Assembly (NCBI GenBank): GCA_024696005.1
Contig: JAILHF010000035.1
Coordinates: 28,440-92,439 of the forward strand
Length of the DNA stretch: 64,000 nucleotides
Reading direction: 5' to 3'
Source: Lachnospiraceae bacterium
GTDB lineage: Bacteria; Bacillota; Clostridia; Lachnospirales; Lachnospiraceae
The translations under genes were made by a program, and so were the position numbers. Position 1 is the first letter of the stretch. Every line of letters begins with the position of its first letter. Under the pieces are notes generated by a model. The model was not told where the DNA came from. It made no database searches and saw nothing but the letters and a program-made list of their open reading frames with translations. Shown here one piece after another: positions 1 to 64,000 of the stretch.

Positions 1-1958
1 TTGATGGAATGGGCGATGACGGCGTAATTCTGCATGTCCTCTTTCTCATAGAAATCCTGGAGCAGATTCGGAAGGTTGGAGGAAGCGTAGGTCCTGAGCA
101 GCTCGATGTAGGCCTTGACGTTCCCCGCGCAGTTGCGCACCCCCGTATTGGTGTCGATCCCGTCCAGCCGGTCGAGCATCTGCTCCGGCGTGAGGTTCTG
201 CATGGAAAGGGCCGCCTCCCTGCGCTCCACTTCCTCGATCGGCGTTCCTGCCGGGAAGAGCTTCTCACGCGGCAACCACTTTTTCAGCATCACCGCCAGC
301 TGCTCCACACGGATGGGCTTGGGCAGATAATCATTCATGCCCACTGCCAGAAACTGCTCCTCCACGCCCTTGATCGCATTCGCCGTCAGGGCGACGATGG
401 GCACTCTTGCCGCGTATTCGTTGTTCATCTGACGGATCAGGCGCGTGGCCTCCATGCCGTCCATGAAGGGCATCATGTGATCCATGAAGATCAGGTCGTA
501 ACGCACCAGCTGCTGCGAGACCTTGTCGATCACTTCCCGCCCGCTCTCCGCCTGGGCCGCATTGATCCCGAAGATGCGCATGAGCTCCTGCGCGACCTGA
601 CGGTTCACCTTGTTATCATCCACGATCAGCACGCGGGCCTTGGGGGCGATGAAATCCGGCCGGAAGCTGCTGCGGACCTGGGCGGCCGCCTGATGCTTCA
701 CGCTGAAGTTGCTCGGCGTCACATCATAGATCTTCTGGGGCAGGACCACCGAGAAAGTCGAACCGAAGCCCAGTTTGGAGGTCACGTGGATCGAGCCGTT
801 CATGGCATCGGTCAGGCTCTTGCAGATGGCAAGGCCCAGACCGGTTCCTTCCACGTTCCGGTTCTTGCGCGTATCAATCTGTCCGAATGCCGTAAACAGC
901 TTGCTGATATTCTCTTCCGAGATACCGATACCGGTATCCTGCACGGCGATCGTCATGCGGCCGCGCTCCATGTTGTACATGGCGCTCTCGTCACGCCAGT
1001 TGATCCCCAGGGTCACGGTACCCTGGTTCGTGAACTTCACCGCGTTGGTCAGGAGGTTGATCAGGATCTGCCGGATCCTGGTCTCGTCACCGATCAGCTT
1101 GGTAGGCACATGGGAATCGATCTCCAGCTGCAGGCGCAGGTTCTTGTCGCGCATGCGGAACTCGATGATGGTGATCACATCCTGCAGCATCTCGTTGAAG
1201 TCGTAAGGTTCCTCCACGATCTCCATGCGACCCGAATCGACCTTGGAGAAATCCAGGATCTCGTTGATGATGGAGAGCAGATTTTCGGAGGAGCGCTTGA
1301 TCACCGCAACATATTCCTTCTCCTCGGGCTTGAAATTCCGCTCCTCCAGAAGCTCGGCCATGCCGTAGATGGCGTTCATCGGGGTACGGATCTCGTGGCT
1401 CATGTTCGCCAGGAAATTGCTCTTTGCTTCCAGGGCTTCCCGCGCGACCTCGTTCTGCTCATCCATTTCCTTCTTGTACTTCGCCACGCTGTAGCAGGTA
1501 AAGACAAGGGCTACGCCGGAAAATGCGTACATGGTGATGAACGCGACGTACTGGCTCGTGTCGAAGAATACCTCGATCACTTCCTTCTGCAGGATCCCCA
1601 TCAGGACCAGGATCACGATCGTCAGCGAGAAATAGCCGATCAGCGCCTCCTTCATCAGAAAGAGGGTCAGCGTCGTGGCCGATGCCAGGAAGGTAAAGAC
1701 CAGCATGCCCTGCGTATGGGAGGCGTAGCTCATGTAATAAAGGGAAGAGATGCCCGAAACGCCCAGGCAGTAGACCACCACCTTCTGGTTGTTGATCTTA
1801 TAGGAAAGAAGAAAAACGATCAGCACCGGGATCAGACCCAGAGCCACGACAAAAGCACGTTCCACGCCGTACTCCGAGACCGTGTAAATGGCCTGGAGCA
1901 GCACGGAGCACAAAAACTCCACGATAAAGACTGTGATGTTCGTTTTAAAAGGCAGCAT
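1..1958 (-). CDS. hybrid sensor histidine kinase / response regulator with HPt-like tail (partial; 3' end runs off the left edge)
   Basis: Absent from the ORF track because it has no stop in the window. My minus-strand translation from ATG 1958 reads MLPFKTNITVFIVEF... It shows several TM helices, an H-box NMSHEIRTPMNAIYGMAELL, a G-box GTGLGLAICKSL and a receiver RVLIVDDNKVNRQV...FMDHMMPFMDGMEATR. An HPt-like ...NYAVIAHSI sits at the edge. The start codon abuts the upstream stop (TAA then ATG). Confidence 0.85.
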   Translation of the reverse strand, partial: MLPFKTNITVFIVEFLCSVLLQAIYTVSEYGVERAFVVALGLIPVLIVFLLSYKINNQKVVVYCLGVSGISSLYYMSYASHTQGMLVFTFLASATTLTLFLMKEALIGYFSLTIVILVLMGILQKEVIEVFFDTSQYVAFITMYAFSGVALVFTCYSVAKYKKEMDEQNEVAREALEAKSNFLANMSHEIRTPMNAIYGMAELLEERNFKPEEKEYVAVIKRSSENLLSIINEILDFSKVDSGRMEIVEEPYDFNEMLQDVITIIEFRMRDKNLRLQLEIDSHVPTKLIGDETRIRQILINLLTNAVKFTNQGTVTLGINWRDESAMYNMERGRMTIAVQDTGIGISEENISKLFTAFGQIDTRKNRNVEGTGLGLAICKSLTDAMNGSIHVTSKLGFGSTFSVVLPQKIYDVTPSNFSVKHQAAAQVRSSFRPDFIAPKARVLIVDDNKVNRQVAQELMRIFGINAAQAESGREVIDKVSQQLVRYDLIFMDHMMPFMDGMEATRLIRQMNNEYAARVPIVALTANAIKGVEEQFLAVGMNDYLPKPIRVEQLAVMLKKWLPREKLFPAGTPIEEVERREAALSMQNLTPEQMLDRLDGIDTNTGVRNCAGNVKAYIELLRTYASSNLPNLLQDFYEKEDMQNYAVIAHSI

Positions 1959-3167
1959 TTATTTTGCGGTAAATCTGCGCAGCTCCGGCAAAAGCTCCTG
2001 AAGAGCCTTTATCGTGGCCGCCAGCTCCTTCTCCGTTGTATCGATCGAAAAGGAAAAGCGGAGCGTTCCTTCCAGCTGTTCCTTCTTCAAACCTATGGCC
2101 TGCAGGGTACGGGACGGTTCCGGCTTGTGCGTCGCGCAGGCACTCCCTGCGGATACATAGATCCCTTTTTCCTCCAGGGCATGCAGAAGCACCTCCGCAC
2201 GCACCCCGCGGAACGAGGCGCTTACGATATGGGGCGCCGTTTCCGAGATCCTTGCCTCCATCTGCCACATGTCCTCGGGATTGTCCGCCCGTCCGTCCTT
2301 CATTCCGGGTATCCCGTTGATCCGAACATTCTCCAGCCGCAGCAGTTCCTTGACAAAACCCGTCTTCAGGCTGTAAAGGCGCTCGCGGTCCGTCTCCAGA
2401 TCCTGGGAAAGCTTCTCGGCTGCCAGTGCCATGCCCACGATCCCGGGAACATTCTCCGTTCCCGAGCGCAGTCCGTTCTGCTGGCCGCCTCCGAAGATGA
2501 TCGGAGCGATGCGCTTTCCGGACGCGACATAGAGCAGTCCCACGCCCTTCGGTCCGTGTATCTTGTGGGAACTGACGCTCATCAGATCCACTCCCAGCTC
2601 CTTCGGATAGATGCGCGCCTTGCCGAAGCCCTGTACCGCGTCCACATGAAAGAGCGTCCTGGGGTATTTCCGTTTCAGAAGAGCCCCGATCGTCGCGATC
2701 GGCTGAACGGATCCGATCTCGTTGTTCGTATGCATGATCGAGAGCAGGACCGTATCTTCGGAGATCGCGCGTTCCACGCTTTCCAGGCTCACCAGTCCGT
2801 CCTTGTCAACGGGCAGGTAAGTCACGTCATAGCCCTCATCCTGCAGCTGTTCCATCGTGCGCAGCACGGCCGGATGCTCGATCACCGTTGTCACGACATG
2901 CATCCCGTTGCGTTTACCCGCGCGTGCAGCTCCGAGGATCGCAAGGTTGTCGCTCTCGGTCCCGCCGGACGTAAAGATCAGTTCCGACGGCTGGCAGCGC
3001 AGCTGCGAGGCAAGGCTTTCCTTTGCTTCACGGATACGTTTCTCCGCCACCACGCCCAGATGATGGGCACTGGAGGGGTTGCCGAAATCCGTGCACATGA
3101 GCTCCGTCATGGCTTTCGCCGCTTCCGGGAAGCAGCGTGTCGTTGAGGAATTATCCAGATAGATCAT
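1959..3167 (-). CDS. cysteine desulfurase (NifS/IscS class V aminotransferase family)
   Basis: 402 aa, MIYLDNSSTTRCFPEAAKAM...FGNPSSAHHLG...SVSSHKIHGPKGVGLLY (PLP-Lys motif)...SAGSACA. SD AAAGGAG precedes ATG 3167. Confidence 0.9.
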   Translation of the reverse strand: MIYLDNSSTTRCFPEAAKAMTELMCTDFGNPSSAHHLGVVAEKRIREAKESLASQLRCQPSELIFTSGGTESDNLAILGAARAGKRNGMHVVTTVIEHPAVLRTMEQLQDEGYDVTYLPVDKDGLVSLESVERAISEDTVLLSIMHTNNEIGSVQPIATIGALLKRKYPRTLFHVDAVQGFGKARIYPKELGVDLMSVSSHKIHGPKGVGLLYVASGKRIAPIIFGGGQQNGLRSGTENVPGIVGMALAAEKLSQDLETDRERLYSLKTGFVKELLRLENVRINGIPGMKDGRADNPEDMWQMEARISETAPHIVSASFRGVRAEVLLHALEEKGIYVSAGSACATHKPEPSRTLQAIGLKKEQLEGTLRFSFSIDTTEKELAATIKALQELLPELRRFTAK

Positions 3168-3178
3168 AAAAGCTCCTT

Positions 3179-3937
3179 TCAGCTTTCCAGCTGATAGCCG
3201 ATCATGGCAAGCAATGCCATGCCGGCCGTCTCGGTCCTGAGTATTCTGCGCCCCAGCGAGATCGGCTGCGCTCCGGCCTGTTCGGCCCGCGATACCTCTT
3301 CCCGGGAAAAGCCGCCTTCCGGCCCGATAAAGATCCCGAGACGGGGTTCTCCCCCCATCTTCGCCACCTCACAAAGACGCTGCATGAAAGCCCTGGTCGC
3401 TTCCATCCCCTCCGCAAGCTCGTAGGGGATCACCGCCAGCTCCATCTGCGAAGCAAGCGAAAGCGCCTCACCCAGGTTCATCAAAGGAGCGATCTGCGGG
3501 ATCCTGCCCCGACGGCTCTGCTTGGCTGCCGCTTCGGCGATCGCCTGCCAGCGCTCCTGTTTTTTTGCGTATTTCTTCGCATCCAGCTGCACAACGCAGC
3601 GTTCCATCGAAACCGGGACGATCTCGGACACCCCCAGCTCGACCGTCTTCTGCACGATCAGCTCCATCTTGTCCGCCTTCGGCAGTCCCTGGAAGAGCGT
3701 GATGCGCACCGGCAGCTCCACCGCGTTTTCCTTTATGAAACGCAGGCTGCAGATCACTTCGTCCTCCGTGATCTTTTCGATCCCGCAGCGGTATTCCTTA
3801 TCGTCCGTCCCGTTGCTCACCGAGATCTCCTCGCCCGGCCGCATGCGAAGGACGTTCCGGATATGGTTCACATCCTCACCGGTGATGCGGATCTCCGTCC
3901 CGCTGATCTGCGCGGGATCCACAAAGAAATGATTCAA
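3179..3937 (-). CDS. rsmE: 16S rRNA (uracil1498-N3)-methyltransferase RsmE
   Basis: The family-typical N-terminus NHFFVDP... and C-terminus GPEGGFSREE...LGRRILRTETA are both present. I prefer the TTG at 3937, which has SD GGGGAG 6 nt upstream and forms a TTGA overlap with the prmA stop. The track start ATG 3964 would overlap prmA by 31 nt. Confidence 0.85.
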   Translation of the reverse strand: MNHFFVDPAQISGTEIRITGEDVNHIRNVLRMRPGEEISVSNGTDDKEYRCGIEKITEDEVICSLRFIKENAVELPVRITLFQGLPKADKMELIVQKTVELGVSEIVPVSMERCVVQLDAKKYAKKQERWQAIAEAAAKQSRRGRIPQIAPLMNLGEALSLASQMELAVIPYELAEGMEATRAFMQRLCEVAKMGGEPRLGIFIGPEGGFSREEVSRAEQAGAQPISLGRRILRTETAGMALLAMIGYQLES

Positions 3938-4905
3938 GGCTTTCTCCCCGTGACGCAGCGCCATTCTCCCTGCGCGAGAGTTTCCGTGACCTCAAAGCCG
4001 GCCTGACGCATCGCCTCCGCCACATCGCCTTCACGGCCCTCGATGATGCCGCTCGTGATCACGATCCCGCCGCTCTTCAGATGCTTTATCAGCTCGGGCA
4101 TCAGAGGGATCAGTACCTCCGCGAGTATGTTTGCCACCGCGATATCGTAATCCCCGCCCGCTTTCTTCTGTATCCCGGGATCGTCGATGATGTTTCCGAT
4201 CAGCAGGGAGAAACGCTGCGGATCGATCCCGTTCTTCTGCATGTTATCGGCAACCGCCGGAACCGCGCAGGGATCCAGATCCGTCCCCAGCGCTTCCTTC
4301 GCGCCGAACATGAGAGCCAGGATCGAAAGGATCCCGCTTCCCGTGCCCACGTCCAGTATCCTTGTTTCGGAATTAACGTGTTTTTTCAGCTGTCTGATGC
4401 ACAGCTGCGTTGTTTCGTGCATGCCGGTTCCGAAGGCCGTTCCCGGGTCGATGTGCAGGATCATGCGTCCCGCATCCTCCGGCGTCTCCTGCTCCCAGGA
4501 AGGGATCACCAGCAGATCGTCGACCGTAAAACGGTGGAAGTACTGCTTCCAGTTATTGATCCAGTCCAGATCCTCCGTCTCCGAGACCGTAACCCGGCCG
4601 CTGCCGATCTCGCACCAGACACGCGTCTCGGCAAGCTGAGCCTCGATCTTTTCCAGAGTCTCCTTCTTCAAAGCCTCTTTCGCCGCCTCATCATCAGGGG
4701 CTTCCACAAAAAAGCTCAGCCAGGCGATCCCGTCATCCTCCTGAGGCTCAGGCGGGATATCCACAAACATCTGCTCCTTTTCGAGAGGCGTGAGAGGAAG
4801 TTTATCCTCGATCTGCGCCCCCTCCAGTCCGATATCATACATGTCACTGACCAGGATATCCTCAGCATCCGTCAGTGTTTCGATCGAAAATCTGAGCCAT
4901 TTCAT
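3934..4905 (-). CDS. prmA: ribosomal protein L11 methyltransferase PrmA
   Basis: 323 aa, MKWLRFSIETL... with the SAM motif ILDVGTGSGILSI and NILAEVL. SD AAGGGGAG lies upstream. Confidence 0.9.
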   Translation of the reverse strand: MKWLRFSIETLTDAEDILVSDMYDIGLEGAQIEDKLPLTPLEKEQMFVDIPPEPQEDDGIAWLSFFVEAPDDEAAKEALKKETLEKIEAQLAETRVWCEIGSGRVTVSETEDLDWINNWKQYFHRFTVDDLLVIPSWEQETPEDAGRMILHIDPGTAFGTGMHETTQLCIRQLKKHVNSETRILDVGTGSGILSILALMFGAKEALGTDLDPCAVPAVADNMQKNGIDPQRFSLLIGNIIDDPGIQKKAGGDYDIAVANILAEVLIPLMPELIKHLKSGGIVITSGIIEGREGDVAEAMRQAGFEVTETLAQGEWRCVTGRKP

Positions 4906-4984
4906 AGCATCGTCTCCCCTTTTCGCAGTTCATTTTATAATAGCAAAAAAACAGTCTCCACGCAAGCTGAAGAGGCATTCTTCT

Positions 4985-5395
4985 TTACCGTCAGATTGCT
5001 GTTCGGAGAGCGGTTTTGGACGAATGGTTTCGTTCGCTGGACGGCTTAGCTGGATGATGGGAATGTTTGGTGTCGAGCAGAAGTACATAAGTCCGGGCAC
5101 CACTCCGGAGCCACGCAGCTCTAAGGCGCTGCTTTCATTTTGGGTACAGCCCGGGACCGCTCGAGACACAGCATCCCTGCTGTGGCTCTCGCTCGATCCG
5201 CCATCCGTGGCGGCTCGTCCCTTTTCCCATCATGCAGCTTCAAGAGCTGACGGGCTCCTCCGCGACGTGCCCGGCCCTTATGTCTTCTGCTCTTTACGCC
5301 GGCTGTTTCGTTCATCCCGCAAAGCCGCATGCTCACTGCACGGCCGGTGCTTGGCCGGGCTGAGTGATGAACTTGTCGGGAGCAGCCCGTTTATG
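4985..5395. ncRNA. unclassified highly structured RNA candidate (216-nt rod at 5076-5291 plus flanking hairpins)
   Basis: No credible ORF. The arms 5076-5100 and 5267-5291 are complementary over ~23 bp. The helix continues inward through five more nested helices to a three-way junction. A 10-nt interior/exterior complementarity links 5224-5233 with 5054-5063. The element is bracketed by the tRNA-Cys terminator and a prmA promoter-like site. The strand is not resolved because all pairs are Watson-Crick. Confidence 0.4.
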
Positions 5396-5401
5396 ATTGA
5401 C

Positions 5402-5438
5402 AAAAAAAGAAAAGATCCCGAATATAGTCTTCGGAATC
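5402..5438 (-). terminator. intrinsic terminator of the tRNA-Cys unit
   Basis: On the minus strand: GAUUCCGAA-gacuaua-UUCGGGAUC followed by UUUUCUUUUUUU. The single non-WC position is a U-G wobble on the minus strand and a C-A mismatch on the plus strand. That supports minus-strand function. Confidence 0.85.
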
Positions 5439-5446
5439 TCTTGGAG

Positions 5447-5517
5447 AGGTGCCAGACGGATTTGAACCGCCGATCAGGGAGTTGCAGTCCCACGCCTTAC
5501 CACTTGGCTATGGCACC
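5447..5517 (-). tRNA. tRNA-Cys (anticodon GCA)
   Basis: Reverse complement: GGTGCCA-TA-GCC..GGC-..GGGA-CTGCAAC-TCCC..GGTTCAAATCC..TGGCACC-T. It folds as a cloverleaf with a 7-bp acceptor stem, GCA in a 7-nt loop, a T-loop GGTTCAAATCC and a U73 discriminator typical of tRNA-Cys. CCA is not encoded directly after the discriminator. Confidence 0.9.
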
Positions 5518-5530
5518 ATCACAAAGCATA

Positions 5531-5558
5531 ATTATACTGATTTTCCCGCTTCTGTCAA
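5531..5558 (-). promoter_or_regulatory. consensus sigma-A promoter for tRNA-Cys
   Basis: Minus strand: TTGACA (5558-5553), a 16-nt spacer, then TATAAT (5536-5531), ending 13 nt before tRNA position 1. Confidence 0.7.
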
Positions 5559-5559
5559 G

Positions 5560-7122
5560 CTATTTTCTGCGCTTTTTCCCTTTTCGCGCCCCTTTCCCGT
5601 CCGTGGCATAAGCGACGATCGCCCCGGCCGAAAGTGCTACCAGACCGGAACCGATGAAGAGTGCCACATAGTCGATCTCCTTTTCCCGGGCTTCCTTTTC
5701 CTCCGGGAGCTCCTCCTCGGCCTCTTTCGCTCTGGCCTTCGCAGCCCTCCGTTCTTCCTCCAGACGCGCTTCTTCCGCCAGTCTTGCCTCCTCCGCCAGA
5801 CGGGCTTCTTCCGCAAGCCTTGCTTCCTCGGCCAGGCGCTCCGCCTCCAGGCGGGCCTGCTCCTCATAGGTAGTGATGTTATCCAGCATGTCATTGCCGC
5901 TGTCCGCGCCAACGTTGCTCCGGTAAAGCCCGAACTCCGCGCAGTTGATCTGGGAGGCCTTCGGGTCATTGGGATCGTCACTCACATAGAACCACCAGCG
6001 CTGCTGGGATTCATGCTTCTTGTAGGCCAGCTTCATGGTTTCCACTGCGGTCTCCCCCCCGAAGGCCTCCAGGGGCTGACGCAGATCCAGGGTGAGCGGA
6101 TTCTCTTTGTACAGATGATAATACGTCTTGGGCGTATCCCACAGGCCGTATTCCTCTGCGGACTGCGGATAAAAATCCTCCTCCATGCCGTGCTCCACCG
6201 AATCCTGCACGCACACTGCCAGAAGCTTGTGGCCGCCGTGCCCGTATTCCCCGTTAAAATCCTGGGAGATCACCACCTGGGGCCTGAAACGCCGTACCTG
6301 CGCCACAAAGAACTCCGTGATCGCTTTACGGTCATAAACGCGCTCCGCCTCCTCCAGACTGCCGGCGTAAATGTCGTCAAAAGGCGCGTTCACCGGGTAA
6401 TTCCGTACTCCCATGGTCCAGAGCCCGTCCAGCTTTTCATGTTCACGTACGATCTGCCCGTCCCAGTAATTCGTCATGTAGACCACCTGGCAGGCCAGCC
6501 CCTGGCCGCCGGCATAGGTCGTCAGCACACCGCCAAGAAACAGGACCTCATCATCCGCATGCGTGGAAAAGACCAGAAAATCCGCCGCCTCACAGGCCGG
6601 CTTCCAGACCTGGATATCCGCGGGAGGCTGTCCTTCCGAGAAGGTTTTGATTTCGCAGAGGTTTCCGCCGGAAGGAAAGACAAGCTCGCAGCTGCCGATA
6701 CCGCCTTCCTCAATATAAACATAGTCATGCAGAAAGCCGTTTCTGCCGCAGCTCATCTCCTGCACATTCCCGCCGCCATCCGTATAGCGAAGCGTCCACT
6801 CCTGCGGAATGCGGTACCACTGCAGATAAAGCCCTCCGATGCTCTGCCCTTCCGGGGCAGTGACCGTGAGGGTCTCGCCCTCGGCCAGCTTGACACTGCT
6901 GTAATAGCTTACGTCCTTCAGATAGCCCGTGCCGTTCCCGCTGCTCAAAGCATAGCCGGCATCCAGCTGCACGGCTGTTTTCGTTTCCGCCTCCTGCGTG
7001 CTTCCTTCCTCCTCCTCTTCCGCGGCCCGGGCCGCAATGGGCAGGAACAGGCAGGATAATATGATGCACAGGGCAAGGGCCTGGAGCATTCCCGCTCTGC
7101 CCGTCTCCTTAAACTTTCTCAT
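5560..7122 (-). CDS. PIG-L/LmbE-family deacetylase with signal peptide, coiled-coil stalk and C-terminal membrane anchor
   Basis: 520 aa. The N-terminal signal is MLQALALCIILSCLFLPIAARA. The PIG-L core reads FLVFSTHADDEVLFLGG...VVISQDFNGEYGHGGH. An (AEEARL)n repeat follows, then a TM segment YVALFIGSGLVALSAGAIVAY and a KGKKRRK tail. Confidence 0.8.
   Translation of the reverse strand: MRKFKETGRAGMLQALALCIILSCLFLPIAARAAEEEEEGSTQEAETKTAVQLDAGYALSSGNGTGYLKDVSYYSSVKLAEGETLTVTAPEGQSIGGLYLQWYRIPQEWTLRYTDGGGNVQEMSCGRNGFLHDYVYIEEGGIGSCELVFPSGGNLCEIKTFSEGQPPADIQVWKPACEAADFLVFSTHADDEVLFLGGVLTTYAGGQGLACQVVYMTNYWDGQIVREHEKLDGLWTMGVRNYPVNAPFDDIYAGSLEEAERVYDRKAITEFFVAQVRRFRPQVVISQDFNGEYGHGGHKLLAVCVQDSVEHGMEEDFYPQSAEEYGLWDTPKTYYHLYKENPLTLDLRQPLEAFGGETAVETMKLAYKKHESQQRWWFYVSDDPNDPKASQINCAEFGLYRSNVGADSGNDMLDNITTYEEQARLEAERLAEEARLAEEARLAEEARLAEEARLEEERRAAKARAKEAEEELPEEKEAREKEIDYVALFIGSGLVALSAGAIVAYATDGKGARKGKKRRK
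5752..5847 (-). repeat. in-frame 18-nt tandem repeat encoding EAERL(AEEARL)x4EEE
   Basis: The DNA unit ttcc(t/g)c(c/g)gccag.c..gc is reiterated. It translates to LEAERLAEEARLAEEARLAEEARLAEEARLEEE. Confidence 0.8.
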
Positions 7123-7196
7123 TTTGTCTCCTCCGCTTTCATTTACGGATGTATATTATATACATAAGCCTTTCGTTTTGCAAACCGGAGAAACTT

Positions 7197-7220
7197 ATGG
7201 TATCATCTTCTTCGTCATGA
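7197..7220 (+). other. candidate 7-codon upstream ORF (MVSSSSS) coupled to the GT-C gene
   Basis: GGAG at 7187-7190 lies 6 nt before ATG 7197. The sequence is atg gta tca tct tct tcg tca tga. Its TGA overlaps ATG 7217 of the downstream gene (ATGA), and that gene has no SD of its own. Confidence 0.25.
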
Positions 7221-8446
7221 AGAAAAAATTACAGGCCGACAATCCGATATTTCCGATCCTGCTCCTGGGAGCTGCTCTGCTTTTGCGGCTTCTTTTGGGC
7301 TATTTCTATCCGCCTTATCCGGAAGCCATGGCAGAGTGGGCGGAGCGGATCTGGCGTGTGGGCTTCGCGGACTTTTACGGTCCGGAAGTACGCTGGCCTT
7401 ATCCTCCGCTGTATCTGTATGTACTGTGGATCTCCGGAGGAGCCATCTCGCTCTTAAAGATCGAAGACCCGCTGATGCAGCAGCTGATCATCAAGCTTCC
7501 GGCGATCCTCTGCGACATTGCCGCCGCTGGCCTGATCTACAGATACGCGAAGAAAATGCGCGGTGACAAAGCAGCCCTGATCTGCTGCGCCCTCTGGTGC
7601 TTCAATCCGGCCGTGATCCATAATTCCGCGATGTGGGGACAGACAGACGCCTGCTTTTCACTCTTCATCGCCCTGATGCTTGTTGCGCTCTGCGAGCGCA
7701 GGCTTCCGGCCGCCTTCCTGTATTTCGGGATCAGCCTGATGCTCAAGCAGCAGAGCCTGACCTTCGCTCCCGTGCTGCTCGTCGCGATCGTCGAGCAGGT
7801 CTTTCTGGAGGATTTCTCGATCCGGCGCACGCTGAGGCTCTTTGCGATAGGCCTGTGCGTGATCGCAGGCATGGTTCTGATCAGCCTGCCCTTCGGCCTC
7901 GGAGAAATGCTCGCGCAGTATCTGTCCGTGCAGGGCGGCATGCCTTATGCCAGCGTGGATGCCTTCAACTTCTGGGCACTCATCGGACGCAACTGGGCTC
8001 CGCTGGATTCCACCTTCCTGCACCTTCCCTGCAAAAGCTGGGGCAGCATCGCCATCGTCGGCATCACGCTGCTCTCCTTCCTCCTCGCTTTCCTGAAAAA
8101 AGAAAACCGCTCAAAGTATCCACTTCTCGCGGCTTTCCTGATCCTTTCCGTATTCTGTTTCGGCACCGGCATGCATGAGCGTTACATGCTTTCCGGACTG
8201 CTCTTTTTGCTGCTCGCCCTGATCTACACGAACTCCAAAGCGCTTTTGCCGTTCTACGCAGTCTTCAGCCTGCTGCAGCTTTCCAACACGGTGGCCGTCT
8301 ATGCCTACAACCTCCAAAACCCTTCCGTCCCGAAGGAAAAGGTAACGGCAGTCGTTTCCGCAGCGGTCGTTCTATGCACGCTGTTCTTCTGGCTGTTTCT
8401 TGCTCTCCGAGCCCTTCGCGTAAAAGATCCCGCAAAGAGCAAGTAA
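7217..8446 (+). CDS. polytopic GT-C-fold membrane glycosyltransferase (ArnT/PMT/DUF2029-like)
   Basis: 409 aa from MKKKLQADNPIFPILLLGAALLL... with at least 9 hydrophobic helices and an N-terminal loop FADFYGPEVRWPYPPLYLY. The track start 6998 would overlap the divergent PIG-L gene. Confidence 0.65.
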   Translation: MKKKLQADNPIFPILLLGAALLLRLLLGYFYPPYPEAMAEWAERIWRVGFADFYGPEVRWPYPPLYLYVLWISGGAISLLKIEDPLMQQLIIKLPAILCDIAAAGLIYRYAKKMRGDKAALICCALWCFNPAVIHNSAMWGQTDACFSLFIALMLVALCERRLPAAFLYFGISLMLKQQSLTFAPVLLVAIVEQVFLEDFSIRRTLRLFAIGLCVIAGMVLISLPFGLGEMLAQYLSVQGGMPYASVDAFNFWALIGRNWAPLDSTFLHLPCKSWGSIAIVGITLLSFLLAFLKKENRSKYPLLAAFLILSVFCFGTGMHERYMLSGLLFLLLALIYTNSKALLPFYAVFSLLQLSNTVAVYAYNLQNPSVPKEKVTAVVSAAVVLCTLFFWLFLALRALRVKDPAKSK

Positions 8447-9967
8447 GAGAAAGCAGCCGAAGGGATAGACCGGGTGTCCCGACCACTCCGTCATCATCCC
8501 TACCATCACATCCCCCAGAGCCAGAAGCGAGAAGGTCTGCATCTCATCCGCACTCTTTTTCCGGAAGATCACGGCACAGACATAGCTTAGGAGGATCATC
8601 AGCCCGAAGAGGATCCCGACAGGCACCCCGTACTGGAACATGTTCTGGAAATAGGTATTGTGGGAATGATAGATGATCTTTCCGTCCTCGAGCTCGATAT
8701 CGCCGGGGTAATGCCCTTTCAGGCTCATATGGCTCAGAAACAGTTTCCACACCACCATGCGTCCGTTGGAGACATCCTTCTCCGTATCGATGCCGATCAC
8801 GCCGTCCCCTTCCTTCGAAGGAGCGTAATCCTCATCGATGTGCAGCTCGATCCCCCATTTGCCGAGACTCAGGGTCAGATAGCGTGCGAAGCTGGTATAG
8901 CAGGGGGAATCCACCGGATCCCCGGGATAAACACGTGTGGGGTTGCCGTATTCCCCCGTGAAAAAGACGGGGGAGGCAGAATAGGCCGGGACATAACGCA
9001 GGACGAGATACCCCGGATACATCAGAAGGAGCGTGAGCACAAAGGGCAGAAGGAAGCGCAGGATGAAGCGCTTTTTTTCTTTGTTCCCGATGACGCGCAG
9101 CAGGAAATAAACGAAAAAGGAAAAGCCCATTCCCAAAAGATAGGTACGGGTATAATTGAAGATCACCAGAACCCCCGCCCAGACGGCAAGCAGGTGAAAA
9201 ACGATCAGGCCGGCAAGACGCGCCCTGCTCTTCTTTAGCTTCCACAGGGATTCGATCCGCACGGCCAGCATGATGACCACCGTGGAAAGATACATGCCGC
9301 ACATGTTCTCGTTTGAAAAATAGAAAAGATAGCGTTCCGTGTCATAAGGCCGGTGCAGCATCGAGCGGACGCTCAGGAACAGGAAACAGAGCAGTGCCCC
9401 GTCCAGGAACGCGTGAAACAGCTGCCGGCGGTTCTCTTCCTCCCTGCACGCGATGATCACCGAAGGGAAGCCGATCGTGAAAACGATCACATAGGCAAAG
9501 CCCGGATTCGCCACGGTCAGGACCACGGCATACAAAAGCCAGCCGGCCGCAAAGAGCTTCTTGTAAAGCGGCATCTCATGAAGCGCGGCAAAAAACTTCC
9601 TTGCCAGGTCCTCACGGACGATGTGCTTGAGCAGAGCGATCAGCATCAGGCCCCAGCCCAGCGCAACGCCCTTTCCCAGTCGGATCAGTTCCACAAACTG
9701 GTAATCGCAGTTATCCGGGATCCAGTGCTTCTCATAAGCGACATGCGTCACCACATAACAGACCGGCAGATACAAAAGCGACCACACGGTCAGAGTGTCC
9801 TTGGGCGGAAGAAAGATCAGCACCTGCAGGGAAAAACAGATGCAGAAAATGCGGAACGGCAGATCCTGTTCATAGGAATGCCCCGCATTGCAGAACTTCA
9901 CACCCATATAGGCCATTATGAAAAACAAAAACGCCGAAACGGCATAGCGCCAGTATCGTTTAATCAT
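8372..9967 (-). CDS. O-antigen ligase / Wzy_C-domain membrane protein
   Basis: Polytopic. The motif region is YHSHNTYFQNMFQYGVPVGILFGLMILL. I prefer ATG 9967 (MIKRYW...), which overlaps the ABC-gene stop. The track start is 9994. Confidence 0.75.
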   Translation of the reverse strand: MIKRYWRYAVSAFLFFIMAYMGVKFCNAGHSYEQDLPFRIFCICFSLQVLIFLPPKDTLTVWSLLYLPVCYVVTHVAYEKHWIPDNCDYQFVELIRLGKGVALGWGLMLIALLKHIVREDLARKFFAALHEMPLYKKLFAAGWLLYAVVLTVANPGFAYVIVFTIGFPSVIIACREEENRRQLFHAFLDGALLCFLFLSVRSMLHRPYDTERYLFYFSNENMCGMYLSTVVIMLAVRIESLWKLKKSRARLAGLIVFHLLAVWAGVLVIFNYTRTYLLGMGFSFFVYFLLRVIGNKEKKRFILRFLLPFVLTLLLMYPGYLVLRYVPAYSASPVFFTGEYGNPTRVYPGDPVDSPCYTSFARYLTLSLGKWGIELHIDEDYAPSKEGDGVIGIDTEKDVSNGRMVVWKLFLSHMSLKGHYPGDIELEDGKIIYHSHNTYFQNMFQYGVPVGILFGLMILLSYVCAVIFRKKSADEMQTFSLLALGDVMVGMMTEWSGHPVYPFGCFLLLALCGIFYAKGSESKKQPEEQRA

Positions 9968-11705
9968 TTGCACGGATCTTTCCCCCTTCCACACGATAGA
10001 CCATGTCGCATTTCTCTATGGTCTGAAGCCGGTGCGCGATGATGATCAGGGTTTTCTTTCCCTGGAACCGGTTGATGGATTCCATGATCGCGCTCTCGGT
10101 ATCGTTATCCAGAGCGCTGGTAGCCTCATCCAGTATCAATACCTCGGGATCCTCATAAAGCGCCCTGGCGATCCCGATCCTCTGCCTCTGTCCCCCGGAA
10201 AGCCGCACCCCGCGTTCTCCGATCCCGGTCTCAAGCCCTTCCGGCAGGCCGCGCACGAACTCATCCAGCTGCGCGTCCTTAAGTACCTCCCAGATCCGCT
10301 CTTCGCTGACCTTGTCCTCGGGAATCCCGAAAGCCACGTTCCGCCGTATCGTATCATCCAGCATGAAGATCGTCTGCGGGATATAACCGATGTTCCTGAG
10401 CCAGCCGCGGTAATTCTCCTTTGCGAGCACATCCTTCCCGTCTGCCTTGATGGTCCCGCCCTGGATCCTCAGCATTCCCAGAAGCACATCCACGATGGTG
10501 GACTTGCCGGCTCCGGAAGCACCCACGATGCCGATGCTCTTTCCCACGGGGATCGTAAGATCCGCATGATCAAAGATCTCGACCTCGGTATTCGGATAGT
10601 GGTAGCAGATGTTCTTCAGTTCGATCTTTTCTTTGACCGGGAGCTTCGTCACATCGGAGGCAAAATCGGCCATGTCGGTCTTTTCACCGCTGATCTCGTC
10701 CTGCAGGCTGTCCGAAACTCCCATCAGGAACGGTTCAAAATACGCGATATTGTTCAGCTGGTTGTTGATGCGGTTCGCGCTCGGCATCAGACGCATCACG
10801 GCCAGACCGAAAGCACCGATGATGGCCATCATGCTCGAAGTATCCCTGCCGCTCAGCATCAGGATCAGAAGATACAATACCATCGCCGTCACGGAGACCG
10901 TCTCGATCAGAAGCCTCGGGATGTTGTTATAAAGCGTATACTTCTGCACCGCATTCACGTAACCGTGGCCGCAGCGTATGTACTCATCCACAAAATACTG
11001 CTCCCGTCCGCCGGTCTTGATCTCTTTGATGCCGGTAACGGATTCGCTGATCCACTTGAACAGGGAGGAGTAATAATCCTGATTATCCTTCCCGGCCTTT
11101 TGCATGAGCGGCTTCAAAACCGCCTTGATCACAAGGAGGGTCACCAGCAGCAGGGCCGAGATCATCAGCGTCATCATCGGCTCCGCCAGGAAAAGGACCG
11201 CCACCAGGCAGACAAAAACGATGCTTTCGCTCACCAGCTGCATGAGGGAAAGGATCAGGGCATACATGTTGTTCACATCCGAAGTGATGCTCCTCTGGAT
11301 CACGGCCGTATCGGCATTCAGAAAGAACTCATAATCCCGGCGCATGTAATTCTTCATCATGCGCTCCGAAGTGCGGAACTGGTTGGTGTAGACAAAATGA
11401 TACAGGACCTTCTGCTGAAAAAAGAGAAAAAGGTTTTTCAGGACAAAGGCCGCGATCAGCGCCACCATGATCACGGTGGCAAAAGCCTCACGCGAAGAAA
11501 AGCCCAACGCGTCATAGAGCGTTGCCACAATGGCATTGTCCGTGATCGCGTTCTCATCCATCAGGACCGTGACCACAGGGACCACGATCGCCACGCTGGC
11601 CGTTTCCAGCACGGCTCCGATCAGCATCATGCAAAGGAGCAGCAGCATGAAGCGTTTCTGTTTCCCGTCCAGGAGGACGCTCAGTTTTTTCCAGATCTTT
11701 AACAT
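9960..11705 (-). CDS. ABC exporter, fused permease/ATPase (MsbA/PglK type)
   Basis: 581 aa with 6 N-terminal TM helices. Walker A is GASGAGKST, the signature is LSGGQRQR and Walker B is LILDEATSALD. Confidence 0.9.
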   Translation of the reverse strand: MLKIWKKLSVLLDGKQKRFMLLLLCMMLIGAVLETASVAIVVPVVTVLMDENAITDNAIVATLYDALGFSSREAFATVIMVALIAAFVLKNLFLFFQQKVLYHFVYTNQFRTSERMMKNYMRRDYEFFLNADTAVIQRSITSDVNNMYALILSLMQLVSESIVFVCLVAVLFLAEPMMTLMISALLLVTLLVIKAVLKPLMQKAGKDNQDYYSSLFKWISESVTGIKEIKTGGREQYFVDEYIRCGHGYVNAVQKYTLYNNIPRLLIETVSVTAMVLYLLILMLSGRDTSSMMAIIGAFGLAVMRLMPSANRINNQLNNIAYFEPFLMGVSDSLQDEISGEKTDMADFASDVTKLPVKEKIELKNICYHYPNTEVEIFDHADLTIPVGKSIGIVGASGAGKSTIVDVLLGMLRIQGGTIKADGKDVLAKENYRGWLRNIGYIPQTIFMLDDTIRRNVAFGIPEDKVSEERIWEVLKDAQLDEFVRGLPEGLETGIGERGVRLSGGQRQRIGIARALYEDPEVLILDEATSALDNDTESAIMESINRFQGKKTLIIIAHRLQTIEKCDMVYRVEGGKIRAND

Positions 11706-11742
11706 CTATGCAAAACCTCAGGCATGTCAGATTACGTGCCGG

Positions 11743-12747
11743 TCAGACGATCCCGCGCATTTTCATGGTCTTCCGATGGATCTCGCGGACACGTTTCGGA
11801 GAAGCGGCCAGCAGCTTCAGATAGCATTTCTGTCTGCTGTTCAGATAGCGGTTTTTTGCGATCTCGTGCTTCTCACTCTTCACAAAACGGACGATGCGCA
11901 TGTAAAAGCTGTTTTCCGGCTTCATCTCCTCGATGGGAATGTGAAGCAAAAAATCCAGGGCCTGGACCAGGCGGAAGCGTTTTCCTTCCTCCAGGTACTC
12001 CGGATAATGATCCCTTGCGATCCGGCAGGCCGTGAAGGCATTGTACATCATGTCCTCATAAAACTGCTGCCGGTAGGTCCCCCGGGTAGCGCTCTCTCCG
12101 CTCAGCCGGATATTATACCCCACGATCGCCAATGTGGGAACCCCGTCCGAGAGTTTCGGCATCATCCGTAACAATAATTCAAAATCTTCGTTTTTATGGC
12201 CTTCCTTGAAACGAAATTCGCGGATGAATTCCGTGCGGAAAAGCTTGGTGCAGAAACTGCTGTCCCCCTCGTGCAGGATCAGCTGGCGGAAGTATTCCTC
12301 TTCCGTCAGGACTGCCACGCTGCCGTCGGCATTCTTCGGTGCCAGCACCAGCGTGCCGTCCTCTGCAAAATTCCGGCTCATCAGCTGGGCGCAGGCAAAG
12401 GTGCGGTTGTCCGCCAGATACTCGTAAAGGGTCCGGTACATGTCCGGCTCGATCCAGTCATCCGCGTCCACAAAGCCGATAAAATCGCCCTTTGCCTCTA
12501 CAATCCCCAGATTCCGTGCGGAAGATGCTCCGCCGTTCTCCTTCCGGATCACGCGCACCCTGGCGTCTTTCTTCGCATACTCCTCACAGATCGCCGGGCT
12601 GTCATCCGTGGACCCGTCATCCACCAGGAGGATCTCCAGTTCCTCATGGCTCTGGGCCAGCACGCTGTCCAGACAGGTGCGCAGATATTCGCTTTTGTTA
12701 TACACCGGAATGATCACCGTGATCAGTTTCCGCTCTTGTTCTTCCAT
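11743..12747 (-). CDS. glycosyltransferase family 2
   Basis: MEEQERKLITVIIPVYNKSEYLRTCLDSVLAQSHEELEILLVDDGSTDDS...VDADDW. The internal ATG 12747 avoids overlap with the upstream gene. Confidence 0.85.
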   Translation of the reverse strand: MEEQERKLITVIIPVYNKSEYLRTCLDSVLAQSHEELEILLVDDGSTDDSPAICEEYAKKDARVRVIRKENGGASSARNLGIVEAKGDFIGFVDADDWIEPDMYRTLYEYLADNRTFACAQLMSRNFAEDGTLVLAPKNADGSVAVLTEEEYFRQLILHEGDSSFCTKLFRTEFIREFRFKEGHKNEDFELLLRMMPKLSDGVPTLAIVGYNIRLSGESATRGTYRQQFYEDMMYNAFTACRIARDHYPEYLEEGKRFRLVQALDFLLHIPIEEMKPENSFYMRIVRFVKSEKHEIAKNRYLNSRQKCYLKLLAASPKRVREIHRKTMKMRGIV

Positions 12748-12775
12748 GTTCCCCCATCGGCTTTCCGCCGCCCCG

Positions 12776-14050
12776 TTACCATCTTTTTGTAAAACGCAGT
12801 CCTCTGCTCTCCCGGATCTCCGGATCCCTGCACATGGGCTGCAGCGCCCCCGTTTTTTCTTCCTCCGGCGCAAATTCCGGAAGAAGCGCCTTTTTGTTTC
12901 CCTTCCCTGATTCCATTCCTTTCATCAGTCCCTCCGCCACGCGAAGAAACTGTGCTGCCGCATTCTCCGCATTCCAGTAGCGGACCATGGTCTCGTAAGC
13001 CCGCTTCCCCTGTTCCCTGCAGTCCCCGCGCTCCAGCGTCATGTACAGGACCATGCTGCAGAACCTGTCCAGGTCCCCGTCAGCCACCATCCCGTTCCAG
13101 CCGTGCTGGATCAGGTAAGGGACCGCTCCGATCATGTAGCGTGCGATCACCAGGCAGCCGCTGTTCATGGCTTCGTTCAGGACCGCTCCCCAGCCCTCTT
13201 TCCGATCGCTGGTAAAAAGAAAGATATCGGCCCGTTCCATCTCTTCACGGATCTGCTCCGGAGAAAGATAGCCGGTAAAACGCACATGCTCCTGCAGTCC
13301 TTTCTCACGCGCCTGCGCCAGCATCGTCTGTCCCAGCTCGCCGTCTCCCGCCATGGTCAGAACGAATCCGCCGTTTGCCTTCAGGCGCTGCACCACTTCC
13401 GGCTTCAGCCCCCCGCCTCCGCACAGCAGCCTGTGCGCCGCTTCCAGCGCATATTCCGGGTGCTTCCAGTCGATCATGCGTCCTGCCCAGAGGATGCGGA
13501 CAGGCTCGCCCTCGCGGCTCTTTTTCGCCATCAGCTCATCAAGATCGTAATGCTTCACCTCCGGGAAATAGCCCCAGACGAACTTTTTCTTCGGATAGGC
13601 GTGGATCAGCTTAAAATCCGAGCCCACATAAGCCCCGGCGCAGAGCAGATATACCGGGCTCTTCCGGTAGCGTATGTGATCATGGTATTTCTTCTTCAGG
13701 CCTCTGGGCGAGACGAATTTCCACTGTCCTTCCTTATAGATCCGTTCGCTGTAGCGGAAGGTCAGCTTTCCGGCCTGCAGGCGCGGCTCGATCACTTCCT
13801 CCATCTCCACGCCGCCCCAGATCACCAGATCACTTTCGAAGATATCCCGCTTCGCCGCCTCTTCATTGTCGCGGTAGCGCTTCACATACGGATAGGCGGA
13901 GATATCGATCCCCCAGCCCATGCGCTGCCGTTCCTCGTCCATGTCCTGGGTCTGGTAAAAGACAAAGTCCACATCCTCCGCCCGGGACAGCGCTTCGCAG
14001 AGCGGCTTCTGGTGATGATTAAAATAGTTGGAAACAAATACAAGCCTCAT
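12776..14050 (-). CDS. glycosyltransferase (GT-B, family 1/4-like)
   Basis: 424 aa. The C-terminal half reads ...ADIFLFTSDRKEGWGAVLNEAMNSGCLVIA, an E-x7-E-type region. Confidence 0.75.
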   Translation of the reverse strand: MRLVFVSNYFNHHQKPLCEALSRAEDVDFVFYQTQDMDEERQRMGWGIDISAYPYVKRYRDNEEAAKRDIFESDLVIWGGVEMEEVIEPRLQAGKLTFRYSERIYKEGQWKFVSPRGLKKKYHDHIRYRKSPVYLLCAGAYVGSDFKLIHAYPKKKFVWGYFPEVKHYDLDELMAKKSREGEPVRILWAGRMIDWKHPEYALEAAHRLLCGGGGLKPEVVQRLKANGGFVLTMAGDGELGQTMLAQAREKGLQEHVRFTGYLSPEQIREEMERADIFLFTSDRKEGWGAVLNEAMNSGCLVIARYMIGAVPYLIQHGWNGMVADGDLDRFCSMVLYMTLERGDCREQGKRAYETMVRYWNAENAAAQFLRVAEGLMKGMESGKGNKKALLPEFAPEEEKTGALQPMCRDPEIRESRGLRFTKRW

Positions 14051-15324
14051 TGGTTCTCTTTCACGATATTATCGTAGATCCAAAGCAGCATTTTGTAGTT
14101 GGCTTCCCGGTCATAGCTGAGCATCGCGCGCTTCCTGCCGGCCAGCCCCAGTTCTTTTGCCGCTTCCCTGTCCTCAAAGATCGCGGAGACTGCCTCTGCG
14201 ATCCCCTTCGCATCGCCGGGCTCCGTGAAACGCACTTCCCCCTCCGAAGCCTGCGACGGAATGCCGCCCACACGGCTCGCAACGCAGGGCATGCCGAGCA
14301 TCATGGCCTCTCCCAACGAGTTGGGCGAATTCTCGACAAAAGACGGAAGGACGTAGACTGCCGATGAGAGATAAAGCTCCTTCATCTGCACGTCCTTCTT
14401 CTGTCCCACATAGCGGACCGCATCCTGCAGACCGTGACGGCGGATCTGTTCCCGCAGATATTTCCCGTAACCGCAGCGTTTCAGCGCGTCCATCGGGCCG
14501 TTTCCGCGCAGGATGTTGTCCCCCGCGACGGTCAGCGTAACATCCGGATAGCGTTTCCGCAGGATCGCGAGCGCCTCGATCATCACATGCGCCCCCTTCA
14601 GCGGGATATTGCCCTGGGACATCACGATCGAATGCGGACTGCAGGCCTCTGCATCCCACATTCCTTCGTAAAAACAGCTGCGCAGCGTCTCGTTGCAGGC
14701 AAAATAGCTTCCGTCCGGATGATGCTTCGCGAAGTATTCCTTGTCAAAAGCCGTGCGCCCGCAGGCGTATTCCGCAAGCGCAAGCGCTTCCGACTCGTTA
14801 ACGGCTCTTCTTTCGTATTTCTCCTTTTGCATCGCAAGGCTGTCCCTGCGCAGCACATCGCGGAACGTGGCCCGTTCCGTGACCTCCGCGGGAAGCCCGC
14901 CGAAATAGGCGTCCGTGCAGGGCTGCATGAGGCCCTGCAGATGGACCAGCGTGCGCTTCTTCCATTCATCGATGCGGAGCATGGCCAGTGTGTGCGGGAA
15001 TTCGGTCCCGTAAACGTGGATCACGTCGGGCCGGTATTCCTCGCAGATCCTGCCCAGGGACGCGACCAGCGCCGCATCATAGTTTTCCGGATGTGCGGTA
15101 TCCTCGATAAAGCCGAAATATTCCAGCCCCCGGACCTTCCCGTGCAGGTTCTCCTCCTGCAACAGGGGAAAGGCGACAGCCAGCTGCAGGCCGTCCGCTT
15201 TGGCATGCTGCAGCACACATTCCATGGCGCCGGCGACCCAGCCCTCCTTATTGGAACGCTTCCTGCGTATCACGTCCGCCACCATGGCCGGCACGAGATT
15301 GCTGATCCACAATATCTTCATCAT
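14047..15324 (-). CDS. glycosyltransferase family 4 (GT-B)
   Basis: 425 aa, ...VYVLPSFVENSPNSLGEAMMLGMPCVASRVGGIP. It has an ATGA overlap with the downstream gene. Confidence 0.8.
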   Translation of the reverse strand: MMKILWISNLVPAMVADVIRRKRSNKEGWVAGAMECVLQHAKADGLQLAVAFPLLQEENLHGKVRGLEYFGFIEDTAHPENYDAALVASLGRICEEYRPDVIHVYGTEFPHTLAMLRIDEWKKRTLVHLQGLMQPCTDAYFGGLPAEVTERATFRDVLRRDSLAMQKEKYERRAVNESEALALAEYACGRTAFDKEYFAKHHPDGSYFACNETLRSCFYEGMWDAEACSPHSIVMSQGNIPLKGAHVMIEALAILRKRYPDVTLTVAGDNILRGNGPMDALKRCGYGKYLREQIRRHGLQDAVRYVGQKKDVQMKELYLSSAVYVLPSFVENSPNSLGEAMMLGMPCVASRVGGIPSQASEGEVRFTEPGDAKGIAEAVSAIFEDREAAKELGLAGRKRAMLSYDREANYKMLLWIYDNIVKENQ

Positions 15325-16116
15325 TCACCCCCGCTGCTTTTTTCCGTACAGCAGCCCTTTGATCCTGTGATACAGGCCGGAAAAGCGCGGATCCCCCGCA
15401 AGCTTTTCCCGAAGCGGCTGCAGTGTGAGGATCATGATCGCACGGTACAGATACACCTTTGCTCCCATGTACCTGCGCGTGATCTCCGCGTGCTCTTTCG
15501 CCGCCTCTTTTTTGTGCTCTTCCGTTTCGGAAAAGCCGCCCCCCTGATAAGAACAGACCGTGTGCGGCAGATGCCTGCAGACAGCCCCCTCCTCGTAATA
15601 ACAATGCAGAAAATGCTCATAATCGGCACGCACACGGTATTCCGTGCGGTAGCCGCGCTTTGCGAAAAGCCGTCTCGCGTAAAAGCAGACCTGATGACAG
15701 GGAACGTTCCGGTAACAGACAAAATCCGTGATCCGCCCCGGTGCGACATCCACGCTCTTCTGCTGCCGGCGGTACAGATCGCCGTAAAGGATGTCGGCGT
15801 TCTCCGAGACCAGCGCCTTTGCCGCGCGTCCCAGAACCTTTTCGTCCGCGAGATAATCCCCGCAGTTCAGGAAAAGAAAATAGTCGCCCGCAGCCATTTC
15901 CACCGCCTGGTTCATGGCATCGTAGATCGAACGGTCCTTCCTTTGTTCAAGCCGTATCCTGTCATCCGCAGGCAGGCGTTCCACGGAACCGTCCGTCGAG
16001 CCGCCGTCCTTGACCAGGATCTCGTAATCCCCGTATTTCTGCCGCAGAACGCTTTCCACGGTCTTTTGCAGTTCGTCGCCAGCATTCAGGCTGACGACAA
16101 TGATCGAAAAACGCAT
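15325..16116 (-). CDS. glycosyltransferase family 2
   Basis: MRFSIIVVSLNAGDELQKTVESVLRQKYGDYEILVKDGGSTDGS...FLNCGD. The start was chosen at the internal ATG 16116. Confidence 0.85.
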   Translation of the reverse strand: MRFSIIVVSLNAGDELQKTVESVLRQKYGDYEILVKDGGSTDGSVERLPADDRIRLEQRKDRSIYDAMNQAVEMAAGDYFLFLNCGDYLADEKVLGRAAKALVSENADILYGDLYRRQQKSVDVAPGRITDFVCYRNVPCHQVCFYARRLFAKRGYRTEYRVRADYEHFLHCYYEEGAVCRHLPHTVCSYQGGGFSETEEHKKEAAKEHAEITRRYMGAKVYLYRAIMILTLQPLREKLAGDPRFSGLYHRIKGLLYGKKQRG

Positions 16117-16127
16117 GTAACCCCCCC

Positions 16128-17243
16128 TCAGAAAACCGGGTTCATCCCGTCCGGAACCGAAAGCCAGGTCGTGTACGGCAGGATGCGTACCAGCTGTTCG
16201 TCCGCTCTCCATAAAAACGCCAGAAAATATAAAAGCCCCGCCACCGCCACCGCGGCATAGAACACCGTGCGGCGTTTTCCTTTGCAGCAGGCCAGAAGCT
16301 CGGGTATCAGCAAGAGCTGGCTCACATTCAGGTAATACGCGATCCTGGAAACAAAGGGAACAAAGGAAAAACAGGTAAAGAGCAGCAGCGCAAGCACGTT
16401 CATGTGCACATACAGCTTAATGCGCGGCCTCGCCTCCACCTCTTCGCGCTCAAACTGAAGCAGATAAAGGAAGAAGAGCAGGACCATCAGGACACGCGCG
16501 ATATTGACCAGGCTGAAATAATCCCCGTTCAGGTATTCCTCTTCGTTCACATAGGACGGATAGAGCCAGAGCAGCAGCTTGCGGTACTGCGCCTTGAACA
16601 GCAGGCCCGAAAGCCCTCCCGCCGCAAGGACCGGATAAAACCATTTGCGCCACTCCAGGCGGCTCAGCGGATAAAGCACGAGCACGACCAGCGCCGTCTT
16701 GTGAAACAGCGCGGCACAGATCACCGCAAGCAGGAATTTCTCCCATTGTTTTTCCCAGACAAAACGAAGGGAATAAAGGACCAGCGCCAGCGCGAAATAA
16801 TAACGCACGGTATTGTAGCTCTGGAAATACAGCGCAAAGGCCAGATAAAGAAAGACGGAAACAGCCGGATCCGCGCTCTGCTCATACAGGGCCCGCAGCG
16901 AGAAAAAGACGGTGAACGCCGCGAAGATCGCAAAGATCACCAGGAAATACTCACCGCCAAGAAGCTTGTAGACCAGCTTGACAAGCAGGTTGAACCCGGG
17001 TTCGGTCACAACATAGTGATCCAGCTTGACGTCGTGGAAATGCTCGATGTAGGTATAGTAATCGTTTCCCGTATAAAGCCGGAGCGCGGAAGGCAGAAAG
17101 AGCAGCCAGAAAAGGACTGCCAGGAAGAGTCGGTTACGCGCGGCCCCGAAGCTGCCCGGGACCGTCTGCGCCGCGGGGCGGATGCGGGAAGCCAGCACCG
17201 TCCCGATACTGAGAAGGAGGGTGTATAGCATCATTCCCTGCAT
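16128..17243 (-). CDS. EpsG-family polysaccharide polymerase (Wzy-like)
   Basis: Polytopic, with TGNDYYTYIEHFHDV typical of EpsG. The start is ambiguous among ATGs at 17243, 17234 and 17231. Confidence 0.7.
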   Translation of the reverse strand: MQGMMLYTLLLSIGTVLASRIRPAAQTVPGSFGAARNRLFLAVLFWLLFLPSALRLYTGNDYYTYIEHFHDVKLDHYVVTEPGFNLLVKLVYKLLGGEYFLVIFAIFAAFTVFFSLRALYEQSADPAVSVFLYLAFALYFQSYNTVRYYFALALVLYSLRFVWEKQWEKFLLAVICAALFHKTALVVLVLYPLSRLEWRKWFYPVLAAGGLSGLLFKAQYRKLLLWLYPSYVNEEEYLNGDYFSLVNIARVLMVLLFFLYLLQFEREEVEARPRIKLYVHMNVLALLLFTCFSFVPFVSRIAYYLNVSQLLLIPELLACCKGKRRTVFYAAVAVAGLLYFLAFLWRADEQLVRILPYTTWLSVPDGMNPVF

Positions 17244-18022
17244 AAGCGTTTCCCTTTTTCTATCCCTTTGCGCATCAGCACGAAAGCCGTCAGCGGCGGC
17301 ACCTCCGTGCACATGTATCTGCACTTTGCGATCACGAAGCGCGCTGCCCAGATCAGCGCTGCCTTCCGGTAAAGAAAGGCATAGAGCACGCCCCGGTCGT
17401 AAAAGAATTTCCGGTCAAAGCCGTGAAACCAGGTCGAATCGCGCACCACCTCGCGCCCGATGACCGCAGGGACCGCAACAACCTTCAGGCCGGCCCGTAT
17501 GCAGTCCATGAAAAAGAGGCTGTCCTCCCCGTTGCTGTAGGGAGCCCCTCCGCCAAAGAGCGTGGAAAAACGCACACCCTTCTCACGAAGCCTCTCCAGT
17601 CGGGCCGCACAGCAAAATGTAGGATAGCGCCCGCAGTTAAAGAAGTGCACGCGCTTTTCCCTTTCGTTCCAATAGGTCTGCCTGCGTTCGTTCACGCGGA
17701 CATTAAAGAGGATCAGGTCCGCGCCCGGACGGCGCCGGAATGCCTTGATCACCTGTGTCGCATAGGATTCGTCGTATACGATGTCCTCGTCGGCAAAGAG
17801 AATGATGTCACCCTCCGCCTCATCAAGCGCGAGATTGCGGCTGCGCCCGACGCCGCGTTCGCTCCGTTCGAGGATCCGGATCGTGCGCCCGCGGTACGTG
17901 AGGGAACGCTCGCCGTCCCGGTCGCACTGGTTCACGATCACGGCGTCGTTCTTCAAGCCCATCTTTTCCGGCAGACGGTCCGCATCCTGCTCAAGCGCTG
18001 CCACAAGTACACAAAGCTTCAT
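17231..18022 (-). CDS. glycosyltransferase family A (GT2-like)
   Basis: 263 aa, ...RSRNLALDEAEGDIILFADEDIVYDESY (DxD-type motif). Confidence 0.7.
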   Translation of the reverse strand: MKLCVLVAALEQDADRLPEKMGLKNDAVIVNQCDRDGERSLTYRGRTIRILERSERGVGRSRNLALDEAEGDIILFADEDIVYDESYATQVIKAFRRRPGADLILFNVRVNERRQTYWNEREKRVHFFNCGRYPTFCCAARLERLREKGVRFSTLFGGGAPYSNGEDSLFFMDCIRAGLKVVAVPAVIGREVVRDSTWFHGFDRKFFYDRGVLYAFLYRKAALIWAARFVIAKCRYMCTEVPPLTAFVLMRKGIEKGKRLCRE

Positions 18023-19191
18023 GCGTCATTCTCCTCTTTTTCAGCCCCCGAGCTTTGCTCCGGGGATCCCGCCTTTTTGGCGTTCCGCTTTACGGAATGG
18101 AAGTAGTAGGCCCTGTGCAGGGAAGGCGATGCTTCGCAAAGGACCACCGCCCCGTTTTCGTGCTCCAAAAAACGGGAAAGCTCCGCCACGCCCACGCTTC
18201 CCGCGGCTATGCAGATCAGCTTTTCCGCATCTTTCTCTCCGGTATTTAAGCGTATCCCTTCCGGAAGCATTTCCATGACATGCCGGGCCGCTTCCGCCGG
18301 CACGGCCGTTCCCACGGGATCCACGATGCGAAGCGCTTCCGTATCCTTAAACTGCTTTTGCAGTTCTTCCCGCAGGCGCGCTTCCTCCCTCGCATCCTCT
18401 TTGCCCTTAAACATCACGCCGAGGCATTTCCCGCCTCCCCTGCGCACATCGGCGGCGAGCAGGATGCGGTCATCCATGACATAACAATATGCAAGCAGCA
18501 GAAACGAGACCAGCGCACCGATGCAGGCTCCGGCAACGGTCCAGCGAAGGATCGTGCTGATCTCCTCCACAACCTTTGCCTTCCCCCGGTCCCATACCGA
18601 GATCGATTCAAAGCCCGGCGCCGTGGATGCAAAGATCTGAAGGGCCAGCCCCAGCGCATTCTGGATGTCGTCCGCGCGCTGCGGATCCCGGTCGTCGACA
18701 TAAACATGGAACATGTGGATGTCCGTCAGCGTCGGCACAAAGCTGGCTTTCGCGATCGTGGACTTGTTCACATCCGTAAGGAAGCGGGATGCCACACCGG
18801 CGATCACATCCGTGTCGATCACGTCATTCCAGGTGGCGTCGTTATACCAGGCCTGCGTCTCCCCTTCCTGGCCGATCGTAAACTCTATGCTGTAAAGCGT
18901 GTCATTGCGGTAGATCGTCTCGGGCGCAAAGATCTTTTCCTTCACGAAACGGTATCCGCCGAAAAGCAGGGCACCGATCACCATCCCGGGCAGGAACATC
19001 CAGAGCCTGCGGACAAAGAGCAGCAGAAAGCGTCTCAGATCGAATCCGGCGTCCCGGGGATCCCCACTGCGCACGTATCCGGTCTTTTCTCCGCTTTTCG
19101 CGTCTGCCCTCACGCCGGGCGCGTTTCCGGATCCTTTCTCAGGATCGTTTTCCGCCCCGCGCTTTGTTTCCTTTTCTTCCGTTTGACTCAT
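18019..19191 (-). CDS. Wzz/PCP-like chain-length-determinant protein with an extra C-terminal cytoplasmic domain
   Basis: 390 aa. A charged N-terminus is followed by TM1 LWMFLPGMVIGALLFGGY, a ~190-aa loop and TM2 WTVAGACIGALVSFLLLAY. A ~140-aa tail then carries GVMFKGKE, a near-Walker-A sequence. Confidence 0.6.
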   Translation of the reverse strand: MSQTEEKETKRGAENDPEKGSGNAPGVRADAKSGEKTGYVRSGDPRDAGFDLRRFLLLFVRRLWMFLPGMVIGALLFGGYRFVKEKIFAPETIYRNDTLYSIEFTIGQEGETQAWYNDATWNDVIDTDVIAGVASRFLTDVNKSTIAKASFVPTLTDIHMFHVYVDDRDPQRADDIQNALGLALQIFASTAPGFESISVWDRGKAKVVEEISTILRWTVAGACIGALVSFLLLAYCYVMDDRILLAADVRRGGGKCLGVMFKGKEDAREEARLREELQKQFKDTEALRIVDPVGTAVPAEAARHVMEMLPEGIRLNTGEKDAEKLICIAAGSVGVAELSRFLEHENGAVVLCEASPSLHRAYYFHSVKRNAKKAGSPEQSSGAEKEENDA

Positions 19192-20596
19192 CTTTATCGT
19201 TCCCTTTCTTTTCCTCTTTCATCGCCGTCGTCTGTCCGCCTTCCACGCCTTCGGTGGCATCCGGCTTGAACAGGATCTTCAGCGTCAGGAGCATCAGCTT
19301 CAGATCCAGCCAGACGGAATAATTCTCGATATAGGTCAGATCCAGCTTCAGCTTATCGTAAGGCGTGGTATTGTATTTCCCGTATACCTGGGCATACCCC
19401 GCCAGTCCGGCCTTCACCTTCATGCGGAAGGAGAATTCCGGCATTTCTTTTTCGTATTCGGCTATGATCTCGGGGCGCTCCGGACGGGGCCCGATGAAAC
19501 TCATCTCGCCCTTGAAGATGTTCCAGAGCTGCGGCAGTTCATCCAGACGGCAGGCCCGGATAAAACGCCCCACCGGCGTGATGCGGTCATCCTTCTGCGA
19601 TGCAAGCCTTGCCACGCCATCCTTTTCGGCATCTACCCGCATGCTGCGGAATTTCAGGATGCGGAACTGTTTGCCGCCGATCGTGCAGCGCGTCTGCCGG
19701 TACAGAACGGGACCTCCGTCGTAAAGCTTTACGGCCAGGGCCACGAGGATCATGAACGGCAGGCTCAGGATCAGAAGCAGCACGGAACAGATCAGATCGA
19801 TCGCGCGCTTCGCGGCCCTCTGTTCCACGGTGAGCGCGTATTCACGGATCAGATAGATCGGTGTGTCAAAGATATGCATCTCTTCGGTGCCCTTGACCAG
19901 CACGTCGGAGATCTTGGGCATGATGTAGACCCGGATGGAACGGCCGTAGCAGTATTTCAGCAGGGTGTTGCGTTCCGCGGTGGGGATGTCCCAGAGCACC
20001 ATGCCGTCATAACGCTTTTCCACTTCCGCACAGATGGCGGGGATGCCCTCGGCGATGTCCATGGTCTTGCAGATCCGGTACTTGTCCGGACGGCTGGCAA
20101 ATTTCCGCAGGATCTCCCCGGCGGAGCGGTTGCCGTTTACCAGCAGCAGATCCCGGGGCGGGAAGAGCATGCTGTAGATCCCCTGGCTCAGCAGGGTCCA
20201 TATGCCGATCCAGAGGATCTGGGCCCCCGTCAGAAGCAGCATCTCCTGGGCGCGTATCAACTCCGTGGCCATCAGGCAGAGCACCGCATAGCCCATGATA
20301 TTGGCGATCACCGTGGAGATGAGCTGGGAGAAGAAGACCTCCCAGGCTTTCAGGGAACCGATGCGCGTCCCTCCGTAGGTCCGTGACAAAAGAAAGAGGA
20401 TCACCAGATATACCGCGATCAGGGTCAGGTCACCCTTGATCCAGAAGATGATCCCCTTCTCTTTATTCGTTATCTCGTTCAAAATGGGTTTATAATACCA
20501 GAACCAGCACAGTGCAAAGCCCGTTACCTGCACCGCGAGGTTCACCAAAGACAGGAAAAGTATGATGATCCTTCTCGACGTTTCCAGTTTCCTCAT
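19139..20596 (-). CDS. polyprenyl-phosphate glycosyl-1-phosphate transferase (WbaP/EpsL-type priming enzyme)
   Basis: 485 aa. N-terminal TMs and a linker domain precede the Bac_transf core KRAIDLICS...GGPVLYRQTRCTIGGKQFRILKFRSM...DELPQLWNIFKGEMSFIGPRPERP. Confidence 0.9.
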   Translation of the reverse strand: MRKLETSRRIIILFLSLVNLAVQVTGFALCWFWYYKPILNEITNKEKGIIFWIKGDLTLIAVYLVILFLLSRTYGGTRIGSLKAWEVFFSQLISTVIANIMGYAVLCLMATELIRAQEMLLLTGAQILWIGIWTLLSQGIYSMLFPPRDLLLVNGNRSAGEILRKFASRPDKYRICKTMDIAEGIPAICAEVEKRYDGMVLWDIPTAERNTLLKYCYGRSIRVYIMPKISDVLVKGTEEMHIFDTPIYLIREYALTVEQRAAKRAIDLICSVLLLILSLPFMILVALAVKLYDGGPVLYRQTRCTIGGKQFRILKFRSMRVDAEKDGVARLASQKDDRITPVGRFIRACRLDELPQLWNIFKGEMSFIGPRPERPEIIAEYEKEMPEFSFRMKVKAGLAGYAQVYGKYNTTPYDKLKLDLTYIENYSVWLDLKLMLLTLKILFKPDATEGVEGGQTTAMKEEKKGNDKDESNGRKGNKARGGKRS

Positions 20597-20703
20597 AACT
20601 TGTACATTATACCAAAAAACGCCCCATTATTCCAGTAATTTTTTGGGATTCCGCCAAAAGGAAAGTTGCCCGGAACGGGCCTTTTTGTGATATACTCGAG
20701 TGC

Positions 20704-21417
20704 ATGAGGATCGGAGGATTTTTACCCACAACCATGCTGGATTACCCGGGAAAGCTGGCCTGCACCGTCTTTACCCAGGGCTGCAATCTGCGCTGTCCCT
20801 GGTGCCAGAACGGCGGTCTGGTCCTCCCGGAGCTCTTTGAGGATCCGCAGGATCCCGCAGAAATACTCGCGCGCATCGAAAAACGCCGGAGGATCCTCGA
20901 AGGCGTCTGTGTCAGCGGCGGCGAACCCACGCTCCAGCCGGACCTGAAAGATTTCCTGAAAGAGATCCAAGCTCTCGGGCTTCCGGTCAAGCTCGACAGC
21001 AACGGTTCCCGTCCCGAGGTGCTCTCGGAACTGATCGAAGAGGGCCTGATCCGGGCCGTGGCCATGGACATCAAGGCCGCGCCCGATGCCTACGCAAAGG
21101 TCACCGGCATGGAGGCGCTCGACATCACGCCCTACCGCGAATCCGTCGCCCTGCTTTTGCATGCCGGTCTGGAATATTGCGAATTCCGCACCACTCTCGT
21201 AAAGGGGCTGCATAACGAAGAACAGGTCCGTCAGATCGGACAATGGCTGCACGGCGCCCCGCACTGGTATCTGCAGTCCTATGAGGAAAGCGACGCGGTG
21301 ATCTCCCGGCTGAACGGGAAAGACGCGCACTTTGAAGGCTTCTCCGAAGAAGAGATGAAAGCCTTTCTGCAGATCGCCGCCTCGGAAGTCCCCGGAGCCG
21401 CCCTCCGTTACTCCTGA
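20704..21417 (+). CDS. radical-SAM glycyl-radical-enzyme activase, NrdG-like
   Basis: 237 aa, GGFLPTTMLDYPGKLACTVFTQGCNLRCPWCQN...GVCVSGGEPTL. Confidence 0.8.
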   Translation: MRIGGFLPTTMLDYPGKLACTVFTQGCNLRCPWCQNGGLVLPELFEDPQDPAEILARIEKRRRILEGVCVSGGEPTLQPDLKDFLKEIQALGLPVKLDSNGSRPEVLSELIEEGLIRAVAMDIKAAPDAYAKVTGMEALDITPYRESVALLLHAGLEYCEFRTTLVKGLHNEEQVRQIGQWLHGAPHWYLQSYEESDAVISRLNGKDAHFEGFSEEEMKAFLQIAASEVPGAALRYS

Positions 21418-21902
21418 GCTTCCGCCCGCTCCTGCTCCTCGATATAGATCGCAAGGGTGTCGAACTTATCCGCGTAGATGATCTTCAACAGCTTATCCAG
21501 CTGCGTCAGGGATGACTTCAGCTGCTCAAGGCTGATCAGATCCTCCTCCAGACAGCTGACCATCTCATCGATATCCACCACTTTCACAAAACCGTCGGGA
21601 TAAATGATCACATCGGCCAGCAGGTCGGTCACGACCAGGGCGTTCTTCTCCCTGTCTTCCTCAAAATCCACGATATCGCAATACCAGTACAACAGGCTGC
21701 CGTCCGCGGTATAAAACTTGCTGACCTTGTAGCCTTCCCGGCGGAAATAGCAGGAATAACCGTGATGCAGGTCCTTTTTGGGCTTGAGCGCATTCCACTT
21801 CGTCAGGATCAGCTCATCATCCCAGCGGATGATCTCGTCATCCTTCAAAAGCACGCATTCCTGGGGGATCAAACGCTTCCGATACAGCAGTGGTCTCTCC
21901 AT
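21408..21902 (-). CDS. DUF402-family protein (Ntdp/FomD-like nucleotide hydrolase fold)
   Basis: 164 aa, ...GYKVSKFYTADGSLLYWYCDIVDFEEDREKNALVVTDLLADVIIYPDG. Confidence 0.7.
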   Translation of the reverse strand: MERPLLYRKRLIPQECVLLKDDEIIRWDDELILTKWNALKPKKDLHHGYSCYFRREGYKVSKFYTADGSLLYWYCDIVDFEEDREKNALVVTDLLADVIIYPDGFVKVVDIDEMVSCLEEDLISLEQLKSSLTQLDKLLKIIYADKFDTLAIYIEEQERAEAQE

Positions 21903-21923
21903 AAACAGCCTCCTTCCCGTTTT

Positions 21924-23891
21924 CTATATGTCAAACACCGGTTTATCCAAAAGTTCTTCGAATTCCTCCCTCGGCAGGGGACGGTCATAGAGAAAGCCCT
22001 GGGCGTAATAGCAGCCGGCCTTCTTCAGGAAATCCACATGTTCCTTGGTCTCGACGCCTTCGCAGATGACCTTGCGGTCCATGTCGCGTATCATGCGGAC
22101 GATGTTCGTGATCAGCTTTGCCGTCAGCGGATCCCCGTTCTCCAGGCCGAAGAGGAAGGAACGGTCCAACTTGACCACATCCGCATTCAGATCCTTCAGC
22201 AGGGAAAGGGAGGAATAGCCCGTCCCGAAATCGTCGATCGAGGTGCTGATCCCGTATTGCTTCATCGTGTCAACGAATATCTTGAGCGCATCAAAATCCT
22301 CGTAACCCGAAGACTCGGTAAGTTCCACTTCCAGAAGACTTCCGTCGATATGATAGCGTTCCACGATATTGAGGATCTTCTGCGCAAAATCCGGATTCTT
22401 CAGATGGACCTTGGAAAAGTTCGACGAGATCTTAACCGCCTTGCGTCCCTCATCGATCCATTTGCGCAGATCACGACAGACGTGTTCGAAAACATAAAAG
22501 TCCAGGACCGTGATGCTGCCTTCCTCTTCCAGGATCGGAATGAATTCGAAGGGCGGGACCACGTTGCCGTCCCTGAGCCAGCGCACCAGCGCTTCGCAGC
22601 CGCAGAGAGTATTGGAATGCATGTCTACCTTCGGCTGGTAATAGATCTGGAATTCTTCCTTCACGAGCGCATGATGATAACGGTTGAGCACCTGCTTGCG
22701 CTCCAGCAATTCCCCGTACATGTTCTTTTCGAACCAGACCTGATCGGCCGCACCCTTCTTCCTTGCGTTATTCAGCGCCAGATTGCAGGCATCCAGGATC
22801 GTAACAACATCGTCATCCGCTTTCGCGTCATAGATGCCGCAGCGGCTGCCGGGCTGGATCGTCGGCTGAGCGTCGGGCAGCTCCAGCTCCATCCGTTCCA
22901 GATTCTCCGTAAAGCGCTTGACGTTCTCCTGCTTCATCAGGATGACAAAATTGTCTCCGCCGTTTCTCGCCACGATCTCGTTCTTGCCGAGCATGTCATC
23001 CAGCTTATGCGCGTATTGCTGCAGAACGCTGTCGCCGGCACGGGAACCGTATTCCTGGTTGATGAACTTGAAATTCCGTATGCTGACGGCCAGGCCGCTG
23101 TACTGCGCGAGCCTGCCGCTCTTTCTCAGTTTTTCACCGAAACGCACAAGGCCGTCGTAATTCGAGATCCCCGTGAGCAGATCCCTTCCCGCCATCTCGT
23201 CGGAGATCCTCGTACAGAGGAAAACGCTGAAAACAGCGGCCAAAAGGACCAGGCCCACAAGCGCGATCGATTCCTTCCGGCTCACCTGTGAAAGCTCGAT
23301 GATCTCTTCATGGGAGCGCTGGATGTCTCTCTCGAGAACGAGGTTCATGAGCTCCATGTTATCGTTGACCCGCGTGATGTTCTCCTGCAGGGTGGTATGC
23401 ATGTAGTGGGCCGCCGTGGCCTTGTCCCCGCGGTCCCGGAAGGAAAACACGATATCGATGTTTTCGAAATATCCGACCACGCCGCTGAAAATGTCATGGT
23501 AAAAGCTTTCGTATTTTGTCCCTTTCAGGCCGTCACCAAAAGCGATCAGGGATTCCCTGACATCTCCCTCCAGACTTTTCGCCTTTTCTTCCAGCAGCGG
23601 AAGGTTCTCATCCTCTTCTTCGATCAGGTGATTGATCGCCAGAATCTGATGCTGCTGCAGCATGCGGCTGACGGAATGGATCTGCCCGATATTGGAATAG
23701 CAGTCCGCCATCATCGTCGTATAGGCCTCCAGCATGTGCTTCATGTTCATGCCCTGCCGGGCGATCCCGACAAAACAGACCAGCGCCGACAACACCGTGA
23801 TCAGGGCGATCCTTATCGATAATCTGTTTTTTCTCGAATGGCTTTTCTTCACTCTGTTTTCACTCCGCCGTGATCGCTTCAACGGTCTCAT
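21924..23891 (-). CDS. membrane c-di-GMP signalling protein: extracytoplasmic helical sensor, degenerate GGDEF and intact EAL
   Basis: 655 aa with two TMs flanking a ~170-aa helical domain. The GGDEF domain carries ARNGGDNF. The EAL motifs CEALVRW, ELTES, DDFGTGYSSL, KLDRSF and EGVET are all present. Confidence 0.85.
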   Translation of the reverse strand: MRPLKRSRRSENRVKKSHSRKNRLSIRIALITVLSALVCFVGIARQGMNMKHMLEAYTTMMADCYSNIGQIHSVSRMLQQHQILAINHLIEEEDENLPLLEEKAKSLEGDVRESLIAFGDGLKGTKYESFYHDIFSGVVGYFENIDIVFSFRDRGDKATAAHYMHTTLQENITRVNDNMELMNLVLERDIQRSHEEIIELSQVSRKESIALVGLVLLAAVFSVFLCTRISDEMAGRDLLTGISNYDGLVRFGEKLRKSGRLAQYSGLAVSIRNFKFINQEYGSRAGDSVLQQYAHKLDDMLGKNEIVARNGGDNFVILMKQENVKRFTENLERMELELPDAQPTIQPGSRCGIYDAKADDDVVTILDACNLALNNARKKGAADQVWFEKNMYGELLERKQVLNRYHHALVKEEFQIYYQPKVDMHSNTLCGCEALVRWLRDGNVVPPFEFIPILEEEGSITVLDFYVFEHVCRDLRKWIDEGRKAVKISSNFSKVHLKNPDFAQKILNIVERYHIDGSLLEVELTESSGYEDFDALKIFVDTMKQYGISTSIDDFGTGYSSLSLLKDLNADVVKLDRSFLFGLENGDPLTAKLITNIVRMIRDMDRKVICEGVETKEHVDFLKKAGCYYAQGFLYDRPLPREEFEELLDKPVFDI

Positions 23892-25095
23892 CCAACAATT
23901 CCTGCAGATCGCGTCCGTCGGGATTTCCGCCGGCGATCACCACTCCGAGCATCTGCGAAGCGTTCCAGAAATGATCCGATACCTTCTGCGCATAGCCGAA
24001 CTCCGACTGCTCCGCCAGCGCTGCCACTGCCGGCGCCGACTGTACCAGCTCACTCTCCGCCGCTTCGAGATCGGCCGGGAAATCCCCGATCTGACGGAAA
24101 CGCTTCAGCTGCTGATCCCTGCTGCAGAGGAATTCCGCCGCCTTCATGCTCCACTCCGGCTCTTTGGTACGGGAATTCACACCCATCAGCTTATACCCGA
24201 TAAAGCTGCACATCTGCACCTGGTCCCCGGCCAGCGTATAGGTAGGGAGTTTTGCGGCCGCGTAGTCCTCACCCCAGGCTGCCGCGACCTTTTCCGCATT
24301 CCAGGCTCCGTTCACGCCCGCGATCACGCTGCCGTCTTCCACCTCGGCAACAAAACCTTCATCCCCGAGGTTGACAAACGCAGGGTTTTCCGCTATGTCC
24401 AGCATGGCCTCACAAACATCCGTGCCTTTGTATTTCGTGTCTACGGCGTTCCAGTTACAGATATTCGCAGTCCCCTGTTCGTTCTGCTCCAGCGTAAGGC
24501 CTGCGCCCCTGAAAAAGGAATAGAGATACCAGCCGCTGCCGAAGTCCATGGTCACCTGCTTGCCGGCCCTGCCGGCCTCTGCCAGAAGACCGTCCATGGT
24601 GCGGATATCCTCTTCCGACAGAAACGCCTTGTTGTAATACAGAAAATAGCCGTTGCCGGCACTCAGCGGGATGGCATAAACCTTTCCGTCGCGCACCACC
24701 GCCCGGGCCGCAGCGGAATCCGCGCCGCCCACGCTTTCAAGCAGGGCATCCGCATCGCCACCCACGGGCAGAAGAGCCCCGGCCTTCCAGAGATCATCCA
24801 ACTGATCGTCCGCAAAGCAAAAGATATCGGCCGCTCCGTCGATATCGGACAGAACGGTCGCCTTGCAGCTGTTTTCTCCTTCTATGCTGATCGTGTAAGT
24901 GATGACCGCTTCCTTCTCATGCTCGGACGCAAACTGCCGCATGGCTTCTTCCAAAAGCGGCACGCTCTGCTCCGACCCCCACAGGGAAAGCGAAACCTGC
25001 GGAAGTTCCTTTTCTTCTTTTCCGGCGCAGCCCGCAAGAAAAAAAACGGCCCCGAATATGAATGAGATCATGAAAAGCGCCCTGGAAACGCGCAT
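23860..25095 (-). CDS. lipoprotein ABC-type solute-binding protein (family 1, sugar-type)
   Basis: MRVSRALFMISFIFGAVFFLAGC lipobox. SD GGAGG precedes ATG 25095. No permease or ATPase gene is adjacent. The 3' end overlaps the GGDEF-EAL start by 32 nt. Confidence 0.8.
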   Translation of the reverse strand: MRVSRALFMISFIFGAVFFLAGCAGKEEKELPQVSLSLWGSEQSVPLLEEAMRQFASEHEKEAVITYTISIEGENSCKATVLSDIDGAADIFCFADDQLDDLWKAGALLPVGGDADALLESVGGADSAAARAVVRDGKVYAIPLSAGNGYFLYYNKAFLSEEDIRTMDGLLAEAGRAGKQVTMDFGSGWYLYSFFRGAGLTLEQNEQGTANICNWNAVDTKYKGTDVCEAMLDIAENPAFVNLGDEGFVAEVEDGSVIAGVNGAWNAEKVAAAWGEDYAAAKLPTYTLAGDQVQMCSFIGYKLMGVNSRTKEPEWSMKAAEFLCSRDQQLKRFRQIGDFPADLEAAESELVQSAPAVAALAEQSEFGYAQKVSDHFWNASQMLGVVIAGGNPDGRDLQELLDETVEAITAE

Positions 25096-25122
25096 GCTCC
25101 TACCTCCGCTTGTTATCACATC

Positions 25123-25152
25123 ATTCTACCATACTATGCATGTGCACGGCAA
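25123..25152 (-). promoter_or_regulatory. sigma-A promoter for the SBP/GGDEF-EAL/DUF402 operon
   Basis: Minus strand: TTGCCG, an 18-nt spacer, then TGgTAGAAT (extended -10). Confidence 0.45.
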
Positions 25153-25156
25153 GGAA

Positions 25157-25190
25157 ATAAAAAAGCCCTTTTCCCAAACGGGAAAAGGGC
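25157..25190 (-). terminator. intrinsic terminator after the ferredoxin gene
   Basis: GCCCUUUUCCC-guu-UGGGAAAAGGGC followed by UUUUUUAUUU on the minus strand. Confidence 0.85.
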
Positions 25191-25210
25191 AGATCTTCGA
25201 TCGTCCGGTC

Positions 25211-25381
25211 TCAGCCTTCCTTGATCACGCCCACAGGGCAAGCACCTGCGCAAGCACCGCAGCTGATGCAGGTATCGGGATCGATCTCGTATTTGCCGTC
25301 ACCTTCGTTGATGGCACCGACAGGGCAGCCGCCCGCACAGGTACCACAGGATACACATCCGTCTTCGATCACATATGCCAT
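25211..25381 (-). CDS. 2x[4Fe-4S] ferredoxin (56 aa)
   Basis: Below the ORF-track length cutoff. My translation is MAYVIEDGCVSCGTCAGGCPVGAINEGDGKYEIDPDTCISCGACAGACPVGVIKEG. It has two CxxCxxCxxxCP motifs. SD AGGAGGGA lies 7 nt upstream. Confidence 0.9.
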   Translation of the reverse strand: MAYVIEDGCVSCGTCAGGCPVGAINEGDGKYEIDPDTCISCGACAGACPVGVIKEG

Positions 25382-25448
25382 GATTTATTCCCTCCTGTCA
25401 ATAATATTAGATTTTAACTGCCGAAGTCTGTCTCAACCCGACGCAGTG

Positions 25449-25480
25449 ATTATAGCATTTTCTTTGCGGTTAGTGATATA
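25449..25480 (-). promoter_or_regulatory. possible extended -10 promoter for the ferredoxin gene
   Basis: Minus strand: TGcTATAAT (25457-25449). The -35 is poor. Confidence 0.35.
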
Positions 25481-25485
25481 TAATC

Positions 25486-26247
25486 TTAGTTAGACTCCGA
25501 AAGCTCGGCACGTCTCTTCCGTATGCCGTCAAGGATGACCTCTTTCTTCGCGATGGCCTCCTGCTGCGTCATGGCCGGCACATCCTTCAGACGGTAATCG
25601 AGGCCCAGTTTTTCGTATTTGACGATCCCCATGGTATGGTAGGGCAGCACGTCCAGAGCCTTCAGATTGGAAAGTCCGCCGATAAAGTAACCCAGATCGA
25701 AGAGGTACTTGTCGTCGTCCGTGATCCCGGGGACCACCACGTGACGGATCCAGACATCCACGTGCTTCTCGTCCAGATACTTCGCAAAGGCCAGGATCCC
25801 GTCATTGGGCTGTCCGGTCAGCCATTTATGCTTCTCGGGATCGATGTGCTTGATGTCGAGCATCACCAGATCCGTGTATTTCATCAGCTCATCCAGGGTC
25901 CTGTTGTACTGCGATTCACCGGGATGATACATGATGCCCGAAGAATCGATGCAGGTGTGGATGTTCTTTTCCTTGGCCAGCTTAAAGAGCTCCAGCACGA
26001 AATCCACCTGCATCAGCGGCTCTCCGCCCGTAACGGTGATGCCGCCGCTTTCGTAAAAGCCCCGGTTGCGTTCGAACTGCTCGATCAGTTCGGAAGCCTC
26101 GGTGGGCGTTCCGCCGGTGGGATCCCAGGTATCGGGATTGTGACAGTATGCGCAGCGCATGGGACAGCCCTGCAAAAAGATCACAAATCTCGTTCCGGGC
26201 CCGTCCACGGTCCCGAAGCTCTCGGTAGAATGAATGCGTCCCTTCAT
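25486..26247 (-). CDS. pflA: pyruvate formate-lyase-type glycyl-radical activating enzyme
   Basis: 253 aa, [41 protein letters not shown]...[11 protein letters not shown]. Confidence 0.9.
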
Positions 26248-27425
26248 GATCGTTCCTCCAAAAAAGCTTTATTCCGCCGGATCAGCTCGATGCGCTGCGC
26301 CACGCAGTCGCGGCTGCGCAGGGGATCCGCCGGTGTATTGAAGATATAGTCGCTGAGTTTCTCCACCGTGGTGGAGGCCACATGCAGCCTGGTATCGGAT
26401 GATGCATAGTAGATGTAGATCTCGTCCAGCTCATTGCGGACCGCGCCGTTCGTGAACAGCACATTGCTCACATCACCCACGCGTTCTCCGCCCAAAGGCC
26501 CCATGAACATCCCGCCGGGTTCGGCGATCACCCGGGAAGGATCATCCAGCGCCGTGGCAAAGCAATACAGCACATAGCGCAGGCCTGCGGCCGTGTTGCG
26601 CACCCCGTGCGCGATATGCAGCCAGCCCCTGTCCGTCCGGATCGGCACCGCGCCGGCACCGTTCTTGGATTCGGTGATCGTATGGTAACGCCGCATGCTC
26701 ACGATCTTTTCCTCATCGATCACCGCATGGGCGATGTCGTCGCACAGGCCAAAGCCTATCCCTCCGCCGCTTCCGGTCTCGATGAAGTCGTCCATCGGAC
26801 GGGTATAAAACGCATACTTTCCGTCCACAAACTCGGGATGCAGCACCACATTGCGCTGCTGCGGGGAACGGAGCGTCTTCAGATTGTCCAGGCGCTCCCA
26901 GCTCTTTAAGTCCTTTGTGCGCACAATGCCTGCCGCCGCGACTGCTGCCGACAGGTCCTTCGATGAAGTGTCCTTGCTCTCGGAGCAGAACACCCCGTAG
27001 ATCCAGCCGTCTTCATGCTGTGTCAGGCGCATGTCGTAAACATTCGTCTCCTCCGGGCAGGTATCGGGCAGGAGCACGGGCTCGTCCCAAAAGCGAAAGC
27101 CCTCGGTCGGCTTGTCCGACTCGGCCACCGCAAAAAAGGATTTGCGGTCGTCCCCTTCCACACGGGCCACCAGGTAATACTTTCCGTTCCGGTAGACTGC
27201 ACCGGAATTGAACACACAGTTCACGCCCAGGCGCTCTTCGAAATAGGGATTGGTCCGCGGGTCCAGATCGTATTTCCAGAAAAGCGGGATATGCCGGTTC
27301 GTCAGGACCGGATGGACATAGCGCTCCACGATGCCGTTGTAAAAACGCGTGTCCACGGGATTCTTCCGTGCGAGCAGGCGTTCGTATTTCCTGTTGAGTT
27401 CCGCGTATTTCGGATGAAGAGTCAT
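26244..27425 (-). CDS. GH130 beta-mannoside phosphorylase (4-O-beta-D-mannosyl-D-glucose phosphorylase-like)
   Basis: [24 protein letters not shown]...[33 protein letters not shown]...[20 protein letters not shown] precedes ATG 27425. Confidence 0.8.
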
Positions 27426-27444
27426 TTTTTCCTCCGGGGCAGGC

Positions 27445-28620
27445 CTATTCGACATTCCTTCGCAGCACTTCAATGCACATGCGCCCGTTATGATACGGGC
27501 ATTTCCACGGCTCCACGATCGGACGCTTCTGTTCGTCGGGCGCACCCTCTGCCGTCACCGCATAAAACCACTCGCTTCCCTCGCGGTGGTCAACGGAATA
27601 TGTTTTGATGAAATCCCACTCCGCCCTGGCAGCTTCCAGGAAATCCGTACGGGAGGGATCCTTCTGGTATGCATTGATAAAGCCGATGAGAGTCTCGGCC
27701 TGTACCCACCAGATCCGGTCGGTATTGACCACGCCCTTGTCGCACTCGTTGGCAAGGGAATGCCCGTCAAAGGCCGTTGCCTTTACATTGCGCGCCAGAT
27801 CCATGGTGATCGGAGCCAGCTTTTTCGCGTAAGCTTCATCCCCCAGCACTTCAAGGCCCCTGTCCAGGAGCCAGCTGGTCTCGATGTCATGTCCGTAGGA
27901 ATAAAGATCGATCAGTGTATGATACTCGTGATCAAAGAATACTTCCTGTCTGTGAAGAGCGGGGTTGTACATCTTTTCGGCGAAACAGTCCATGATCCAC
28001 CGAAGGCACGCCCCCACCTTTTCGTTATGATCAACACGGTAGAGTTCCGTGTAAGCTTCAAACACATGCAGGAGCGTGTTCATCGTGCGCTCCGCCATCA
28101 CGCCGTTTTCCGAGAGCTTTTCGTTGCTCGCGGGCCTGAACTCCCGGTCAAAGGCTTCCAGATAGCCGCCCTCGTCGCGGCATTTCGTTTCTATGATGTC
28201 AAAAAGCCCGTAGGCTTCTTCGAGCGCTTCCCGCTCGCCGCTCGCATCGTAATACGATGCGAGGGCGTAGATGCAGAAAGCCTGATTATACGTATGTTTG
28301 GTGGTGTCGAGCGCTTTGCCGTCATGGCTCATGGACCAGTAGACACCGCCGTATTTCCGGTCCAGGCAATGGTCTTTCAAAAAACGGTACCCGTGCCGCG
28401 CTTCTTCCAAAAGTGCCTCATCCTTCAGGTAAAGGTAGGCGTTGGAAAAGAACCAGGTGATCCGGTTGTTCAGGATGCAGCCCTTCTCGGCCTTTTTGTC
28501 CAGCTTCAGATCGAAATCCAAAAGCCCGTAATAGCCGCCGTATTCATCATCCCGAAGCTTCTTCCAGAAAGGGATGATATGTCCGCACAGTTCTTCCCTG
28601 ACCTCTTCCAACATCGCCAT
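27445..28620 (-). CDS. cellobiose 2-epimerase (N-acylglucosamine 2-epimerase fold)
   Basis: 391 aa. It aligns end to end with my recollection of the Ruminococcus albus CE sequence: [19 protein letters not shown]...[13 protein letters not shown]...WWVQAE...[15 protein letters not shown]. Confidence 0.85.
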
Positions 28621-28641
28621 TGCTCTTCTCCTCCTGACGGC

Positions 28642-29934
28642 TCAGCCTTTTTCCTCGTAGCTTCTCACATAGCGGTCGTTCTGGCCGGTCAGTTTGAAGG
28701 TATCCTTCAGCAGATACTCGCTGGCCTCGGTCTTCTGATGGGAAACCATCGACGACTTGGCCGAAGAGACCGTGATGGCACCCACGATCAGGCCGATCAC
28801 AGCTGCCACGATGACGGCGGTAACGATGTCGCTAAGCACGAAATAGCCGATGACCGCGCAGATCACCGCGCAGATCAGCAGCGTTTTGAAGAACATGGCC
28901 GTTGCCTTGTTGTTGTCGACGGGCATGTCACCCGTCACCTTGCCGGTCTGTCCGTTCACGGCAAAGGTATACTGCCCGCCGTTCCAGCGGGTGGTCAGCA
29001 TCCAGACGGGAAGCATGCAATAGTCGATCTTTCCGTCTTCGATCGTGATGTTGCAGGATTCCTGGTTCACGCTGTCATAGCCCGTGACGGTCTCGCGGAT
29101 CGCGCTCTCCGTAGTGCTCTTGATGCGCGTATCCACACGTCCCTTCACTTCCTCGGCGGACTCATCGTATTTGTTTGCCAGATAACCGGAAAAATAGGCA
29201 GGCTCGTAATCGATGATCTTGCTGTAATCGAAGGGTTCGATGGAGTCCATGTATTCGTCCTTCATCTCCTTGGCACCGTCGGCCGGGACCTTTGCATAAC
29301 GCATGTGGGCGGAACGGCTTACCGCATATTCCTCCACCTCTTTCCAGTGCTCCTGGATATCCTGACCGTTGCTGTCTTTCACGGTCTTGGTGAAGCGCCG
29401 CTTGACCTTTGTGGCCTTGTAAAAGCCGGTTCCTCTCGCCCCGCAGTCGAAGAGCCAGAAAGGCACATACACACCCTGGATCTTTTCCATGCGGTTGTTC
29501 TTGACGAACTCGTCCGGGATCAGCTTCTTGCCGCTGTAGAAATCCTTCATCTTCTGCATCGCGGTATCTTTCTTGATCGCGAAGGGAATGATGCCGTCCG
29601 GCAGGTTCATGCCGGAGAAAGTGGATTCCACGATAGCGGGATTGCCGCAGTAAGGGCACTCCGTCGCACCCACCTGTCCGTCACTGACCAGCACCGCTCC
29701 GCAGGCCTTGCACTCCCATTCCTGCATCCCGTTTGCGCCGGCTGCCAGTTCTGCGGACTGCTTCTGCTCCCATTCCGAATTCTTTTCCTGCTTCTGCTCG
29801 GCGCTCTGTTTGAACTCCGACATGTCAAACTCGCTGCCGCAGTACTCGCAGACCATCTTCTGGATATCCCCCTGGAACTCCAACGGTCCGGTACAGTTGG
29901 GGCATTTATACTCCTGAAGTTTGTTTTCCGCCAT
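28642..29934 (-). CDS. double zinc-ribbon protein with C-terminal membrane anchor, unknown function
   Basis: MAENKLQEYKCPNCTGPLEF...CEYCGSEF then WECKACGAVLV...CPYCGNPAIV. A ~260-aa domain and two C-terminal TM helices follow. SD AAGGAGGAG precedes ATG 29934; the track start is a TTG at 29955. Confidence 0.7.
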   Translation of the reverse strand: MAENKLQEYKCPNCTGPLEFQGDIQKMVCEYCGSEFDMSEFKQSAEQKQEKNSEWEQKQSAELAAGANGMQEWECKACGAVLVSDGQVGATECPYCGNPAIVESTFSGMNLPDGIIPFAIKKDTAMQKMKDFYSGKKLIPDEFVKNNRMEKIQGVYVPFWLFDCGARGTGFYKATKVKRRFTKTVKDSNGQDIQEHWKEVEEYAVSRSAHMRYAKVPADGAKEMKDEYMDSIEPFDYSKIIDYEPAYFSGYLANKYDESAEEVKGRVDTRIKSTTESAIRETVTGYDSVNQESCNITIEDGKIDYCMLPVWMLTTRWNGGQYTFAVNGQTGKVTGDMPVDNNKATAMFFKTLLICAVICAVIGYFVLSDIVTAVIVAAVIGLIVGAITVSSAKSSMVSHQKTEASEYLLKDTFKLTGQNDRYVRSYEEKG

Positions 29935-29958
29935 GATCTCCTCCTTGTCAGGCAAATC

Positions 29959-29987
29959 GTTCCGGCAGGGAAAGCCCCCGCCGGAAC
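29959..29987 (-). terminator. hairpin between gpmA and the zinc-ribbon gene (weak terminator or attenuator)
   Basis: GUUCCGGC-13 nt-GCCGGAAC. The U tract is poor (GAUUUG). Confidence 0.3.
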
Positions 29988-30000
29988 AAACATGGGAACT

Positions 30001-30747
30001 TTACTTCGCCTTACCCTGATTTGCGACTGCTTCCATCTTGGCCTTCAGAGCCTCCTGGTCGCCGAGGTAGTAGCTCTTGATCACGTTGAAATTGTCATCA
30101 AACTCATAAACCAGAGGAGTTCCGGTCGGGATGTTCACGCCGAGGATCTCTTCGGGAGTCTTGTTGTCCAGATATTTCACCAGTGCACGAAGGGAATTGC
30201 CGTGTGCCGCGATGATGACACGCTTGCCGGCCTTCATGTCTGCCTTGATGTTCTTCAGATAGAAGGGGATCACGCGCTCGATGGTCGTCTCGAGGCTCTC
30301 GTTCGCGGGCAGGAAATAAGGATCCACATCGCGGAACATCTCCAGCTTCTTTGCGCTGCGCTCGTCGTCGTCGGAAAGCTCGGGCGGCTTGACGTCGAAG
30401 CTTCTTCTCCAGATCTTCACCTGATCCTCACCGAACTTCTCGGCCGCTTCGCTCTTGTTCTTGCCCTGCAGATCGCCGTAGTGACGCTCATTCAGCTCCC
30501 ACGCCTTGATCACGGGCAGCCAGTTGCGGTCCATCTCGTCCAGGATATGGTTCAGGGTGTGGATCGCTCTCTTCAGATACGAAGTATAGCATACATCAAA
30601 ATCGTAGCCCTCGGCCTTCAGCAGCTTGCCGGCTGCCTTTGCCTCCTCATGGCCTTTCTCGGACAGATCCACATCGGTCCAGCCCGTGAAAAGGTTCAGC
30701 TTGTTCCACTCACTCTCACCATGTCTTACCAACACCAGCTTTGTCAT
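30001..30747 (-). CDS. gpmA: 2,3-bisphosphoglycerate-dependent phosphoglycerate mutase
   Basis: 248 aa, [32 protein letters not shown]...ERHYG...[10 protein letters not shown]. Confidence 0.95.
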
Positions 30748-30850
30748 TTTTTCTTCCTCCTAGAATGATTTTGGCATTTGCGCCCATCGATAAAGATAGT
30801 ACCATATTTCGGGGCAAAAGAAAAGCGAAAATGCGCCCTGTTCTTACGGA

Positions 30851-30879
30851 TTGCGAAGGCCGTCCCATTCTGTTATAAT
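30851..30879 (+). promoter_or_regulatory. sigma-A promoter for the Hsp70-like/hslO operon
   Basis: TTGCGA (30851-30856), a 17-nt spacer, then TATAAT (30874-30879). Confidence 0.6.
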
Positions 30880-30930
30880 GACATTTTGTAACATTAGAAG
30901 AAGAAATGCACGAGAGGAAAGCGATTTAAG

Positions 30931-32610
30931 ATGATCATCGGTATCGATCTTGGAACCACCAACAGTCTGGTGGCATATTATGACGATGAAGGCGCAAAGA
31001 TCATCCCCAACCGCCTCGGAGGAAGGCTTACTCCCTCCGTGGTCAGCGTGGAAGGGGATCAGATCTATGTAGGCGAGGTGGCAAAGGAACGGATGCTCCT
31101 GCATCCCGAGGACAGTGCTGCCGTTTTCAAGCGCACCATGGGAACGGACGCGAAATACCGCCTGGGCGGCCGCCTTTTCCGTTCCGAAGAGCTTTCTTCC
31201 TTCATCCTCCGTTCCCTGAAGGAAGATGCGGAGGCTTTTCTCGGCGAGCCCGTGGAGGAAGCCGTGATCAGCGTCCCCGCCTATTTTAACGACGCAAGGC
31301 GCAAAGCGACCAAGCATGCCGGCGAGCTGGCCGGCCTGAAGGTGGAGCGCATCATCAGCGAACCCACCGCAGCCGCCGTGGCCTACGGGCTGTACGAGAT
31401 GCAGGATGACGCAAAAGTCCTGGTCTTTGACCTGGGCGGCGGGACCTTTGACGTTTCGATCCTCGAACTGTCGGGCACCATACTGGAGGTGCGCGCGGTC
31501 GCAGGCGACAATTACCTGGGCGGCGAAGATTTCACCGACATCCTCGAAGAGCTTTGGTTCAAGAAGACCGAAACCGAGGCCGAAGGGCTCGACGACAGGA
31601 CACGCAGGCACATCCATCGCCAGGCCGAGCTGTGCAAGCTTTCGTTTGAGCGTGAAAAAGTCGTTAAGATGATCTGCACGATCGGTGACGAGGAAAAGGA
31701 AGCCCTCATCTCCGCCGACGAATTCGAAAAGAACTGTGAAGACCTGCTGGAACGCATCCGCATCCCGGTACGGAAAAGCCTGTCGGATGCCAAGCTGAAA
31801 CTCTCCGAGATCGACAAAGTGGTCCTGGTCGGCGGCGCCACCAGGCTGCCCCTGATCCGGCGGCTGGTGGGAAGGCTCTTCCGCATCATCCCGGACACCT
31901 CGGTCAATCCCGACGAGGCCATTGCCATAGGCGCTGCCATCCAGGCCGCCATGAAGGAAAGGCGCGAGAGCATCCGCGAGATCATCCTGACGGATGTATG
32001 CCCCTTCACCCTGAGCACCGAAGTGAGCATCGAGCGTGAGGGCGGCGGATTCGAAAGCGGCCATGTATGCCCGATCATCGAGCGCAACACCGTGATCCCG
32101 GCCAGCCGCACCGAGACCCTCTACCCTCTCTATGACAACCAGAAGACCATACGGGTACGGGTCCTGCAGGGTGAGAGCCGCTTCGCGGAGAACAATCTGA
32201 AGCTCGGCGAGCTTGAGATCCAGCTCCCCAAAGGAAAAAAAGACGACAACAGCGTGGATGTGACCTACACTTACGACATCAATTCCATTCTGGAGGTGCA
32301 GGTGCGCGTCAACCGCAGCGGTGAGGTGATAAAGCAGATCCTGAAAGGACAGGATGTGGACATGACGGACGAAGAGATCGCCGCACGCATGGAAGAACTG
32401 GCATATTTAAAGATCCCGCCCCGCGAGCAGGAGCGCAACAAGCTGCTGCTGGTAAAGGGCGAACGCCTGTATGAGGAAAACTTCGGGGAAGACCGCCTGG
32501 TGATCGAGCAACACATCCGCCGCTTCGAACAGGCTCTGAACAGCCAGGATCCGGTGCGCATCGATGCCGCACGCGAAGAATTCCGGGAATTTCTGGAGGA
32601 TTGGGAATGA
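30931..32610 (+). CDS. Hsp70-family chaperone, short HscC-like form
   Basis: 559 aa, MIIGIDLGTTNSLVAYY...VISVPAYFNDARRKATK...VFDLGGGTFDVS...VLVGGATRLP. Confidence 0.85.
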   Translation: MIIGIDLGTTNSLVAYYDDEGAKIIPNRLGGRLTPSVVSVEGDQIYVGEVAKERMLLHPEDSAAVFKRTMGTDAKYRLGGRLFRSEELSSFILRSLKEDAEAFLGEPVEEAVISVPAYFNDARRKATKHAGELAGLKVERIISEPTAAAVAYGLYEMQDDAKVLVFDLGGGTFDVSILELSGTILEVRAVAGDNYLGGEDFTDILEELWFKKTETEAEGLDDRTRRHIHRQAELCKLSFEREKVVKMICTIGDEEKEALISADEFEKNCEDLLERIRIPVRKSLSDAKLKLSEIDKVVLVGGATRLPLIRRLVGRLFRIIPDTSVNPDEAIAIGAAIQAAMKERRESIREIILTDVCPFTLSTEVSIEREGGGFESGHVCPIIERNTVIPASRTETLYPLYDNQKTIRVRVLQGESRFAENNLKLGELEIQLPKGKKDDNSVDVTYTYDINSILEVQVRVNRSGEVIKQILKGQDVDMTDEEIAARMEELAYLKIPPREQERNKLLLVKGERLYEENFGEDRLVIEQHIRRFEQALNSQDPVRIDAAREEFREFLEDWE

Positions 32611-33470
32611 AGGACGAACTGATCCGCGGGCTGGCCTGTGGCGGGGAAGTGCGTTTTGCCGCCGCCTATACGCGGGATACCGTGGAAGAGGCCAGGCGCA
32701 TCCATGACTGCACGCCGCTCTGCAGCGCGGCACTGGGAAGGCTTTTGACCGCAGGTGCCCTGATGGGCTCCCTTTGCAAGAACGACAGCGACCGCATCAC
32801 CTTAAAGATCGACGGTGACGGTCCCATCCGGCAGATCACGGTCTGCGCCGACGCCGACCTGAGTGTGCGCGGCCTGCTCTATGACCCTTCCGTGGAGCTC
32901 CCCCTGAAAGCCAACGGCCATCTGGATGTGGGCAGCGGCATCGGCCGGGGAACCCTTACCGTCATCAAGGATATCGGCCTGAAGGAGCCGTACAGCGGAA
33001 CGACCGAACTGGTCTCGGGCGAGATCGGTGACGACCTGACCTATTATTTTGCAAGCAGCGAGCAGACGCCCTCTTCGGTAGGACTGGGCGTTCTGGTGGA
33101 CCGCGACCTGAGCATCCTGCATGCCGGCGGCTTCCTGATCCAGCTTTTGCCATTTACAAAAGAGGAAACGATCTGCGCGCTGGAAAAAGCCCTTGGTGAA
33201 TTTTCTTCAGTCACCGATCACTTCCTTGCCGGGGAAAGCCTTGAAGAGCTCATGACCGGTCTGCTGGGCCCGGTCGACGTCGAGGAAAGACGGGATGTGC
33301 GCTATCACTGCTCCTGCACGCGCGAACGGGTCACGGCCGCGCTTGCGAGCATCGGACGTGACGAACTGAACGCGATGATCGAAGAGGCAAAGCCCGTGAC
33401 GCTGCATTGCGATTTCTGCGGGAAGGATTATGAATTCGCGCCCGATGAGATCCGCGCATTACTGAAATGA
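32607..33470 (+). CDS. hslO: Hsp33 redox-regulated chaperone
   Basis: MKDELIRGLA... with the C-terminal zinc centre CSCTRERV...CDFCGKDYEF. ATG 32607 forms an ATGA overlap with the upstream stop. SD GGAGGA lies 6 nt upstream. Confidence 0.9.
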   Translation: MKDELIRGLACGGEVRFAAAYTRDTVEEARRIHDCTPLCSAALGRLLTAGALMGSLCKNDSDRITLKIDGDGPIRQITVCADADLSVRGLLYDPSVELPLKANGHLDVGSGIGRGTLTVIKDIGLKEPYSGTTELVSGEIGDDLTYYFASSEQTPSSVGLGVLVDRDLSILHAGGFLIQLLPFTKEETICALEKALGEFSSVTDHFLAGESLEELMTGLLGPVDVEERRDVRYHCSCTRERVTAALASIGRDELNAMIEEAKPVTLHCDFCGKDYEFAPDEIRALLK

Positions 33471-34034
33471 TCAGTTTTCTTTTTCTTTCTTCCCGAATAA
33501 TCTCTGAAAAGCCAGAAAGATCAGAACTCCCAGCAGACCGCTGAGCGCATTGTAGACCAGATCGGAGATCTGGAAAGCCCCACGCGCCGTCAAAAGCTGC
33601 ACGCATTCGATGAGCAGGCTGAAGCAAAGACTCAGGCCGGTGAGCAGAAGCACCAGCTTGCTCTTCCCGCGGGTGGACAGAAAGGGAAACGCCCAGGCCG
33701 CCAGAAAGGTCCAGGGAGTAAACATCACCATGTTGTAGAGCGTATCAAAGCTATACCTTCCGTCACTGCGCCGCAGGCTCCAGCCCGTGAAGATCCCGGA
33801 AGTGCTGTCGTAGGTCCCCTCACGCCCCAAAAGCGTCACCGTGAACAGAATGGCCGTATAGATCGCCCAGAGAAAGGTCGGGATCAGATGCTCCGCCCTG
33901 AGCCTTCCGTACCAGAGACGAATGACCAGAACAAGCAGAAAGACCAGTACAGCCACCGGAATGACCTTCCATTCGTTCCCTGCCAGCAGGTGTCCCACCA
34001 CATAGGAAAAATCCTCAAATAAAGCCTTTATCAT
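33471..34034 (-). CDS. VanZ-family membrane protein
   Basis: MIKALFEDFSYVVGHLL... with 4-5 TMs and ...IECVQLLTARGAFQISDLVYNALSG. It has an ATGA overlap with the upstream gene. Its stop abuts the convergent hslO stop with zero spacer. Confidence 0.75.
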   Translation of the reverse strand: MIKALFEDFSYVVGHLLAGNEWKVIPVAVLVFLLVLVIRLWYGRLRAEHLIPTFLWAIYTAILFTVTLLGREGTYDSTSGIFTGWSLRRSDGRYSFDTLYNMVMFTPWTFLAAWAFPFLSTRGKSKLVLLLTGLSLCFSLLIECVQLLTARGAFQISDLVYNALSGLLGVLIFLAFQRLFGKKEKEN

Positions 34035-35545
34035 TTTCCGCGTTTCACTTTCGTATACCAGATAAATTTCGTGTTCGTGATCAGATAGCGCTTCACAAGA
34101 CGCCCCGGATCCTGGAACATGCGATAGAGCCACTCCAGACCGATGCTCTGGATGAAACGCGGCGCACGGTCTATGGTGCCCGCGTGGAAATCAAATCCCG
34201 CGCCCACGCCGAGCATCAGGCCTTTGATCCTGCCTTCATGCGCTTTCATCCAGCGTTCCTGCTTGGGCGCTCCCAGGCCGATCCAGACCAGATCCGCGCC
34301 GCTCTCGTTGATCATGCGCACGGCCTCCTCGTCCTCCTCGGGCGTGAGCTCGCGGAACGGCGGCGAATACATGCCGGCGATCTGCAGAAAAGGATAATTC
34401 TCCTTCAGTTTCTTTTCAAGTTCCGAAATGGTCTTTTCCGTTGAGCCGTAAAAGAAATGCTTCGTTCCCGTCTCCATGGTCATGCGGAACAGATCCTCCA
34501 TAAAGTCGGGCCCCGCCATGCGCTCCGCCTCGGGAAAACCGCCGGCATAGATCTGCCCTGCCACGGGAGCCCCGTCCGGGAAGGTAAAGGCCGAAGCGTT
34601 CAGAACCTCGCGGTACGCGGGATCGTCATGTGCCATCACGGTCGTGTGCACATTGGAAAAGCAGATGTACTTTCCGCCCAGTTCCTTCAGATGCGTCAGC
34701 ACATACTGGGCCGCTTCCGTGCGCCGTGCCGTCGTATAGTTCACGCCGAGCACGCTGCATTTGTTGCGCAGCAGGGAGCGGTAGACCGCTGCGCTCCCGC
34801 CTTCCCCGACGAGCATGACGCCCGGCAGTTCCATGTTATCCGAAGACAGGCCCCTGCAGATCGGGATCCCGTGCTCTTCCAGTTTTTTTACGCCTTCTTC
34901 CCCAAGCTTCCCCGCACCGTGGTCCGAAAGATAGATCATGTCGCTGTCCGCGGGTATTTTGAGCCTGCCCTTTCCCGCTTCGGCGCTTCCGTTCACATGG
35001 CAGATCTCCCAGATCTCCCTGGCATCATTGCGGTAGCCGTAACGCTCGATGCACCATTTCAGACGGGGCAGCTCCTCCGCCTCCGCCAGAAGAAAGACCC
35101 TGCGTTCCCGTATCCCGATCCTGTGCTTCTTCAGCAGATGCCGGCTGTACTGCCTTCTGGTAAACAGATCCAGAGGAATGCCGCTCACGAAAAGGACCAG
35201 CAGCACGGTGCGGGAAACCCTGTCTCCCCAGTGGATGAAGAACACGAAAGCCGTCATGCCGAGTGCAAGGACAAACTGTCCCCGCAATACCTCTGCCAGC
35301 TTCTCCCAGATGTTCTGCTCCCAGGGCCGCTTGGTCTTTCTCTTCCGCATGAAAAAGATCATGGAATACATCAGCAAAAGAACCACATAGAACATGCGGT
35401 AGAAATCATACTCTCGGACCTTGTTGGAATAAAAGCGTTCCAGAAAAACATAGCGCACGAGAAGCGCCAGGACAAAGGCCACGCTTTCCGTCACCAGACA
35501 GTTTATCAGCAGGAACAGATCATAACTTCGTTTGGAATCCTTCAT
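34031..35545 (-). CDS. fusion protein: WbaP-like N-terminal membrane/linker module plus WecB/TagA/CpsF (GT26) glycosyltransferase
   Basis: 504 aa. The N-terminal ~250 aa has 4 TMs and a linker, RRVFLLAEAEELPRLK... The C-terminal ~240 aa reads VLGVNYTT...ICFSNVHTTVMA...FPDGAPV...WIGLGAPKQERW...GVGAGFDFHAG...EWLYR. Confidence 0.7.
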   Translation of the reverse strand: MKDSKRSYDLFLLINCLVTESVAFVLALLVRYVFLERFYSNKVREYDFYRMFYVVLLLMYSMIFFMRKRKTKRPWEQNIWEKLAEVLRGQFVLALGMTAFVFFIHWGDRVSRTVLLVLFVSGIPLDLFTRRQYSRHLLKKHRIGIRERRVFLLAEAEELPRLKWCIERYGYRNDAREIWEICHVNGSAEAGKGRLKIPADSDMIYLSDHGAGKLGEEGVKKLEEHGIPICRGLSSDNMELPGVMLVGEGGSAAVYRSLLRNKCSVLGVNYTTARRTEAAQYVLTHLKELGGKYICFSNVHTTVMAHDDPAYREVLNASAFTFPDGAPVAGQIYAGGFPEAERMAGPDFMEDLFRMTMETGTKHFFYGSTEKTISELEKKLKENYPFLQIAGMYSPPFRELTPEEDEEAVRMINESGADLVWIGLGAPKQERWMKAHEGRIKGLMLGVGAGFDFHAGTIDRAPRFIQSIGLEWLYRMFQDPGRLVKRYLITNTKFIWYTKVKRGK

Positions 35546-36624
35546 GCTTCCCCCACAGCGGCAATGGTGCCTCCGCCCACTACCGTATCCCCGTCATACA
35601 ATACCACGGCCTGCCCCTTTGTCACCGCGCGCTGTGCCTCGTCAAAGACCACCCGCAGCGTGTCCGCATCGGGCTGCGTCACCACGGCAGGCTGCTCCGT
35701 CTGCCGGTAACGGATCTTTGCCTTGATGCGCATCTCGCCCTCGATGCGCGGCAGCGTGCACAGGTTGATGTCGTGCGCCACAAGGGCATGGGAAAACAGC
35801 CCCTCTCCGTGCGTCAGCACCACGCGGTTGTTTTCGACATCGATCCCGCAGACATACCAGGGAAGCTCGGCCGGCAGGTTCAGGCCTTTGCGCTGCCCTA
35901 TCGTGTAATGGATGATCCCCCGGTGCTTCCCGAGGACCTTCCCTTCCGTATCAACAAAATCCCCCTCGGGAAAATGCATCCCGCAATAGCTTTCGATAAA
36001 TGCGGCATAATCCCCGTCCGGGACAAAACAGATGTCCTGGCTCTCGCTCTTTTCGGCGTTGACAAAGCCCTGTTCGGCCGCGATCGCCCGCACCTCTCCC
36101 TTCGTCAGCTCTCCCAGCGGAAAGAAGCAGCGTTCAAGCCTCTCCCCGCCCAGACGGAACAGGACATAGCTCTGGTCTTTGTTCGGATCGACGGCCTTTT
36201 TCAGAAAGGTCCTGCCATCCTCCTTCACGACACGCGCATAATGCCCCGTCACGATCGTATCGCATTCGCGGGAAAGCGCGTATTCATAAAGCCTTTCAAA
36301 CTTCAGAAAACGGTTGCAGTCAATGCAGGGATTGGGCGTGCCGCCTTCCCGGTAGGTCTGCACGAAGGGATCGATGACCTTTTCGGAAAAAGACTCCCGG
36401 TAATCCTTTATTTCAAACGGGATCCCGAGAGAAAGAGCCACCCTCCCCGCGTCATCCGCATCCCTGACCGAGCAGCAGCTTTTGTTGTTGCAATAGCTTT
36501 CTGCATCCCGGTACAGCCGCATGTTGACGCCGAGACATTCATATCCTTTTTCTTTCATCAGATAAGCGGCCACGGAGCTGTCCACCCCGCCGCTCATCGC
36601 GATCAATGCTCTGCCGGTACTCAT
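35542..36624 (-). CDS. mnmA: tRNA 2-thiouridine(34) synthase MnmA
   Basis: 360 aa, ALIAMSGGVDSSVAAYLMKEKGYECLGVNM...NPCIDCNRFLKF. Confidence 0.95.
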   Translation of the reverse strand: MSTGRALIAMSGGVDSSVAAYLMKEKGYECLGVNMRLYRDAESYCNNKSCCSVRDADDAGRVALSLGIPFEIKDYRESFSEKVIDPFVQTYREGGTPNPCIDCNRFLKFERLYEYALSRECDTIVTGHYARVVKEDGRTFLKKAVDPNKDQSYVLFRLGGERLERCFFPLGELTKGEVRAIAAEQGFVNAEKSESQDICFVPDGDYAAFIESYCGMHFPEGDFVDTEGKVLGKHRGIIHYTIGQRKGLNLPAELPWYVCGIDVENNRVVLTHGEGLFSHALVAHDINLCTLPRIEGEMRIKAKIRYRQTEQPAVVTQPDADTLRVVFDEAQRAVTKGQAVVLYDGDTVVGGGTIAAVGEA

Positions 36625-36630
36625 GGAGAC

Positions 36631-36659
36631 ATCTTACCACAGAAACAGGCAAAAATCAA
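36631..36659 (-). promoter_or_regulatory. sigma-A promoter placed for a leaderless mnmA mRNA
   Basis: Minus strand: TTGATT (36659-36654), a 17-nt spacer, then TGgTAAGAT (hexamer 36636-36631), then 6 nt to ATG 36624. No SD is present. Confidence 0.5.
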
Positions 36660-36693
36660 AAAATAGGTCCCGGATGAAGGATCACCCGGGACC
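36651..36693 (-). terminator. intrinsic terminator after fliS
   Basis: GGUCCCGG-12 nt-CCGGGACC followed by UAUUUUUUGAUUUUU on the minus strand. Confidence 0.8.
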
Positions 36694-36729
36694 AGATATA
36701 GGGGAAAGCAAATAATGCGAAGATTTCGT

Positions 36730-37200
36730 TTAAGCAAGGAAACCGCGGTTGCTCGCAACGGCTGCGCTCTCGGTATTGACCGTGCTGCGTCCGTACGTCA
36801 TGCCGGCATATACCACATCGGTATTGCGCATCAGCGCTTCCGAACGGTCATCCTTTGTTGCCTCGGCATAGGCGTTGCGCAGGCGCTTCATCATGTCGAT
36901 GCAGCGGGGGATATCTGCCTGGTTGCGGCGGATGTCGGCCATGATCAGCCTTCTTTCCACAAAACGGTAAAGCTGGCAGGTATACCTGGCGATCTCCTGC
37001 TCCATGTTCAGGGATTCGATCAGCTCGCTGAGGCAGCCCCTGGCATGGCGTATCGCCAGACGGAAGTCTTCCGACTCCGGATCCGCTTCCATCGCGTCGT
37101 CACAATAGCTGTCAAACATGTCGTATAGGATCACCACGAGCGCCGTTGCATTTGCGTTCGAGATACGGAGCATGTAATCCTGTTTCAGTTCGTCCTTCAT
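36730..37200 (-). CDS. fliS: flagellin-specific export chaperone FliS
   Basis: 156 aa, ...NANATALVVILYDMFDSYCDDAM...ARGCLSELIESLN...YRFVERRLIMADI. It sits directly downstream of the flagellin gene. Confidence 0.75.
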   Translation of the reverse strand: MKDELKQDYMLRISNANATALVVILYDMFDSYCDDAMEADPESEDFRLAIRHARGCLSELIESLNMEQEIARYTCQLYRFVERRLIMADIRRNQADIPRCIDMMKRLRNAYAEATKDDRSEALMRNTDVVYAGMTYGRSTVNTESAAVASNRGFLA

Positions 37201-37225
37201 TTACCGCACCTCCCGGGAACCTGTC

Positions 37226-38386
37226 TTACTGCAAGAGCTGCAGCACCTGCTGCGGCCGTTCGTTCGCCTGCGCCAGCATCGAGGTTCCGGCCTGTACCAG
37301 CACCTGCTGGGTCGTGTATTCCGTCATTTCCTCGGCCATGTCCACATCCATGATGCGGGAATATGCGGCAGTCAGGTTCTCGTTCGAAACGTCCACGCTC
37401 GTCGCGTTGTGCTCCAGACGGTTCTGGTAAGCACCCAGACGGGAGCGGATGTCGTTGACATAATCCAGTGCACCCTTTACTTCATCGATTGCTTTCTGCG
37501 CCGTGTCCATGGTCTTGATGTCGCTCTCATCCAGTCCCAGGCGGTACAGGGAAACGGTAGGGATCTGCATGGCCAGTTCCTGCCCTTCGTTGGCACCGAT
37601 CTGGATCTTCATGGCTCCCATGCCCGTGATGTCGATGGCCGTGGCAGCCTGCGACTTCACGATGTTCTTTCTGGCTTCGACATCGGTCACGCCGGCAAAC
37701 TCTTTCTTGTCAACCGCCACCGTGAGCTTGAAATCGCCGGGGCCCGTAAGCGTGACTTTGTCGCCGTTCGGCCCGAATTCCGCTTTATAGCCGCTCGCAG
37801 AGGGCGTGTCGGGTGCCGTGATGCCCGGGATCGTGAACGCATCGGCGCTCGCGACCGGATCGTCCGAAAGCAGGGAGAAATCGATCTTGTAATCCTTGCT
37901 GACCGGCACATCCTGCGAATAATAATCCACGGTCACCTTCGGGTTATCCGTATAACCCTTCAGGTCAAAGCTTCCGTCCAGAAGAGGCATGCCGTTAAAG
38001 TCCGTATCCTTGGCGATGCGGGTCAGCTCGCTCTTGAGCTGCTGGTATTCCTGGTCCAGAAGCGCCTTGTCACCGTCGGTATTGGTATCGGTCCCCGCCT
38101 GCACGGCCAGCTGGTTCATGCGCTGGATGATGGCGCTCATCTCGGAGAGAGCACCCTCAGCCGTGGAGATCACGGAGATACCGTCATTCGTATTGTTCTT
38201 TGCCACACCCAGGCCCTTTACCTGGGAATCCATGCGGTTGGCAATGGCCAGACCGGCGGGATTGTCCTGCGCCCGGTTCAGCTTCAGCCCGGAAGAGAGC
38301 CTCTGCAGGGACTGGCTCAGTTTGCTGTCGCTCTGGTTCAGAGCTTTATTGGAGATCACGGCAGATGCGTTATAATTGATCCTCAT
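37226..38386 (-). CDS. fliC: flagellin
   Basis: MRINYNASAVISNKALNQSDSKLSQSLQRLSSGLKLNRAQDNPAGLAIANRM at the N-terminus and ...RSRLGAYQNRLEHNATSVDVSNENLTAAYSRIMDVDMAEEMTEYTTQQVLVQAGTSMLAQAN at the C-terminus. SD GAGG precedes ATG 38386. Confidence 0.95.
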   Translation of the reverse strand: MRINYNASAVISNKALNQSDSKLSQSLQRLSSGLKLNRAQDNPAGLAIANRMDSQVKGLGVAKNNTNDGISVISTAEGALSEMSAIIQRMNQLAVQAGTDTNTDGDKALLDQEYQQLKSELTRIAKDTDFNGMPLLDGSFDLKGYTDNPKVTVDYYSQDVPVSKDYKIDFSLLSDDPVASADAFTIPGITAPDTPSASGYKAEFGPNGDKVTLTGPGDFKLTVAVDKKEFAGVTDVEARKNIVKSQAATAIDITGMGAMKIQIGANEGQELAMQIPTVSLYRLGLDESDIKTMDTAQKAIDEVKGALDYVNDIRSRLGAYQNRLEHNATSVDVSNENLTAAYSRIMDVDMAEEMTEYTTQQVLVQAGTSMLAQANERPQQVLQLLQ

Positions 38387-38460
38387 GCGATACCTCATTT
38401 TCCCGGAGATGTCCGTATCTCCGTTATATGACGCCCTCCGTGGCTTCCCTTTTTTCCGTT

Positions 38461-41400
38461 TCAGGCCTCTCCGATCGTCAAAAGAAAGATCTTTGCGCTT
38501 TTATACAGAGTGGCCGTATCATAAGACTCATTTATATCATCGGCCCGTTTCGGCGAAAAATTAACCGTCAGATGCGAAGAATATACAAAATCGATCTCGT
38601 TCATCGGGATCTGTGCCTCACGCATCCGATCCAGAAGGGTATCCTCCATGGCCGCGGCCGCATCCCTTCCCTCGGGCGTGCTGCAGGCCACGTACGCGGA
38701 CAGGCCATCCCCGCTTGCACGGAAACGGGCCATCATCTCACCGTAACTTGCGTGCTCCAGGCGTATCTCAACACGCCCCCTTTCACCTTCATGGCGGATC
38801 CGCACGTTTACCGTCGTCTCCGTGCCGGCGATCGCCATCGGGATCTCGTAGCTCTCCTCCTCCGCTAACGCCCTGGCCGTTCCCAGCTGCTTCATGGCCG
38901 CCGCCATCGCTTTCAGGTCGATGCTGCCGTCCTCCTGCAGAGCCGCCTCAGCCAGAACGTTTTCCGCCACATCCGCCAGATGCGAATAGGCCTCCTGTGC
39001 CTCCTCGCGGGAATCGAAACGCTCCAGGCTGTCGCGGACCGCTTCCTCCAGGATCTCTTCGGTGACGGAGAATGCATTGCCGCCGGTCTGCGCCTCTTCC
39101 CCGCTCACAACACGCCCGTCGCTCGTGGTATGCTGTCTGCGGTGCAGCTCTCCCGCGGCGCGTCTGCACAGGTCGAATAGCTCGCCCTTTCTTTCCCGCA
39201 GGCCGCGCAGGCCCAGCAGGCGGTCCGCATTCGGAACAATGCCCTCTCCGATCAGTTCCTCATAAAGCTCACGGGGCAGCTCGGCCGCCTGGGCGAGGTC
39301 AGATGCGGCATCTTTATACAGCGCCGTTTCGATCTGTCTGCGGATGTCGTTTTCGACCGAGGAGTCCATGCCCTGCAGGCTGTCATCCACCGTGACATCC
39401 ATGCCGGCATCCCGGCGGCTGCGCACAGCCGTGAGCAGATTGGCAAAGGTAAGCTCCGCGCCCTGTTCCAGAACGCTTCCGATGGCCGCCCCGCTTCTTT
39501 TGCCGATCTGGTGGAGCATGCGGTGAATACCGATGTAGCTCTCCCGTTCCTCGGCCGTGATGCGGTTTTTCGTCTCCATGCGAACCAGGAACTCGCTGTA
39601 GCTCTCACCCGTGGCCGCCGTATCCGTCAGATACGCGTCAAGCTCATCCATTCCCATCTTCAGGGGATTCTTCCCGTCACGGATCATCTGCAGGGTGTTT
39701 TCGGGCGTCATGCGCGTGACGATATCGTCCACGGTGCGGCAGGCGTCCTTCACGAGGTCGATGTTGCGCTGCGAGATCTCCATGCTGTTGTAGCCCAGGA
39801 TGCGAACGGCGCGCAGATCATCCTCGCCCGCATCGATCCCGAGCTCTCCCAGAAGGCTCTCGGCCCTGGAAAAGGCCTTTCCGATGCTGTCGCCCAGATC
39901 GCCCCTGACCTGTGTCTGCATGGTCTCGTATCGCTCCTGCACCGTTTCGTAACGAAGGGAGCGCGCACGCCCGGCTTCGACATACTCCTCCATGGTCACG
40001 GAGAAGCTGCTCTTCATCTCATAAGTGCTTTCGTAAGTATCCGCCTTCAGCAGATCGCCAATGATCGAAACGGGCATGCCGGGGATCTGACGGAGCATTT
40101 CCATGCTTTCGCGGAAGATCCCGTCCCGCTCCAGAGCCGAGTTTGCATCGGACGCATTATAACGGCTCTTCAGGAGCTCCGCCTCGGCTGCCTTCATCTG
40201 CTCGACCAGGTCCGAAAGCTCCGTGGTATCCACTTTTACGCCAGTCTTGAGCATGTGATAGCTTACCTGAACGGTCATGGACAGGCGCACCTCCTGCAGC
40301 TGTCTGCGAGCCGTCAGGGTGCGTGTCTCCATCGTGATCTCGATGCTCGCTTCCATGCGAAGGGAGCTTAATGCAGCCGACGCACCGGCCGCCTTTGCTT
40401 CACGGCTGAGGTTTTTGATCGTCAGAGGCAGATCCTTCGCCACCACGGCATCCGCCGCCTCATCCGGCAGTTCCTGCAGGGTTTGTGTCAGCTCCGCCGC
40501 CTGTTTTAAGAGGCTGTCCTCACTTGTCAGGTCGGCCTGCGCGGGATGCAGCCCGTCCGAAAGAGCACGCGCCGCCGCATCAGCTGCTTTCGCCGGGCTC
40601 ATCGGCAATTCCAGGCTGTCCAGCTGCTTCATCAGAAGAAAGCTCTCTTCCGTGAGCGGCATTCCTTCCTCGGTCAGGCGCTTTGCGATCGCCAGGTTTT
40701 CCTCATCCGCCTCTTCGCCGGCGCGTTCGATCAGCTTTTCCATCTGGCCCTTCAGCTGCTCCAGATCCGCCGCATCGGCCGCCGCGGTGCGCCCGATATA
40801 GCCGTCCGTCCGCACGTAAGCGCCCTGCGCCGAACGGACCGCCGCCCCGCTGTGAAGCGCCCTGTAGACGTTCGCGAGGGTAGGGGTGAGCCCGTTTTCC
40901 ACCATGTATTCCTTGCTGCCTTCACTGAGTTCCGGCAGGCCCGTAAGCTGTGATACCGCCTCCGAGGCTTCCTTTGCGTTCGCTTCGTTCAGGGGGACCG
41001 CGTTCTCACGGAAGGCGCGTTCGATCTCCTGCGCATACACGGCGGACCCCGTGATCGCCTCGAGCTGCTCGGCGCTCAGATCATCGTTATAACCGCTCAC
41101 GACCACACCGCTCTTCGCCATCGTGGCCTTGATCTCGTCCACGATATTGACCGCATCCTCAGGATCCATCTCCCGGGGATCGAAGCCCTCCTCCTGCATC
41201 TTTCCGTACGCCTCGGGGCTCACGGTATGCGCCATGAGGGTCATCATGTCCTGCCTGTTTTGGGCGTCCGCATCCGTCATGTCCGCGGTGAGCTCGGAAA
41301 TGTCCTTCTTTTTGTCACCGAGTATCGTATCGTTATTCTGTCCGAGTTCCAGGGCAAAGCCCGAAGCGGCGCGCTCCGTGCCTTCCTGCACCGTCCGCTC

Positions 41401-41463
41401 CGCACGCTGTGCCTCCACCCGGGGATTCTGCATGGATTCGTTTGCGATCTGTCCGATCTTCAT
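38461..41463 (-). CDS. 1000-aa acidic protein with a FliK-like C-terminal domain, function unknown
   Basis: One uninterrupted ORF with SD GGAGGAG. It is Ala/Glu-rich and predicted helical. The last ~100 aa, VNVRIRHEGERGRVEIRLEHASYGEMMARFRAS...EGRDAAAAMEDTLLDRMREAQIPMNEIDFV, follows the pattern of the hook-length-control (Flg_hook) domain. Confidence 0.6.
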   Translation of the reverse strand: MKIGQIANESMQNPRVEAQRAERTVQEGTERAASGFALELGQNNDTILGDKKKDISELTADMTDADAQNRQDMMTLMAHTVSPEAYGKMQEEGFDPREMDPEDAVNIVDEIKATMAKSGVVVSGYNDDLSAEQLEAITGSAVYAQEIERAFRENAVPLNEANAKEASEAVSQLTGLPELSEGSKEYMVENGLTPTLANVYRALHSGAAVRSAQGAYVRTDGYIGRTAAADAADLEQLKGQMEKLIERAGEEADEENLAIAKRLTEEGMPLTEESFLLMKQLDSLELPMSPAKAADAAARALSDGLHPAQADLTSEDSLLKQAAELTQTLQELPDEAADAVVAKDLPLTIKNLSREAKAAGASAALSSLRMEASIEITMETRTLTARRQLQEVRLSMTVQVSYHMLKTGVKVDTTELSDLVEQMKAAEAELLKSRYNASDANSALERDGIFRESMEMLRQIPGMPVSIIGDLLKADTYESTYEMKSSFSVTMEEYVEAGRARSLRYETVQERYETMQTQVRGDLGDSIGKAFSRAESLLGELGIDAGEDDLRAVRILGYNSMEISQRNIDLVKDACRTVDDIVTRMTPENTLQMIRDGKNPLKMGMDELDAYLTDTAATGESYSEFLVRMETKNRITAEERESYIGIHRMLHQIGKRSGAAIGSVLEQGAELTFANLLTAVRSRRDAGMDVTVDDSLQGMDSSVENDIRRQIETALYKDAASDLAQAAELPRELYEELIGEGIVPNADRLLGLRGLRERKGELFDLCRRAAGELHRRQHTTSDGRVVSGEEAQTGGNAFSVTEEILEEAVRDSLERFDSREEAQEAYSHLADVAENVLAEAALQEDGSIDLKAMAAAMKQLGTARALAEEESYEIPMAIAGTETTVNVRIRHEGERGRVEIRLEHASYGEMMARFRASGDGLSAYVACSTPEGRDAAAAMEDTLLDRMREAQIPMNEIDFVYSSHLTVNFSPKRADDINESYDTATLYKSAKIFLLTIGEA

Positions 41464-41494
41464 ATGGATCTCCTCCGATCATTTCCCGAAAATG

Positions 41495-41525
41495 AAAAAG
41501 CCGGACATCCTTTCGGATGTCTGAC
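41495..41525 (-). terminator. intrinsic terminator after glgB
   Basis: GACAUCC-gaaa-GGAUGUC (GNRA loop) followed by CGGCUUUUUCAUUUU on the minus strand. Confidence 0.7.
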
Positions 41526-41583
41526 TTTTATTTCGGATAAATTATCCATCTTCTTTAACAATATCCCGAACTTTCCCTGCTGC

Positions 41584-43527
41584 TTAATAGGAAAAGGAAT
41601 AAGCGGCCGCACCGTAGGGAGGCAGATTGAATTTGATCGCGTACTTGCGGCCGTCGCATTCAAACTCCTGGGCCTTGATCTCGGCCGGCAGTTCTCCGCC
41701 GTTTCCGCCGAAGCGGCTTTCATCGGAATTGAGGACCAGCTTGTATTTTCCCTTCTTCGGAACGCCCACGCAATAACCGTCCTGGGCGATGGGCGTCATG
41801 TTCAGCACGAAAACGATGTTGTTCTTGCCGTCCGCGCTCTTGCGGATGAAGCTGTAGGTGCTGCGGTAGGAGTCGTTGGCGTTGATCCACTCAAAGCCGT
41901 CCCAGGAATCGTCCAGCTCGTAAAGGCAGCGGTTATCCCGGTAGACCTTCAGAAGCTCTTTCACATATTCCAGCATGCCCTTGTTGAGGTCTTCCCCGAG
42001 AAGGAACCAGTCCAGTTCACGCTTTTCGCTCCACTCACGCTCCTGCGCGAATTCCTGTCCCATGAAGAGCAGCTTCTTGCCGGAATGACCGAACATGAAG
42101 GCGTAACCCACACGGAGATTGGCGTATTTGTCCACCTTGTAGCCGGGCATCTTGTTCAGCATCGAACACTTCAGATGCACTACCTCGTCGTGGGAAAGGG
42201 GCATGATGTATTTCTCCGCGCAGTTATAGCTCATGGCGAAGGTCATCTTGTTATGGTTATCCTTGCGGAAGTAAGGATCCAGCTTCATGTAGTCGCAGAA
42301 ATCGTGCATCCAGCCCATGTTCCATTTGAAGGTGAAGCCCAGGCCGTCGTCTTCGGGACGGGCCGTCACCTTCGGCCAGGCGGTGGATTCCTCCGCGATG
42401 GTCATGGCACCGATGTTCATCCCGCGGATCACGCTGTTCAGATGCTTGAAGAATTCGATCGCATCCAGGTTCTCGTTTCCGCCGTATTTGTTCGCGACCC
42501 ACTGTCCGTCCTGCTTGCCGTAATCCAGATACAGCATGCTGGCCACCGCATCCACGCGAAGGCCGTCGATGTGGAATTCCCTGAGCCAGTAGAGCGCGTT
42601 GGCGATCAGGAAATTGCGGATCTCGTTCTTGGAATAGTTGAAGATCTTGGTGCCCCAGTCGGGATGCTCCCCGAGGCGGGTATCGGGATGCTCGTAGAGG
42701 GCTTCGCCGTCGAAATCGGCCAGGCCGAAGGCATCCCTGGGGAAATGGGCCGGAACCCAGTCAAGGATCACGCCGATCCCGGCGTTGTGAAGCTTGTTGA
42801 CCAGATAAGCGAAATCCTCCGGCGTGCCGTAACGGGAGGTGGGTGCGTAATAGCCGGTCACCTGGTAGCCCCAGCTGCCGTCGAAGGGATGCTCCGCGAT
42901 CCCCATCAGTTCCACATGGGTAAAGGGCACCTCGCCCAGATAATCCGTGAGACGGTCCGCAAACTCGCGGTAGTTGTAAAAGCCGTCCTCCGTTCCGTCC
43001 GGGTGCTTCATCCAGGAGCCGATATGGCATTCATAGATCGCCAGCGGTTCCTGGAAGAAATTCTTGTCCACCCTGGCGCTCATCCACTTGTCATCAGTCC
43101 ATTTCAGTTTCCGGATATCGTAGACCACCGAAGCCGTTCCGGGACGCAGCTCCGCATAATTCGCATAAGGATCTGCCTTGTAGATGCCCTCGCCGGAGGC
43201 CGTGGTGATAAAGAACTTGTACATCTCGCCCTCGCCCACCCCCGGGATAAAGCAGGTATAGATGCCGCCTTCCCCGAGGCGTTCCATCGCGTTGGCATCC
43301 ACATTCCAGTTGTTAAAGCCGCCCACCACATGCACGGCACGTGCATGGGGCGCCCAGACCGCAAAAAAGACGCCCCGTACCCCGTTCTTCATACAGGGGT
43401 GAGCGCCAAGTTTTTTGTAGATATCGTAATGAGAACCCTGGCCGAAAACGTACTGATCCGCTTCGGAGATGAAGACCGTTTCCTCCTGCAGGGATTGCGT
43501 CGTCGTTTCACGCTTCTTTGCTGCCAT
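41584..43527 (-). CDS. glgB: 1,4-alpha-glucan branching enzyme
   Basis: 647 aa, ...GVILDWVPAHFPRD...FHIDGLRVDAVASMLY...TIAEESTAWP...MSYNCAEKYIMPLSHDEVVH. Confidence 0.95.
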   Translation of the reverse strand: MAAKKRETTTQSLQEETVFISEADQYVFGQGSHYDIYKKLGAHPCMKNGVRGVFFAVWAPHARAVHVVGGFNNWNVDANAMERLGEGGIYTCFIPGVGEGEMYKFFITTASGEGIYKADPYANYAELRPGTASVVYDIRKLKWTDDKWMSARVDKNFFQEPLAIYECHIGSWMKHPDGTEDGFYNYREFADRLTDYLGEVPFTHVELMGIAEHPFDGSWGYQVTGYYAPTSRYGTPEDFAYLVNKLHNAGIGVILDWVPAHFPRDAFGLADFDGEALYEHPDTRLGEHPDWGTKIFNYSKNEIRNFLIANALYWLREFHIDGLRVDAVASMLYLDYGKQDGQWVANKYGGNENLDAIEFFKHLNSVIRGMNIGAMTIAEESTAWPKVTARPEDDGLGFTFKWNMGWMHDFCDYMKLDPYFRKDNHNKMTFAMSYNCAEKYIMPLSHDEVVHLKCSMLNKMPGYKVDKYANLRVGYAFMFGHSGKKLLFMGQEFAQEREWSEKRELDWFLLGEDLNKGMLEYVKELLKVYRDNRCLYELDDSWDGFEWINANDSYRSTYSFIRKSADGKNNIVFVLNMTPIAQDGYCVGVPKKGKYKLVLNSDESRFGGNGGELPAEIKAQEFECDGRKYAIKFNLPPYGAAAYSFSY

Positions 43528-43635
43528 TTACGTAACCCTCCGTCCATCAAGATAATAAAACCCCGGGATGTGCTCCCAAGGTCTTATTTTACCACATTTT
43601 CCCGCAAAGGAAAAGTCCGACTTTCCCGCTGATCC

Positions 43636-46600
43636 TCAGCGCTGGAAATCCTTTTCCCGCAGGATGATCATGTCCTCGTAATCGTAGCGTTTTCCGCCGA
43701 GCACCTGGAAAAAGGCTCCGATCCTTGCCCGCTTGGAATGCTCGATGGCCGCGTCGATGAGATCCTCGATCTCGGCCTTGGTCACATTGTGCTCGCCGAT
43801 CTGAAGCTCGCTGATCCTCTGGTGCAGGGCCAGCACGCCCCGTTCCTCGTCGATCTTGTACTCCAGGGAATAGGCATACTTTTTGGCGTAATCCACCAGC
43901 GCGTTGTTGTTCATGGGTGCGATGTCGATGCGGGCGTTGAAATAGCCGTTCAGCATCTCGTATTCGCTCAGAAGGCGCTCCATGTCTTTCTTCTTGTCCA
44001 TCAGGATCACGAAGATCCCTTCCGTCATGCTCTCCAGCGTCCGGACCAGGCATTCCGAGGTGTCCCGGTTCATGTTGGAAGCCTGCTCCACCAGCAGGGC
44101 CCCGTTCTCCAGCTGCTTGAACATCGCGGGGATATCCCTGCGGTTCATCTTAGTGCCGCTGATCTTGGCGATCCGGCTCTCGGTAAAGTTCCCGTCGATC
44201 ATCTGGATCTCTTTAATCAGGGCCTTTCCGAGGCTGAGGGCGCTGTCTTCGTTCTCGCCCGTGATGATCACGTTCCCCACATAGGAAGCCAGGCTGATCT
44301 GGTCGAGAGCCGTCAGCAGCTGGTCCCGCATCTTTTTCGAATACAGGAAATCCGCAAACAGCTTCTGCTCGTCGTTGCTCAGCTCGTTTTCCTCATCGGG
44401 CTGGTATTCGTCATTGATCTCTTCAACGGTCTGGCGTCCCACACGGTCGGCGTCTGCCTCCAGCACACCGGCGATCTCCTCGATCCGGGCCGTGTCCAGT
44501 CCGTTCCCGGCGTTTTCGCCCTCGGGAGGATACTCTCCCTCCGCATAAGCTTCGCCCTCATATTCGCCTTCGGGATAACCTTCCCCGGCGTATTCACCCT
44601 CGTAATAGCCGTCTTCGGCATACTCGCCCTCGACGTACTCGCCCTCGACGTACTCGCCCTCGGCGTATTCGCCTTCCGCGTACTCGCCGTCTTCGTAATA
44701 GCCGTCTTCGGCATACTCCCCTTCGGCGTACTCGCCCTCGACGTACTCGCCTTCGGCATATTCCTCTTCGGCGTACCCGCCTTCCGTATTCTCCGCTTCG
44801 GCTAAAGCGCCTTCCTCATTCACACCGTCAGCCTGCCCGGCAGCATCGGCCCCGGCGGCTTCCGCAGCGGGCATGCCCTCCTGCCGGTCTTCCGAAAATG
44901 CCGGGTAACGCTCCACTTCGGGTCCGAAAGAACGCGTGGCCGCCAGGTCTCCCGTGCTCGCCAGGCCGCTCTGCATTCCCACGGCCGCATCCACAAAACC
45001 GGTCGGTGCCGCCGACGGGACCGCCTCCTGCTTTTCGGCTTCGAGCGCCGCGTCAACCTCGTCCCAGATCGAAGTCCCGGAAGACTCCGGCGCTTCTTCA
45101 TCCGTGCTCATGTTCTGTGCAGCCTCCGCCTCGTCCGAAGCTCTGGCCGCATCCACTTCATCCCAGATCGAAGGACGGTCTCCCATGATGTCCACCGCGC
45201 CGGCCGATCCATCTTCGTAGCCGCTTCCCTCGTCGTAGCCGTCCTGATAGTAAGCGTCATCTTCCACTTCTTCGATGCTGCGCAGCTCGATGTCGTCAGC
45301 CTGGTATTTGTCCGAAAAGATCTTGTGCTGACGCTCCACCTCTTCGATCATGCTGTTGCGCTTGCGTTTGTCGTAATCCTTGAAGATCGGGCCCGTACGC
45401 TCGGAAATGCTTCGCTGCAGCTCTTCCTCGTGCTGCTCCAGGCGGCGTTTTTTGGTCCGTTCCCATTCGGCGAGATATTCATTGATATGGATCTGCCCGG
45501 TGATCTGCTTCTCAACCGGCATGCGGTCGGGCACAGCCAGGCCAAGCTGGCCGTCTTCTCCGAGATAAAACAGATTGTCCATGCTCTTCGAAGGCCTGGG
45601 CGTGCGGCTTTCCGCGCCCTCGGGCGCACGTCTTTCGCGCTCCTTCTTTTCCTTTTCCTCTTCCTCGCGCACTTCCTTCGCGCGGCGGCTGGGGCCTTCG
45701 TAATCGGGATTGGTATTGGAAGGCAGGCTGTCGATCACGATATCATCCGTGCGGTCCTCAAAGAACACCTCATCCTCGGCCACGCTCACGCTCCCTTTCA
45801 GGGGCTGCGGGCTGGTAATGGTCGGCGGAAGCTGTTCCGGGCCGAAAAAGATCGTCTGGTCATCCACACCTTCCGGCTCGGATGCCAGTTCGCCGGGAAC
45901 GCTCTCGATCGGATCCATGCCGGGCAGGAGCTCCTCCATGCCGTCCGTTTCCGCTTCCTTTTCCTCTTCTGCTTTCCCCTCAGGCTCCTCTTCGGGATAA
46001 TCCTCTTCCGGATATTCCTCTTCGTTATAGTCTTCTTCGGGATATTCGCCTTCGGCGTATTCTCCCTCCGGATATTCGTCTTCGGGATACTCTCCTTCCG
46101 GATAATCCCCGTCCTCATATCCTTCTTCGGGGTATTCTCCTTCCGGATAGCCTTCTTCTCCGTAGTCCTCTTCGGGATAATCCCCCTCGGGAACTTCTTC
46201 GAGCGGCTCGGCTCCGAGCTGCTCTTCCATCTCGCCGGTCGACATGAAGTCGTCTTCCATCATGGGCTTCATGATGCGCCCCGTGATGCGGGCATTCTTC
46301 TCACCGCGATCATCCCCGCCCATCAGCTCGCGCATGCTCTCCGCAAGAGCCTTCTGCAGGTTGATCGTATTGAACTTGCCCATGTCGATGGTCTTGACAC
46401 GGAAATCCGGTTCCTCATCGCCGGAAAGCAGTCCCGGTTCCGCGGATTCCGTCGTATACTCATCACTCTCGTAAGCCTCGATCTGGTCGGCGATGTCTTC
46501 TCTCCGGTCATAGATCGCCTGCTGTTCCGGTTTGAGCTTGGCATGGAGCATCTTGAGCTCCATGGCCTTGATCACAAAAGGCCCCTCACCGAACCAGGTG

Positions 46601-47106
46601 ATCAGTTCGTCGCAGGTTTCCACGCATTTGGTACCCAGGCCGATGCGGTGATAGAGATATGCCAGCTGGTATGCCCATTCCTCACGGAAATCCTTGCGGT
46701 TGTACTCCTCAAGGAGACCGATCTGATCATCGATCGAAGCCCCGGTCAGCTCACCCAGCTTGTAGCGCAGGATATAGAGCTTGAGGTCGTTGGGCGCCAT
46801 CTTCTTATATAACTCCATGAACTCCCAGGCTTTTCTGGGATTTTCGACCAGAATATAGAGTTCACAGAGGCTGTATACGATCGTTCTGTTCTTCGGGCTG
46901 TGATCATATGCCATGAGCATCAGCTCCAGCGCATCGTCATAGCGGCGGTTCAGCTGGTACAGCTCGCTGATCTTCATCAGCATGCTGAAGCTCCGCACCT
47001 TCCGCCAGTCGATCCGGTCCGCGATATCCGCCGCGTCCTGGAACTGTTCATTCGCGATCAGCATCATGATCTCATCCGATAGCAGCTTATATTCCTTCTT
47101 ATCCAC
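43636..47106 (-). CDS. 1156-aa protein: N-terminal TPR, two acidic Tyr-rich pentapeptide-repeat blocks, C-terminal SpoVK/CbbX-like AAA+ domain with degenerate ATPase motifs
   Basis: GTG start at 47106 with SD AGGAGGGG. The N-terminal ~190 aa is TPR-like. The repeats are EGEYPE/EGEYAE/EGEYVE. The C-terminus aligns with SpoVK, but Walker A is ITGENEDSALSLGK and Walker B is LLVEQAS. Confidence 0.7.
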   Translation of the reverse strand: MDKKEYKLLSDEIMMLIANEQFQDAADIADRIDWRKVRSFSMLMKISELYQLNRRYDDALELMLMAYDHSPKNRTIVYSLCELYILVENPRKAWEFMELYKKMAPNDLKLYILRYKLGELTGASIDDQIGLLEEYNRKDFREEWAYQLAYLYHRIGLGTKCVETCDELITWFGEGPFVIKAMELKMLHAKLKPEQQAIYDRREDIADQIEAYESDEYTTESAEPGLLSGDEEPDFRVKTIDMGKFNTINLQKALAESMRELMGGDDRGEKNARITGRIMKPMMEDDFMSTGEMEEQLGAEPLEEVPEGDYPEEDYGEEGYPEGEYPEEGYEDGDYPEGEYPEDEYPEGEYAEGEYPEEDYNEEEYPEEDYPEEEPEGKAEEEKEAETDGMEELLPGMDPIESVPGELASEPEGVDDQTIFFGPEQLPPTITSPQPLKGSVSVAEDEVFFEDRTDDIVIDSLPSNTNPDYEGPSRRAKEVREEEEKEKKERERRAPEGAESRTPRPSKSMDNLFYLGEDGQLGLAVPDRMPVEKQITGQIHINEYLAEWERTKKRRLEQHEEELQRSISERTGPIFKDYDKRKRNSMIEEVERQHKIFSDKYQADDIELRSIEEVEDDAYYQDGYDEGSGYEDGSAGAVDIMGDRPSIWDEVDAARASDEAEAAQNMSTDEEAPESSGTSIWDEVDAALEAEKQEAVPSAAPTGFVDAAVGMQSGLASTGDLAATRSFGPEVERYPAFSEDRQEGMPAAEAAGADAAGQADGVNEEGALAEAENTEGGYAEEEYAEGEYVEGEYAEGEYAEDGYYEDGEYAEGEYAEGEYVEGEYVEGEYAEDGYYEGEYAGEGYPEGEYEGEAYAEGEYPPEGENAGNGLDTARIEEIAGVLEADADRVGRQTVEEINDEYQPDEENELSNDEQKLFADFLYSKKMRDQLLTALDQISLASYVGNVIITGENEDSALSLGKALIKEIQMIDGNFTESRIAKISGTKMNRRDIPAMFKQLENGALLVEQASNMNRDTSECLVRTLESMTEGIFVILMDKKKDMERLLSEYEMLNGYFNARIDIAPMNNNALVDYAKKYAYSLEYKIDEERGVLALHQRISELQIGEHNVTKAEIEDLIDAAIEHSKRARIGAFFQVLGGKRYDYEDMIILREKDFQR
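44521..44785 (-). repeat. 15-nt periodic coding repeat (E-G-E-Y-A/V)n, block 2
   Basis: Near-identical units gtactcgccctcgac / gtactcgccttcggc. They translate to EGGYAEEEYAEGEYVEGEYAEGEYAEDGYYEDGEYAEGEYAEGEYVEGEYVEGEYAEDGYYEGEYAGEGYPEGEYEGEAYAEGEYPPE. Confidence 0.85.
45985..46195 (-). repeat. degenerate coding repeat (E/D-G/E-E/D-Y-P)n, block 1
   Basis: Translates to EGDYPEEDYGEEGYPEGEYPEEGYEDGDYPEGEYPEDEYPEGEYAEGEYPEEDYNEEEYPEEDYPEEE. Confidence 0.8.
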
Positions 47107-47221
47107 TTTCCCCTCCTATGCGCCGGAAAGCAAAACCGCCTCCTTAGTGCGCATAATATATGTAAACCACCATATCTTGTAGATTTTAACACACCGGAGG
47201 GATGATGTAAAGAAAAAGGGC

Positions 47222-47252
47222 AAAAAAACAGACCCGCCTTACGGCAGGTCTG
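47222..47252 (-). terminator. intrinsic terminator after spoVG
   Basis: CAGACCUGCCG-uaa-GGCGGGUCUG followed by UUUUUUU on the minus strand. Confidence 0.9.
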
Positions 47253-47279
47253 TAAATCTCCATCCCCTCATACCCCTTT

Positions 47280-47537
47280 TTACTCCGGCATCTCTTCGTA
47301 TGCCTTCAGGATCCTCTGCTGCAGTTCGTCGCGTGTTGCCGAATTGATCGGATGGGCTATGTCTTTGTAAGTCCCATCCTGAGCCTTCCTGCTCGGCATT
47401 GCAATGAACAGACCGTGATCGCCTTCGATTACCTTGATGTCGTGTATCACAAAGCAGTCTTCAATCGTGACGGAAACAACAGCCTTCAGCTTGCCCTCTT
47501 TGTCCACCCTACGGACACGCACGTCTGTGATGGTCAT
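47280..47537 (-). CDS. spoVG: SpoVG family protein
   Basis: 85 aa, [51 protein letters not shown]. Confidence 0.95.
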
Positions 47538-47677
47538 GCTGTCAACTCCTTTCCTTCAGGTTCACGCATGTTGCGCAACCCTAATTGAATTACAACTGCT
47601 ACCGTACCGCCGGGTTGTCATTCAGGAGAGTCATTGATACAATGTATTCAGTTGCTTTATAAGATAAGTGACCGGCT

Positions 47678-48802
47678 CTAGATCACGTACCTTTCGTTCT
47701 TTTCCACAACGATCTTGATCCCGTCTTCGCCCCTATGCGAAGAGTTCGCCCTTATCGTTCCGCGTGCCTCTACGATGCAGTTCTCGATGTACGTGTTGTC
47801 ACCGATGTACACATCATTAAGGATGATGGAATTCTTGATCGTGCAGTTGTTCCCCACAAATACCTTCTTGAAAATGACGGAGTCCTCGACCGTTCCGTTT
47901 ATGATGCTTCCGCTGGCGACCAAGCTGTTTTTCACACTAACCCCCACATTATACTTGGCCGGAGGAAGATCATCGATCTTGGAATAGATATCCGGATAGG
48001 TTTTAAAGAAGAACCTGCGGATATCCGGATTCAGGAAATCCATGTTCGTTGCAAAGTAATCCTGCACCGTGGAAATGTTTTTCCAGTAATCCGTCATCTT
48101 ATACGCATAGATCCGCTTGATGTCCTTATAGCGGATCAGGATATCGTTTACAAAGTCGTAACGATTTTCCTGCGCTGCTTTTTCGATCATTTCTACCAGC
48201 TGACGCCGGCGGATGATGTAGATCCCGCAGGAGATCGTATTGGAGCTGGCCTTCACGGGTTTCTCTTCAAACTCGGTGATGCGTCCGTCCATATCGGTCT
48301 TGACACAGCCGAATCTCTCGACGTTTACATTATTGCCAACTTCCTTACATACTACCGTAATATCCGCCTTCTTGTCAATATGATATTCTAAGACTTTATT
48401 GTAGTCCATCTTATAGACACAATCGCCGCTGGCAATGACAACATAGGGCTCATGGCTGTCCTTGATGAAGTCCAGATTCTGCGCGATCGAATCGGCCGTT
48501 CCGCGGTACCAGTCGGAGTTCTCGATGGTGCGGGTCGGCGTGAAAACATACATGCCGCCCTGCTTGCGCCCGAAATCCCACCACTTGGAGGAGCTCAGAT
48601 GCTCGTTCAGGCTGCGGGCGTTGTCCTGGGTCAGCACCGCCACCTTCTGGATATGCGAATTGGTCATGTTGCTCAGCGCGAAGTCGATGCTGCGGTAGCT
48701 CCCTGCCACGGGCATGGCCGCAACGGCTCTGCGGCTGGCCAGCTCGCCCATCCTGCTGTTCTTCATGCCGCCGCCGGCCAGAATGATTCCCATTGCTCTC
48801 AT
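47678..48802 (-). CDS. glgD: glucose-1-phosphate adenylyltransferase regulatory subunit GlgD
   Basis: 374 aa, MRAMGIILAGGGMKNSRMGELASRRAVAAMPVAGSYRSIDFALSNM. It lies directly downstream of glgC, and its left-handed beta-helix C-terminus is present. Confidence 0.9.
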   Translation of the reverse strand: MRAMGIILAGGGMKNSRMGELASRRAVAAMPVAGSYRSIDFALSNMTNSHIQKVAVLTQDNARSLNEHLSSSKWWDFGRKQGGMYVFTPTRTIENSDWYRGTADSIAQNLDFIKDSHEPYVVIASGDCVYKMDYNKVLEYHIDKKADITVVCKEVGNNVNVERFGCVKTDMDGRITEFEEKPVKASSNTISCGIYIIRRRQLVEMIEKAAQENRYDFVNDILIRYKDIKRIYAYKMTDYWKNISTVQDYFATNMDFLNPDIRRFFFKTYPDIYSKIDDLPPAKYNVGVSVKNSLVASGSIINGTVEDSVIFKKVFVGNNCTIKNSIILNDVYIGDNTYIENCIVEARGTIRANSSHRGEDGIKIVVEKNERYVI

Positions 48803-48803
48803 A

Positions 48804-50072
48804 TCAGTTGCCCTCCTTTATCAGAGATTTGCCGCTTCCCAGCGTCTTATCCGGATAATCGGATACCTCTGTTTTTCCGAAGACGACCGTATTCTTTCCG
48901 ATGGTGACACCCGTGGGCACTTCCGTATGCTCGCCGATGCAGACCAGGCCGTGATTGTAGATCCTTGGATCCGTCTCGTTCTCGACTTCATCGCCGATGC
49001 CTGTCCTTACCCCATCCTTGATCACGGTATTCTCGGCGATGATCGTCTTGTTGATCTCGCAGTTCTCCCCGATCACCGTGTCGTTCATGATGATGGAATC
49101 GCGGATCACGGTACCCTTGCCGATCTCCACGTTGCAGCCGATGATGGAGGAATAAACCTCGCCGAAGATGGAAGCGCCTTCCCCGATGAGACTGCGCTCC
49201 ACCATTCCCTCGGAAGAGATATACTGCGGTGTGAGCGTGTCGGACTTGGTGTAGATCTTCCAGTATTCCTCATAAAGATTGAATTCGGGAACGATATCGA
49301 TCAGCTCCATATTGGCTTCCCAATAGGAATGAAGCGTTCCCACATCCTTCCAGTAGCCGTTGTACTCGTAGGCGTAGATCGGCGACTGGTTCTGATGGCA
49401 GTACGGGATCACGTGCTTTCCGAAATCCAGGGCGGGCTGGTCGGCCTTGGCGATCAGCGCCTCCTTCAGCGTCTTCCAGTTGAAGATGTAGATGCCCATG
49501 GACGCCAGATTGCTGCGGGGATTCTCGGGCTTTTCCTCGAAATCCACGATGCGGCGCGTCTCGTCGGTGATCACGATACCGAAGCGCTTTGCTTCCTCGA
49601 TGGGAACCGGCATCACCGCAAGGGTGACTTCCGCGCCGTTCGCCTTGTGGAAGTCCAGCATGACTTCGTAGTCCATCTTGTAGATGTGATCGCCTGAAAG
49701 GATCAGCACATAATCCGGATTGAAGCTTTCCATGTAATCCAGATTCTGATAGATCGCGTTTGCGGTACCGGTATACCACTCGCTGTTCGTGCTCTTCTCA
49801 TACGGAGGGAGCACCGTCACGCCGCCCACATTCCGGTCCAGATCCCAGGGGATGCCGATCCCGATATGCGTATTCAGGCGAAGCGGCTGATACTGGGTCA
49901 GCACGCCCACCGTATCAACACCGGAATCAATGCAGTTGCTCAGGGGAAAGTCGATGATCCTGTACTTTCCTCCGAAAGAAACCGCGGGCTTAGCGACTTT
50001 CCTGGTCAGTACCCCCAGCCTGCTTCCCTGGCCGCCGGCCAGCAGCATGGCTATCATTTCTTTTTTTACCAT
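48804..50072 (-). CDS. glgC: glucose-1-phosphate adenylyltransferase
   Basis: 422 aa, [39 protein letters not shown]. Confidence 0.95.
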
Positions 50073-50194
50073 GAAATCACCTCGTTGCTTTCAGATTTTT
50101 GTAAACCCCCAGGCATTTTACGTCTTCCGCCATGCCTTATCCCCCGACCGCCGGTGCCCGGCCAAAAATACCCGCTCCGTCAAGTCTATTGTGT

Positions 50195-50223
50195 ATTATA
50201 GCAGATAAAACCCAAAAAGTGAA
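50195..50223 (-). promoter_or_regulatory. possible sigma-A promoter for glgCD
   Basis: Minus strand: TTCACT, a 17-nt spacer, then TATAAT (50200-50195). This implies a ~120-nt 5' UTR. Confidence 0.4.
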
Positions 50224-50382
50224 CGATTATTTTTTTACTTTTTCACAAAAAGCATATCGGGCGCTTTGTGTAAATGCACAATTCCAGCGACCGGGCCGCA
50301 CCGACTTTTGTTGATAATTGTGCCACTTCCCTTTTTTCGGTGCCTTTGCTATAATTGCCTTGCGAAAACGGAGGTGAACACC

Positions 50383-51774
50383 ATGTATCAGATCGATTTT
50401 CAAAAGCCCATACGGGTACACTTCATAGGCATCGGCGGCATCAGCATGAGCGGACTGGCCCGGATCCTTCAGACCGAAGGTTTTTCCGTCTCCGGCTCGG
50501 ACCGGCAGGACTCCGAACTCCTGACTCCGCTCCGTGAACTCGGGATCGAGGTACAGATCGGACAACGCGCCGAAAACATCACCGACGACATCGGGCTTGT
50601 CGTTTATACGGCAGCCATCTCGCACGACAATCCCGAATTTGCCGAGGCCGAAAAACGCGGGCTTCCGATGATGAGCCGCGCAACCCTCCTCGGACAGATC
50701 ATGAAAAACTACCGCGTCCCCATAGCCGTTTCGGGAACACACGGCAAGACCACGACCACCTCCATGATCTCGGAGATCCTGATGGCGGCAGGCTGCGATC
50801 CCACGCTCAACATCGGCGGTGTCCTGAAAAGCATCGACAGCAACACCCGCATCGGCGGCCGGGACTATTTCGTTGCGGAAGCCTGCGAATATACCAACAG
50901 TTTTCTCGAATTTTTCCCCCGTATCGGGATAATATTAAATATAGAAGAAGATCATCTGGATTTCTTTAAGGATCTGGACGATATCCGGCATTCTTTCCGG
51001 CGTTTCGCCGGGCTGCTTCCGGAAGACGGCTGCCTGATCCTTGGCGGCTCCGTCCCCGACCGGGACGCGTTCTGTTCGGGCCTGCGATGCCGTGTCGTCA
51101 CCTTCGGCGAAGAGGAGGGCTGCGATTACCGCCCCGAAGAGATCCGCTTCGACGAAAACGGCCTGGGAAGCTATACCCTGGTGCACAGGACAAAGGACGG
51201 GAGCACGGAACGCTTTGCCGTTTCCCTGAGCCTGCCCGGCCGCCACAACATCACCAACAGCCTGGCAGCACTTGCAGCCAGCGATGAGCTGGGCCTTTCC
51301 CGGGAGACCGCCCTTGCGGCACTTGCGCGCTTTGACGGCCCCAGACGGCGCTTTGAAAAGAAGGGCGAGCTGGGCGGCATCACCATCATGGACGACTACG
51401 CCCATCATCCCACCGAGATCCGCGCCACGCTCAAAGCCGCATCCAACGTGCCCCACAAGACGCTGCGCTGCGTCTTCCAGCCTCATACCTACACCAGGAC
51501 CAAGGCCTTTCTGGATGAGTTTGCAGACGCCCTATGCCTGGCCGATGAGGTGATCCTCACCGACATCTATGCTGCAAGAGAAAAGAACACCGTGGGGATC
51601 TCCTCTGTCGATCTGCAGAAAAAACTGCGGGAAAAGGGGAAGGACGCCCTGTATTTCAGCTACTTTGACGATATCGAGACCTATCTGCTGGGCCATGCGG
51701 AAGCCGGCGACCTGATCCTGACCATGGGAGCCGGGGATGTGTGCCGGATCGGCGACCGGCTTTTGGGGAAATAA
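50383..51774 (+). CDS. murC: UDP-N-acetylmuramate--L-alanine ligase
   Basis: MYQIDFQKPIRVHFIGIGGISMSGLARIL...VSGTHGKTTTTSM. SD GGAGGTG precedes ATG 50383, and TGcTATAAT sits at 50347-50355. Confidence 0.95.
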   Translation: MYQIDFQKPIRVHFIGIGGISMSGLARILQTEGFSVSGSDRQDSELLTPLRELGIEVQIGQRAENITDDIGLVVYTAAISHDNPEFAEAEKRGLPMMSRATLLGQIMKNYRVPIAVSGTHGKTTTTSMISEILMAAGCDPTLNIGGVLKSIDSNTRIGGRDYFVAEACEYTNSFLEFFPRIGIILNIEEDHLDFFKDLDDIRHSFRRFAGLLPEDGCLILGGSVPDRDAFCSGLRCRVVTFGEEEGCDYRPEEIRFDENGLGSYTLVHRTKDGSTERFAVSLSLPGRHNITNSLAALAASDELGLSRETALAALARFDGPRRRFEKKGELGGITIMDDYAHHPTEIRATLKAASNVPHKTLRCVFQPHTYTRTKAFLDEFADALCLADEVILTDIYAAREKNTVGISSVDLQKKLREKGKDALYFSYFDDIETYLLGHAEAGDLILTMGAGDVCRIGDRLLGK

Positions 51775-51811
51775 GACCTGCCTGTGCCCCGATTTTTTTT
51801 CGACAACTTTT

Positions 51812-51918
51812 TGTGAATATCTTTCCCTCTAAACGGGCGGGTAATTTTCCCGTCCGTTTATGTTATCCACATCATCCACAAACCCGCAAAGCCTTAATGG
51901 CTATGGACTTGTGGATAC
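51812..51918. promoter_or_regulatory. DnaA-box cluster
   Basis: TTATCCACA (51863-51871) is a perfect box. TCATCCACA (51872-51880) directly abuts it. TGTGGATAC (51910-51918) is the reverse complement of GTATCCACA. TGTGAATAT (51812-51820) is the reverse complement of ATATTCACA. Confidence 0.7.
51831..51862 (+). terminator. hairpin terminator after murC
   Basis: AAACGGGCGGG-7 nt-CCCGUCCGUUU then AUGUU. The one non-WC pair is a G-U wobble on the plus strand only. Confidence 0.5.
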
Positions 51919-51924
51919 GATTCC

Positions 51925-51952
51925 TTGCTTTTCACCGTCCACGTGCTATACT
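51925..51952 (+). promoter_or_regulatory. sigma-A promoter of the dnaD/dnaB-like and dnaI-like operon
   Basis: TTGCTT (51925-51930), a 16-nt spacer, then TGcTATACT (hexamer 51947-51952). Confidence 0.6.
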
Positions 51953-51998
51953 TCATCTTGCGATTCCAAGAAAAAAAAGAATAACGGACGGTCAGAAA

Positions 51999-53174
51999 AT
52001 GGACAGCACAAATGTTATCCGACTTACAATCGACGATAGCAGTAATATGACTCTGCTCTCGAACTCTTTTATCGATCATTACATGAAGGATGCCAATGAC
52101 GCACAGATCAAACTATATCTGTACCTTCTGCGCACGGTAAACTCCGGGCGCAAGGCAGATCTGTCCGTATTGAGCGACTTTCTGAACTATACCGAGAAGG
52201 ACATCCTGCGCGCACTCCGCTACTGGGAGCGCCGCGGCGTTCTCGCCCTCAGCTACCGCCGGACCAGGATGGTCTCCGGTGACGATTTCTGCGGCGATGA
52301 ACTGGAAGGGATACGCCTGATCCCGCTCAGCACGCCCCAGGCGCAGCCTGCCGTGCACGCGGAAGTCTCCGCCCCTGTCACAGAGGGCCCTGCAAGACTG
52401 CAGCGCATTCCCGCAGAGGAAACGCCTGCGGAGAACCCGCGGCAGGCAGCCGTACGTGCCGTGCCTCAGCTCCCCGATCCGGAGCAGGTACGCGAGGCCT
52501 ACAGCCTGGACGAGCTCCGCGCCTTCAAGAATTCACCGGAGACCTCGTGGCTCATCACAGCGGCCCAGCAGTACCTCGGCCGTCCGCTGAACCCTTCGCA
52601 GATGCGCAGTCTCCTGTTCTTTTCCGATGCCCTGCACATGGACGGAAAACTGATCGACTATCTGCTGCAGTACTGCATCGGAAGCGGAAACGACAGCTTC
52701 CGTTATATCGAAGCAACCGCCCTGGCCTGGGCCGAACAGGGGATCAGCGATGTGGATGCCGCCCGCAAGCAGAACAGCAGCACTCCCGACCGGGAAACGC
52801 GCCGCATCATGAAGCTTCTGGGACGCAGCGGCAATCCCGCTCCCACGGAGCAGCGCCTGATCCGCCGCTGGCTGGTTAGCTACGCCCTTCCCATGGAGGT
52901 GATCGAGGAAGCCTGCAACCGCGCCGTGCTGGCCGTGGACGCAAACCGCTTCCCTTATACCGAAACGATCCTCCGGCAGTGGCACGAAAAAGGCGTCCGC
53001 AGTCTGGAGGATGTAAAAGCCGCCGACGAAGCTTTCCGGCAGAGCCACGCACAGCCCGCTCCCAAACGCGTTGCCGCCTCCGCTCCCAGACAGGGAAGCA
53101 GCAATTTCAACAACATTGAACAGCAGGATTACGATTTTGAAGAACTCAGCAAAAAGCTGATCAACAACCACTAA
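51999..53174 (+). CDS. replication initiation/membrane attachment protein with two DnaD-type (DDBH2) domains (Firmicute DnaB/DnaD-like)
   Basis: MDSTNVIRLTIDDSSNMTLLSNSFIDHYMKDANDAQIKLYLYLL (winged-helix N-terminus). The two repeats are ...FRYIEATALAWAEQGISDVDAARKQ and ...YTETILRQWHEKGVRSLEDVKAADEAF. Confidence 0.8.
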   Translation: MDSTNVIRLTIDDSSNMTLLSNSFIDHYMKDANDAQIKLYLYLLRTVNSGRKADLSVLSDFLNYTEKDILRALRYWERRGVLALSYRRTRMVSGDDFCGDELEGIRLIPLSTPQAQPAVHAEVSAPVTEGPARLQRIPAEETPAENPRQAAVRAVPQLPDPEQVREAYSLDELRAFKNSPETSWLITAAQQYLGRPLNPSQMRSLLFFSDALHMDGKLIDYLLQYCIGSGNDSFRYIEATALAWAEQGISDVDAARKQNSSTPDRETRRIMKLLGRSGNPAPTEQRLIRRWLVSYALPMEVIEEACNRAVLAVDANRFPYTETILRQWHEKGVRSLEDVKAADEAFRQSHAQPAPKRVAASAPRQGSSNFNNIEQQDYDFEELSKKLINNH

Positions 53175-53184
53175 GGATCTTGGC

Positions 53185-54177
53185 ATGCCGCTGACAAACG
53201 AGGAATACGCAAAAATCCAACATATCTATGAAGAACGCCGGCGTGCCGACGAGTACGCTCTTGCGGAGCGTTTAAAGGAGATCCGCGAGCGCATCCCTGC
53301 CTACCGCGAAACGGAGGAGAGCATCATCGACGCCTCCGTATCCTGCAGCCGCAGCCTGATCGGCATATCGGACGAAGGGAAACGTGCGGCGAAACTGAAG
53401 GAACTTCACGAGACCCTGGATGGCCTCAGCAAACAGAAGGCAGAACTGCTGGCACAGTACGGTTATCCGGCCGACTATGCCTCGCTTCACTGGCAATGCG
53501 AAAAATGCCGGGACAGCGGTTTTGTAAACGGAGAAAAATGCAGCTGCTTCAAACAGCTGGAGATCGACCTCCTCTACGATCACTCCAATCTGCGCGTGAT
53601 CCTGGAACAGAACAATTTCTCACTGCTATCCTATGATTACTATACCGGCGAGCATCTGCGTCATTTCGAGGAAGCTGTAAGGGAATGCCGTTCCTTTATT
53701 GAAGATTTCGATTCCGAATACCGCAATCTGCTGTTCTACGGCACGGTCGGGACCGGAAAATCCTTTTTATCCGCCTGTGTTGCAAAAGAACTACTTGACA
53801 CGGGCCATTCTATCATTTATTTTAGTGCACAGCAGTTGTTCCAGACTATCTCGGGAAGCTATTATGACAAGGACAAATCGGAGCTCAACAGCCTCTACGG
53901 GCATCTGTACGAGTCCGATCTCCTCATCATCGACGATCTGGGCACCGAAATGGTCAACGAATTCACAAGGACGCAGCTGTTTAACATTATCAACGAACGC
54001 GCTCTCAGAGAGCACTCCACAGTCATTTCGACCAATCTGGAACTGCAGCAGATCCGGGAATTATACTCCGACCGGCTCTTTTCACGACTGGCCGACCACT
54101 GTCGGATCTGTCACATGACCGGAAAGGATATCCGGCTCCAGAAAAAACTGGAAGCAGAATATAAGAAACCATTGTAA
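53185..54177 (+). CDS. helicase loader, DnaI/DnaC-type AAA+
   Basis: 330 aa. The N-terminal Zn site is CEKCRDSGF...CSCF, Walker A is YGTVGTGKSF and Walker B is LLIIDDLGTE. Confidence 0.85.
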   Translation: MPLTNEEYAKIQHIYEERRRADEYALAERLKEIRERIPAYRETEESIIDASVSCSRSLIGISDEGKRAAKLKELHETLDGLSKQKAELLAQYGYPADYASLHWQCEKCRDSGFVNGEKCSCFKQLEIDLLYDHSNLRVILEQNNFSLLSYDYYTGEHLRHFEEAVRECRSFIEDFDSEYRNLLFYGTVGTGKSFLSACVAKELLDTGHSIIYFSAQQLFQTISGSYYDKDKSELNSLYGHLYESDLLIIDDLGTEMVNEFTRTQLFNIINERALREHSTVISTNLELQQIRELYSDRLFSRLADHCRICHMTGKDIRLQKKLEAEYKKPL

Positions 54178-54206
54178 TCCAATCGGAAGAAAGAGAGGTC
54201 ATCAAC

Positions 54207-55403
54207 ATGGCTCCGCAAAAGGACGAGCTCCGCAATCTGGACACCATCCCCGTAGGTTCTCTCGGGATCATCCCTCTGGAGGGATGCCGGCATCTGGGGG
54301 AAAAAGTTGACCATTATCTGGTCAAATGGCGTACCGAACGTGAGAATGAGCACGCAGACACCCTGGCCTTTTCCGGCTACAAGAGGGACAGTTACATCGT
54401 AGAAACCAAAGTCCCCCGTTTCGGATCCGGCGAAGCAAAGGGCATACTGCTGCAATCCGTCCGCGGCCACGACCTTTACCTCATGGTGGATGTGTGCAAT
54501 CACAGCCTGACCTATTCCCACTTCGGAGAGATCACACACATGTCTCCGGACGATCACTACCAGGACCTGAAGCGCATCATCGCCGCTCTGGGCGGCAAGG
54601 CAAGGCGCATCACCGTGATCATGCCTTTCCTTTATGAAAGCCGCCAGCACAAGCGCAGCACCCGGGAATCCCTGGACTGTGCCATTGCTTTGCAGGAGCT
54701 GGTCAACATGGGCGTTGAGAACATCATCACCTTTGATGCTCATGACCCCCGCGTGCAGAACGCCATCCCGCTGAGCGGTTTCGAGACCGTTCAGCCGGCC
54801 TACCAGTTCATCAAGGCGCTTTGCAAAAACATTCTGGATCTTCAGATCGATGCAAGTCACATGATGGTCATCAGCCCCGATGAGGGCGGCATGAGCCGTG
54901 CGATCTACATGGCAAACGTCCTCGGACTGGATGTAGGCATGTTCTACAAGCGCCGTGACTACACACGCATCGTGAACGGCCGCAACCCCATCGTAGCCCA
55001 CGAATTCCTGGGCTCGGATGTGGAAGGCAAGGACATGATCATCGTCGATGACATGATCGCTTCCGGCGAAAGCATGATCGAGGTGGCGCGCGAGCTCAAG
55101 AAGCGCAAAGCCAACCGCATCTTCTGCTTTACCACCTTCGGCCTGTTCTCCAGCGGTCTGGACGCTTTCGACAAAGCTTATGAAGAGGGACTCTTCAACA
55201 AGGTGCTGACCACCAACCTGGTCTACCAGTCTCCGGAGCTTCTGTCGCGCGGCTGGTATATCAGCTGTGACATGAGCAAGTACATTGCATACATCATCGA
55301 TACGCTGAACCACGATACTTCCATCAGCGATCTTCTCGATCCGAGCGAAAGGATCCAGAACCTGATAACAAGATACAAGAAGGAGCAGGCCGGGAACACC
55401 TGA
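54207..55403 (+). CDS. prs: ribose-phosphate pyrophosphokinase (long form)
   Basis: 398 aa, ...VIMPFLYESRQHKR...ITFDAHDPRVQN...ISPDEGGMSRA...MIIVDDMIASGESM. Confidence 0.85.
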   Translation: MAPQKDELRNLDTIPVGSLGIIPLEGCRHLGEKVDHYLVKWRTERENEHADTLAFSGYKRDSYIVETKVPRFGSGEAKGILLQSVRGHDLYLMVDVCNHSLTYSHFGEITHMSPDDHYQDLKRIIAALGGKARRITVIMPFLYESRQHKRSTRESLDCAIALQELVNMGVENIITFDAHDPRVQNAIPLSGFETVQPAYQFIKALCKNILDLQIDASHMMVISPDEGGMSRAIYMANVLGLDVGMFYKRRDYTRIVNGRNPIVAHEFLGSDVEGKDMIIVDDMIASGESMIEVARELKKRKANRIFCFTTFGLFSSGLDAFDKAYEEGLFNKVLTTNLVYQSPELLSRGWYISCDMSKYIAYIIDTLNHDTSISDLLDPSERIQNLITRYKKEQAGNT

Positions 55404-55415
55404 TAAAAAATTTCC

Positions 55416-55457
55416 CTGTGAGTTCGAAACCATCCTCACATTAAACAAAACTAAGGA
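55416..55457 (+). promoter_or_regulatory. preQ1-I riboswitch
   Basis: CUGUGAG-UUCGAAACCAUC-CUCACA-UUAAACAAAACUAAGG. This has the same architecture as the B. subtilis queC element AGAGG-UUCUAGCUACAC-CCUCU-AUAAAAAACUAAGG (from memory). The 3' AAGG is the SD of queT. Confidence 0.8.
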
Positions 55458-55465
55458 GAATCAAA

Positions 55466-55978
55466 ATGAACAAAAAGATCCGTTTTCTTGTACAGGGGGC
55501 ACTCATCGCCGCCCTGTACGTGGTGATGACCTATGTTGCCAATCTCTTCGGTCTGGCAAGCGGGGTCATTCAGGTGCGCATTTCCGAAGCACTCACCGTA
55601 CTCCCCTTCTTTACGCCGGCGGCGATCCCGGGCCTGTTCGTGGGATGCCTGCTGTCCAATCTTCTGACCGGCTGCGCCCCCTGGGACGTGGTATTCGGAA
55701 GCCTGGCCACTTTGCTCGGCGCCCTGGGGACCTATGCCATTGCCCACAGCGGCAAAGGCTCCAAGCTCATCAAAAAATGGGCAGCACCACTGCCGCCCAT
55801 TCTTGCCAACACTCTGATCATTCCCTGGGTACTCCGTTTCGTCTATGCCGCTCCGGACAGCATCCCTTTTCTGATGCTCACGGTAGGCGCCGGAGAGGTC
55901 ATATCCTGCGGATTCCTGGGACTGATCCTGCTCTTTGCCCTGGAACCCCGGGCCGGGCACATCTTCCGAAACGCTTAA
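55466..55978 (+). CDS. queT: queuosine-precursor transporter QueT (ECF S-component-like)
   Basis: 170 aa with 5 TMs, MNKKIRFLVQGALIAALYVVMTYV...RISEALTVLPFF. A preQ1 riboswitch lies immediately upstream. Confidence 0.85.
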   Translation: MNKKIRFLVQGALIAALYVVMTYVANLFGLASGVIQVRISEALTVLPFFTPAAIPGLFVGCLLSNLLTGCAPWDVVFGSLATLLGALGTYAIAHSGKGSKLIKKWAAPLPPILANTLIIPWVLRFVYAAPDSIPFLMLTVGAGEVISCGFLGLILLFALEPRAGHIFRNA

Positions 55979-56904
55979 TCCCAGAGTTTTTCCGGGTATA
56001 CCCCCTGCTCCTTCAGGCGGGCTATGGATTCCATCACGAAGGGCTTGTCCTCACGGTAGGTGACACCAAACCACTTATCCGTTGAGGAAAGTATCTTCAC
56101 GGAAGCCCTGCCTTCCCGGATCATGCGTCCCACCTCGATGGGGATGAAGCACTCGCTCTTCAGCGGGTTCTTTTCCACTTCTTCCCGGAAAAAGCGCGAC
56201 ACCGACTCTTCCAGTTCGTCAAAGATCCCGGGCTGGAATCCCCACATGTTCATGGATACCAGCGTGTCCACGGAGATATCGTTCCAGCTTGCGCCGTCAT
56301 CCTGCGTATAGCGCGCCCCATCAGCCGTCTTTTCGATCTTGGTCAGTTCCTCGATATGGGTAAGGAAGTGCTTTTCATCCATGCGGCAGCATCCTCTGGC
56401 CACGCTTCCGTGCTCGGTCAGGGTATTCTTCAGCTGATAGCCCACCATGCAGAAGGGCAGCAGGCCTTCCGCCGCAGCCTCCGGCTTCTCCAGAAACTCC
56501 ACGAGGGAACGGTAGGCGCTCACGCCGTAGTAGTCATCGGAATTGATCACGGCAAAGGGCTCCTTCACCACGTCCTTGCAGCAGAGGATCGCGTGGGCGG
56601 TCCCCCAGGGCTTCACACGGCCTTCCGGGATCGTTGCTCCCGCCGGGATCTTATCCAGTTCCTGAAAAACATATTCCACTTCGGTCTTTCTGGCAACCGC
56701 ATCGCCGACCAGTTCCCGAAAATCCTTCTCGATCTCTTTCTTTATGATGAAGACCACCTTGCCGAAACCGGCGCGAAGTGCGTCATACATCGAGAAATCA
56801 ATGATCTTGTGGCCGGCCCCGTCGATGGGATCCATCTGCTTCAGGCCACCGTAACGGCTTCCCATGCCTGCTGCCAGCAATACCAGTGTCGGTTTTGTAC
56901 TCAT
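55975..56904 (-). CDS. sugar-phosphate nucleotidyltransferase family protein
   Basis: MSTKPTLVLLAAGMGSRYGGLKQMDPI (G-rich NTP loop). SD GGAAAGGAAGG precedes ATG 56904. Confidence 0.7.
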   Translation of the reverse strand: MSTKPTLVLLAAGMGSRYGGLKQMDPIDGAGHKIIDFSMYDALRAGFGKVVFIIKKEIEKDFRELVGDAVARKTEVEYVFQELDKIPAGATIPEGRVKPWGTAHAILCCKDVVKEPFAVINSDDYYGVSAYRSLVEFLEKPEAAAEGLLPFCMVGYQLKNTLTEHGSVARGCCRMDEKHFLTHIEELTKIEKTADGARYTQDDGASWNDISVDTLVSMNMWGFQPGIFDELEESVSRFFREEVEKNPLKSECFIPIEVGRMIREGRASVKILSSTDKWFGVTYREDKPFVMESIARLKEQGVYPEKLWD

Positions 56905-56946
56905 AGCATACCTTCCTTTCCGTTTAAACAAAAGTCGCCCGCGGCG

Positions 56947-57939
56947 CTATTCTTCTTCCCTATCATAACAGACTTCCGGCGCTTCTTCAACCGCGTGACT
57001 CAGCAAAAAATCATGCCACAGGTCGTAGTGGTTCGCCTTCAGGTGCACATGATCAAAGGTGAAATCCGCGGGAAGACAGCCGTCCTCATCGTCATACACC
57101 TCGTTCACGTCGATATAAACGCAGCCAAGCTCTTCGCTCAGCTCCCGAAGCGCTTCGTTGCGCTCGTTCAGATAGGCGTTCTTGAACACCTTGTCCCTGC
57201 GGTCCAGGACCGAGCTCACATGCATGATGGCCTGCACATAGATGATCGCATCCGGCTGCAGTTCACGGATCTCCTCGAGCACCTCCCGGTATTTTGCGAT
57301 GAAATAATCCACATCCCCGACACCCACTTCGTTGATGCCGCTCATGATGTAGACCTTTGCGTACTGTTCTTTCTTCAGCCCGTCCCGCACGCTGCTCACC
57401 GACTTGTCGGTTTCCGGCTTTGTTTCCATCATCTTGAAGATGTTCATCGAGGTCCTGGCCAGGAAATGCGCGTTCTGCATGCCCGCGTACTCGCGGACAC
57501 CGACCATGCGGGAGTCCCCGATAAAGACAGCATCATCAAAGTAGCTCTGGTCCACCGTGACAAAGCGGGGCTTCTCCTCCACAGGCTCAGGTTCCGGCTC
57601 TGGCTCGGGTTCCGGTTCCGGCAACGGCGTGGGTTCCGCTTCCGGCTCTGCCGCAGGCTCTTCCCCGGGCCCTGCCGCATCCTCCGAAACTGCCGGCTCT
57701 TCCTCCTCGCCTTCTTCTTCGGGCTCATCCGCCGCATCCATCGCAAGATAGAGATCGGATTCCTCTGCGTTCCAGGGGAAGATCCCTTCCCGCATCGACA
57801 AAAGCGCCGTGACGATCCCCGAGGCCGCCTCTGTTCCCTCCGGCGGGGCATAGTAGCCCTGCTTTTCCATGTAAAGGCCGTAAAGCTCCAATGCAAGGCT
57901 CAGGGCCACGATCAGGATAAATGTCAGATTCTTCTTCAT
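56947..57939 (-). CDS. secreted or membrane-anchored SGNH/GDSL-type hydrolase (acyl-transfer partner of the MBOAT)
   Basis: An N-terminal TM KKNLTFILIVALSLALELYGL is followed by an acidic Pro/Glu linker, then FIGDSRMVG (block I Ser). The C-terminus carries DHVHL (Asp-x-x-His). Confidence 0.7.
   Translation of the reverse strand: MKKNLTFILIVALSLALELYGLYMEKQGYYAPPEGTEAASGIVTALLSMREGIFPWNAEESDLYLAMDAADEPEEEGEEEEPAVSEDAAGPGEEPAAEPEAEPTPLPEPEPEPEPEPEPVEEKPRFVTVDQSYFDDAVFIGDSRMVGVREYAGMQNAHFLARTSMNIFKMMETKPETDKSVSSVRDGLKKEQYAKVYIMSGINEVGVGDVDYFIAKYREVLEEIRELQPDAIIYVQAIMHVSSVLDRRDKVFKNAYLNERNEALRELSEELGCVYIDVNEVYDDEDGCLPADFTFDHVHLKANHYDLWHDFLLSHAVEEAPEVCYDREEE
57584..57650 (-). repeat. (Pro-Glu)n low-complexity coding repeat
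   Basis: ggttccgg/ggctc units encode EPEAEPTPLPEPEPEPEPEPEP. Confidence 0.7.
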
Positions 57940-57947
57940 CTTTCCTC

Positions 57948-59387
57948 TCAAAAACGGTAATACAGGAACGGGTTATCCAGCCCCTGCGCCAAAAAGTACA
58001 CCGACAGGAAAAAGATCAGCAGGCATGCGATCACGCCCACGGGTCCCTTCAGCCGCCGGAACAGAAAACGTTTCACCGGCGGAATGCAAAAGAGCAGCGC
58101 CGATGCAAAACTCAGAAGATAAGTCTCCCCGTAGCGCAGAAAATCGCTCGGGTTGACGTTGGAATCGTAATTCGCGGGCAGGAAAGGAAAGAGCCGGGTA
58201 AAGTAGATCCCGAGCTGCTGCATGTCCGTAACGGCAAATATCGTCCAGGACAGCGGGATCACCAGCAGCATGTAGGGAACGGAAAGGAAGCGCAGCTTCT
58301 CCAGGCAGCGCCCCCAAAAAAGCCTCTCCAGCGTCAGAAGCACGAAGAACAGGAGCCCCCAGATCACGAAATTCCACTCCGCCCCGTGCCAGAGGCCGGT
58401 CAAAAGCCAAACGACCAGCAGATTCCGGACCGTACGCAGTTTCCCCTTCCTGTTGCCCCCGAGAGGGATATAGACATACTCCCGGAACCAGCGCCCCAGG
58501 GTGATATGCCAGCGGCGCCAGAACTCCGAGGCGCTTCTGCTCACATAGGGATCGCGGAAGTTTTCCGGCAGCGAAAAGCCCAGCATACGGCCCAGTCCGA
58601 TGGCCATCATGGAATATCCGTAAAAGTCGAAATAGATCTGGAAGGAATAGGCCCAGCTTCCCATCCAGGCCAGCGGTGCTGAGATACTCTCGTAGCCGAT
58701 GCGCCCCAGATCCGTCCACAATACGCCGATGCGGTTCGCGATCAGGACCTTGGCGCCCAGGCCCAGAACGAAGAGCTTCACGCCCTCCGCCACATCCTCC
58801 GCCGAAACCTGCCTGTCCGAGATCGCATCACGCACCTCTCCCCAGTTCACGATGGGCCCCGCGATCAGCTGCGGAAAAGCGGAGATATAGGTCGCCACCT
58901 TCAGCGGACTGCGCTCCGCGGGATGAACCCGTCGGTATACGTCCGTCACATAGGAGATCATCTGAAAGGTATAAAAACTGATCCCTATGGGGTTTTCCAG
59001 ATAGATCTCCGGAATGAGCGGAAGATCCGCCGAATGGAGCAGCAGATTGATGTTGTGCATCACAAAACCGGTGTATTTGAAGACAAAGAGCATCCCGAGA
59101 TCAAAGATCACCGCGATCAGAAAATACCGCTTTCTCCTGCGTCTGCCGTTCGGTCCCTCTTTCCTCTCCGCGGCGATGGCCATGGTCATGCGGTAGTTCA
59201 CCGCGATCGAGACCAGCATCAGCAGCACGTAGCGCGGTTCTCCCCAGGCATAAAAAAACAGACTGCCCAGAGTCAGTACTGCGTTCTTCACATCCGTGCT
59301 CCATCGTTTCCCCTGGGGGATCAGAAAATAGAGCAGCAGAAAAACAGGCAAAAAGCGATATATAAACGTAAGGCTCGAAAAAACCAT
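57948..59387 (-). CDS. MBOAT-family membrane O-acyltransferase (AlgI/DltB-like)
   Basis: 479 aa, polytopic, ...SASEFWRRWHITLGRWFREYVYIPLGGNR...LLTGLWHGAEWNF (catalytic His region). Confidence 0.9.
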   Translation of the reverse strand: MVFSSLTFIYRFLPVFLLLYFLIPQGKRWSTDVKNAVLTLGSLFFYAWGEPRYVLLMLVSIAVNYRMTMAIAAERKEGPNGRRRRKRYFLIAVIFDLGMLFVFKYTGFVMHNINLLLHSADLPLIPEIYLENPIGISFYTFQMISYVTDVYRRVHPAERSPLKVATYISAFPQLIAGPIVNWGEVRDAISDRQVSAEDVAEGVKLFVLGLGAKVLIANRIGVLWTDLGRIGYESISAPLAWMGSWAYSFQIYFDFYGYSMMAIGLGRMLGFSLPENFRDPYVSRSASEFWRRWHITLGRWFREYVYIPLGGNRKGKLRTVRNLLVVWLLTGLWHGAEWNFVIWGLLFFVLLTLERLFWGRCLEKLRFLSVPYMLLVIPLSWTIFAVTDMQQLGIYFTRLFPFLPANYDSNVNPSDFLRYGETYLLSFASALLFCIPPVKRFLFRRLKGPVGVIACLLIFFLSVYFLAQGLDNPFLYYRF

Positions 59388-59406
59388 AAATTGTACTCTT
59401 TTCTAC

Positions 59407-59436
59407 TTGACGTAGTATTCAATACTATGTTATATT
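59407..59436 (+). promoter_or_regulatory. sigma-A promoter with an embedded 15-bp perfect palindrome
   Basis: TTGACG (59407-59412), a 17-nt spacer, then TTATAT. The spacer begins with TAGTATT-C-AATACTA (59413-59427). Confidence 0.55.
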
Positions 59437-59540
59437 GTCTTTGCAATTTGAAAGCTGTTTCATCCATGCAACATAATAACACAAATCGAAGGTAATTTAT
59501 TATGGAAAACAAAAAAATTTTCAATTTCGGAGCTAACGAT

Positions 59541-60455
59541 ATGAGTTATGAGATCCTTACCGATTCTTCCAGCAATCTGACACAGGATCTGTTGGACAAA
59601 TACCGGATCCGCATGATCAGCTACACCAGCACCGTGGACGGCGAAGAGTTCGTCTGCTTCTCCCCGACCAGGGACAACGAGGCCGCAGGCAAGCGTTTCT
59701 ATGACGCTATGCGCTCCGGTTCGGACGTGCGCACCACGCTGATCAACATGGACCGTTTTGCCGGCTTTTTCGAGCCCATCCTCAAAGAAGGGCGCGATAT
59801 CCTCTTTGTCTGCATGTCCGGCGGTCTTTCCGGCACCATCCAGGCTGCCCGCATCGCCGCTGAGGACCTGCTGGAGAACTATCCCGGGCGGAAGATCATC
59901 TGTGTCGACTCGCTCTCCGCTTCTCTGGGTGAGGGACTGATGGTCATGAAGCTTTCCCGCCTGCGCGCTGCAGGCGCCACTCTCGAGGAAGCTGCGGCCT
60001 ATTATGAGCGCAACAAACTGAAGATGAACCACATCTTCACGGTCGGAGACCTGAAATATCTGAAGAAGGGCGGCCGCATCTCCGCAGCGGAAGCGGTGAT
60101 CGGCAACCTTCTTTCCATCAAGCCGATCCTCAAAGCCAACGACGACGGCTGCATCGTCATTCACGACAAGGTCCGTACCCGCCGCAGGGCACTGGATTAC
60201 CTGACCGAGATGACCAAGGCCAGGATCAGCCGCCCCGCCTTCCAGACCATCGGCATCGCCCACTGCGACGCCCCCATGGAGGCCGATTACATCGCGAACC
60301 GCCTGCGCAGGGAACTGCCTGTCCAGGACGTGATCGTACGCTACTATGACCTTTGCACGGGCTCCCACGTCGGCCCCGGCACCATCGCCATCTTTTTCCT
60401 GGGAGAAGACCGTATGGGTTCCGCCCCGGAAAAGCTGAAGAAAGCCATCAGCTGA
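59541..60455 (+). CDS. DegV-family fatty-acid-binding protein
   Basis: MSYEILTDSSSNLTQDLLDKYRIRMISY...CMSGGLSGT...GGRIS. An alternative upstream ATG is at 59502. Confidence 0.9.
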   Translation: MSYEILTDSSSNLTQDLLDKYRIRMISYTSTVDGEEFVCFSPTRDNEAAGKRFYDAMRSGSDVRTTLINMDRFAGFFEPILKEGRDILFVCMSGGLSGTIQAARIAAEDLLENYPGRKIICVDSLSASLGEGLMVMKLSRLRAAGATLEEAAAYYERNKLKMNHIFTVGDLKYLKKGGRISAAEAVIGNLLSIKPILKANDDGCIVIHDKVRTRRRALDYLTEMTKARISRPAFQTIGIAHCDAPMEADYIANRLRRELPVQDVIVRYYDLCTGSHVGPGTIAIFFLGEDRMGSAPEKLKKAIS

Positions 60456-60503
60456 CCTGAGCCGCGTTACCCCCAAAACGCTGATGCCCATAAACCGTAT
60501 GCC

Positions 60504-60540
60504 AAAAAACCCCCGGCCAACGCCGGGGGTTTTGCTTTTT
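60504..60540. terminator. bidirectional intrinsic terminator
   Basis: AAAAAA-CCCCCGGC-caa-CGCCGGGGG-UUUUGCUUUUU lies between the convergent degV and PolC-fragment genes. Confidence 0.85.
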
Positions 60541-60574
60541 CCTTATTTTGCAGCGCCTGTCCGTCAGCGCCTTT

Positions 60575-61153
60575 TTATTCTCCCATCTGTTCCGTGACCA
60601 GGACGTTCGCTCTCGCGATATGCTTCAGCACTTCCCGTATCATGTGCTCGCGCTTCGGCAGATACCTGCAGCACAGAAGCGCTTCGCTGAGCCCTTCGGG
60701 CACGTCATAGAGCTCCAGGAAATCCCTCAGCTCTCTCCAGTCGTAGCACTTGCTCTGTTCCTCAAAGAATTCGGTGATCTCCAGCGCTTCCTTGTCCGCA
60801 AAGCCCTCTTCCAGAAGCAGCTCGTAGATGTCTTCGATCACCAGGAGCGGGTAACGCTTGAACCAGCGTTCACGGTACACTCTGCCGCGTACATCGTATT
60901 TTGCGTGCAGCATCGTCACCGCATCACACATCTGCCAGAAATTCCCCGGCCGGAGCTCTTCCATGATGGAACGGGCACGCTCGCTGGTCTGCACCCTGCA
61001 AAGATCCTCCCAGGAAAGTCTTCGGAAATCCCGCGGATCCACCCCTGCTTCGATCAACAGCTCGTTGATCCAGGTGGAATTGATACACAACGCACAATAG
61101 CCGGACTGAAAGCCCAGATCACGGATAATGAAGCGATATCCCCTGTTTCTCAA
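60575..61153 (-). CDS. stand-alone ~190-aa protein related to the fingers region of PolC/DNA polymerase III alpha (divergent fragment)
   Basis: TTG 61153 with SD AAGAGGAG 7 nt upstream. IIRDLGF...GVDPRDF / IMEELRPGNFWQMCDAVTMLH / VIEDIYELLLEEGFADKEALEITEFF / YDVPEGLSEALLCCRYLPKREHM parallel the PolC segments LKLDILGHDD...GIDPKTI / MLEETRPKTFSELVQISGLSH / [25 protein letters not shown] / [23 protein letters not shown] (from memory). Confidence 0.55.
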   Translation of the reverse strand: MRNRGYRFIIRDLGFQSGYCALCINSTWINELLIEAGVDPRDFRRLSWEDLCRVQTSERARSIMEELRPGNFWQMCDAVTMLHAKYDVRGRVYRERWFKRYPLLVIEDIYELLLEEGFADKEALEITEFFEEQSKCYDWRELRDFLELYDVPEGLSEALLCCRYLPKREHMIREVLKHIARANVLVTEQMGE

Positions 61154-61397
61154 TGATCTACTCCTCTTTCCCCTCGCCGGAACACCGGATCGAATTTGCG
61201 CAGCACCTGCGCGATCCGACTGCAAACAGCAGCACCGTATCTCCCCTTTTCGACAGGTTCATGCGGCACAAGATTTAGTATTTCCGGCCATACAAACCCA
61301 CGTTTTCCATTATACACATTTTTTCAGAAAATGGTAGTCTTTTTTTCCATATTTTGTGTTTTTCCTTTCAAAAATCTACAAGTCTTTGTTTACCCGC

Positions 61398-61439
61398 AAA
61401 AAAAGGGAGCTGCAGGGCTTTTCTCCCCCGCAGCTCCCG
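61398..61439 (-). terminator. intrinsic terminator after galE
   Basis: GGGAGCUGC-15 nt-GCAGCUCCC followed by UUUUUUU on the minus strand. Confidence 0.8.
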
Positions 61440-61498
61440 TATTTACCATATCTTGTAAGCAAATGCCCGCGATCGCCCCGTCCTCAGGCCCGGAACAC

Positions 61499-62515
61499 TC
61501 AGCCGGCGTATCCGTTCGGATTGTTCTTCTGCCAGTTCCAGCTGTCCCTGCACATCTCGAGGATGCCCTTCTCCGCTTTCCAGCCCATTTCACGCTCGGC
61601 CTTGGACGCATCGCAGTAATTCTCGGCGATATCGCCCGGACGGCGGTCGCAGATCTCGTAGGGGATCTTCACGCCAGAGGCTTCCTCAAAGTTTTTGACG
61701 ATGTCAAGAACGCTGTATCCCTTGCCGGTCCCCAGATTGTAGATTGCAAGCCCGCAGCCGGCCTTGATGCGCTCCAGGGCTTTCACATGCCCCTTTGCCA
61801 GATCCACCACGTGGATGTAGTCGCGGACACCCGTTCCGTCCGGCGTGGGGTAATCATTCCCGAAAACCCTGAGGAAGGGCTGTTTTCCGACCGCCACCTG
61901 GGTGATATAGGGCATCAGATTGTTCGGGATGCCGTTGGGATCCTCCCCGATCCTTCCGCTGGGATGCGCCCCGATGGGGTTAAAGTAACGCAGCAGCACG
62001 ATGTTCCACTCCGGATCCGCCTTCTGGATGTCCGTAAAGATGGTTTCCTGCATGGCCTTGGTGGAACCGTAGGGGTTCGTGCACTTCTTCACGGGATCCT
62101 CCTCCGTGACGGGCACCCGGTCGGGATCGCCGTATACGGTCGAGGAAGAAGAAAAGATCAGGTTCTTCACCCCGTTCTGCCGCATCACATCCACAAGGGT
62201 GAGCGTCCCGCCGATGTTGTTCTCATAGTATTCCCAGGGCTTCGCCACCGATTCTCCCACAGCCTTCAGTCCTGCGAAATGGATGCAGCTGTCGATCTGT
62301 TCCTGACGGAAGAGCCCTTCCAGCCCTTCCCGGTCACGGATATCGATCTTGTAGAACTTTACGGGCTTTCCCGAAAGTTCCTCCACACGCTTCAGCGACT
62401 TTTCCGTGGAATTGGACAGATTGTCAATCACCACCACATCATAGCCGGCCTCCTGCAGTTCCAAAACCGTGTGGCTTCCGATGAAACCGCTGCCGCCGGT
62501 AACCAAAATTGCCAT
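61499..62515 (-). CDS. galE: UDP-glucose 4-epimerase
   Basis: 338 aa, MAILVTGGSGFIGSHTVLEL...SSSTVYG...YGSTKAM (YxxxK). Confidence 0.95.
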   Translation of the reverse strand: MAILVTGGSGFIGSHTVLELQEAGYDVVVIDNLSNSTEKSLKRVEELSGKPVKFYKIDIRDREGLEGLFRQEQIDSCIHFAGLKAVGESVAKPWEYYENNIGGTLTLVDVMRQNGVKNLIFSSSSTVYGDPDRVPVTEEDPVKKCTNPYGSTKAMQETIFTDIQKADPEWNIVLLRYFNPIGAHPSGRIGEDPNGIPNNLMPYITQVAVGKQPFLRVFGNDYPTPDGTGVRDYIHVVDLAKGHVKALERIKAGCGLAIYNLGTGKGYSVLDIVKNFEEASGVKIPYEICDRRPGDIAENYCDASKAEREMGWKAEKGILEMCRDSWNWQKNNPNGYAG

Positions 62516-62586
62516 TGTTGTTTCCTCCTCTCCGCTTTATCCTTCTGCTTAACAAATGCGGGCTTTCCGGATTTTATTGCAAGCCC

Positions 62587-62769
62587 CTACATCTGGTGTT
62601 TGACGATCTGGTATTCGTCCCCCGCCCGGAAAAACGGACATTGCTGTTCTTCCCTGCTCAGGAGCCGGTACATATCGTCCTCGTCCATGCCGTTTTCCTT
62701 TACACAGACATAATCGTCAAACTCTTCATCGTATTCCAGATACATGCACTGCTCACAGGGTCCCGACAT
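62587..62769 (-). CDS. small acidic Cys-containing protein, unknown function
   Basis: MSGPCEQCMYLEYDEEFDDYVCVKENGMDEDDMYRLLSREEQQCPFFRAGDEYQIVKHQM. It has CxxC plus two further Cys. SD AGGTGG precedes ATG 62769. Confidence 0.55.
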   Translation of the reverse strand: MSGPCEQCMYLEYDEEFDDYVCVKENGMDEDDMYRLLSREEQQCPFFRAGDEYQIVKHQM

Positions 62770-62817
62770 TTTTCCCACCTTTCCTTATGTCCGTGTTTTC
62801 TTCCAAACAGCTTGCGC

Positions 62818-63648
62818 TTACAACGCCAGCACGATGCCGCCGGGATTCTCATAGATGGTGCTGAGGCCTCCGGCATTCAGGATCTTGATGTCCTCAAAGC
62901 CAAAGCGCTCCTTCAGGACATGCGCGACCCTTGTACAAAGCTCTTTGCTGTCGCATTGCGTGATCCTCACCTTGCGGCTCTTGTCCAGATCCATTTTCTC
63001 GATCTGAAGGAGCAGCTTGTTCACTGCCCGGTGCATCCCGATCCCCTGATCCACCTGTTTGACCTCTCCCATGTCACCCATCAGAACCGGCTTGATGTTC
63101 ATGGTGGTCGCCACGATCGCCTTCAGTCCCTTCAGGCGTCCGTTCTTCTTAAAGGTTTCCAGATCATCCAAAACAAAGATCGTCTTCATGTCATCACGAA
63201 AAGCCTCCACGCTTTCCACGACTTCCTCAAAACTCTTTCCGGCCTGTACAGCCTCCTCAATCTTCTCGGCGATCAGATGCTCCCCAGCTGCCGCGCTCCA
63301 GCTGTCAAACACATGGATGCGCGCGTCCTCATGATCCTCCAGAAACATCTCCTTCGCAACGCTCGCGCTGTTATACACGCCGCTCAGCTTCGAGGAGATC
63401 GTTACCACATAATTATCGGCCTCTGCATCAAAAGCCTGATAAAATGCGTCCGGCGAAGGACAGGCCGACCTGGGATAAGAAGGATCCGCCTTCATCAGGG
63501 CGATCCAGTCCTCCTGTGTCTTTCTTCCGTCATCCGGATATTCCACACCGCCGATGATGATCGACATCGGCACACTTACATGGTTTCCGCTTCTTTTTTC
63601 CAGTTTAGTAAAATCACAGCAGCTGTCCCCTATGATCTTATAAGCCAT
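62818..63648 (-). CDS. DegV-family fatty-acid-binding protein (second copy)
   Basis: 276 aa, MAYKIIGDSCCDFT...TISSKLSGVYNSA...NGRLKG. Confidence 0.85.
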   Translation of the reverse strand: MAYKIIGDSCCDFTKLEKRSGNHVSVPMSIIIGGVEYPDDGRKTQEDWIALMKADPSYPRSACPSPDAFYQAFDAEADNYVVTISSKLSGVYNSASVAKEMFLEDHEDARIHVFDSWSAAAGEHLIAEKIEEAVQAGKSFEEVVESVEAFRDDMKTIFVLDDLETFKKNGRLKGLKAIVATTMNIKPVLMGDMGEVKQVDQGIGMHRAVNKLLLQIEKMDLDKSRKVRITQCDSKELCTRVAHVLKERFGFEDIKILNAGGLSTIYENPGGIVLAL

Positions 63649-63663
63649 TCTTTTCTCCTTTTC

Positions 63664-63792
63664 TCAGTTCCCGACGCGTTTTTTCTCTGTATCCGCGCCT
63701 TTGACAAGCTCCGCACAAACTGCTCCGCTGATCATCGCCAACGCTCCGACGATCAGACCGATCGCCAGCTGTGCAAACAGTTTCTGCTTCAT
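63664..63792 (-). CDS. 42-aa single-TM small protein
   Basis: Below the track cutoff. The translation is MKQKLFAQLAIGLIVGALAMISGAVCAELVKGADTEKKRVGN. SD AAGGAGGA lies upstream, and there is an ATGA overlap with the upstream gene's stop. Confidence 0.4.
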   Translation of the reverse strand: MKQKLFAQLAIGLIVGALAMISGAVCAELVKGADTEKKRVGN

Positions 63793-64000
63793 CCTTTTTT
63801 ATCCTCCTTTCGCCGGGTATAAAGAACTACGGTATCTCCCGCCTCAAGTTTCATTTTTCCGTTGGGGATCAGGATCTTTTTGCCCCGGCGTATCATCACG
63901 ATAAAGCTCTGCCGTGAGATATCCAGATCCCGGATCTCCTGACCGTTCCATTTATGTCTCTCCTTCAGCTGTATCTCCGTAAGGCTTAAGTCCAGATCAT
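63789..64000 (-). CDS. C-terminal TrkA-C (RCK_C) domain of a transporter or channel gene (partial; 5' end off the right edge)
   Basis: My translation is ...DLSLTEIQLKERHKWNGQEIRDLDISRQSFIVMIRRGKKILIPNGKMKLEAGDTVVLYTRRKEDKKG. Confidence 0.6.
   Translation of the reverse strand, partial: DLDLSLTEIQLKERHKWNGQEIRDLDISRQSFIVMIRRGKKILIPNGKMKLEAGDTVVLYTRRKEDKKG

Follow-up and report, generated by a model that had tools for sequence, protein, structure and literature searches.

Our finding that a structured element upstream of prmA in a Lachnospiraceae contig matches the Rfam model RF01731 over its full length identifies this element as a clear copy of the known TwoAYGGAY family, in its Bacillota form, and not as a new class of RNA. 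Comparison with related loci indicates that the copy in the window (by which we mean the whole stretch of 64,000 nucleotides that was analysed) is a lineage-specific insertion between the terminator of a tRNA-Cys gene and the promoter of prmA. Judged from their sequences, related copies look MITE-like, being palindromic dispersed repeats with inverted termini and flanking direct repeats that occur in several contexts. With moderate confidence we lean towards reading the element as a TwoAYGGAY copy carried on a palindromic MITE-like insertion, whose RNA would act in trans as a decoy for a protein, most likely CsrA. We infer the role at the RNA level, and the insertion at the DNA level is shown by comparison.

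The family assignment is based on a match at 5265..5100 on the minus strand, which scores 90.2 bits (cmscan, Rfam 15; gathering score 43; E-value 2.7e-14), covers model positions 1–168 and is, apart from tRNA, the sole match in an Rfam 15 scan of the whole window; on the plus strand, RF01731 yields no match at E ≤ 10. The sequence-only reading had left the element unclassified, had considered a possible new class or kinship to ROOL and GOLLD, and had itself stated that a confident Rfam match in a cmscan search would make the element a known one. Since precisely such a match was found, and over the full length of the model, the element is already known and not novel. In the region 4900–5560, ROOL, GOLLD, raiA, OLE, HEARO and 6S give no match at E ≤ 10 with permissive filters, and other Rfam families give only chance-level matches at this threshold. 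A covariance model of our own (R1), built from an alignment of seven independent lineages gathered in this analysis, assigns 125 bits to the window copy and finds nothing else in the 64 kb. In the same alignment 24 of the 33 predicted pairs keep pairing despite two-sided changes, so that covariation in homologs, which had been suggested as a check, is indeed present. The description of TwoAYGGAY, published in 2010, drew on human gut metagenomes, Clostridiales and Gammaproteobacteria, and the discoverers of the family rated it as probably an RNA that is neither cis-regulatory nor a riboswitch (Weinberg et al. 2010, PMC2864571); the structure has been refined with R-scape in Rfam 15. The source organism belongs to the Lachnospiraceae, as do all of the nearest PrmA loci, and hence falls within the published host range. 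The window copy shares with RF01731 the full-length match, two adjacent hairpins with GGA loops, a multi-part basal stem and a Clostridia host. It differs in that (i) the middle helix of the consensus is replaced by a GCUGC/GCAGC pairing, (ii) loop 2 reads AGGGAU, its second position being a purine as in other high-scoring copies, and (iii) an extra complementarity of 15/16 nt is present which other copies do not have.

On the minus strand, the best-delimited structured unit in the region is a rod of 288 nt (5041–5328) with a folding energy of −149.2 kcal/mol (z −8.5), a stability attained by 0 of 200 shuffles; for 5040–5320 the corresponding values are −137.5 kcal/mol and z −6.9 relative to shuffles. 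The dense minus-strand structure claimed from the sequence is thus borne out. The span of ~400 nt proposed earlier (4985–5395) exceeds the element, which measures about 288 nt; the flanking hairpins at 5334–5400 and 4940–5016 fold no better than shuffled sequences do (z −1.2 and −1.5, respectively). It is probable that 5041–5328 represents the extent of the inserted palindromic unit, comprising the core and an elongated basal stem. The core (5100–5265, minus strand) consists of stacked basal helices, a symmetric 3×3 GGA/GGA internal loop located between the two lowest core helices, and a three-way junction with two hairpins. The inner helices and both tip hairpins are found as they had been read, that is, CCGCC-ACGGAU-GGCGG and CACAGC-AGGGAU-GCUGUG. 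The loop of tip hairpin 1 (5203–5208, minus strand; ACGGAU, closed by CCGCC/GGCGG) fits AYGGAY exactly, and the AGGGAU loop of tip hairpin 2 (5173–5178, minus strand; closed by CACAGC/GCUGUG), as well as the combination of ACGGAU and AGGGAU, also occurs in copies scoring 100–111 bits.

Outside of the core, the 5′ arm (5267–5291, minus strand; AGCAGAAGACAUAAGGGCCGGGCAC) and the 3′ arm (5076–5100, minus strand; GUGCCCGGACUUAUGUACUUCUGCU) of the outer 23-bp helix form 8+7+8 Watson-Crick pairs interrupted by two small bulges, which substantiates the arm pairing proposed earlier. This helix and its weaker continuation lie beyond the RF01731 model, and the rod as a whole contains 45 pairs outside of the Rfam core, of which 1 is a G-U pair. 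The two strands of the element fold about equally well, and an assignment of the strand from folding energy was thus uninformative. Given this equal foldability, and an outer stem that is nearly all Watson-Crick, the rod would form equally well in single-stranded DNA. The minus strand carries three short overlapping ORFs, and none of five overlapping ORFs in the region has a Pfam match at E ≤ 0.1, in agreement with the earlier view that there is no believable ORF.

A long stem is found in every homolog that was folded, with 32–74 pairs beyond the Rfam model and 0–6 G-U pairs among them. The rods measure 323 nt in L011, 303 nt in L068, 325 nt in L116 and 249 nt in L095 (labels with L denote the related loci and contigs), and 234–331 nt in a group of gut-metagenome copies; in L095, some 10 nt separate the end of the rod from the ribosome-binding site of a glmM-like gene that follows. 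The sequences of the outer stems are unrelated between lineages and could not be aligned with MAFFT, so that folds for each lineage were used instead. The elongated basal stem is a Firmicutes trait of the family that has already been reported: Bacillota TwoAYGGAY RNAs were described as having an elongated basal stem and as being devoid of the Pseudomonadota extension (Li et al., bioRxiv 10.64898/2026.09.22.753630), and a paper from 2015 had already pointed out that the Rfam model can be continued by one more external stem. When compared with the extended Pseudomonadota form (10.64898/2026.09.22.753630), the window copy likewise possesses the core, structure beyond the Rfam model and signs of a mobile-element-like spread. 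It has, however, only the long stem, and neither the three extra hairpins nor the conserved 3′ pseudoknot of that form. The Pseudomonadota form also carries GMTBT repeat arrays on its 5′ side and REP arrays on its 3′ side.

The extra complementarity of the window copy involves an interior segment at 5224–5239 (AGCUGCAUGAUGGGAA, minus strand) and a 3′ outer-strand segment at 5048–5063 (UUCCCAUCAUCCAGCU, minus strand), which match in 15/16 nt. The sequence-only reading had seen a pseudoknot-like pairing of 5224–5233 with 5054–5063. The complementarity itself is real, since only 1 of 300 dinucleotide shuffles attains 15/16 nt and it is thus not due to chance; as a conserved pseudoknot it had nevertheless to be rejected, because the seven other homologs contain no equivalent pairing between interior and flank and because the pairing cannot form in cis as long as the rod is intact. 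The 3′ segment lies 12 nt past a rod of ~45 stacked pairs, a linker too short to bring it to the interior loop. According to the minimum-energy fold, 5048–5063 pairs instead with its alternative partner, the 5′ outer strand (~5312–5331). At best, then, the 15/16-nt pairing is an alternative pairing specific to this copy or a relic of the origin of the palindrome. A second, inverted partial copy was considered as the source of the complementarity and was discarded: the weak repeat I3 (72%) is not colinear, and blastn adds nothing. The direct repeat GAACGAAAC does occur on both flanks (5027–5035 and 5305–5313), as had been noted, but 27% of shuffles contain direct repeats of this length (9 nt) or longer, which places it at chance level; since it also does not abut the inverted termini, it was rejected as a target-site duplication.

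Upstream of the element on the minus strand lies a tRNA-Cys (GCA) gene at 5446–5517, identified by its tRNA match. Its sigma-70-type promoter at 5531–5558 (minus strand; TTGACA-16-TATAAT, 12/12) is the sole strong promoter upstream of the element, and a terminator-like hairpin at 5400–5442 (minus strand; 13 pairs and a long U-tract, −15.5 kcal/mol, z −3.4) stands between this promoter and the element. This agrees with the complete tRNA-Cys unit that had been recognised from the sequence. Downstream, prmA (ribosomal protein L11 methyltransferase; PF06325, 249 bits) occupies 3934–4905 on the minus strand, such that the element is co-oriented with prmA and located 135 nt upstream of it. Between the two, at 4932–4960 (minus strand), the previously proposed prmA promoter-like site is present but weak (9/12). 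A consensus scan of the minus strand between 5400 and 5329 revealed no sigma-70-type promoter. The rod end has no U-tract, and a U7-bearing hairpin downstream of it does not surpass shuffles in stability. Considering that the terminator appears competent and that no promoter was found between it and the rod, the window copy may be silent. Adjacency to a tRNA gene was considered as a trait of the family and rejected: the other confirmed copies do not lie beside a tRNA gene, the nearest tRNA, in L099, being ~5.5 kb away. Homologs of csrA and fliW were not found within the 64-kb window.

In three syntenic relatives with PrmA proteins 75–77% identical (L001, L003, L004), tRNA-Cys is followed by a terminator and then by prmA, and the spacer between tRNA-Cys and prmA comprises only 54–99 nt, as compared with 540 nt in the window. 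TwoAYGGAY has no match in these three spacers and is likewise absent from L146–L149, the top PrmA matches (79% identity where an identity is reported); the closest PrmA in the protein database is also 79% identical. It is because the nearest relatives have short spacers without the RNA that we consider the window copy to be a lineage-specific insertion. At 75–79% PrmA identity the spacers are unalignable, so that the exact edges of the insertion are unreadable from them, and the only other contigs from the same species as the window, L081 and L145, break off either at 5104 or while still upstream of the element, and so bring no further information. The ‘long PrmA’ of L146 was examined as a potential hidden upstream element and turned out to contain an insertion inside of the protein. 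No target-site duplication was detected at the rod in the window, by strict or by relaxed criteria, and near-identical copies of the window element were found neither in plasmids and phages nor in a pattern scan of metagenome contigs. With no second TwoAYGGAY copy in the 64-kb window, the case for mobility of the window copy comes from comparison only.

Related copies extend this comparison. The metagenome-contig pattern scan returned 63 stretches, and 20 loci were scanned; TwoAYGGAY was confirmed in 11 of these 20, and our own model confirmed several more. In a group of gut copies, 12 contigs share one unit of ~300 bp, the copies being at least 95% alike, which has no fewer than five distinct left flanks and three distinct right flanks, and one and the same assembly contributed three of these contigs. 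Direct repeats of 6–8 bp adjoin the inverted termini without a gap in four independent insertions: TACAATAC (8 bp) flanks the 323-bp element of L011, an Acetatifactor MAG, GTAACAG (7 bp) the 306-bp element of L117, TTTTTAT (7 bp) the 289-bp element of L098 and L086, and (A)TTATAT (6–7 bp) the 311-bp element of L099. In shuffled flanks, this end signature appeared in at most 1% of trials. L068, L116, L095 and L106 have no flanking direct repeat, and L110, L128 and L139, whose two flanks stem from different loci, have no duplication; the latter is what is expected if the repeats are real. The termini themselves differ between lineages (GTAACAG, GATGTTG and GATTCAG). The GTAACAG ends of L011, together with its 8-bp duplication, may resemble the ends of the IS66 family. 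A link to phages was not supported: 63 pattern matches in viral contigs are about what chance predicts, and only one full copy, L211, was among them.

The L117 locus provides a view of the same site in ten further strains of the gut species, all of which possess a 306-bp element with the same termini and the same flanking GTAACAG. At identical coordinates, the core lies on one strand in five strains (151–157 bits) and on the opposite strand in the other five (115 bits). The flipped interior is ~16% diverged, with 84% identity to the reverse complement, and the flanks are almost identical; in hairpin 1, the stem GCAGC/GCUGC of one allele becomes GCGGC/GCCGC in the other. A −10-like box (CTATAWAC) accompanies the AYGGAY strand in the gut-group copies, the inverted allele included. 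The most economical account of the orientation polymorphism would be replacement or conversion by a family member that aligned in flipped register via the inverted arms. A simple inversion had been looked for in the first 12 gut-group contigs and discarded, as no left flank matched a right flank, and the polymorphism surfaced only with more strains. An empty site was not seen at locus C of the gut group.

Copy-number variation of TwoAYGGAY and its links to REP arrays have been reported in Pseudomonas (10.64898/2026.09.22.753630). In the literature searched we found no paper that joins TwoAYGGAY to MITEs, REPINs or transposable elements, and the main text of the preprint (10.64898/2026.09.22.753630) makes no mention of target sites or inverted repeats. 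The present comparisons contribute concrete signatures in Firmicutes: the duplications, the several contexts and the presence of both orientations at one site. It is at the level of the family that the residual interest lies, namely in the flanking duplications, the polymorphism in orientation and the repeated occurrence upstream of prmA, which go somewhat beyond the literature searched. We offer the following proposal tentatively, as one that may well need revision: Bacillota TwoAYGGAY would be the conserved cargo of palindromic MITE-like elements of ~290–325 bp, which insert into AT-rich intergenic DNA with duplications of 7–8 bp, have their interior swapped or flipped at sites that are kept, and have landed repeatedly upstream of prmA. 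The window copy would be one such insertion, and the family would constitute a mobile gene whose RNA titrates a protein (CsrA-type), and not a fixed regulatory RNA. If confirmed, TwoAYGGAY would be either an RNA gene that is mobile or a transposon of palindromic form whose interior is conserved to an unusual degree, which would sharpen the focus both on CsrA binding and on the enzyme that mobilises the element.

How might such an RNA act? Transcription of the minus strand would yield a rod that holds two GGA loops ~30 nt apart; for the window copy, such transcription would be possible only via read-through of the tRNA-Cys terminator. The two loops could then together offer a platform to an RNA-binding protein that acts as a dimer, most probably CsrA, which the RNA would titrate in trans as a decoy, with no regulation of prmA being involved. 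The consensus obtained by SELEX for CsrA is RUACARGGAUGU. Both CACGGAUG and CAGGGAUG are located in hairpin loops and resemble a CsrA site. In a motif analysis TwoAYGGAY was a strong match for the motif that CsrA binds and was proposed to be a CsrA-binding sRNA of Clostridia (PMC4333381), and the idea of a CsrA sponge is repeated in the preprint (10.64898/2026.09.22.753630); a demonstration of CsrA binding by TwoAYGGAY was not found in the literature searched. Action in trans is favoured by the free orientation of the element relative to neighbouring genes.

The main rival to the decoy reading, which we regard as appreciably less probable though deserving of serious consideration, is that the element is selfish palindromic DNA in the manner of MITEs or REPINs, with the hairpin mattering as DNA, its conserved tip being recognised by a transposase or recombinase that is provided in trans, and any RNA being incidental. 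It owes this standing to the near-perfect stems and the equal foldability of the two strands, both of which suit a palindrome at the DNA level: the very long stems with 0–6 G-U pairs in 32–74 resemble the outcome of DNA-level copying more than that of selection on RNA. The 6–8-bp direct repeats at inverted termini, the several contexts and recombinant flanks, the occurrence of the core on either strand at one locus, the missing promoter of the window copy, and the copy-number variation and REP-array links described for Pseudomonas (10.64898/2026.09.22.753630) are all in keeping with it. However, the fold of the interior and the AYGGAY loops, which are strand-specific, have been kept across phyla with compensatory changes and the termini vary, which is the reverse of what is seen in ordinary MITEs. 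Moreover, the −10-like box CTATAWAC moves with the AYGGAY strand in the gut group, and no transposase is linked to the element. We retain the decoy reading as the preferred one.

It is considerably more doubtful that the element serves prmA as a cis-regulatory leader, such as a 5′ UTR that binds a protein or a ligand. Such a role would be suggested by the Rfam type label of RF01731 (‘Cis-reg’) and by the co-orientation of the window element with prmA at a distance of 135 nt, and the placement of the L095 rod just ahead of its glmM-like gene could be read along the same lines. Among 85 Lachnospiraceae prmA loci, comprising the window, L001–L080 and L146–L149, TwoAYGGAY is present in three (window, L011 and L068), in each case intergenic and immediately upstream of prmA. 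The neighbour on the other side differs, being tRNA-Cys with a PIG-L gene in the window, a GH25 enzyme in L011 and a DUF4474 protein in L068. The association with prmA is suggestive and not established, the P value being roughly 0.01–0.1, depending on the copy number per genome; for L011 and L068 no empty sites were found. What argues against a leader is that the RNA strand is directed away from prmA in L011 and L068, that 82 of the 85 prmA loci are devoid of the element, that prmA is near none of the metagenome-derived copies and that a promoter-like site separates element and prmA in the window. Furthermore, both orientations occur at one fixed site in the gut group, and the discoverers of the family rated it as not cis-regulatory (PMC2864571). 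It is highly improbable that the element represents a new class among the large ornate non-coding RNAs, related to ROOL and GOLLD: among bacterial non-coding RNAs it is large, its structure is dense and a tRNA gene lies beside it, but it matches with confidence a family described in 2010, lacks any match to ROOL or GOLLD at E ≤ 10, and what lies beyond the Rfam model simply lengthens the basal stem, as was already noted for TwoAYGGAY. A decayed pseudogene or protein-coding remnant, to which the three short overlapping minus-strand ORFs could point, is the least credible reading of all, as there is no Pfam match at E ≤ 0.1 and a covarying fold of RNA type accounts for the whole region.

If the window copy is indeed a decoy on a palindromic insertion, two kinds of known systems invite comparison. 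Like CsrB, RsmY and RsmZ, it exhibits GGA motifs in hairpin loops at a spacing that would suit a CsrA dimer, and a decoy function has been proposed for TwoAYGGAY (PMC4333381). In contrast to these RNAs, it offers two loop sites only instead of many, has no identified promoter or regulator and resides on a palindromic repeat; the likeness is only a functional analogy and does not imply membership. RNA-bearing MITEs, for example MITEPpu9 with its sRNA gene ssr9 (PMC12288879), and REPINs (PMC3116915) share with the element that they are short and non-coding, have inverted ends, occur in multiple contexts and carry an RNA gene as cargo, and flanking direct repeats are a further common feature in several related copies. 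The differences are that the window copy has no duplication, that the termini vary and the interior is conserved, and that no partner transposase is known. REPINs are not known to make duplications of 7–8 bp. With respect to copy number, non-aeruginosa Pseudomonas groups contain a median of 11–23 copies per genome, as compared with the one copy in the 64 kb analysed here.

Direct repeats of 6–8 bp immediately abut the inverted termini of the TwoAYGGAY element (Rfam family RF01731) in the Lachnospiraceae prmA locus L011 (1091-1429; TACAATAC) and in metagenome contigs of the gut group, which share one ~300-bp unit, namely L117 (GTAACAG), L098 and L086 (both TTTTTAT), and L099 (TTATAT). These repeats are a target-site-duplication signature, and no report of such a signature for the TwoAYGGAY family was found in the literature that we searched. 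No duplication is present at the ends of the element in contigs L110, L128 and L139, where its left flank derives from one locus and its right flank from another; these mixed flanks reflect either dispersed copies that have recombined or chimeric assembly through the repeat.

The element of L117 (about 3680-3985) occupies the same site in ten further strains (L213-L222; about 1372-1677, or 1328-1633 in L214 and L222), and neither its position, its length of 306 bp, its termini nor the GTAACAG beside it varies among them. The TwoAYGGAY core lies on the plus strand in five of these strains and on the minus strand in the other five, and the flipped interior exhibits ~16% divergence, while flank identity is about 99–100%. 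L214 and L222 carry an additional insertion of ~44 nt, starting TTTTGACCTC and located ~100 nt downstream of the element; since its sequence recurs as the right terminus of locus A/B elements, it may represent a solitary terminus fragment.

On the 5' side of the 30-bp stem of gut-group elements we identified a −10-like box, CTATAWAC (in L099 at about 14070-14095, where it reads TGCTATAAT and constitutes an extended −10), located 7–10 nt ahead of the point where pairing in the perfect stem begins. Because this box accompanies the AYGGAY strand, the inverted allele included, it may be an internal promoter of the gut-group element.

Three copies were found among 85 Lachnospiraceae prmA loci (in the window at 5041-5328, in L011 at 1099-1421 and in L068 at about 2640-2940), all of them intergenic and directly upstream of prmA; the second neighbour is different in each case, and both orientations are seen. 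At L146 (1932-3269), the PrmA homolog P0002 comprises 445 residues versus the usual ~323, and an upstream element was rejected as the source of the extra length, which arises from an insertion inside the protein. In the window copy, nucleotides 5224-5239 of the core interior are complementary to 5048-5063 of the 3' outer strand at 15 of 16 positions, which is statistically unusual, yet confined to this copy. The sequence-only reading had regarded a shorter version of this pairing as pseudoknot-like; a cis pseudoknot is excluded with the rod intact, the two being incompatible.

Beyond these loci, contigs L095, L097, L101 and L112 represent a single locus of a rumen lineage, in which the rod follows a glycogen-phosphorylase-like gene and precedes a glmM-like gene, ending ~10 nt short of the latter's ribosome-binding site. 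The copy in L141 is diverged (53 bits) and lies in a different context. Viral contigs gave 63 pattern hits, of which the only convincing copy is that of the IMG/VR contig L211 (3663-3825), a full-length, gut-group-like copy scoring 142 bits with our covariance model R1; the contig is 6 kb long and classed as viral, and no clean duplication surrounds the copy.

A 1045-residue open frame on the plus strand of the window (9-3146) is antisense both to a class-V aminotransferase gene (1959-3167, minus strand) and to a gene running past the window's left end, and is almost certainly a GC-rich artefact and no gene. Upstream of tRNA-Cys, the window encodes a PIG-L-domain protein of 520 residues (5560-7122, minus strand), the C-terminal part of which carries consecutive EEARLA-type repeats, after which come a hydrophobic segment and a basic tail. 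Further Rfam matches in the comparison loci are a THF riboswitch (L053, 1989-2093), a Clostridiales-1 RNA (L065, 4824-4996) and two cobalamin riboswitches (L087, 5822-5936 and 9064-9303).
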